A stretch of 24,000 bases of DNA from an uncultured Actinomycetota bacterium. Its GTDB lineage: Bacteria; Actinomycetota; Actinomycetes; Mycobacteriales; Pseudonocardiaceae. Shown here piece after piece: positions 1 to 24,000 of this stretch; within the stretch, counting starts at the first letter, position 1; every line of letters starts with the position of its first letter. The notes below the pieces were generated by a model. It saw only the letters and a list, made by a program, of their open reading frames with translations, did not search any database and had not been told where the DNA came from. Location: NCBI GenBank assembly GCA_963826035.1, contig CAWGVZ010000004.1:947131-971130 (forward strand), given 5' to 3'. Both the position numbers and the translations under genes were made by a program.

Positions 1-513
1 GGGGTGATCGGGCTGCAGCTGCTGCCGGTGCTCGGCACGGTCGGCCCTGTGCGGGAGGCCGAGCCGGCGGCGGCCGCGCTCGGCGAGGCGTTCCAGCTGA
101 CCAACTTCCTGCGTGACATCGGCGAGGACCTCGACCGCGGGCGGCTGTACCTGCCGGCCGACGAACTGGCGGCGTTCGGCGTCGACCGCGACCGCCTGCT
201 GCGCGCACACCGCGACGGGCGTCCCGACCCGGCGGTCCGGCGGGCGCTCGCCCACCTGGTGTCCTACACCCACGCCGTGTACCGGCGGGCCGAGCCGGGC
301 ATCGCGTTGCTGCGTCCGGAGTCCCGGCCCGGCATCCGCACGGCCGCCCTGCTGTACCGGCGGATCCTCGACGAGATCGTGGCCAGCGACTACGCGGTAC
401 TCGGCCGGCGCGTGGTGGTGCCGACCCATCGCAGGCTGGCGCTCGCCGCGCCCGGACTCGCGCTGGCCATGTTCCGCGCGCTGCCCTTTCGAGCGCCCGG
501 CGGTACCCGATAA
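1..513 (+). CDS. Phytoene/squalene synthase family protein, C-terminal part (5' end outside the window)
   Basis: The translation contains the second Asp-rich region typical of trans-isoprenyl diphosphate synthases (head-to-head): [26 protein letters not shown]. The ORF runs from the window edge to the stop at 511-513. Confidence 0.8.
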
Positions 514-564
514 CCCGCACCACCACCGCTGTGTCCACCGCCGCCCCGGCGAGACCCTCCTGAT

Positions 565-617
565 GCAGGGAAGGCGTCGTTCCCTGCGGTCAACGCGGTG
601 AAGGCGTCGTTCACCGC
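565..617 (+). repeat. Two tandem 23-nt stem-loops (565-587 and 595-617, period 30 nt) with 8-bp stems and an identical 7-nt loop GGCGTCG
   Basis: Hairpin 1 is gcagggaa-ggcgtcg-ttccctgc. Hairpin 2 is gcggtgaa-ggcgtcg-ttcaccgc. The two stem differences are both compensated (a-t to g-c, g-c to t-a). The pair lies between the phytoene-synthase stop (513) and the SD/ATG of the next gene (635-651). Confidence 0.6.
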
Positions 618-648
618 ACGACCGGTCCGGTAGCGAGGAGGCGTGCCG

Positions 649-1395
649 ATGCCAGCTGGACTCGCGCTGGCTCTGGCCGCCCTGCTGATCGCCGCCGGGC
701 TGCCCAAGCTCATCCGGCCCCGCCACGTGGCGCGCGCCATGCGCCGGGCGTTCGGCCACCGGACCCGCCTACCACTGGAGCTACTCGGGCGGCTGCTCGG
801 CGCGTGGGAACTGGTCCTCGCCGCCGCGTTGCTCACCGTGCCCTGGGTGGCCGTGGCCGCCGCCGGCGCCGTCACGTTCCTCGGCTTCGCCGGGTTCGTG
901 GTGGCGGCCGTCCGCCGCGGCACGTCGTGCGGTTGCTGGGCATCGCTGTCCGAAGGGCCGGCCGGCGGCGCCGAACTGGCCCGCACGGGCACGCTCGCCC
1001 TCGCCGCGCTCGGCCTGCTCGCGCTCCGGCTCACCGGCGCCGAGGAGACGGCCGTCGGGCTCGCCGCACTCGGCTGGACGCTCGCGACGCTCGGCCTGAC
1101 CTGGCTGGCCGCCGTCGTGGGCGGCCGGCTCGGCCCGAAACCGCCGGAGAAGGTCACGCGGCGGCTGGCGCTGCAGACCCCACCGACCCGGCTCGGCCGC
1201 GGCCTGAGCAGGGCGGCGTTCCTGGCCGGCTGGGTGCACGCCGGCACCCCACGCGACAGCCGCCGTTACGTGGCCGCCCTGGGGGCGGCGGAGGTCAGAA
1301 AGCGAGCGCCTGCGCCCGGCGCTTCACCTCACGACCGCCCGTCGCCCGCAACGCCTGGATCGGCGACCCTCCGGGCAACGTCTCGTCGGCGGTGA
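649..1395 (+). CDS. MauE/DoxX-like integral membrane protein
   Basis: Several hydrophobic helices and a CGCW motif (RRGTSCGCWASL) resembling the MauE family. GAGGAGG at 635-641 sits 7 nt before the ATG at 649, whereas the GTG at 643 is too close to the SD. The C-terminal ~80 aa are low complexity, and the last 101 nt overlap the convergent gene. Confidence 0.6.
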   Translation: MPAGLALALAALLIAAGLPKLIRPRHVARAMRRAFGHRTRLPLELLGRLLGAWELVLAAALLTVPWVAVAAAGAVTFLGFAGFVVAAVRRGTSCGCWASLSEGPAGGAELARTGTLALAALGLLALRLTGAEETAVGLAALGWTLATLGLTWLAAVVGGRLGPKPPEKVTRRLALQTPPTRLGRGLSRAAFLAGWVHAGTPRDSRRYVAALGAAEVRKRAPAPGASPHDRPSPATPGSATLRATSRRR

Positions 1396-1702
1396 ACAAC
1401 CATCCGATCATCTCGTTCGGCCCGAAACCGGCGTCGGAGAGGACCGTGATGGTGCCGGGCAGGCCCTTCACGATCTCACCGTCGTCAGTCAGGAACTCGG
1501 CCGGCACCATCAGGATCCCGGCACGGCGGATCGCGAGCAGGTGACCGTCCCGAAGGGCCTGGTGCACTCGGGTGATCGGTTGGTCCAGCCGCTCGGCCAC
1601 ATCGGGCAGTGGCAGCAACTCGACCGTGGCATCGAGCACGTCTTTGGCAGCGGGGATCGAACTCACGGCACCAACGATGCCACATGATCGGCCGGCGGAC
1701 AT
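1295..1702 (-). CDS. Rv2175c-like helix-turn-helix DNA-binding protein (conserved partner of the adjacent kinase)
   Basis: The translation SSIPAAKDVLD...LPLPDVAERLDQPITRVHQALRDGHLLAIRRAG...WLFT...REVKRRAQALAF is collinear with my recollection of M. tuberculosis Rv2175c. It is divergent from a Ser/Thr kinase, as in Mtb. The start at ATG 1702 gives 135 aa, and the longer ORF to 1840 is an Arg/Pro-rich extension. Confidence 0.75.
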   Translation of the reverse strand: MSAGRSCGIVGAVSSIPAAKDVLDATVELLPLPDVAERLDQPITRVHQALRDGHLLAIRRAGILMVPAEFLTDDGEIVKGLPGTITVLSDAGFGPNEMIGWLFTADETLPGGSPIQALRATGGREVKRRAQALAF

Positions 1703-1757
1703 CACAGAATTGACGGGTTCACCACGCGGACGCGGAGGGCTCCGTACCATCACGGGC

Positions 1758-3914
1758 GTGGAGGAAAGGGGAGTCGGCCTCATCGGTTCGCTGCTGGAGC
1801 AGCGGTACCGGGTCGACGCGTTGCTCGCGCGCGGTGGCATGTCATCGGTCTACCGGGGTCTCGACACCCGGTTGGACCGCCGTGTGGCGATCAAGGTGAT
1901 GGACGCGCGCTTCGCCGACGACCGCACCTTCGTCGACCGCTTCGAGCGCGAAGCCCGCTCCGCCGCCAAGATCCACCACCACAACGTGGTCGCCGTGCAC
2001 GACCAGGGCGTCGACACGACCCCGGAAGGCAGCCGCGTCTACCTGGTGATGGAGCTGGTCGACGGCGGCACGCTGCGCGACCTGATCACCGACCGCGGAC
2101 CGCTGGACGTGCCGCTCGCCCTGTCCATCGTCGAGTCGGTGCTCACCGCGCTGACCGCCGCGCACAACGCCGGGCTCGTGCACCGCGACGTCAAGCCGGA
2201 GAACGTGCTGATCGGCCACGGCAGCGAGAACAGCTCGGTGGTGAAGGTCGGCGACTTCGGCCTGGTCCGGGCCATGCACAGCGCCGGCACCACCAGCTCC
2301 AGCGTCATCCTCGGCACGGTCGCCTACCTGTCGCCCGAGCAGGTCACCACCGGCTCGGCCTCCGCCCGCGGCGACGTCTACTCGGCCGGGATCGTGCTGT
2401 TCGAGGCGCTCACCGGCCGGCCGCCCTACACGGGCGACAACGCGCTGTCGATCGCCTACCGGCACGTGAACGACGACGTGCCCGCGCCCGGCCAGATCGT
2501 CGGCGGCATCCCGCCGGAGCTCGACGAGCTGGTGCTGCGGGTCACCCGGCGCGATCCGGCGGCGCGCCCGGCCGACGGCACGGCGTTCCTGCAGGAGCTG
2601 GAGAATCTCCGGGCGCGGCTGTCGATTCCCCGCGTGCCCGTGCCGATCCCCCGCCCGCATCAGCCCGACCGCACCATGCCCGTGTCGCCGGCCGACCGGG
2701 CAGCCGCGCTCGTGCCGCCGCCCACGGCCGCCGAACTCACCGACACGGACGTCGCCTCGGGCGAGCTGACGGTGAGCGCGGCGCCGGTCACCGGGGCCAC
2801 GAGCGTCGGCAACGCCACCATCGTGCGGCAGGCCCCCGCCGGGTTCCGGCCGGTCGGCCCGCAGGGCACCAGGGCGATGCTGCGCACCGACCTCGACCGG
2901 TCGGCGCCGATGCCGGACCCCGGCCCGCCGCTCCCGCAGTCCGGCCAGCTGCCGGTGCAGCAGCAGCCGCCGCCACCCCGCCAGCGCCCGCCCGGTCCGC
3001 CGCGCCCGGCGCCGCCGCCACGCAACCGGACCGGGCAGATCGTCATGTGGAGTGCGATCGCCGTGCTGGTGCTGGCGTTGGTCGGCACCACCACGTGGTG
3101 GTTCACCTCCGGCCGGTACCGCGCGGTGCCGGAGGTGGTCGGCAAGTCGGGGGACGAAGCCGCGCAGCTGCTGACCGCCAACGACCTCAAACCGAAGGTC
3201 ACGTCCGAGCGGCACAACACCGTCCCGGCCGGCACGGTGATCAGCACGGACCCCGGCGAGGGCGAGGAGTTGCTGCGCGGCGAGCCGGTGACGGTCGTCG
3301 TGTCGCTCGGCAGGCCGGTGGTGCCGAACGTGGAGCCGGGCGCCACCAAGGAGTCGGCCGAGCAGCTCATCGAGGATCAGAAACTGCAGTTCGGCTACGA
3401 CAACGGCAAGGACGACTACTCCAACGACGTGGAGAAGGGTCAGGTACTGCGGCTCGAGCCGGAGCCCGGGACCGAGGTCGAGATCGGCACCCGGGTGGTC
3501 ATCGTGGTCAGCAAGGGCCCCGAACCCAAGCCGATCCCCGACCTGAAGGGCAAAACCCGCGAGGAGGCGATCGAGGCGCTGGAGGACCTGGGGCTCGAAC
3601 CGAACATCGCCGAGCCGGAGTTCTCGCCGGACGTCGACAAGGACCGGGTAGTACGCACCGATCCGGAGGCCGGCACCGTGGTCGACGGCGAGGACAGAAG
3701 TGTCGACATCGTGCTGTCCACGGCCATCAAGGTGCCGAAGGTGACCGGCAAGCAGCTCAACGAGGCCAAACAGATCCTCCAGGAACTCGGTCTCAAGGTC
3801 GAAGTGACGTCCTTCGGCGGCGGTGGCAGGGGGCAGAAGGTGTACAGCCAGAGCCCGGGGCCGGACAGCCGGGTCGAGGAGAACGCGACGATCACCCTCT
3901 ACGCGTTCGGGTGA
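1758..3914 (+). CDS. Transmembrane Ser/Thr protein kinase with four C-terminal PASTA domains (pknL/pkaF-locus kinase)
   Basis: Hanks kinase motifs are present: GGMSSVYRG, VAIKV, HRDVKPEN, DFGL, SPEQ. A Pro-rich linker follows, then one TM helix (IVMWSAIAVLVLALVGTTTWWF) and four ~65-aa PASTA-like repeats (VPEVVGKSGDEA..., VPNVEPGATKE..., IPDLKGKTREE..., VPKVTGKQLNE...). The start is uncertain: GTG 1758 is preferred, because the in-frame ATG 1677 would overlap the divergent gene. Confidence 0.9.
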   Translation: MEERGVGLIGSLLEQRYRVDALLARGGMSSVYRGLDTRLDRRVAIKVMDARFADDRTFVDRFEREARSAAKIHHHNVVAVHDQGVDTTPEGSRVYLVMELVDGGTLRDLITDRGPLDVPLALSIVESVLTALTAAHNAGLVHRDVKPENVLIGHGSENSSVVKVGDFGLVRAMHSAGTTSSSVILGTVAYLSPEQVTTGSASARGDVYSAGIVLFEALTGRPPYTGDNALSIAYRHVNDDVPAPGQIVGGIPPELDELVLRVTRRDPAARPADGTAFLQELENLRARLSIPRVPVPIPRPHQPDRTMPVSPADRAAALVPPPTAAELTDTDVASGELTVSAAPVTGATSVGNATIVRQAPAGFRPVGPQGTRAMLRTDLDRSAPMPDPGPPLPQSGQLPVQQQPPPPRQRPPGPPRPAPPPRNRTGQIVMWSAIAVLVLALVGTTTWWFTSGRYRAVPEVVGKSGDEAAQLLTANDLKPKVTSERHNTVPAGTVISTDPGEGEELLRGEPVTVVVSLGRPVVPNVEPGATKESAEQLIEDQKLQFGYDNGKDDYSNDVEKGQVLRLEPEPGTEVEIGTRVVIVVSKGPEPKPIPDLKGKTREEAIEALEDLGLEPNIAEPEFSPDVDKDRVVRTDPEAGTVVDGEDRSVDIVLSTAIKVPKVTGKQLNEAKQILQELGLKVEVTSFGGGGRGQKVYSQSPGPDSRVEENATITLYAFG

Positions 3915-3975
3915 ACATCCAGGCTCTTCGCGTGCCCTTAACTCCCGGGTCACACGCCGCTGGTGGAGTGGACTC

Positions 3976-5175
3976 ATGGGTCACCTCAGCGGTCTTGACG
4001 TGGCGTTCCTCTGCCTGGAGCGACCGACCAGGCCGATGCACCTCGGCGCGGTCGCGATCTTCGACGGCCCGGCGGCGCCCGGCCTGCTGACGCTCCTCGC
4101 CGACCGGGCGGCCGGGACCCCGTTGCTCGGGCAGCGGATCGCCGGCCGTACCTGGCAGCCCGACCCGGCCTTCGACGCGACGCGGCACCTGCGCGCCTAC
4201 GAGGTGCCCGACCAGCGGGTGTTCGAGGCGTATGCCGCCGGGTGGCTCGCCACCCCGCTCGACCTGACCCGGCCGCCGTGGGACCTGCACGTGGTCACCG
4301 GCCTGCCCGGCGGACGGTTCGGCGTGTTGCTGAAGCTGCACCACGCGCTGACCGACGGCGCGGGGGCCGTCGGGATCGGTGGCGCGCTGCTGGACCTGGC
4401 GGCGCCGGTTCTGTCCGGCGGCCGGTCGGTCGCCCCGCTCACCCGGACGGTGTCGAACGCCGGTGCGGTGCTGCGTGCCGTCCGGCTCCCGCCGGTGCCG
4501 GCGCTGGTCACCTCCGCCGGCTCGGCCGGCAGGCGGTTGGCGTTCATCCGGCTCGACCTGGCCGACGTGCGGCAGATCCGCCGCCAGCACGGCGGCACCA
4601 CGAACGACGTGACGCTGGCCGTGCTGGCCGGCGGGCTGCGATCCTGGCTGGGCGAGCCATCCGCCACCCCGAGGGCGCTGATCCCGGTGAACACGCGGGC
4701 CAGGGGCGGTGGCGCCGGGGGCAACCAGCTGTCCGGCTACCTGTGCGATCTGCCGGTGGCCGTGGCCGATCCGGTGGCGCGGCTGCGGGCCGTCCGGTCG
4801 GCCATGGACCGCAACAAGGCGGCCGGCCCGACCCGGGGCGCCGGCACGCTGCCGCTATTGGCCGACCGGATTCCCGCGGCCCTGCACCGGGTGGGCACGC
4901 CGATCGCGGGCGCGGCCGCCCCGCTGCTGTTCGACACGGTGGTGACGAACGTGCCGCTGCCCCGGATGCCGCTGACACTGGGCGGTGCCCCGCTGCGCGA
5001 GATCTACCCGTTCGCACCGCTGGCCCCCGGCCACACACTGGGCGTCGGAGTCTCCGAGTACGGCGACACCGTCCACATCGGACTGATAGCCGACCGCGAC
5101 GCGGTGCCGGACCTGGACGTACTGGCCGCGTCGATCACCAAGGCCGCCACCACACTGCACGAACTCTGCGCGTAA
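3976..5175 (+). CDS. Wax ester synthase / diacylglycerol acyltransferase (WS/DGAT) family protein
   Basis: The N-terminus MGHLSGLDVAFLCLERPTRPMHLGAV and the catalytic HHxxxDG motif (LHHALTDGAG) are present. The SD GGTGGAG lies upstream of ATG 3976. At 399 aa it is rather short for the family. Confidence 0.85.
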   Translation: MGHLSGLDVAFLCLERPTRPMHLGAVAIFDGPAAPGLLTLLADRAAGTPLLGQRIAGRTWQPDPAFDATRHLRAYEVPDQRVFEAYAAGWLATPLDLTRPPWDLHVVTGLPGGRFGVLLKLHHALTDGAGAVGIGGALLDLAAPVLSGGRSVAPLTRTVSNAGAVLRAVRLPPVPALVTSAGSAGRRLAFIRLDLADVRQIRRQHGGTTNDVTLAVLAGGLRSWLGEPSATPRALIPVNTRARGGGAGGNQLSGYLCDLPVAVADPVARLRAVRSAMDRNKAAGPTRGAGTLPLLADRIPAALHRVGTPIAGAAAPLLFDTVVTNVPLPRMPLTLGGAPLREIYPFAPLAPGHTLGVGVSEYGDTVHIGLIADRDAVPDLDVLAASITKAATTLHELCA

Positions 5176-5182
5176 CCAGGGG

Positions 5183-6589
<1,407 letters not shown>

Positions 6590-6612
6590 TCACCCGCGAT
6601 TACGCTGGCCGC

Positions 6613-7065
6613 ATGGCCCCGACGTTGTACGAGTGGCTCGGCGGTGCGCCGGCGCTGGAGAAGCTGTTCGACACGTTCTACGACCACGTCCGCGACGACG
6701 AGATTCTCGCGCCCGTGTTCGCCAGCATGGACCCCGGCCACGCGCGCCACGTGGCCGCCTGGGTGGGCGAGGTGTTCGGCGGGCCGGCCGCGTACTCGAC
6801 CACCCGCGGCGGCCACCCGCACATGGTGGGCCGGCACGTCGGGCGCGCGATCACGGAGGTGCAGCGGCAGCGCTGGCTCGCACTGCTGCTGGAGACGGCC
6901 GACGAGGTGGGACTGCCGGCGGACCCGGAGTTCCGGGCGTCGCTGGTCGGCTATCTGGAGTGGGGCAGCCGGCTAGCCGTGATGTTCTCCGCACCAGACG
7001 CCGCCCCAACGGTTCCAGAGGCGATGCCCACTTGGGACTGGGCGAAACCCCCCTGGCAGGGCTGA
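6613..7065 (+). CDS. Group II truncated haemoglobin-like globin family protein
   Basis: MAPTLYEWLGGAPALEKLFDTFYDHV...FGGPAAY...PEFRASLVGYLEWGSRLAV matches the actinobacterial trHb-II-like family pattern. The ATG at 6613 is chosen over the upstream ATG at 6520, which would overlap aroG. Confidence 0.75.
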   Translation: MAPTLYEWLGGAPALEKLFDTFYDHVRDDEILAPVFASMDPGHARHVAAWVGEVFGGPAAYSTTRGGHPHMVGRHVGRAITEVQRQRWLALLLETADEVGLPADPEFRASLVGYLEWGSRLAVMFSAPDAAPTVPEAMPTWDWAKPPWQG

Positions 7066-7084
7066 CGCCAGTCACCCGACGGCG

Positions 7085-7147
7085 CGAGATCCCACTTCCC
7101 GCACACGAGATCGCGGTTCCGGCACACGAGATCGCACTTCCGGGTGC
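7085..7147. repeat. Tandem direct repeat, 3 x 21 bp
   Basis: The copies are cgagatcccacttcccgcaca, cgagatcgcggttccggcaca and cgagatcgcacttccgggtgc, starting at 7085, 7106 and 7127. The array begins 20 nt after the globin stop. Confidence 0.8.
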
Positions 7148-7167
7148 AACGGGGCAGGACCGCAACC

Positions 7168-7194
7168 CCGCTCGGCCGCAGCCGGGCCGAGCGG
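7168..7194. other. GC-rich stem-loop (10-bp stem, 7-nt loop) in a convergent intergenic region. It is followed by a second region (7206-7230) with two mutually exclusive hairpins
   Basis: cccgctcggcc (7167-7177) pairs with ggccgagcgg (7185-7194). aaccgct (7211-7217) pairs with agcggtt (7224-7230), competing with ggcgca (7206-7211) pairing with tgcgcc (7217-7222). There is no U-tract, so this is not a canonical intrinsic terminator. Confidence 0.4.
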
Positions 7195-7509
7195 TCCCCC
7201 AGTCGGGCGCAACCGCTGCGCCAAGCGGTTCAGGGGCGGCGGCGGGCACGGCGGGACAGGCGCCAGCCCGCCCCTAATACCTGGACTCAGGGCGGCGGAG
7301 ACTCACGGGTCAAGAGATGAGCGAAGCGAAATCGGCGAAACCGACGCCGCAGGCGCCCTTGACACGGGAGTGGCCGCCCGTACAAACCGCCGCCACCCCG
7401 AACCACCCCCGACCAAGACACTCGCAGGGAACACCATGATCGACAGCGGGCCACGGCCCCCCGTAAACCAGCGTACCGAGCAACACCGACAAAAATGCCA
7501 AGCACAGGC

Positions 7510-8880
7510 TCAGATCGACGGGCGCTCGTCGGCCCACGGGTGGGCACGCTCCACCTGACCCGACAACGAAAGCAGCCGAGCCTCCGACCGCGCCGGACCG
7601 ATCAGCTGCACACCCATCGGCAGGCCGGCGTCGTCGAAGCCCGCCGGCACGGCTGCCGCCGGATAGCCCAGCACGTTCCACGTCGGGTAGAACGGGATGC
7701 CCATGGTCAACGCGCCGAGCGTGTGCGACGCCCCGGCGCCGTGGAAGCGGCCGACCCTCGGCGGCCGGGCGGTCCAGCCCGGCTGGAGGATCACGTCGAA
7801 GTCCGCGAAGAACCGCATCATCGCCGCGTTCAGGCTGGCCTCCGCCGCGCGGACGCGGGCGAACAGCGCGTTCGGCAGCCGACGGCCGGCGGCCGCGATG
7901 CGCCGGGTGCGCGGCTCGAGCCACTCCGGGTGCGGCAGCGGGGCGACGTCGTCGGCCACACCCCGCAGGAAGCGGATCAGGAACTGCTGAGCCGCCCACG
8001 GCCCGTGCGGTGGTTGGGCCGCCACCACCTCGTGACCGAGCGCGCCGAGCCGGTCGGCGACCGTCCGCAGGGCCTGCTTGCGTTGCTTCTCAATCGGTGT
8101 CGGGCCCATCGGAGCACGCAGGGACACGGCGATCCGCAGCTTTCCCGGTTCGGTGTCGACCGCGTCGCGGTAGCCGCCCGGCTCGTCGGCGATCACGTCC
8201 AGCATGGCGGCCGCGTCCGCCACCCGGCGCCCGAGCGGGCCGACGACCGCGAGGCCGTTCCAGTGCTCCTCGTCGCCCATGTCGATCAGGCCGCGGGTGG
8301 TCTTGAGGCCGAACAGGCCGCAGAAGTTCGCGGGGATGCGGATCGACCCGCCACCGTCGGAACCCGTGGCCGCGCCGACCACGCCGGCCGCCACCGCGGC
8401 GGCCGAGCCGCCCGAGGAGCCGCCGGAAGTGTGGCCGAGGTGCCACGGGTTGCGGGTGGCGCCCCCGGTGAGCGACTCGGTGAACGGCCACAGGCAGCGG
8501 TCCGGCGTCCGGGTGTGCCCGACCAGCACCGCGCCGGCAGCCCGCAGCCGCGCGGCCGTCGGCGCGTCCGTCTCGGCTGGCGGGAACTGCGGCCGGCCAC
8601 CCATGGCCGTGACGTCACCGATCACGTCGAGGTCGTCCTTCACGGCGACCGGCACGCCGAGCAGCGGGCCGCGCTCCCCGGCGTCGAGCCGCCGCTGCGC
8701 GTCCTCGGCCTGCGCCCGTGCGTCGTCGGCCCAGACGACGCGGAACGCGTTCAGCTGGTCGTTGACCGCGCTCAACCGGGCGAGCACCGCGGCCAGCAGG
8801 TCCGGCGCCGTGACCGTCCCGTCCCGCAAAGCCCGCGCCTGCGCGTCCGCACCCGCCCACAGAAGCTCACCGAGGTCCAT
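7510..8880 (-). CDS. Amidase-signature family amidase
   Basis: 456 aa with the Gly/Ser-rich amidase signature [14 protein letters not shown] and the conserved VAVKD/GGSIRIPA blocks. An in-frame TAG 9 nt upstream of the ATG at 8880 fixes the start region. Confidence 0.9.
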   Translation of the reverse strand: MDLGELLWAGADAQARALRDGTVTAPDLLAAVLARLSAVNDQLNAFRVVWADDARAQAEDAQRRLDAGERGPLLGVPVAVKDDLDVIGDVTAMGGRPQFPPAETDAPTAARLRAAGAVLVGHTRTPDRCLWPFTESLTGGATRNPWHLGHTSGGSSGGSAAAVAAGVVGAATGSDGGGSIRIPANFCGLFGLKTTRGLIDMGDEEHWNGLAVVGPLGRRVADAAAMLDVIADEPGGYRDAVDTEPGKLRIAVSLRAPMGPTPIEKQRKQALRTVADRLGALGHEVVAAQPPHGPWAAQQFLIRFLRGVADDVAPLPHPEWLEPRTRRIAAAGRRLPNALFARVRAAEASLNAAMMRFFADFDVILQPGWTARPPRVGRFHGAGASHTLGALTMGIPFYPTWNVLGYPAAAVPAGFDDAGLPMGVQLIGPARSEARLLSLSGQVERAHPWADERPSI

Positions 8881-8907
8881 GGGCAGACTCTAGCCAGCGT
8901 CACGATG

Positions 8908-8928
8908 TTCGCTCCGCAAGCTCCGCTC
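8908..8928. repeat. Copy C of the 21-nt motif ttcgctccgcaagctccgctc (minus strand GAGCGGAGCTTGCGGAGCGAA)
   Basis: It is identical over 21 nt to the two copies at 14663-14683 and 14694-14714. It overlaps the pfkA stop codon (8927-8929) and lies in the 46-nt pfkA-amidase junction. Confidence 0.85.
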
Positions 8929-9952
8929 AGCCGAAGAAGACCTCGGCCTCCTGATAACGCTCCAGCGGCACGGTCTTCAGCTCGGCCGTCGCCTCCGCCA
9001 GCTTCACCCGCACGATGTCCGTGCCGCGCAGCGCGACCATCACGCCGAAGTCGCGCGCCTGCACGGCGTCCACCGCGTGGAGGCCGAACCGGGTGGCGAG
9101 CACGCGGTCGTAGGCGGTGGGGGTGCCGCCGCGCTGGGTGTGGCCGAGGACGACCGCGCGGGACTCCTTGCCCGTGCGGTGCGCGATCTCGTCGGCCAGC
9201 CAGTTGCCGATGCCGCCGAGACGGACGTGCCCGAAGGCGTCCTTCTCCCCGGTCAGCAGCTTCTCCTGGCCGCCCTCGGGCAGCGCGCCCTCGGCGACCA
9301 CGATGATCGGCGCGTACTCGCGCTCGAACCGGCGCTCCACCCACGAGACGACCTGGTCGACGGAGAACTCCCGCTCCGGCATGAGAATGACGTTCGCGCC
9401 GCCCGCGAGGCCGGAGTGCAGCGCGATCCAGCCGGCGTGGCGGCCCATGACCTCGATGACGAGCGCGCGGTGGTGCGACTCGGCCGTGGTGCGGAGCCGG
9501 TCGATGGCCTCGGTCGCGATGTGCACGGCCGTGTCGAAGCCGAACGTGTAGTCGGTGGCGCCCAGGTCGTTGTCGATGGTCTTCGGCACGCCCACCACGC
9601 CGATGCCGTCGTCGGTCAGTCGCTTGGCCACCCCGAGGGTGTCCTCGCCGCCGATCGCGATCAGCGCGTCCACCCCGTGCTCGGCGAGCGTCGCGCGGAT
9701 GCTGTCGACGCCACCTTCCACCTTGTACGGGTTGGTCCGCGAGGAGCCGAGGATCGTGCCGCCGCGGGTGAGGATGTCCTCGACGTCGTTGAGTCCGATC
9801 GGCTTGACCAGGCCCTCGATCGGGCCCTGCCAGCCGTTGCGGAAACCGACGGTCTCCCACCCATGGGCCTCGATGCCCTTGCGGACCACGGCGCGGATCA
9901 CCGCGTTCAGTCCCGGACAGTCACCGCCACCTGTGAGTAAGCCGACGCGCAT
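8927..9952 (-). CDS. pfkA: ATP-dependent 6-phosphofructokinase
   Basis: MRVGLLTGGGDCPGLNAVIRAVV, GGEDT, MGRHAGW and GHTQRGG motifs are present. 341 aa. GGAGG lies about 8 nt upstream of the ATG at 9952, and the longer ORF to 10009 lacks support. Confidence 0.95.
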   Translation of the reverse strand: MRVGLLTGGGDCPGLNAVIRAVVRKGIEAHGWETVGFRNGWQGPIEGLVKPIGLNDVEDILTRGGTILGSSRTNPYKVEGGVDSIRATLAEHGVDALIAIGGEDTLGVAKRLTDDGIGVVGVPKTIDNDLGATDYTFGFDTAVHIATEAIDRLRTTAESHHRALVIEVMGRHAGWIALHSGLAGGANVILMPEREFSVDQVVSWVERRFEREYAPIIVVAEGALPEGGQEKLLTGEKDAFGHVRLGGIGNWLADEIAHRTGKESRAVVLGHTQRGGTPTAYDRVLATRFGLHAVDAVQARDFGVMVALRGTDIVRVKLAEATAELKTVPLERYQEAEVFFG

Positions 9953-10039
9953 GTGCTCGATCCTCCATCCGGCTGCCGAGAGCTGAGATTCAAGCCCGTA
10001 GCGTGCCATCTTCTGTATCGGTGCAGCAAGCAGGTCCCG

Positions 10040-10543
10040 CTAACTGCGGGGGAATCCTCGGCGAACACGTTCCGCCTCGATCACGCGCCAGCGCGCGAGG
10101 TTGTGCCTGGCGTCGGCCAACGCGTCGTGGGCGTCGCTCGGGGGGGTCGGCAGCGAGGGTTTGCCCACGTCCTCCCACCGCTGGCGCAGTTCGCGGGTGA
10201 AGCGGGGCAGCTCACGCGGCAGCGCCGGCATGTCGCCCCAGAGCTGGGCGAACGCGACGTGGTCGTAGGCGGCGAACCAGGCCCACAGCTCGACCCGGTC
10301 GCGATCGGGGTTCAAGAACCTGAGCAGCCGGGCCCGCATGGTCGCCCGGTCGCACCACGCGGGGTCCGCGGGCGAGGGGAGCTTGTCGAGAACGTGGTCG
10401 CGGACCCACTGACCCGCCTTGTCCGGGTTGAACTCGGTGGACACCGCGTAGAACTCACGGCCGTTCTCGTCGACGACACCGATCGACACCAGGTCGATGG
10501 TCGTTCCGTCCTCGATGAACTCGGTATCGTAAAAGAACCGCAC
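10040..10543 (-). CDS. Rv2179c-like 3'-5' exoribonuclease (RNase AS family, DEDD fold)
   Basis: 167 aa. MRFFYDTEFIEDGTTIDLVSIGVV carries the DxE exonuclease motif, and AHDALADAR carries the H/D motif. It has the same position relative to aroG/plsC as Mtb Rv2179c. Confidence 0.85.
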   Translation of the reverse strand: MRFFYDTEFIEDGTTIDLVSIGVVDENGREFYAVSTEFNPDKAGQWVRDHVLDKLPSPADPAWCDRATMRARLLRFLNPDRDRVELWAWFAAYDHVAFAQLWGDMPALPRELPRFTRELRQRWEDVGKPSLPTPPSDAHDALADARHNLARWRVIEAERVRRGFPRS

Positions 10544-10570
10544 GCGGGCAGCGTAGAGGTGCCGCCCGCC

Positions 10571-11341
10571 TCAGCCCGCCTCGGTCTCCGGGATGCGGTC
10601 GGCGTCCCTGGCGGCGCTGCGGCGCTCCTGGGTGGGCAGCGCGGCCGGTTCGCCGGCCTCCTCCGCCGCCAGCAACTCCTTCGCCTTCGCCGCGTAGATG
10701 TCCACGTACTCCTGGCCGGACAGCTCCATCAGGGCGTACATGATCTCGTCGGTGATGGACCGCTCCACGAACCGGTCGCCGGCTAGGCCCTCGTAGCGGG
10801 AGAAGTCGAGGGGCTTGCCGATCCTGATGCGGATCTTGTGCGGCCGCCACATCTTTGAGCCGATGGGGTTGGCCTTGTCCGTGTCGAACATGGCCACCGG
10901 GATGACCGGCACGCGGGCCTCGAGGACCATCCTGGCGAGGCCGGTCTTGCCCTTGTACAGGCGGCCGTCGGGTGAGCGGGTGCCCTCCGGGTAGATCCCG
11001 AGCAGGTGGCCCTCCCGCAGCAGCCGGGTGCCCGTGTCGAGCGCGGCCTGCGCGGCGGCACCACCGGAGCGGTCGATGGGGATCTGGCCCATGCCCGTCA
11101 TGAACCACTTCTTCGCCCAGCCCTTGACGCCGGGCTGCGTGAAGTACTCGAGCTTCGCGGGGAACGTGACCCGCCGGGACAGCATCAGCGGCAGGAAGAA
11201 CGAGTCGGCCACCGCCAGGTGGTTGCTGGCGAGCAGCGCACCGCCCTTCTCCGGGATGTTCTCCGCACCCTCCACCCGCGGTCTGAAGAAGAGCTTGAGC
11301 ACTGGACCCAGGAACACCCACTTCATCAAGAAGTACAGCAC
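10571..11341 (-). CDS. plsC: 1-acyl-sn-glycerol-3-phosphate acyltransferase (PlsC family)
   Basis: HX4D motif (SNHLAVADSF) and PEGTR motif (IYPEGTRSPDG). 256 aa. The synteny corresponds to Rv2182c. Confidence 0.9.
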   Translation of the reverse strand: MLYFLMKWVFLGPVLKLFFRPRVEGAENIPEKGGALLASNHLAVADSFFLPLMLSRRVTFPAKLEYFTQPGVKGWAKKWFMTGMGQIPIDRSGGAAAQAALDTGTRLLREGHLLGIYPEGTRSPDGRLYKGKTGLARMVLEARVPVIPVAMFDTDKANPIGSKMWRPHKIRIRIGKPLDFSRYEGLAGDRFVERSITDEIMYALMELSGQEYVDIYAAKAKELLAAEEAGEPAALPTQERRSAARDADRIPETEAG

Positions 11342-11443
11342 CGGTTTCCGCGCCTCCCGTTCCTCGCTGGCCTACCGTGCCCACCGTTTGTCGAGCGTAC
11401 GAAGGGCGCGCGGCCCGCACAATGCTCTGCCACCCAAATGTCG

Positions 11444-11464
11444 GAACGTGTAACAGTGACGTTC
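11444..11464. promoter_or_regulatory. Inverted repeat GAACGT-N9-ACGTTC in the 255-bp divergent promoter region between plsC and the 11597 gene
   Basis: gaacgt (11444-11449) and acgttc (11459-11464) are perfect reverse complements. The surrounding region has lower GC than the coding flanks. The operator function is an inference only. Confidence 0.3.
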
Positions 11465-11596
11465 GTCAAGGGGATCCCTCGTATGCACCACGGTACCCAA
11501 CGAGTAAACATGGAGTAGCGATCCGGTCATCGGCGAAGCTGTTCGTGCGACGATGGCCACACCACCTGCTCGCGTGCCTGACCTAGGAGGCCCCGG

Positions 11597-12070
11597 GTGT
11601 CCGACCGGCCGGAGGACGTCGACGCCGCGTTCGCTCAAATCGTGGCGGACCTCGAGCGTGAGGGCGTCGGCAGCACGCTGCCCGATCTCACCAAACCGGC
11701 CGACGGCGTCGCCGCCGAGCCGGAGCCCGATCAGGAGGAACCCACGGCGAGCCAGCCCGCCGGTTCCGCGCCGGCCGCGACCTGGCGCGGGCACGACGGC
11801 GAGTACGACTGGTCCTGGGGAACGGACGACGAGCACTACGTGCCGCCCGAGCCACCACCGCTGCCGCGACTGCGGCCGTTGACGATTTTCGCGCTCGTCC
11901 TGCTGGTGCTGGGGGTCGGCCTGCTGCTCGGCCCCGGCCTCATCGGGTTGGACTCGCGGATCGGCACGCCCATCGGCCTGCTGGCGCTCACGTGCGGCGG
12001 CGGCATGCTCCTGCTGCGCGTCCGCAAGAACTCCCCGCGCGACCCGGACGACAACGGCGCCCAGGTCTGA
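11597..12070 (+). CDS. Hypothetical membrane protein (acidic, Pro-rich N-terminal region and two C-terminal TM helices)
   Basis: AGGAGG at 11584-11589 lies 7 nt before the GTG at 11597. High GC3. The C-terminus LTIFALVLLVLGVGLLLGPGLIGL...IGLLALTCGGGMLLL is hydrophobic. I do not recognise a family. Confidence 0.65.
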   Translation: MSDRPEDVDAAFAQIVADLEREGVGSTLPDLTKPADGVAAEPEPDQEEPTASQPAGSAPAATWRGHDGEYDWSWGTDDEHYVPPEPPPLPRLRPLTIFALVLLVLGVGLLLGPGLIGLDSRIGTPIGLLALTCGGGMLLLRVRKNSPRDPDDNGAQV

Positions 12071-12078
12071 CAACCCGG

Positions 12079-12215
12079 CGAGTCCCACGTTCAGCACCAG
12101 CGAGTCCCACGTTCGCGACGGCCGAGTTCCACGTTCGGTGCTGCGGCTCCCGACGCCGAACGTGGGACTCGCCAGGCTTCAACGTGGGACTCGCCAGGTT
12201 TCAACGTGGGACTCG
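12079..12215. repeat. Symmetrical repeat array: three direct copies of CGAGTCCCACGTT followed by three inverted copies (AACGTGGGACTCG), each with 22-bp period
   Basis: Forward cores lie at 12079-12091, 12101-12113 and 12123-12135 (one mismatch). Inverted cores lie at 12159-12171, 12181-12193 and 12203-12215. The centre of symmetry is about 12147. The array fills the 149-bp gap between convergent genes (stops at 12070 and 12220). Confidence 0.9.
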
Positions 12216-12219
12216 GGGG

Positions 12220-13170
12220 TCAGGGGTGGTCGGCTGCCAGAGTGGCCGCGCCCACCAGGGCGGCGTCGTCGCCGAGTTGGGCGGTGCGGATGCGCGCCAG
12301 CGGGCGGTACCCGACTCCCGTGATCTTCTTGTTGTAGTGCTCGCGGGCGTCGTCGAGGAACAGCGGGGCCGATTCCGAGACGCCGCCCGCGATGACCACG
12401 ATCTCCGGGTCGTAGATGTCGGCCACCAACGCCAGGCCCGTCCCGAGCCACACGGCCAGCTCGGCCATCGCCCGCTTCGCCAGCGGGTCGCCCTCGCGTG
12501 CCGCGGCCGCCACCTTGCGGCCGGTCACCGCACGCGGGTCGGCCACGCTGTCGCGGCGCAGCACGGTCGACCGGCCGGGGTAGCGGGCCAGCAGCTCCAC
12601 GGCGGTCGTGCTCAGCGCGGTGCCGCTGCAGTAGCGCTCCCAGCAGCCGACCTTGCCGCACGGGCAGGGCCGGCCGTCGGGCACGAGCGTCAGGTGTCCC
12701 AGCTCCGGCGCCACCCCGTAGGCGCCGCGGAACAGGGTGCCGTCGAGCAGCAGGCCGCCGCCGATCCCCGTGCCGATGGCCACGAGCAGCGCCACCCGTG
12801 AGCCGCGCGCCGCGCCGAACCGGTGCTCGGCCAGGACGGCCGCGTTGGCGTCGTGCTCGAGCACCACGGGCAGGCCCAGCCGCTCGCTGATCCGGTCGCC
12901 CACCGGGGCGTTGCGCCAGGCCAGGTGCGGCGCGAACATCACCGTGCGGCGGTCGGTGCTGACGAAACCGGCGACCGCGAGTCCGACGCCCGTGACCCGG
13001 TGGCGGGCGGCGAGGCCGGTGACCGCGCTGACGATCGCGTCCTCCAACGCGTCCTCGCTGGTGGGGGTGGCCACGCGGGCGGTGTCGATGACCGTGCCGT
13101 GCCGGTCCACCACTCCGGCCCGCACGCTCGTCCCCCCGATGTCCACCCCGATCGTGGTTCTCGCCCTCAA
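12220..13170 (-). CDS. glk: ROK-family glucokinase
   Basis: IGVDIGGTSVRAGVV ATP-binding N-terminus, and the ROK zinc motif CPCGKVGCWERYCSG. The TTG start at 13170 overlaps the upstream stop as TTGA. The longer ORF to 13446 is an Arg/Gly/Pro-rich extension that overlaps the upstream gene. Confidence 0.9.
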   Translation of the reverse strand: MRARTTIGVDIGGTSVRAGVVDRHGTVIDTARVATPTSEDALEDAIVSAVTGLAARHRVTGVGLAVAGFVSTDRRTVMFAPHLAWRNAPVGDRISERLGLPVVLEHDANAAVLAEHRFGAARGSRVALLVAIGTGIGGGLLLDGTLFRGAYGVAPELGHLTLVPDGRPCPCGKVGCWERYCSGTALSTTAVELLARYPGRSTVLRRDSVADPRAVTGRKVAAAAREGDPLAKRAMAELAVWLGTGLALVADIYDPEIVVIAGGVSESAPLFLDDAREHYNKKITGVGYRPLARIRTAQLGDDAALVGAATLAADHP

Positions 13171-13523
13171 GGCGTCGGTCCGTCCCGACGGATGGGGATG
13201 TGCTGCACGTGCGGCGCGTCGGCCGGTCGCGCCGTGGGGGTGAAGCCGGGCATGTGCGGCCCGCCCGGCTCCCACCGGTCGGCGAGGACGGCCCGCAGCA
13301 GCGCCACCAGGTCGGCCACCCGCTCCAGGTTGCGCGCCGCCAGCTCCGACGGCTCCCCGCGGACCAGCGCGACGACCGCGCACAGCGGGCACCAGCCGCA
13401 CGCACCCGGTTGCTCGGAATGATCGGCGGCGACCCGGTCGAGCCACGGCCCCGCCCGGTCGGCCACGGCGTCGGCCAGCAGCCGCAGCTCCTCCACCAGA
13501 CGCGTTCCCGGTTCGGCGGTCAC
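13167..13523 (-). CDS. Small conserved actinobacterial protein (Rv2183c/DUF5304-like) with a CGWCPLC motif
   Basis: 118 aa, made up of the last 118 codons of the ORF 13167..14705. The GTG start overlaps the ArsA-like stop as GTGA, and its own stop overlaps the glk TTG start. The position matches Rv2183c. The family assignment is from memory. Confidence 0.6.
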   Translation of the reverse strand: MTAEPGTRLVEELRLLADAVADRAGPWLDRVAADHSEQPGACGWCPLCAVVALVRGEPSELAARNLERVADLVALLRAVLADRWEPGGPHMPGFTPTARPADAPHVQHIPIRRDGPTP

Positions 13524-14716
13524 GACTCGCCTCCCGCCTCGAAGCGCAGCACCAGCCCGGTGACGCCGGCCGCGGCGTCGGTGACCGTGTACCGGCGCAG
13601 CAGCGCGGGCAGCGCCACCAGCCTGCGCACCCCGTCCACGGTGATCGCCAGGTCGTCGCCCACGCGGGCGAGGTCCAGGTCGCTGGAGTCGGTCAGCGGC
13701 AGCGCGACCGTCAGCGCGTAGACCCCGTCGGACACCGCCTCGATGCTCAGCAGCGGCGTGGTGAAGGGGTGATCGTCGGCCAGCGGGTCGGTCTCGCCGT
13801 AGAGGTCGGCCGCCAGCTCCAGCAGCGCGGCCGTCCCCACCGGCTCTGCCGGCCGGTGCTCGACGCGCCGCACGGGCAGCGTGGCCGACGCGTCCAGCTC
13901 GGCCAGCACGGCGTCCTGCTCGGCGCGCCGGACGCGCAGCCACGCGGCGGCCGGACCCACCCAGCGCCGGGCCTTGGGCACCAGCCGGTTGGCCACCAGG
14001 CCGTCGACCTTGATGCCGCGCAGCGCGAGCGCGGCGAGCGTGCGCCTGGTCTCGGCCACCACCAGCCGCTCGGGCGTGAGCACCACCCGCACGCTCGTGA
14101 CCTTCGGGTCGACCAGCAGACGGCGGAGGGCGGCCAGGTGGTCGGCCAGCCTGGTGAGCGGGGCGACCGGCACGGCGATCTTGCGGAGGTAGCCGGCGAT
14201 CGCCTCGGGCAGGGCGAGCAGCCGCAGCGTTTCGGCCGTCGGCCCGCAGTCGACCACCACCACCTCCCACGGCCCTTCCCGGGCGAGCCGGGCGACCTCG
14301 GTGAGGGCCAGCAGCTCGTCCACGCCGGGCAGCACGGTCAGTTCGGCGGCGTCCAGCGCGTCGAGCCCGGCGCCGGCGAGCACCGTGTGCAGCTGGCGGC
14401 GCAGGTCCTGCCAGGCCTTGTCCACCAGGCCGCGGGCGTCCACATGGGCCGCGTACAGGCAGGTGTCCACTTCGGACGGTTCGGCGCCCACCGGAACGTC
14501 GAACACGTCGCCCAGGGAGTGGGCCGGGTCGGCCGAGGCGACGAGCACCTTGCGGCCACCGACGGCGAGCCGGGCGGCCGTCGCCGCCGCGAGAGTGGTC
14601 TTGCCGACGCCCCCCTTGCCGGTGAACAGCAAGATCCGTGCTGGATCGCTCAGCCCTGAGGATTCGCTCCGCAAGCTCCGCTCGTCTTGATGATTCGCTC
14701 CGCAAGCTCCGCTCAT
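13520..14716 (-). CDS. ArsA/GET3-family ATPase with a C-terminal HSP20-like domain (Rv2184c-like)
   Basis: Deviant Walker A FTGKGGVGKTTLAAA. The C-terminal beta-rich segment YALTVALPL...LAITVDGVRRLVALP resembles the ArsA_HSP20 domain. The start is uncertain, because the first 21 codons from ATG 14716 are made of the two copies of a non-coding-type repeat. Alternative CTG/TTG starts lie at codons 22 and 29. Confidence 0.85.
   Translation of the reverse strand: MSGACGANHQDERSLRSESSGLSDPARILLFTGKGGVGKTTLAAATAARLAVGGRKVLVASADPAHSLGDVFDVPVGAEPSEVDTCLYAAHVDARGLVDKAWQDLRRQLHTVLAGAGLDALDAAELTVLPGVDELLALTEVARLAREGPWEVVVVDCGPTAETLRLLALPEAIAGYLRKIAVPVAPLTRLADHLAALRRLLVDPKVTSVRVVLTPERLVVAETRRTLAALALRGIKVDGLVANRLVPKARRWVGPAAAWLRVRRAEQDAVLAELDASATLPVRRVEHRPAEPVGTAALLELAADLYGETDPLADDHPFTTPLLSIEAVSDGVYALTVALPLTDSSDLDLARVGDDLAITVDGVRRLVALPALLRRYTVTDAAAGVTGLVLRFEAGGES
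14661..14714. repeat. Two tandem copies (period 31 nt) of the 23-nt motif gattcgctccgcaagctccgctc
   Basis: Copies lie at 14661-14683 and 14692-14714, with a third copy at 8908-8928. The two copies are read in different frames of the ArsA-like ORF (SGACGAN versus ERSLRSE), which argues that the repeat is conserved at nucleotide level and not at protein level. Confidence 0.85.
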
Positions 14717-14723
14717 GCGCCCA

Positions 14724-15158
14724 CTACGCGCCCTCGACCTTGCGCTTCAGCTCTTTCAGCGCGATATCCATGATCATCTTCTCGGCCTTGCGGCGGAAGA
14801 GGCCGATCATCGGCACCACCAGCTGGACGGACAGGGTGTAGGTGACCCTGGTCTGGTCGCCCTCCGGGGTGAGCACGTAGGAGCCGTTCTGCGCGCGCTG
14901 CATCTGGCCCTTCACGAGGGTCCAGCTCACCGACAGCCCGTCGGGCGCCCACTCGTAGGCCAGCGTGTACACGTCCTTGAAGGCACCGGCGTCGAGGGTG
15001 AACCGGACCTGGCGGGCCTGGCCCTCCGCCTCCTCGAGGACCTCGGTCTCCTTCACGGCGTTCGCCCATTCCGGGTACGCCGGGAAGTCGGCGATCACCG
15101 CCATGATCTCGCTGGGTGGCGCGTCGACCACGATGGACTGAGTGGACTCATCGGCCAT
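14724..15158 (-). CDS. SRPBCC (polyketide cyclase/dehydrase-like) protein, TB16.3/Rv2185c-like
   Basis: MADESTQSIVVDAPPSEIMAVIADFPAYPEWA... gives 144 aa from the ATG at 15158, the same length as I recall for Mtb TB16.3. It is the first gene of the operon ending in glk. Confidence 0.85.
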   Translation of the reverse strand: MADESTQSIVVDAPPSEIMAVIADFPAYPEWANAVKETEVLEEAEGQARQVRFTLDAGAFKDVYTLAYEWAPDGLSVSWTLVKGQMQRAQNGSYVLTPEGDQTRVTYTLSVQLVVPMIGLFRRKAEKMIMDIALKELKRKVEGA

Positions 15159-15159
15159 G

Positions 15160-16671
15160 CGGGGCAGGCTACCGGAGGGTTGGGAACTGCTCCTGGTGGT
15201 GTGTCGAAGCGTGATTGAACGCGGCGATTTGTCCATTGGCGGCGTTGTCGGTGGTGGTCGGTACGGTCATCGTCGATGAGCAAGATCATGCAGGCGTACC
15301 GGTTCGCCTTGGATCCGAGCGTGGCGCAGGAGTGGGCGTTGCGGTCGCATTGTGGCGCGCAGCGGTTCGCCTTCAACTGGGGTCTGGCTCGGGTGAAGGC
15401 GACCCTTGCTCAGCGGGACGCCGAAGCCTCCTACGGTCTTGCTGGTGATGATCTGACGCCGTCGTTGAGTTGGTCGGCGTATTCGCTGCGTAAGGCGTGG
15501 AACGGCGCCAAGGATGTGGTGGCGTCGTGGTGGGGTGAGAACTCCAAGGAGGCGTACTCCTCGGGGTTGGCGAACCTGGCCACGGCGTTGACGAACTGGC
15601 GCAACTCCCAGCGCGGCGAGCGGAAAGGACGCAAGCTCGGTTTCCCTCGGTTTCGGGGCCGTCGGTTCGGGCTGTCGTGCCGGTTCACCACCGGCAGCCT
15701 GGGTCTGGTCGATGCGGATCGGCGGCATGTGCGGTTGCCGCGGATCGGGGTGGTGCGCACGCACGAGTCGACCCGCAAGCTCGCCCGGCACGTGGAACGC
15801 GGCACCGCCCGCATCCGCTCGGCCACCGTCTCGCTGCGGTCCGGGCGTTGGTTCGTGTCGTTCTCGGTCGAGATCACCCGCGACGACCCGGCACCGGCAC
15901 GCCCGGATGGGGTGGTCGGGGTGGATCTCGGTGTGAAGTCGCTGGCCGTGCTGTCCACCGGCGAGGTCATCACCAACCCGAAACATCTCGACGTCGCACT
16001 GCGCGAACTGCGCCGGCTACAGCGGCAGGCCGCCCGCCGCCAGGGACCGGACAAGCGAACCAAGGCCAGGCCGTCAAACCGATGGCGCCAGACCCAAGCC
16101 CGGATCACGGCACTGCACGCGCAGGTGGCGAACGCGCGGCGAGATGGGCTGCACAAGCTGTCCACCCGCCTGGTGCGCACCTTCGGGACGATTGTGGTCG
16201 AGGATCTCAACGTGTCCGGCATGCTCGCCAACCGCCGTTTGGCGCGGCGTGTCGCGGGTGCCGGTTGGGGTGAGTTGCGCCGCCAGATCGAGTACAAGGC
16301 CACCTGGGCCGGTGCTGTGCGGGTGCGGGTCGCTGACCGGTGGTTCGCGAGTTCTAAGACGTGTTCGGGCTGTGGTGTGGTGAAAGCCAAGCTGCGCCTG
16401 TCCGACCGCATCTACCACTGTGACCAGTGCGGTCTCGTGCTGGATCGCGACGTCAACGCCGCCCGCAACCTCGCGGCACTGGTTGAGGCGACGTCTTCCC
16501 CGAGTTGCGGGGTGACGAGAAACGAGCCCGATGGAAACCCACGTAAGACCCGCATTGTGCGGGCGACGGGTATCGCCACGGGAAGACCCACGCCACCCGG
16601 TGCGGGCCAACGCCGACACGGCGACGCGTCGGCTCGGGACACGATTTCACATGTTTCCTGAACGGTATTGC
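15160..16671 (+). mobile_element. IS200/IS605-family element of the solo-tnpB (IS1341-like) type; ends not resolved
   Basis: It is bounded by the conserved neighbours (TB16.3-like start at 15158, metallophosphoesterase stop at 16672). It contains only tnpB, with no tnpA. Its codon third positions are visibly less GC-rich than the flanking genes (many TTG, CAT, TGT, GGT, CTT codons). Confidence 0.7.
15276..16661 (+). CDS. tnpB: TnpB, RNA-guided endonuclease of IS200/IS605-family elements (OrfB_IS605 plus Zn-ribbon)
   Basis: The N-terminus MQAYRFALDPS is typical of TnpB. RuvC-I is GVDLGVKS, RuvC-II is IVVEDLNVSGM, the zinc ribbon is CSGCG...CDQCG, and RuvC-III is DRDVNAARN. The start is ATG 15276 or ATG 15288. 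Confidence 0.92.
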   Translation: MSKIMQAYRFALDPSVAQEWALRSHCGAQRFAFNWGLARVKATLAQRDAEASYGLAGDDLTPSLSWSAYSLRKAWNGAKDVVASWWGENSKEAYSSGLANLATALTNWRNSQRGERKGRKLGFPRFRGRRFGLSCRFTTGSLGLVDADRRHVRLPRIGVVRTHESTRKLARHVERGTARIRSATVSLRSGRWFVSFSVEITRDDPAPARPDGVVGVDLGVKSLAVLSTGEVITNPKHLDVALRELRRLQRQAARRQGPDKRTKARPSNRWRQTQARITALHAQVANARRDGLHKLSTRLVRTFGTIVVEDLNVSGMLANRRLARRVAGAGWGELRRQIEYKATWAGAVRVRVADRWFASSKTCSGCGVVKAKLRLSDRIYHCDQCGLVLDRDVNAARNLAALVEATSSPSCGVTRNEPDGNPRKTRIVRATGIATGRPTPPGAGQRRHGDASARDTISHVS

Positions 16672-16690
16672 TCACCAGCGCAGCACGTAC
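16480..16690 (+). ncRNA. Candidate omega-RNA (reRNA) scaffold embedded in the tnpB 3' end, with a presumptive guide reaching into flanking DNA
   Basis: The placement is inferred from established TnpB biology. Visible hairpins lie at 16498-16512 (ccccg/cgggg), 16549-16563 (cccgca/tgcggg) and 16612-16633 (gccgac/gtcggc). The boundaries are guesses. Confidence 0.3.
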
Positions 16691-17460
16691 GGGCGTTGCG
16701 TGCGCTGGAAGTGGCCGACGTTCGCGCACTCGGTGCGCCCGATGCGCATCCGCGCCACCATCGGCTGGTGCACGTGCCCGTACAGAGCCCAGCGCGGCGA
16801 GCGTGTGCGGATCGTGTCGAGCAGCGCGGCCGAGCCGTACTCGGCCCGCCGCGAGACCACGTCGTAGATCAGCTCGGGCACGTCCGGCGGCACGTGACTG
16901 CACAGCACGTCCAGCTCCGTGAACCCGGCGAGCGCCGCCACGTACTCCTCATCGGTCCGCAGATACGGGTGGAACACCCCGCCGCGCCGGCGCACGGCCC
17001 CCGCCGGCAGCAGCGCGCCGCCCACGAACCCGAAGCGCAGCCCGCCGATCTCCGCCATCTCGCCGTCGAGGATGTGCACGCCCTCGCCGGCGAACTCCGG
17101 CCAGAGCGCGGGCGCGTCCACGTTGCCGGGAGTCGCGTACGTGGGCGCCGGCAGCACGGCGAAGATCCGCTCGTACTGGTTGCGAATGGCCTCCTCGACC
17201 ACGGCCGCCGGGTCGTCGAGGCTCGTCCACAGTGACCGGGAGAACGCGGCCAGCTCGGTGTGGTCGCGCTCCCGGCGCAGCCGCGCGAACGTCGCCATGG
17301 ACTCGGGCCCGAACACCGCGCCCATGATCCCGCCGGCATGGTCGTAGTAGTCGACGAAGTCGATCAGATCGCCCAGCACGACGAGCGCGTCGGCGCCGTC
17401 GCCGGCCTTCGCCAATGCCTCGGCGTTGCCGTGTACGTCCGACACCACATGAACCCGCAC
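16672..17460 (-). CDS. Calcineurin-like metallophosphoesterase
   Basis: The motifs DVHGN, GDLID, GNVD and GHVH occur in canonical order. 262 aa. Confidence 0.85.
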   Translation of the reverse strand: MRVHVVSDVHGNAEALAKAGDGADALVVLGDLIDFVDYYDHAGGIMGAVFGPESMATFARLRRERDHTELAAFSRSLWTSLDDPAAVVEEAIRNQYERIFAVLPAPTYATPGNVDAPALWPEFAGEGVHILDGEMAEIGGLRFGFVGGALLPAGAVRRRGGVFHPYLRTDEEYVAALAGFTELDVLCSHVPPDVPELIYDVVSRRAEYGSAALLDTIRTRSPRWALYGHVHQPMVARMRIGRTECANVGHFQRTQRPYVLRW

Positions 17461-17469
17461 ACCCGCAGG

Positions 17470-17859
17470 TTAACCAGGGGGCGGGCAGCCGGGCGGACGC
17501 CCGTCCTCGAGAACGGTCTTCAGATCGAGTGCCACGGCCTTCGCCGCCAGCTGGCGGCGGGCGATCTCGCGGCGGATCCGGGCCGGCTTGTGCGCACCCG
17601 GCAGGTCCGCGCGGAGGAAGTAGTGCAGCAGGGTGCCGTCGAGCTTCGGCTCCAGCCAGACCTCCATGGTGCCGACCAGCGCGCCCCGCACGGTCCACCG
17701 CAGCCCCTCGTCGCCGCGGTCGGCGTACACGTCCAGCTCCAGGTCCGGCCAGAAGCGGCGCCAGGCGGCGGGATCGGCGAACGCGGCGGCCACCACGCAC
17801 GGCGGCACCACGAGGAACGTCTCGTCGACCACGTCGACCCGGACATCAACGGCAGGCAC
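17470..17859 (-). CDS. SRPBCC-fold protein (Rv2186c-position homologue)
   Basis: 129 aa with high GC3. It is divergent from the FadD15-like gene, as Rv2186c is from Rv2187. The fold assignment is tentative. Confidence 0.6.
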   Translation of the reverse strand: MPAVDVRVDVVDETFLVVPPCVVAAAFADPAAWRRFWPDLELDVYADRGDEGLRWTVRGALVGTMEVWLEPKLDGTLLHYFLRADLPGAHKPARIRREIARRQLAAKAVALDLKTVLEDGRPPGCPPPG

Positions 17860-17920
17860 GGCGCCAGCATGTCACGGTCCCGAAACGCGCCGCTTCCGGC
17901 GGCGCGCTATTTTCCCTGGT

Positions 17921-19042
17921 GTGACCGAACAGGAGAGCCTGACCGACATGGTCTGGGCCAACGCGGAGCGGTTCGGGGGCACGATCGGGTTCCGGCGCCG
18001 GGTTGACGGCTCCTGGTTGGACGTGACCACCCGGGAGTTCGCGACGCAGGTGCTCGACGTGGCCAAGGGCATGATCGCGGCCGGGCTGCGGCCGGGCGAC
18101 CGCATCGCGTTGCTGGCCGGCACTCGCTACGAGTGGTCCCTGTTCGACTTCGCCGGCCTGGCCATCGGCTGCCAGATCGTGCCGATCGCCGCGACCGCCA
18201 CGCCCGCCGACGTCGAGTGGATCCTCGCCGACTCCGGCGCGTGCGCGGTGGTGGTGGAGACGGCGGCGCACCGCGAGATCGTGCGTGCGGTGGTGGACCG
18301 GCTGCCCGAGATCGTGTGGGTCTGGCAGCTGGACGGCGACGTGCTCGACGATGGTGAGGACGTACCGGCCGCCATCGACGAGCTGACCGCGCTGGCCGGC
18401 GACGCGGGCTGGGTGACCGACGAGACGGTCCACCAGCGGCGGCTGGCCGTGCGCACCGACGACGTCGCCACGGTCGTGTACCCGCCGGGCACCGAGCGGC
18501 CCAAGCGGGTGGAGCTGACCCACGGTGACCTGCTGGCCGACGTGCGGTCGACCATCGCCGCGTTCCCCGCCCTGCTGCGCCCCGGCAACTCGCTGCTCGT
18601 CCTCCTGGCGCTGGCGGACCTGCCGGCCCGGGCCATCGCCATGTGCTGCGTCTACACGAGGACCACGCTCGGTCTCCTGCCCGAGGCCGGCGACCTGTTC
18701 ACCGACCTTGGCGTGTTCCGGCCGCGCGTGATCGTGGCCGGCACCGAGCTGCTGCGCGAGGTGTACGAGGCGGCGCGCGACAAGGCACACGCCGAGGGCG
18801 GCACGTTCCTGTTCGACGCGGCCGAGTCGGTGGCCAGGTCCTACGGGGCCGGCTCGGCGTCACTGGCGCTGCGGCTCAAGCACGCGGTGGCCGGCCGGGT
18901 GGTGTACCCGAAGCTGCGGGCGGCGTTCGGGGGTCGCTGCGTCGCGGCCATCACGGCCGGCGAGCCGCTCGACACCGATCGGGCGAACTTCTTCCGCGGC
19001 ATCGGCGTGGACGTGCACGAACTGGGGCTCGCGCCGGCCTGA
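17921..19042 (+). CDS. FadD15-like acyl-CoA ligase (AMP-binding family), C-terminally truncated and with a degenerate P-loop; possibly a pseudogene
   Basis: The N-terminal half aligns with long-chain acyl-CoA ligases (GDRIALLAGTRYEW...). The A3 motif reads VVYPPGTERPKRVELTH instead of the expected YTSGTTGxPKG. The ORF stops at GIGVDVHELGLAPA*, roughly where the (E)GYGLTE motif is expected. It is 373 aa, against about 600 aa for the family. Confidence 0.7.
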   Translation: MTEQESLTDMVWANAERFGGTIGFRRRVDGSWLDVTTREFATQVLDVAKGMIAAGLRPGDRIALLAGTRYEWSLFDFAGLAIGCQIVPIAATATPADVEWILADSGACAVVVETAAHREIVRAVVDRLPEIVWVWQLDGDVLDDGEDVPAAIDELTALAGDAGWVTDETVHQRRLAVRTDDVATVVYPPGTERPKRVELTHGDLLADVRSTIAAFPALLRPGNSLLVLLALADLPARAIAMCCVYTRTTLGLLPEAGDLFTDLGVFRPRVIVAGTELLREVYEAARDKAHAEGGTFLFDAAESVARSYGAGSASLALRLKHAVAGRVVYPKLRAAFGGRCVAAITAGEPLDTDRANFFRGIGVDVHELGLAPA

Positions 19043-19106
19043 CCGCTCGTGCACCGGTTGTGCCGATCCGTGCAGCGGTGCTGGCGGTGCCGGCGCGCCC
19101 GGGCGG

Positions 19107-20147
19107 ATGGTGACGGGCGTGAACAGCACAGTCGACAGCAGGGTGATCGTCCGCAAGATCGCCGGTGACCTGATCGCGCACCGCAACGCACTGGCCGGCA
19201 AGGCCGAGGACGCCTATCGCGCGCAGGAGGCGCTGGAGGCCACGGCCCGGGCGGTCGGCGAGCACCACACCGATCACAAGAACACGGCGGCCACCGCCAC
19301 CGGTCACTGGGAGGGGCGCAACGCCCAGGGCTTCGACCGCAAGGCCCGCCGGATGACCAGGGCGCTGCGCACGACGGCGACCGTGTCGGGCGGCGGCGCG
19401 AAGATCGTGGCGGACACGGCCGCGGCGCTCGACGGCGGGCACCGGGCGGTCACCAACCTGGTGGAGGAGTACACGACGCGGGCGGCGGGCGTGCTGGACG
19501 CCGGCCGGGCCGCCACCGGGGCGGGGTCGCGGGCCGCGCTGATGCGGGCGGTCGGGCAGGTGGTCGACCTGGTGCGGACGTACACGAACGAGTCGACCGC
19601 GCACGTGCGTTCGGTGCGCGGCGAGATGAAGGCCGCGGCGGCGAAGCTGCGCAAGCTGGAACGCACGGTGGAGCACGACGGGTTCGCCGATCCCGGCCGG
19701 GCGCGCCGGCCACGCCCCGAACCGGAGGGTCGCGGCGGCGGGAAGATCCTGAACGTCGCCCGCTCGCAGCTCGGCTACCGCGAAGGGCCGAACAACGCCA
19801 ACAAGTACGGACCGGACGTCGCGTGGTGCGCCAGCTTCGCCACCTGGGTCTGGCGAAAGTCGGGGGTGGACATCGGGATCCTCCCGTTCACCGGCGACGT
19901 CTACTCGTGGGGACAGGAACGAGGCCTCGCCTACGGGAAGAACAACCTCGACTCGGCCCGGCCCGGTGACGTGCTGCTGTTCGGCACCGGGCCGCAGAGC
20001 CCGTCCACCAGTACGCACATCGGGATCGTGGAGAGCGTGAAGGGCGACAAGGTGACGCTCATCGAGGGTAATTCGAGTGACCGGGTGCAACGTGTCACCC
20101 ACACGCTGTCCAGTGCGACGTTCTATGGAGGGGTGCACCCGAGGTGA
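19107..20147 (+). CDS. Two-domain protein: N-terminal WXG100-like helical domain fused to a C-terminal CHAP (Cys/His amidohydrolase/peptidase) peptidoglycan hydrolase domain
   Basis: W-x-G at residues 68-70 sits in the pattern HWEGRNAQGF (W.G..A..F) between predicted helices. The C-terminus carries CHAP hallmarks: GYREGPNNANKYG...AWCASFATWVW (catalytic Cys), GDVLLF, THIGIV (His) and LIEGNSS. There is no N-terminal signal peptide. Confidence 0.75.
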   Translation: MVTGVNSTVDSRVIVRKIAGDLIAHRNALAGKAEDAYRAQEALEATARAVGEHHTDHKNTAATATGHWEGRNAQGFDRKARRMTRALRTTATVSGGGAKIVADTAAALDGGHRAVTNLVEEYTTRAAGVLDAGRAATGAGSRAALMRAVGQVVDLVRTYTNESTAHVRSVRGEMKAAAAKLRKLERTVEHDGFADPGRARRPRPEPEGRGGGKILNVARSQLGYREGPNNANKYGPDVAWCASFATWVWRKSGVDIGILPFTGDVYSWGQERGLAYGKNNLDSARPGDVLLFGTGPQSPSTSTHIGIVESVKGDKVTLIEGNSSDRVQRVTHTLSSATFYGGVHPR

Positions 20148-20449
20148 CCGAGATAACCGGAGAGGCGCGGGATTCCGGCGTCGAGGCGCGGGTGTACCCG
20201 GGTGGGGCGCTGGCGGCGCTGACGCTCACCGCGCCCGCACTGGACCTGGGCGCCGTCCGGCTGGCGGCGACGATCGTGGACGTGGTGGCCGAGGCGACGG
20301 CGCGGGCCAACCGGCGCACGCGCCATGCGTTGCGCGACGCGCTGACCGGCCTCGACGAGCGGGACATGACGGCACTCGGCCTCGACCAGGACGAGGCGCT
20401 GACCGAGCGGGTGGAGTCGACCACGCCGCGGACCTGGAGGACGGCGTGA
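20144..20449 (+). CDS. Small YbaB/EbfC-like (EspL-like) protein
   Basis: 101 aa. The GTG start overlaps the upstream stop as GTGA. The core pattern is EARDSGVEARVYPGGALAALTLTAPALDLGAVRLAATIVDVVAEA. There is no signal peptide. Confidence 0.55.
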   Translation: MTEITGEARDSGVEARVYPGGALAALTLTAPALDLGAVRLAATIVDVVAEATARANRRTRHALRDALTGLDERDMTALGLDQDEALTERVESTTPRTWRTA

Positions 20450-20805
20450 GCGTGGACGGCCTGTTCGACCGGCTGGCGAGCATCACCGCCTCCGCCGCCG
20501 ACGAGGAACACGGCATCGAGGCGACCGTGAACCTGGACGGCAAGCTCGTGGGGTTGTCCCTGGCGCCCCAGGCGTTGAGCCTCGCCCCGGACCGACTGGC
20601 GGCGGCCGTGTTCACGGTGACGCAGCGGGCGGCGGCCGTGGCGTTGCGGGAGGGGCTTGAGCTGGTGGCCCCGGTGGCGGGCGAGGAGCTGACGGCCGAG
20701 CTGACGGAGCTGGTGGAGTCCCACCCCGGCGCTCCCGCGACTCCCGAGCCGCGACCCCCGGAGGAGGACTTCTCCACCATCGAGACGTGGGCCCTACCCC
20801 GCTGA
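20446..20805 (+). CDS. Second small YbaB/EbfC-like protein with an acidic, Pro-rich tail
   Basis: 119 aa. The GTG start overlaps the upstream stop as GTGA. The core is EEHGIEATVNLDGKLVGLSLAPQALSLAPDRLAAAVFTVTQRAAAVA. The 3' end overlaps the convergent gene by 12 nt. Confidence 0.55.
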   Translation: MSVDGLFDRLASITASAADEEHGIEATVNLDGKLVGLSLAPQALSLAPDRLAAAVFTVTQRAAAVALREGLELVAPVAGEELTAELTELVESHPGAPATPEPRPPEEDFSTIETWALPR

Positions 20806-21702
20806 CTCAGGACTCCGGACCAACCGAAACCAACCGGACTCCCCCTCACGTTCGAACGGGGCCGAGTCCACGATCCAGCCGTCGGGCCAGTCCGACCAGA
20901 CGGGTTCGTCGGACGCGCGGCGGAAGGTGGCACCGTCGAGCCAGATGGAGCCGATGATCTCAGCGTCCCGGAACCACGCGCCGGCGTGGAACTCGGCCTC
21001 CATGAACGACGTGACGCCGGTGAACGTCGTTCTCACGAACCTGGCGCGGCCTACGGTGAAGCGGGTTCCCGTGAACTTGGCTTCGTAGAGTTCGCAGTCG
21101 CTGAAGTTGACGTCCACCAGAGTGGCGCCGCTCAGGTCCAGGTGCAGGCCCGGCCAGTGGTCGGGAGCCGTTGGCCGTTGGTGCGCTGCCAGGATGCGCT
21201 GCGCGGTCACCCGCACCTCGCGTTCCTGCCGGGTGATCAGGTCGCCCTGCGGGCCCGTGGCCGACGGCATGCGCAGGTAGGCGCACAGCACGTTGACGAT
21301 GGTCTGCCGCTGCGTCGGGTTGTCCTGCGCCAGCCGCTCCAGCGCGTACAGCCCGCCGAGCCGCACCGGGGCCTTCTCCGAGCCGAGCTGCTCCACGGCC
21401 GTCGCGTAGAGGTCGGTGACCCGGCGAGCGGTGGCGTCCGCCTCGGTGTGTGCCAGTTCCAGCTCCTGCGTCCGCTGCCGGCGCGCCGCCAGGTAGAGCG
21501 CGAACAGCCCACCGCCGCCGACCGCGACACCAGAGGTCACCTTCACCACGTCGAGCAGTGCCGTCGTCTTCTGCGCCGGGTCGGTCCACGGCTGGCCGTC
21601 GACCCACCACCACAGCGCCACCAGCACTCCGCCCGCGATCACCAGGACCGCGGCGGCCACACCCCACACCGTCCACCGTGGCAGGGGGTGGCGGGTCGGC
21701 AT
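20794..21702 (-). CDS. Membrane-anchored pentapeptide-repeat protein
   Basis: Two N-terminal TM helices (WTVWGVAAAVLVIAGGVLVALWWW and VTSGVAVGGGGLFALYLAA). A helical segment (VRLGGLYALERLAQDNP) follows, then pentapeptide-like repeats (LSGATLVDVNFSDCELYEAKFTGTRFTVGRARFVRTTFTGVTSFMEAEF). The ATG overlaps the pimB' stop as TAATG. Confidence 0.8.
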   Translation of the reverse strand: MPTRHPLPRWTVWGVAAAVLVIAGGVLVALWWWVDGQPWTDPAQKTTALLDVVKVTSGVAVGGGGLFALYLAARRQRTQELELAHTEADATARRVTDLYATAVEQLGSEKAPVRLGGLYALERLAQDNPTQRQTIVNVLCAYLRMPSATGPQGDLITRQEREVRVTAQRILAAHQRPTAPDHWPGLHLDLSGATLVDVNFSDCELYEAKFTGTRFTVGRARFVRTTFTGVTSFMEAEFHAGAWFRDAEIIGSIWLDGATFRRASDEPVWSDWPDGWIVDSAPFEREGESGWFRLVRSPESAG

Positions 21703-22850
21703 TAGAAAGCGCTGCCGTCCAGCAGGCGGGCCAGGCGGCCGGCGATGTCCTCCCAGCGCCAGTGGCGGGAGACCCAGCGGCGGCCGGCCTCCCCCATCTC
21801 GGTGGCCCAGGTGGGGTCGGCCAGCAGCGTCCCGACCGACTCGGCGATCTGGGCCACGTCCCGGCCGTCGACCACATTGCCCGTGACGCCGTCCAGAACG
21901 GCCTCCGGGGCGCCGCCCGAGCGGCCGGCCACCACCGGCAGCCCCGACGCCGAGGCCTCCAGGTAGACGATGCCGAGACCCTCGACGTCCAGCCCTCGGC
22001 CGTGGGTACGGCAGGGCATGGCGAACACGTCACCGGCCACGTAGTGCGCCGGCAGTTCCTCCCACGGCACCCGGCCGGTCATGACCACGTGCTCGGCCAC
22101 GCCGAGCTGCTCGGCCAGCGCACGCAGGCGATCCTGGTAGGGCCCGCCGCCGACCAGCAGCAGCGCGGCCTCCGGCACCCGCCGGCGGATGGCCGGCAGT
22201 GCGCGGATCAGCATGTCCTGGCCCTTGCGCGGCCACAGCCGGGACACGCACACGGCCGTCGGCCGGTCGCCGAGGCCGTAGCGGGTGCGGATCTCCTTGC
22301 GGGCGGCGAAGTTCGGCTGGAACTGCTCGGTGTCCACCCCCGAGGGCAGGTACTCGAGCGCCGCGCGGGCGCCGAACGCGGCGGCGAACCGGGAGCGGGT
22401 GTACTTGCTGACGAACGTGACGACGTCGGTGGTCGAGCCGATGCGGCGCAGCGCCTGGCGGGCGACCGGCAGCATCGACCAGCCGACCTCGTGGCCGTGG
22501 GTGCTGGCGATCACGCGCTCCGCCCCGGCCGCGCGCAGCTGGGGGGCGAGCAGCGCCAGCGGGGCGGCCGCGCCGAACCAGACGGTGTCGCACCGCTCGG
22601 CGCGCAGGATCTCCTTGGCGCGCCTGGCCACCGACGGGGTGGGCAGCATCAGCCCACCGGGGTGGCGCACCACGGGGAAGGGCTGCTCGGCGTCGAACTC
22701 GGGGTGTGAGCCGGTGCTGTGCTCCCACGCCGGCGCGTAAACCACCAGGTCCTGGTCGGGCAGCCGGGTCGCGAGCGCATGCAGGTACGACTGGATCCCG
22801 CCGGGTCGGGGCGGGAAGTCGTTGGTCACCACCAAGGTCCGAGGCACCAA
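21702..22850 (-). CDS. pimB: GT4 glycosyltransferase, phosphatidylinositol mannoside mannosyltransferase PimB' (Rv2188c-like)
   Basis: The N-terminus MVPRTLVVTNDFPPRPGGIQSYLHAL matches my recollection of Mtb PimB' (LLVTNDFPPRRGGIQSYL). The C-terminal E-x7-E region is EGLGIVYLEASASGLPVVAG. 382 aa. Confidence 0.9.
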   Translation of the reverse strand: MVPRTLVVTNDFPPRPGGIQSYLHALATRLPDQDLVVYAPAWEHSTGSHPEFDAEQPFPVVRHPGGLMLPTPSVARRAKEILRAERCDTVWFGAAAPLALLAPQLRAAGAERVIASTHGHEVGWSMLPVARQALRRIGSTTDVVTFVSKYTRSRFAAAFGARAALEYLPSGVDTEQFQPNFAARKEIRTRYGLGDRPTAVCVSRLWPRKGQDMLIRALPAIRRRVPEAALLLVGGGPYQDRLRALAEQLGVAEHVVMTGRVPWEELPAHYVAGDVFAMPCRTHGRGLDVEGLGIVYLEASASGLPVVAGRSGGAPEAVLDGVTGNVVDGRDVAQIAESVGTLLADPTWATEMGEAGRRWVSRHWRWEDIAGRLARLLDGSAF

Positions 22851-22903
22851 CGCAGGCTACTTGAGAACCACCGGCCGCCAGGGCGGGTGCGGCCAGACAG
22901 GGC

Positions 22904-24000
22904 CTATTCGAACGCTTTCCGCAGGTAGTCCTGCCAGTCCCCCACCAGCTGGGCCCGGTCCACGCCGATCACCTCGCGCAGGAGGCCGTCGGTCTCGCTG
23001 GCCGACACGGGGCCGGCGCCGGCCAGCGCCCGGTACACCTCGACCAGCTTGTCCTCGCCGTACTCGTCGGCCAGGTACTTCGCGATCGACCAGCCCTGCT
23101 GGTAGGCGAGATCCAGGTCCGGCCCCCTGGAGCGGAACACCCGGTCCTCCGGCAGCGCGGACGGTGGGCCGTCGTCGCGGACCAGTTCCGCCAGGTCCGG
23201 GGCGCCCTCCTCCAGGGTGACGCCGCTGTCGCGGTAGCCGACGTAGTCCGCGAAGCCCTCGAGCAGCCACGTCGGGGAGCCGTCGACCGTGTCCGCGCGG
23301 GCCGCCAGGTGCGTGATCTCGTGCCGCAGCACCACGCGCAGCGACGCGACCGACAGCGCCCGCACGCCCGTCGGGCTGAGGACCACCCGCTGGCCGGCCA
23401 CCGTTCTCGTGCGGTTGTCCACGCGGTCGGCCACGGCCACCGCCACGACCGACTCCACGGGGAAACCGGAGCCGACGAGCGCGCTCATCTCCCCCGGCGA
23501 GTCCGGCAGCATCACGGCCACCCGCTCCGACCAGGGCGTCGGCCAGATCTCCGACACCGCACGCACGGAGGAGTCCAGCTCGCGGACCAGCCGTTCGACC
23601 ATCGGCTCGCTGCCCGGATGACTCAGCACGATGCCGTGCTCGGTGCCGGTGACCACGCAGGGCGCGAAGTCCCACGGCCCGCGCCAGGTTCGCTTGCCCA
23701 GGCCCTCCAGGGCGGTGTCCGACCGCAGGTACCAGCTGTCGTCGTGGCGGGCGAACAGGTAGCTCATCGGCCGGTCGGTGGGGATGAGGTCGGCGCCGCT
23801 CACGGCATAGCGCAGGTCCACCTTGGGCGCCCACAGCTCAGCGGCGCCGGCGCCGGTCACCTCGTCGGGCAGCTCGGCCACGTCCAGCACCTCGTCGGGA
23901 CGCAGCTGGTAGGACCAGTGGTCCAGCGGCACGCCGGCCAGGTTCTCGAACATGCGGCGCTGGGTGGCGACGAAGGCCTCCTCGGCCTTCGGGTCGATGG
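22904..24000 (-). CDS. Putative gluzincin metallopeptidase (Peptidase_MA-like; HExxH ... EG), 5' end outside the window
   Basis: VLRHEITHLAARADTVDGSPTWLLEGFADYVGY contains HExxH plus a downstream Glu, as in MA-clan peptidases. The reading frame stays open to the window edge upstream of the ATG at 23953. Confidence 0.6.
   Translation of the reverse strand, partial: IDPKAEEAFVATQRRMFENLAGVPLDHWSYQLRPDEVLDVAELPDEVTGAGAAELWAPKVDLRYAVSGADLIPTDRPMSYLFARHDDSWYLRSDTALEGLGKRTWRGPWDFAPCVVTGTEHGIVLSHPGSEPMVERLVRELDSSVRAVSEIWPTPWSERVAVMLPDSPGEMSALVGSGFPVESVVAVAVADRVDNRTRTVAGQRVVLSPTGVRALSVASLRVVLRHEITHLAARADTVDGSPTWLLEGFADYVGYRDSGVTLEEGAPDLAELVRDDGPPSALPEDRVFRSRGPDLDLAYQQGWSIAKYLADEYGEDKLVEVYRALAGAGPVSASETDGLLREVIGVDRAQLVGDWQDYLRKAFE

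Follow-up and report, generated by a model that had tools for sequence, protein, structure and literature searches.

The locus examined here lies in a window of 24,000 nt (contig CAWGVZ010000004.1 of an uncultured member of the Pseudonocardiaceae), in which a gene string conserved in related genomes is interrupted by a lone tnpB gene. This raises the question of what kind of element carries the gene, how and when it reached this site, and whether it could still provide an RNA-guided nuclease. The limits of the element were set by homology to a second copy on another contig of the same genome (contig C8) and by empty sites in same-genus genomes; it spans 1486 bp (15180-16665, forward strand). 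It is very probably a non-autonomous insertion sequence of the IS607 family that has lost tnpA and entered this site recently by crossover at a GG dinucleotide. The features distinguished within and around it are as follows.

14724-15158, reverse strand: SRPBCC (TB16.3-like) gene (Pfam Polyketide_cyc2), whose start and the element's left end are 21 nt apart
15175-15179, forward strand: left flank GAGGG, a TAM-like motif, the final GG of which (15178-15179) is the IS607 crossover dinucleotide
15180-16665, forward strand: non-autonomous solo-tnpB element of the IS607 family, 1486 bp (homology to the C8 copy; empty sites)
15180-15275, forward strand: left end and leader, 96 nt, beginning TTGGGAACTG, kept in at least 12 solo copies from other genera
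15276-16661, forward strand: tnpB, 461 aa, with catalytic residues D217/E309/D392, a zinc ribbon (C363-C366 and C382-C385) and an RNA-constrained tail (residues ~406-461)
16492-16665, forward strand: omega-RNA (reRNA) scaffold, ~174 nt (RNAalifold and pair counts, 28 elements)
16492-16517, 16532-16541, 16549-16563, 16576-16582, 16587-16606, 16612-16633 and 16634-16661, forward strand: scaffold helices (RNAalifold), followed by ACGG
16660-16665, forward strand: right-end terminus GAACGG with GG core at 16664-16665, invariant in 32 insertions
16666-16685, forward strand: predicted guide of 16-20 nt, TATTGCTCACCAGCGC, placed from where the flank resumes beyond the right end
16672-17460, reverse strand: metallophosphoesterase gene (Pfam Metallophos; synteny)

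The preliminary description of this DNA gave the element no family name. In our searches the 461-aa product matched the Pfam families HTH_OrfB_IS605, OrfB_IS605 and Cas12f1-like_TNB. With the NCBIfam profiles it scored 587 bits against IS607_TnpB (NF038280; cut-off 350 bits) and 242 bits against IS200_TnpB, the latter value lying under the respective cut-off of 425 bits. Its nearest homologues (70-82% protein identity) are encoded by Pseudonocardiaceae, Rhodococcus and Nocardia and carry the NCBI name IS607 TnpB; a lookup of encoding contigs returned no record of the exact 461-aa protein. The element belongs to the IS607 family (serine-recombinase type) and not to IS200/IS605.

Residues D217, E309 and D392 align with the catalytic D191, E278 and D361 of ISDra2 TnpB (8h1j, 8exa; phmmer E 9e-48), and CxxC pairs are present at residues 363 and 382, in line with the earlier statement that the RuvC catalytic residues and the CxxC...CxxC ribbon are kept. 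Against the concern that the RuvC residues might be misaligned stand this match to the ISDra2 triad and an AlphaFold2 model based on an alignment of 36 homologues, for which the best fold match was again ISDra2 TnpB (8h1j; Foldseek E 1e-24). Model confidence is low at the C-terminus, with pLDDT below 50 for residues 401-461 and 31-42 in the tail.

Alignment with insertion-free relatives, proposed earlier as a way of defining the ends and target site, helped to set the ends and showed the GG target. The same-genus sample comprised 23 other species, from which 19 orthologous loci were fetched. All 19 carry the empty site, with the metallophosphoesterase stop ~25 nt from the start of the SRPBCC gene on the same strand; one of them (L022) comes from an unpublished genome (G008), and the empty-site result stands without it. 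The same adjacency was also seen in other families of the order. In genome G021 the empty site corresponding to the window copy reads CCCGAGGG/TAGAGATCACC, the slash marking the insertion point.

The second copy, upstream of panD on contig C8, shares 88% nucleotide identity with the window copy, and their homology extends from ~15177 to 16665, where it ends sharply. Its orthologous site is also empty in the genus. In G021, the nearest relative, this site is base-perfect, TAGG[GG]AGACCG, i.e. left flank, GG and right flank, while the occupied junctions on C8 read TAGGGG/CTGGGAAC (CTGGG...) and GAACGG/AGACCG. The C8 copy sits 9 nt upstream of the panD start, and a frameshift near its 3′ end carries the ORF into panD. 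The number of copies in the genome, which the preliminary description had proposed to count, is two (window and C8): nhmmer, run with the scaffold alignment against the genome (10.8 Mb in 25 contigs, 95% complete), recovered the two known copies only and no orphan omega-RNA mini-elements.

GG is present at both ends of the element. Among the related insertions the GAACGG right end is identical in 32, and the flanks diverge from the very next base; the left flank ends in GGG at 14 of 16, AGGG being the commonest form. Repeat searches detected neither terminal inverted repeats nor, above chance level, a motif common to the two ends. ISXfa1 has been shown to cross over between GG dinucleotides and to use a GGG TAM (PMC10711439), and CboIStron has a strict GG requirement, an insertion motif, TGGG, that is also its TAM, and TnpB-dependent retention (PMC10690162). 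As judged from the sequences compared, the junction pattern at our sites matches this published IS607 biology, and we infer a GGG-type, G-rich TAM directly 5′ of the left end.

The insertion in this lineage is recent, as indicated by the empty sites in relatives and the low GC3 of the gene. The sites of the nearest relative, whose flanks are 90-92% identical to those of the host, are empty, so both insertions took place after the two lineages had parted. The lower GC3 of tnpB, taken in the preliminary description as a sign of recent acquisition, was confirmed (0.80-0.83, versus 0.92-0.95 in five neighbour genes), and it was joined by the empty sites at 19/19 loci. The family is scarce in the genus, the sole match being a fragment (78-80% identity) in genome G001. 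Low GC3 and closest relatives in Pseudonocardiaceae, Rhodococcus and Nocardia point to horizontal acquisition of the element. One observation was counted against our preferred explanation, namely that the two copies differ by 12% though both were acquired after the lineage had diverged from its nearest relative.

As a consequence of the insertion, the metallophosphoesterase gene and the string of SRPBCC and ArsA-like genes stand 1.49 kb apart, with antisense DNA between them. It had been suggested that the TB16.3-like/ArsA-like/glk operon was parted from whatever originally lay upstream. The split itself is borne out, and the upstream gene, which had been left unnamed, is that of the metallophosphoesterase, located ~25 nt upstream and on the same strand in relatives.

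No TnpA was found in the window or adjoining any tnpB of the genome. The best match to the IS607 transposase profile NF033518 in the genome reached 40 bits (cut-off 110 bits) and lies within a 619-aa recombinase, and 10 related TnpA sequences used as tblastn queries had no match below E 0.04. Nine Resolvase-domain genes are present (open frames of 174-921 aa), which are mostly large recombinases, and none is near a tnpB. The window surroundings and the genome-wide profile and tblastn searches agree with the previously noted absence of TnpA and, together with the ORF and its catalytic residues, with the description of the locus as a solo tnpB with an intact nuclease. Since the assembly is 95% complete and in 25 contigs, a TnpA may lie in unassembled sequence. 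Since these searches of the genome detected no cognate TnpA, the two copies are probably stranded at present.

At 12 or more related loci a gene directly upstream of tnpB encodes a product ending in a conserved tail of the ...VLTSMCARLYGRRSA type. The only such gene scanned, that of locus L038, encodes an IS607 transposase (NF033518, 187 bits against a cut-off of 110; Pfam Resolvase). Among 80 related loci two groups can be distinguished: in one, a coding sequence ends directly at the tnpB start, and in the other, which includes the window copy, a conserved leader of ~96 nt stands in place of tnpA. Solo relatives occur in Saccharopolyspora, Lentzea, Actinokineospora and other Pseudonocardiaceae (L033, L035, L049, L050, L066 and L102) and share with the window copy the left-end leader, the right end, the scaffold, 70-80% protein identity and the lack of tnpA. 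The tnpA-less state is common in the IS607 family, and the window copy is a non-autonomous derivative. Some genomes with solo relatives also hold full-length, tnpA-positive copies that could mobilise the solo ones, whereas none was found in the genome of the window. In Saccharopolyspora hattusasensis, solo copies (L033 and L035) with identical terminal sequences occupy different sites and full-length copies (L106 and L111) are also present, a distribution that would fit mobilisation in trans.

The omega-RNA scaffold was expected, from the preliminary description, inside the 3′ coding region of tnpB. A conserved structure was indeed located at 16492-16665, and the right end of the element is 4 nt beyond the tnpB stop. 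The last ~175 nt are 80-87% identical in nucleotide sequence at loci whose proteins are 71-76% identical. From 28 homologous elements RNAalifold predicted a multi-helix structure, which was scored with one long-range helix of the prediction swapped for a local hairpin. Pairing was observed in 95.9% of cells, compared with 32-44% for slid partners, compensatory changes occur in 23 of the 39 pairs, and none of 500 shuffles attained the observed pairing values. The three hairpins noted earlier (16498-16512, 16549-16563 and 16612-16633) are among the eight helices tested, and each of the three lies in a helix with compensatory changes. The single-sequence minimum-free-energy z-score is only -1.4, so the support for the structure comes from covariation. 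An A-C mismatch is present in stem 16587-16606 of the window copy. The omega-RNA covariance-model scan suggested earlier had a mixed outcome: Rfam gave zero matches in the window at gathering thresholds and just two chance-level matches in 15100-16800 (E 0.28 and 3.2), while our own 28-element alignment does covary.

The part of tnpB that overlaps the scaffold is constrained as RNA and not as protein. Across the three codon positions identity is flat in the tail (0.77/0.79/0.76) but not in the core (0.79/0.83/0.55), GC3 falls to 0.63 in the overlapping part, and the AlphaFold2 model is disordered over it. Homologues read the same conserved bases in differing frames and with differing stops. 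Given the missing codon periodicity and these variable frames and stops, the overlap of scaffold and ORF is a family trait. The tnpB stop (16659-16661) and the stop of the convergent metallophosphoesterase gene (16672-16674) are separated by 10 nt, exactly as described before, but the accompanying idea that the neighbouring gene forced the overlap does not hold. It is instead the standard architecture of the family, in which the stop is the TGA inside the terminal TGAACGG in 19 of 28 homologues.

The predicted guide begins at 16666, the first base past the right end, and its 16-nt form spans the metallophosphoesterase stop and last three codons. The guide would thus pair with the terminal part of the metallophosphoesterase mRNA as an antisense sequence, the position that had been assigned to it earlier. 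Only its own flank matches the 16-mer perfectly, all other matches in the genome having at least two mismatches. In the vacant site the guide match would be preceded by GAGGG and in the occupied site it is preceded by AACGG, a difference that would explain self-avoidance. No sigma-70-like promoter was detected, and the promoter/terminator scan of 14600-17600 yielded nothing relevant.

On these grounds we propose the following course of events. A serine recombinase would have placed the element by crossover at GG within the ~25-nt spacer between the metallophosphoesterase and SRPBCC genes. If ISXfa1 and the Clostridium IS607 IStron are taken as models, nuclease and ~174-nt scaffold (16492-16665) would derive from one and the same tnpB transcript, the scaffold continuing into a guide of 16-20 nt templated by the flank from 16666 onward. 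After excision, the complex would cut the vacant site, recognized by a GGG TAM and a guide match, and recombination from a sister copy would restore the element. The occupied site would escape cutting, as its right end offers CGG where the TAM is GGG. The TnpB would have nothing to defend against unless a transposase came in trans.

This scheme supposes a TnpB that can still act. It is possible, but rather unlikely, that the element is instead a dead relic with an ORF open by chance, its TnpB and omega-RNA inactive or silent and both in neutral decay without a transposase. The missing cognate TnpA, the C8 sister copy already frameshifted near its 3′ end so that its ORF runs into panD, the mismatched omega-RNA stem and the lack of a detectable sigma-70-like promoter all speak for such decay, as does the dN/dS of 0.38 between the two genome copies, which is not strongly purifying. 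The same ratio is nevertheless well below 1 and, with the third-position pattern of the core, indicates past selection at the protein level; moreover, the 461-aa frame is whole with all catalytic and zinc residues present. Little decay is expected on either view in so young an insertion.

Two further readings are far less probable than decay. Membership in IS200/IS605, with a Y1 transposase that moves the element as a single strand to sites beside a tetra- or pentanucleotide, was rejected as highly improbable: IS200_TnpB reached 242 bits where 425 are needed and IS607_TnpB far exceeded its own cut-off, full-length relatives have a serine recombinase and not a Y1 transposase, GG is common to both junctions, and the empty site equals the flanks joined at GG. 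What speaks for it is that the nearest solved structure is ISDra2 TnpB, that a Pfam domain is named OrfB_IS605 and that the genome has one Y1_Tnp fragment at another locus. An old domesticated TnpB fixed at the locus, e.g. a TldR-like RNA-guided regulator controlling the neighbouring operon, could be imagined from the complementarity of the guide to the 3′ end of the neighbour gene and from the position inside a conserved gene string. It was likewise rejected, being contradicted by the empty sites. An element at the same site in related genomes, named in the preliminary description as the mark of an ancient domesticated copy, was found at 0 of the 19 same-genus loci fetched; the RuvC triad is whole, whereas it is lost in TldR-type proteins, and every insertion has a different guide, as a mobile element would have. 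We therefore consider domestication scarcely credible.

Read as a recent IS607 insertion, the element can be compared with known systems. ISXfa1 of Xylella fastidiosa (Yoon et al., NAR 2023, PMC10711439) shares the IS607 TnpB, the GGG-type TAM and a reRNA (~150 nt) lying over the tnpB 3′ end and reaching past the element boundary. Unlike it, the window element has no tnpA, a scaffold of ~174 nt, a left-flank consensus of (A)GGG and a high-GC actinobacterial host, and is known from sequence alone. CboIStron of Clostridium botulinum (Zedaveinyte et al., bioRxiv 2023, PMC10690162) resembles the IS607 pattern seen here in its serine recombinase and strict GG, in a TGGG TAM identical with the insertion motif, in an omega-RNA of consecutive stem-loops 5′ of the guide, and in the retention of the element by TnpB and omega-RNA after scarless excision. 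The window element differs in having neither a group I intron nor tnpA, and A rather than T is favoured before GGG. With ISDra2 TnpB of IS200/IS605 (8h1j, 8exa) it shares the domain order, the RuvC D-E-D residues, the zinc ribbon and an omega-RNA encoded by the 3′ end of tnpB together with the right end, but ISDra2 has a Y1 transposase, single-strand transposition, a TTGAT TAM and a TnpB of 408 aa without the RNA-constrained tail of ~55 aa.

The element is thus a further copy of the well-described IS607 TnpB/omega-RNA type and not a new system, and it does not change the established picture: the architecture, the GG crossover, the G-rich TAM and the overlap of ORF and omega-RNA have already been published for the family. 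It does provide a natural pair of IS607 TnpB and omega-RNA, cleanly delimited and from a high-GC actinobacterium, with exact ends and two pairs of empty and occupied sites, and adds a putative left-flank (A)GGG motif and a covariation-backed scaffold structure. All this can help annotation, as no Rfam model covers the scaffold RNA. The element is also one more candidate compact RNA-guided nuclease.

A functional effect of the insertion on the host operon seems very unlikely. If there were one, read-through of the omega-RNA might act on the neighbour gene as an antisense RNA (window copy) or a sense RNA (C8 copy), and the element might uncouple or re-drive downstream genes. The (A)GGG target might then also bias this IS607 lineage towards Shine-Dalgarno-like operon junctions in high-GC actinobacteria.

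The contexts of insertion were compared at 13 sites, most of which are within ~50 nt of a gene end, as judged from stop-to-stop frames that are too crude for a claim of target bias. Both copies in this genome sit in very short spacers within conserved gene strings.

Besides the copy in the window, 11 places in the same genome match TnpB. No transposase was found adjoining any of these TnpB homologues, a search of the genome for an IS607 TnpA found none, and Y1_Tnp is represented by a single fragment (contig C10, position 1073480). All tnpB genes of this genome are thus orphans.

The genome carries a second copy of the element:

C8, 24959-26435 (positions 1407-2880 of locus L002), same orientation as panD: second element copy

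The start codon of panD, encoding aspartate 1-decarboxylase, lies 9 nt downstream of this copy, whose predicted guide would span both that codon and the ribosome-binding site of panD. Its tnpB has a 1-nt deletion close to the 3′ end, as a result of which the reading frame crosses the right end and continues into panD; the read-through product is a predicted 619-aa fusion containing PF02261.

Related loci were identified on contig1 of Saccharopolyspora hattusasensis (L033, L035, L106 and L111). Two solo-tnpB copies occupy different sites there and have end regions identical over the sequence read, and the same contig also holds two full-length copies encoding the IS607 transposase. Because identical solo ends and full-length copies are present together, the sequences suggest that the solo elements were mobilised in trans, and recently.

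In 19 of 32 right flanks of related insertions the base directly following the terminal GG is T, despite the high GC content of the genomes bearing them, so the target preference may include one further base past GG.

Two overlapping ORFs of 408 aa each were listed at 12179-13446 of the window:

12179-13405, minus strand: GC3 0.60, GC1 0.88
12220-13446, minus strand: probably the real gene

The GC3 and GC1 values identify the former as a wrong frame. The gene gave no Pfam match in the frame tested.

The intergenic gap between the SRPBCC and ArsA-like genes contains, at 14643-14720, a repeated 21-23-nt unit (GATTCGCTCCGCAAGCTCCGCTC). Units of this type, recognized as matches to query positions 244-320 in a search of other genomes of the genus, occur there in many copies, frequently in tandem; the unit in the window behaves like a genus-wide intergenic repeat.

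Follow-up and report, generated by a model that had tools for sequence, protein, structure and literature searches.

A translationally coupled cassette of Pseudonocardiaceae encoding a WXG100/PPE-related CHAP protein and two YbaB-like proteins, a candidate type VII secretion substrate with its chaperones

The cassette described here lies in a 24-kb stretch of DNA (hereafter the window, at its full length of 24,000 nucleotides) from a soil actinobacterium of the family Pseudonocardiaceae and consists of three genes chained on the + strand. Gene 1 (19107..20147, ATG start) codes for a leaderless protein of 346 amino acids in which a disordered linker connects a WXG100/PPE-like helical N-terminal domain to a CHAP domain at the C-terminus. 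Genes 2 (20144..20449, 101 amino acids) and 3 (20446..20805, 119 amino acids) both start with GTG and code for YbaB-like proteins. As a first-pass annotation of the sequence had stated, the genes are joined by GTGA overlaps that can be read directly, the first (20144..20147, + strand) uniting the start of gene 2 with the stop of gene 1 and the second (20446..20449, + strand) the start of gene 3 with the stop of gene 2. Shine-Dalgarno sequences of the GGAGG type sit within the 3' end of each preceding gene. The 4-bp overlaps recur in three related loci (L001, L040 and L041), and L042 has the one at the first junction. Translational coupling of the presumed substrate gene and the small genes is conserved in all relatives examined. 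The GC3 values of genes 1, 2 and 3 are 0.92, 0.92 and 0.93, compared to 0.66-0.83 in the overlapping ORFs of other frames, and their dN/dS ratios, calculated against the 90%-identical relative L001, are 0.22, 0.18 and 0.23. By both measures the three ORFs are genuine genes, under purifying selection. The 700 bp that precede the cassette in the window contain no SigM-type -35 element (GGAACCG), relatives show no conserved GGAAC upstream of it, and a scan for sigma-70 promoters and terminators was uninformative.

Signal segments were searched for by hydropathy (KD19), a simple test and not a dedicated predictor. None of the three proteins contains a hydrophobic or signal-like segment, a transmembrane segment or a twin-arginine motif (maximum KD19 0.84, 1.45 and 0.96 for proteins 1, 2 and 3, respectively), which agrees with the earlier statement that protein 1 has no Sec or Tat signal. 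Signal peptides and lipoboxes are absent from both small proteins.

The AF2 model, invariant alignment columns, a profile search and Foldseek together support a helical domain at the N-terminus of protein 1 (residues 1-187, 19107..19667, + strand). In the model (pLDDT 85.5 for the protein) it forms helices at residues 11-29, 32-66, 71-135 and 141-187, and the W68-E-G70 motif (codons at 19308..19316, + strand) occupies the turn between the second and third of them, which confirms the W-x-G hairpin read from the sequence at first. W68 and G70, as well as C241, H304, E320, G321 and N322 of the CHAP domain, are invariant among the 59 aligned family members. The tip between helices 3 and 4 carries a further cluster of conserved residues (L118, E121, Y122, A126, D131, G140 and A144). 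The domain is followed by a disordered linker (residues 188-209, 19668..19733, + strand; pLDDT 49-55), which varies in length among homologues, with large indels in the alignment.

A profile search with the N-domain gave 61 matches at E<=1e-3 among 1.84 billion protein representatives. When 55 of these relatives were scanned with Pfam, 16 matched WXG100_2, 11 matched WXG100 (WXG100-type matches at E<=0.001) and four matched PPE, and in the individually listed examples the WXG100-type matches cover the same region as the N-domain. Foldseek matched the fold of the domain to PPE41 and PPE15 (TM 0.58-0.66). The window protein itself reached only E 0.32 and 11.4 bits with WXG100_2 (cut-off 27) and had no match to WXG100, T7SS_signal or EspA_EspE. 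It has neither a Pfam PPE match nor a Pro-Pro-Glu motif, and its resemblance to PPE proteins is one of fold only. The likeness to WXG100 proteins or T7SS signals that had been claimed for the N-domain is therefore borne out by profile kinship and fold but not by a direct family match; at the level of sequence profiles, the domain belongs to the WXG100/PPE superfamily. A YxxxD/E motif was also looked for on protein 1: its sole Y-x-x-x-E (Y37) is not conserved in the alignment. Y122 and Y159-x-x-E162 were considered as an internal signal of this type and rejected, as their spacing is wrong and they lie far from the WxG end in the model.

The CHAP domain (residues 210-346, 19734..20144, + strand) was recognised by Pfam PF05257 with an E value of 2.6e-12 and 47.5 bits (cut-off 26) over profile positions 2-81 of 81. 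The predicted catalytic residues Cys241 (19827-19829) and His304 (20016-20018) and the E320-G-N322 motif (20064-20072), all on the + strand, are invariant, and in a match to the full family profile, itself weak, the catalytic residues of Tn916-type wall hydrolases line up with this Cys and His. The domain is thus complete, as first noted, and is predicted to be a peptidoglycan hydrolase. The CHAP domain alone had no match in a PDB sequence search. Searches of plasmids and phages matched only the CHAP part (residues 213-345), in endolysins and CHAP proteins; since the N-domain is missing from these matches, a mobile-element origin of gene 1 was rejected.

Over the whole protein, the best Foldseek matches were Cg1735 (8aud) and PcsB (4cgk), with E values of 1e-4 to 2.5e-4, and CwlO is the name given to homologues in some JGI annotations. 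Both observations would fit a division hydrolase of the PcsB/CwlO/RipC type, in which a coiled-coil N-domain holds the CHAP domain inactive until a partner in the membrane, for instance FtsEX, releases it and in which type VII secretion has no part. However, the superposition is poor (TM 0.28-0.30, rmsd 17-36 A), so that the matches reflect a shared architecture and not a shared structure. PcsB, CwlO, RipC and Cg1735 reach the outside by general export pathways, whereas a signal-like N-terminal segment is absent from the window protein and from 18 aligned homologues. The sequence-profile kin of the N-domain are moreover WXG100 and PPE proteins, and the neighbours of the module in relatives are EspC, EspG and PPE genes, not ftsEX. 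We regard such a division hydrolase as very improbable indeed.

The two small proteins are paralogues (hhalign 96.5%). In protein 2 the first helix of the YbaB fold is missing and the C-terminus is a conserved tail, TTPxTWR; protein 3 has a proline-rich disordered linker and likewise ends in a conserved tail, EEDFSxIExWALPR, both tails being specific to their families. With Pfam YbaB (PF02575) they scored 17.3 and 20.4 bits, both under the cut-off of 25.5; several homologues of protein 2 have a precomputed PF02575 match, and the L045 proteins at the same operon positions exceed the cut-off with 32.6 and 32.0 bits. The AF2 model of protein 3 (pLDDT 82.9) shows a helix, three strands and two helices, which is the YbaB fold, and its best PDB matches by Foldseek were 1pug, 1j8b, 3f42, 5yrx and 1ybx (TM 0.56-0.77; the best chain of each has a probability of 0.89-1.0, yet the E values are only 0.03-0.25). 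PDB sequence searches with profiles of either family returned nothing significant and no YbaB protein. The earlier assignment of the pair to YbaB/EbfC-like proteins hence holds through paralogy, the modelled fold and the L045 counterparts, while the scores of the window proteins stay below threshold. Compared to the L041 proteins, the small proteins are 57% and 52% identical and the hydrolase 71%.

About 400 full-length homologues of protein 1 occur in Pseudonocardiaceae. The triad is kept in relatives, many of which add an upstream EspC-like gene whose product reaches 31.3 bits with Pfam T7SS_ESX_EspC (cut-off 23.5) and carries YxxxD/E near its C-terminus (YQRED, YQHQD, YRDQE or YRRQD). Such a partner was found in L040, L042, L044, L045, L046 and L048, and loci of Actinokineospora, Labedaea and the Amycolatopsis type have it; it is absent from L001, L041, L047 and the window, where no cis EspC-like gene or remnant was detected. 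In Amycolatopsis-type loci the module has EspG, PPE, DUF6317/WXG100 and T7SS_signal genes as its neighbours, a genomic link to type VII secretion in these relatives. A version of the operon with NlpC/P60 cargo likewise has an upstream YxxxD/E partner and two downstream proteins above the YbaB cut-off. The 24-kb window contains no T7SS core gene, and in L040 and L041 none lies closer to the cassette than 10 kb. The module is single-copy, occupies one syntenic housekeeping locus across genera and is vertically inherited. The CHAP loci of Nocardia (L002-L028) were considered as further examples, but their helical N-domain is a different one and YbaB-like genes are lacking, and they thus represent a separate module.

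The lack of an export signal by hydropathy and of T7SS genes in the window might also point to a cytoplasmic module, in which CHAP would act as an intracellular amidase (compare glutathionylspermidine amidase) and the YbaB-like proteins as nucleoid-associated or regulatory DNA-binding proteins, DNA binding being the classical property of YbaB/EbfC proteins (PMC9610160). We consider this very unlikely. The WxG hairpin is invariant, the N-domain is akin by profile to T7SS substrates, and relatives have EspC-like YxxxD/E partners in cis with EspG and PPE neighbours; the missing first helix of protein 2 and the family-specific tails of both small proteins speak against it as well.

Upstream of the cassette lies a truncated gene for a FadD15-like acyl-CoA synthetase (17921..19042, + strand; Pfam AMP-binding over profile positions 16-310 of 384), for which the alignment with an orthologue makes the GTG at 17921 the probable start. 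By tblastn its product aligns to residues 22-395 of the 606-amino-acid Actinokineospora orthologue, so that approximately 210 C-terminal residues are missing, and no 3' remnant of the gene was found. The cassette had been proposed to occupy the place of the lost 3' half. The truncation and the loss are real, but not the replacement, as in Actinokineospora the cassette occupies the corresponding site next to a complete FadD15 of 606 amino acids. In Labedaea it stands beside a shorter FadD15 fragment together with the EspC-like gene. A single deletion taking both the 3' half of fadD15 and the EspC-like gene was also considered, and this idea is weakened because Labedaea has kept the latter despite its truncated fadD15.

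With the YxxxD/E partner and the 3' half of fadD15 gone, the module could be a decaying orphan that is no longer secreted in the window lineage, and the distribution of the partner among relatives is in keeping with this. Against such decay, the three frames are intact, the catalytic and WxG residues are kept, dN/dS is ~0.2, and a gene for the partner could lie in another part of the genome. This explanation therefore seems quite improbable to us.

In our judgement the cassette probably, if by no means certainly, codes for an enzyme-bearing substrate of type VII (ESX-type) secretion and for the cytosolic chaperones dedicated to it. Alongside the gene structure, domains, folds, family relationships and genomic associations observed, we infer export, chaperoning, heterodimerisation, activity and target as follows. 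The PPE/EspA-type helical domain of protein 1, with WxG in its hairpin turn, would be the secretion domain and, in relatives, would pair with the small EspC-like YxxxD/E protein to form a bipartite T7SS signal. The YbaB-fold paralogues 2 and 3 probably form a heterodimer, by analogy with dimeric YbaB, and would bind protein 1 in the cytoplasm and stabilise or target it, as EspH does for EspE/EspF and EspD for EspA/EspC. After export, the CHAP domain would cut peptidoglycan, possibly for the passage of the secretion apparatus, of substrates or of DNA through the wall, or in hyphal development.

Several observations count against this main reading, namely the weak Pfam scores of the window proteins, the lack of a cis YxxxD/E partner and of nearby T7SS core genes, the top whole-protein folds, which are those of Sec-exported coiled-coil hydrolases, and the absence of an upstream SigM-type -35 element.

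The target of the hydrolase may be sought in the producer or in its competitors. Besides CHAP (8) and NlpC/P60 (7), the C-termini of the 55 scanned N-domain relatives comprise VanY, Abhydrolase_8, ADPrib_exo_Tox, Tox-REase-9 and RHS, and this variety upholds in part the parallel with LXG/WXG polymorphic toxins drawn by the first-pass annotation, although protein 1 had no Pfam LXG match at E<=1. The ADP-ribosyltransferase, Tox-REase-9 and RHS toxin domains among these relatives, the standing of WXG-led polymorphic toxins as a recognised class in Actinobacteria (PMC3482391) and the faster evolution of the small proteins relative to the hydrolase would suit an antibacterial effector that is exported by the T7SS and that the YbaB-like proteins neutralise, or confer immunity to, in the producer. 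The C-termini vary, however, at the superfamily level and are constant within the family: the hydrolase is conserved over its full length at a syntenic site across genera and is neither patchy in distribution nor C-terminally variable. A peptidoglycan hydrolase, moreover, works outside the membrane, but both small proteins are devoid of signal peptide and lipobox, and neither an exported immunity candidate nor orphan toxin/immunity cassettes were seen nearby. We rate the antibacterial reading as unlikely, and an "effector" in that sense is not favoured. Remodelling of the producer's own wall is preferred over interbacterial killing because the module is single-copy, vertically inherited, confined to one housekeeping locus and conserved at full length, with no exported immunity gene.

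A bolder variant of the substrate-and-chaperone reading, which we hold to be distinctly unlikely, takes the module for an ancestral, enzyme-carrying version of the mycobacterial sets of Esp substrates (EspC-, EspA- and EspD-like) in which the YbaB pair, beyond stabilising the substrate, are targeting adaptors, their conserved C-terminal tails TTPxTWR and DFSxIExWALPR docking the substrate to the T7SS ATPase. The pair could then stand in for the YxxxD/E partner that the Actinophytocola lineage lacks. If this were true, it would represent a new type of T7SS secretion signal, provided in trans by a non-helical chaperone.

Esp substrates are usually regarded as a mycobacterial speciality, and the YbaB-fold proteins EspL, EspD and EspH are among the least understood components of ESX-1. 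The cassette represents a compact module that is widely conserved outside Mycobacterium and in which a wall hydrolase with a WXG tag is accompanied by two YbaB-like proteins and often also by an EspC-like partner. Its cargo is an easily assayed enzyme, in a CHAP or an NlpC/P60 version, and the module offers a tractable system for studying how a T7SS substrate is recognised by YbaB-like chaperones, whether T7SSa has wall-remodelling enzymes of its own that it exports, in the manner of EssH for T7SSb, and how operons of the espACD type arose. It also provides context for the hydrolase operons of the SigM/ESX-4 regulon in M. abscessus and M. smegmatis.

Among known systems, PcsB and Cg1735 (RipA-like) resemble protein 1 in overall shape, with a CHAP or NlpC/P60 domain behind an extended helical N-domain, but they are exported by the general pathway and controlled by FtsEX or a membrane partner, whereas protein 1 has no signal peptide and a WXG100/PPE-related N-domain. 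EssH of Staphylococcus aureus has a signal peptide and not a WXG-type domain. It has no YbaB-like partners and belongs to the T7SSb of Bacillota. Its likeness to protein 1 is that of a CHAP wall hydrolase whose N-domain is required for function; EssH is dedicated to a type VII system, whose machinery or substrates need it in order to cross peptidoglycan (PMC13059805). LXG/WXG polymorphic toxins resemble the cassette in their N-terminal helical T7SS-targeting domain, C-terminal enzyme and small co-encoded partners (PMC3482391, PMC10801868). They differ from it in that protein 1 lacks a Pfam LXG match and carries a wall-hydrolase cargo at a syntenic locus without an immunity gene, and in that the helpers here are alpha/beta proteins of the YbaB fold and not helical Lap proteins.

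The ESX-1 sets espA-espC-espD and espE-espF-espH likewise co-encode a larger WxG helical protein, an EspC-type YxxxD/E partner and a YbaB-fold protein, there a cytosolic chaperone and here a putative one, the likeness in the partner holding for the relatives, as the window has none. In these systems, the YbaB-like EspH binds EspE and EspD stabilises EspA/EspC, and EspL is YbaB-like (PMC6107294, PMC6109436). Unlike them, the WxG protein here has a C-terminal CHAP hydrolase, two YbaB-like paralogues with conserved W-containing tails are present, and the cassette lies outside any esx cluster in a Pseudonocardiaceae host, with no Pfam EspA_EspE match.

The architecture had at first been taken as uncharacterised, but it is not wholly undescribed, as Mab_3663-3666 of M. 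abscessus (operon 12) are listed in the SigM/ESX-4 regulon and comprise a PE-like protein (Mab_3663), a WXG-NlpC/P60 protein (Mab_3664), an Rv3716c-like protein (Mab_3665) and a YbaB/EspL-like protein (Mab_3666) (PMC13491425). There, the cargo is NlpC/P60 and not CHAP, and SigM dependence has been shown (PMC13491425), in contrast to the cassette with its lack of a SigM-type -35 element; for that operon, too, secretion is no more than predicted. Compared by architecture, and not by the sequence of Mab_3664, the operon shares with the loci of Actinokineospora, Labedaea, L044 and L045 a four-part layout in which a WXG hydrolase is joined by a YxxxD/E partner and by two YbaB-like proteins.

The three coupled genes of the cassette (plus strand, 19107-20147, 20144-20449 and 20446-20805) and both GTGA overlaps were found exactly where the first-pass annotation had placed them. 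Their GC3 values (0.92, 0.92 and 0.93) are as expected for genuine genes in this genome, compared to 0.66-0.83 for overlapping alternative ORFs, and dN/dS ratios calculated against the 90%-identical metagenomic contig L001 were 0.22, 0.18 and 0.23 for genes 1, 2 and 3, respectively. GGAGG Shine-Dalgarno-like motifs lie 4-10 nt 5' of both internal starts, and the gene-overlap arrangement is kept in every relative examined. Neither a hydrophobic N-terminal segment nor a twin-arginine motif was detected in proteins 1-3 by hydropathy and motif checks, in line with the reported lack of a Sec/Tat signal in protein 1.

The CHAP domain of protein 1 is complete, as had been claimed, with a full-length Pfam match (residues 234-322, E 2.6e-12) in which the catalytic C241 and H304, together with E320-G-N322, are invariant among 59 aligned sequences. 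About 400 homologues were retrieved, and nearly all of the 120 listed span the full query length; those named among the matches listed belong to Actinophytocola, Actinokineospora, Labedaea and Amycolatopsis. The AF2 model (pLDDT 85.5) consists of helices 11-29, 32-66, 71-135 and 141-187, with W68-E-G70 in a hairpin turn, followed by a disordered linker (188-209) and a compact CHAP domain. The top Foldseek matches in the PDB were Cg1735 and PcsB (E ~1e-4), coiled-coil-plus-hydrolase proteins that superpose poorly (TM 0.28-0.30); the N-domain matched PPE41 and PPE15 (TM 0.58-0.66 across 149-171 columns). The N-domain residues W68, G70, L118, E121, Y122, A126, D131 and G140 are also invariant in the 59 sequences, and those at the helix 3/4 tip may form a chaperone-binding site, on the model of the tip at which PPE proteins bind EspG. 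Closely related CHAP domains are joined to a different helical N-domain in 356-380-aa Nocardia proteins (L002-L028), which likewise have no evident N-terminal signal sequence; they contain no WxG, do not match the N-domain profile and have no YbaB-like genes downstream.

A profile of the N-domain (residues 1-195, 12 family members) run against 1.84 billion representative proteins retrieved only 61 at E<=1e-3. Pfam scanning of 55 of these identified WXG100_2 in 16, WXG100 in 11, PPE in 4, and EspC and EspA_EspE in one each, and in the examples listed individually the WXG100-type and profile matches overlap. Judged from this kinship, the N-domain belongs to the WXG100/PPE superfamily, from which it has diverged. 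The WXG100-like assignment is upheld by profile kinship, the WxG hairpin and the PPE41/PPE15 fold, but not by the direct Pfam match of protein 1 (WXG100_2, sub-threshold, E 0.32). The C-termini of the 55 proteins included CHAP (8), NlpC/P60 (7) and, once each, VanY, LysM, Abhydrolase_8, ADPrib_exo_Tox/ART, Tox-REase-9 and RHS. At the superfamily level this is a trafficking domain with variable cargo, the polymorphic arrangement reported for WXG toxins of actinobacteria (PMC3482391).

The YbaB-like nature proposed for proteins 2 and 3 is not reached by their own Pfam scores, which are below threshold, but is supported by fold, paralogy and homologues. Both families diverge fast (only 16 and 22 homologues retrieved) and are homologous to each other by hhalign (probability 96.5%, E 7.8e-10), and a PF02575 match is precomputed for several homologues of protein 2. 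The AF2 model of protein 3 (pLDDT 82.9) shows one helix, three strands, two helices and a disordered tail; its meaningful PDB matches, with modest E-values (0.03-0.25), are all of the YbaB family, namely E. coli YbaB (1pug, TM up to 0.77, rmsd 2.1 A), H. influenzae 1j8b, HP0035 (3f42) and M. tuberculosis Rv3716c (5yrx). In protein 2 the first YbaB helix is missing. Beyond flexible linkers, both paralogues end in conserved short Trp-containing tails, TTPxTWR in protein 2 (20420-20449) and EEDFSxIExWALPR in protein 3 (20760-20802), which are also found in L040, L041 and L044-L048, the second as DFSxIExWALPR or TPATWR; the distant operons with NlpC/P60 conserve tails akin to these. These tails could be a docking motif.

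In the relatives examined, the triad is conserved wherever the protein 1-type hydrolase occurs, and its linkage to T7SS genes is seen there in EspC-like, EspG and PPE neighbours. In Actinokineospora sp. G85 it occupies the same chromosomal site, beside an intact 606-aa FadD15, and the 152-aa gene directly upstream scores above threshold with Pfam T7SS_ESX_EspC; in Labedaea, a FadD fragment of 306 aa and an EspC-like gene accompany the triad. Downstream of the triad, the Amycolatopsis-type loci have DUF6317/WXG100-like and T7SS_signal-like genes, EspG and a PPE gene, and the upstream gene (L042, 9294-10001; L048, 7123-7983) joins an N-terminal SLT lytic transglycosylase to a C-terminal, YxxxD/E-bearing EspC-like domain. 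This is the reverse order, enzyme first and T7SS-type helical domain last, and next to the CHAP gene it would put two different wall hydrolases into one predicted substrate dimer. Every upstream partner bears Y-x-x-x-D/E near its C-terminus (YQRED, YQHQD, YRDQE, YRRQD). Two metagenomic relatives reached only via the N-domain profile have the same operon with NlpC/P60 replacing CHAP: L045 encodes a 124-aa partner (YVLND), the WXG-NlpC/P60 protein and two products that exceed Pfam's YbaB cut-off, and L044 a 112-aa partner (YRAVE), the WXG-NlpC/P60 protein, one YbaB-like protein below threshold and, last, a 93-aa protein that contains a YxxxD motif but does not match YbaB. The partner gene is missing from the Actinophytocola lineage (the window, L001, L041 and L047), with no remnant in the window.

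The window (72% G+C), whose nearest relatives are Actinophytocola (Pseudonocardiaceae; L001 is 90% identical in protein), carries the actinobacterial counterpart of the M. tuberculosis gene block Rv2176-Rv2188c. It comprises genes for a PASTA kinase, class II DAHP synthase, Rv2179c-like exoribonuclease, acyltransferase, ROK kinase, ArsA-like ATPase, polyketide cyclase-like protein, metallophosphoesterase, FadD15-like AMP-binding enzyme, GT4 glycosyltransferase and Peptidase_MA_2. No T7SS core genes were found within the 24 kb or in the L040 and L041 flanks. The FadD15-like gene (17921-19042, plus strand; also shortened in L001, L041, L046 and L047) is indeed truncated, aligning to residues 22-395 of 606, but its 3' half was not displaced by the cassette, which coexists with an intact FadD15 in Actinokineospora. 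Shortened versions of 306-382 aa occur in several lineages with an open frame and very high GC3 (0.95 in the window); what survives may thus be a functional protein made of the N-terminal adenylation subdomain, and not a pseudogene. A 129-aa protein without Pfam match (17470-17859, minus strand), between the metallophosphoesterase and FadD15-like genes, has a counterpart of 124-128 aa in all related loci. A 461-aa TnpB/IS605 OrfB-like ORF (15276-16661, plus strand; HTH_OrfB_IS605, OrfB_IS605 and Cas12f1-like TNB domains; GC3 only 0.80) lies between the polyketide cyclase-like and metallophosphoesterase genes and is a lineage-specific insertion, as these are adjacent in L040, L041, L046 and L047. 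Convergent with gene 3 and overlapping its 3' end by 12 bp, a further gene (20794-21702, minus strand) encodes a pentapeptide-repeat protein of 302 aa whose N-terminus holds a TM segment (KD19 2.53); missing from all related loci including L001, this gene is a strain-specific insertion in the cassette/GT4 interval.

The module is considered to combine a T7SS substrate, whose cargo is a peptidoglycan hydrolase, with its chaperones, in overall agreement with the first-pass annotation apart from the FadD15 displacement, the cis partner, absent here, and the system type, which is known. Protein 1 would be the T7SS substrate and the YbaB-like proteins its chaperones, and the predicted hydrolase would probably remodel the producer's own wall. 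An antibacterial role of the CHAP hydrolase is possible, but across genera the family occurs in single copy at a syntenic locus and is conserved at full length, and no exported immunity candidate is present. Self-wall remodelling is favoured for these reasons and because the nearest precedents, EssH and the conjugation hydrolase of M. smegmatis, are self-directed.

EssH, a Bacillota CHAP hydrolase, serves T7SSb as a dedicated accessory enzyme (PMC13059805). The products of the M. abscessus SigM/ESX-4 operon Mab_3663-3666 are proposed ESX-4 substrates (PMC13491425); the likeness of Mab_3664 to the protein 1 family rests on architecture, not alignment. With ESX-1 espA-espC-espD and espE-espF-espH the module, in relatives that have the partner, shares the logic of a larger WxG protein, a small EspC-family YxxxD/E partner and a YbaB-fold protein; in ESX-1, EspE has EspH as its cytosolic binding partner, EspA/EspC are stabilised by EspD, and EspL, too, is YbaB-like (PMC6107294, PMC6109436). 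The system type is already known, and the module is new as to its CHAP cargo, its Pseudonocardiaceae host and its partner-less state in the window's lineage.
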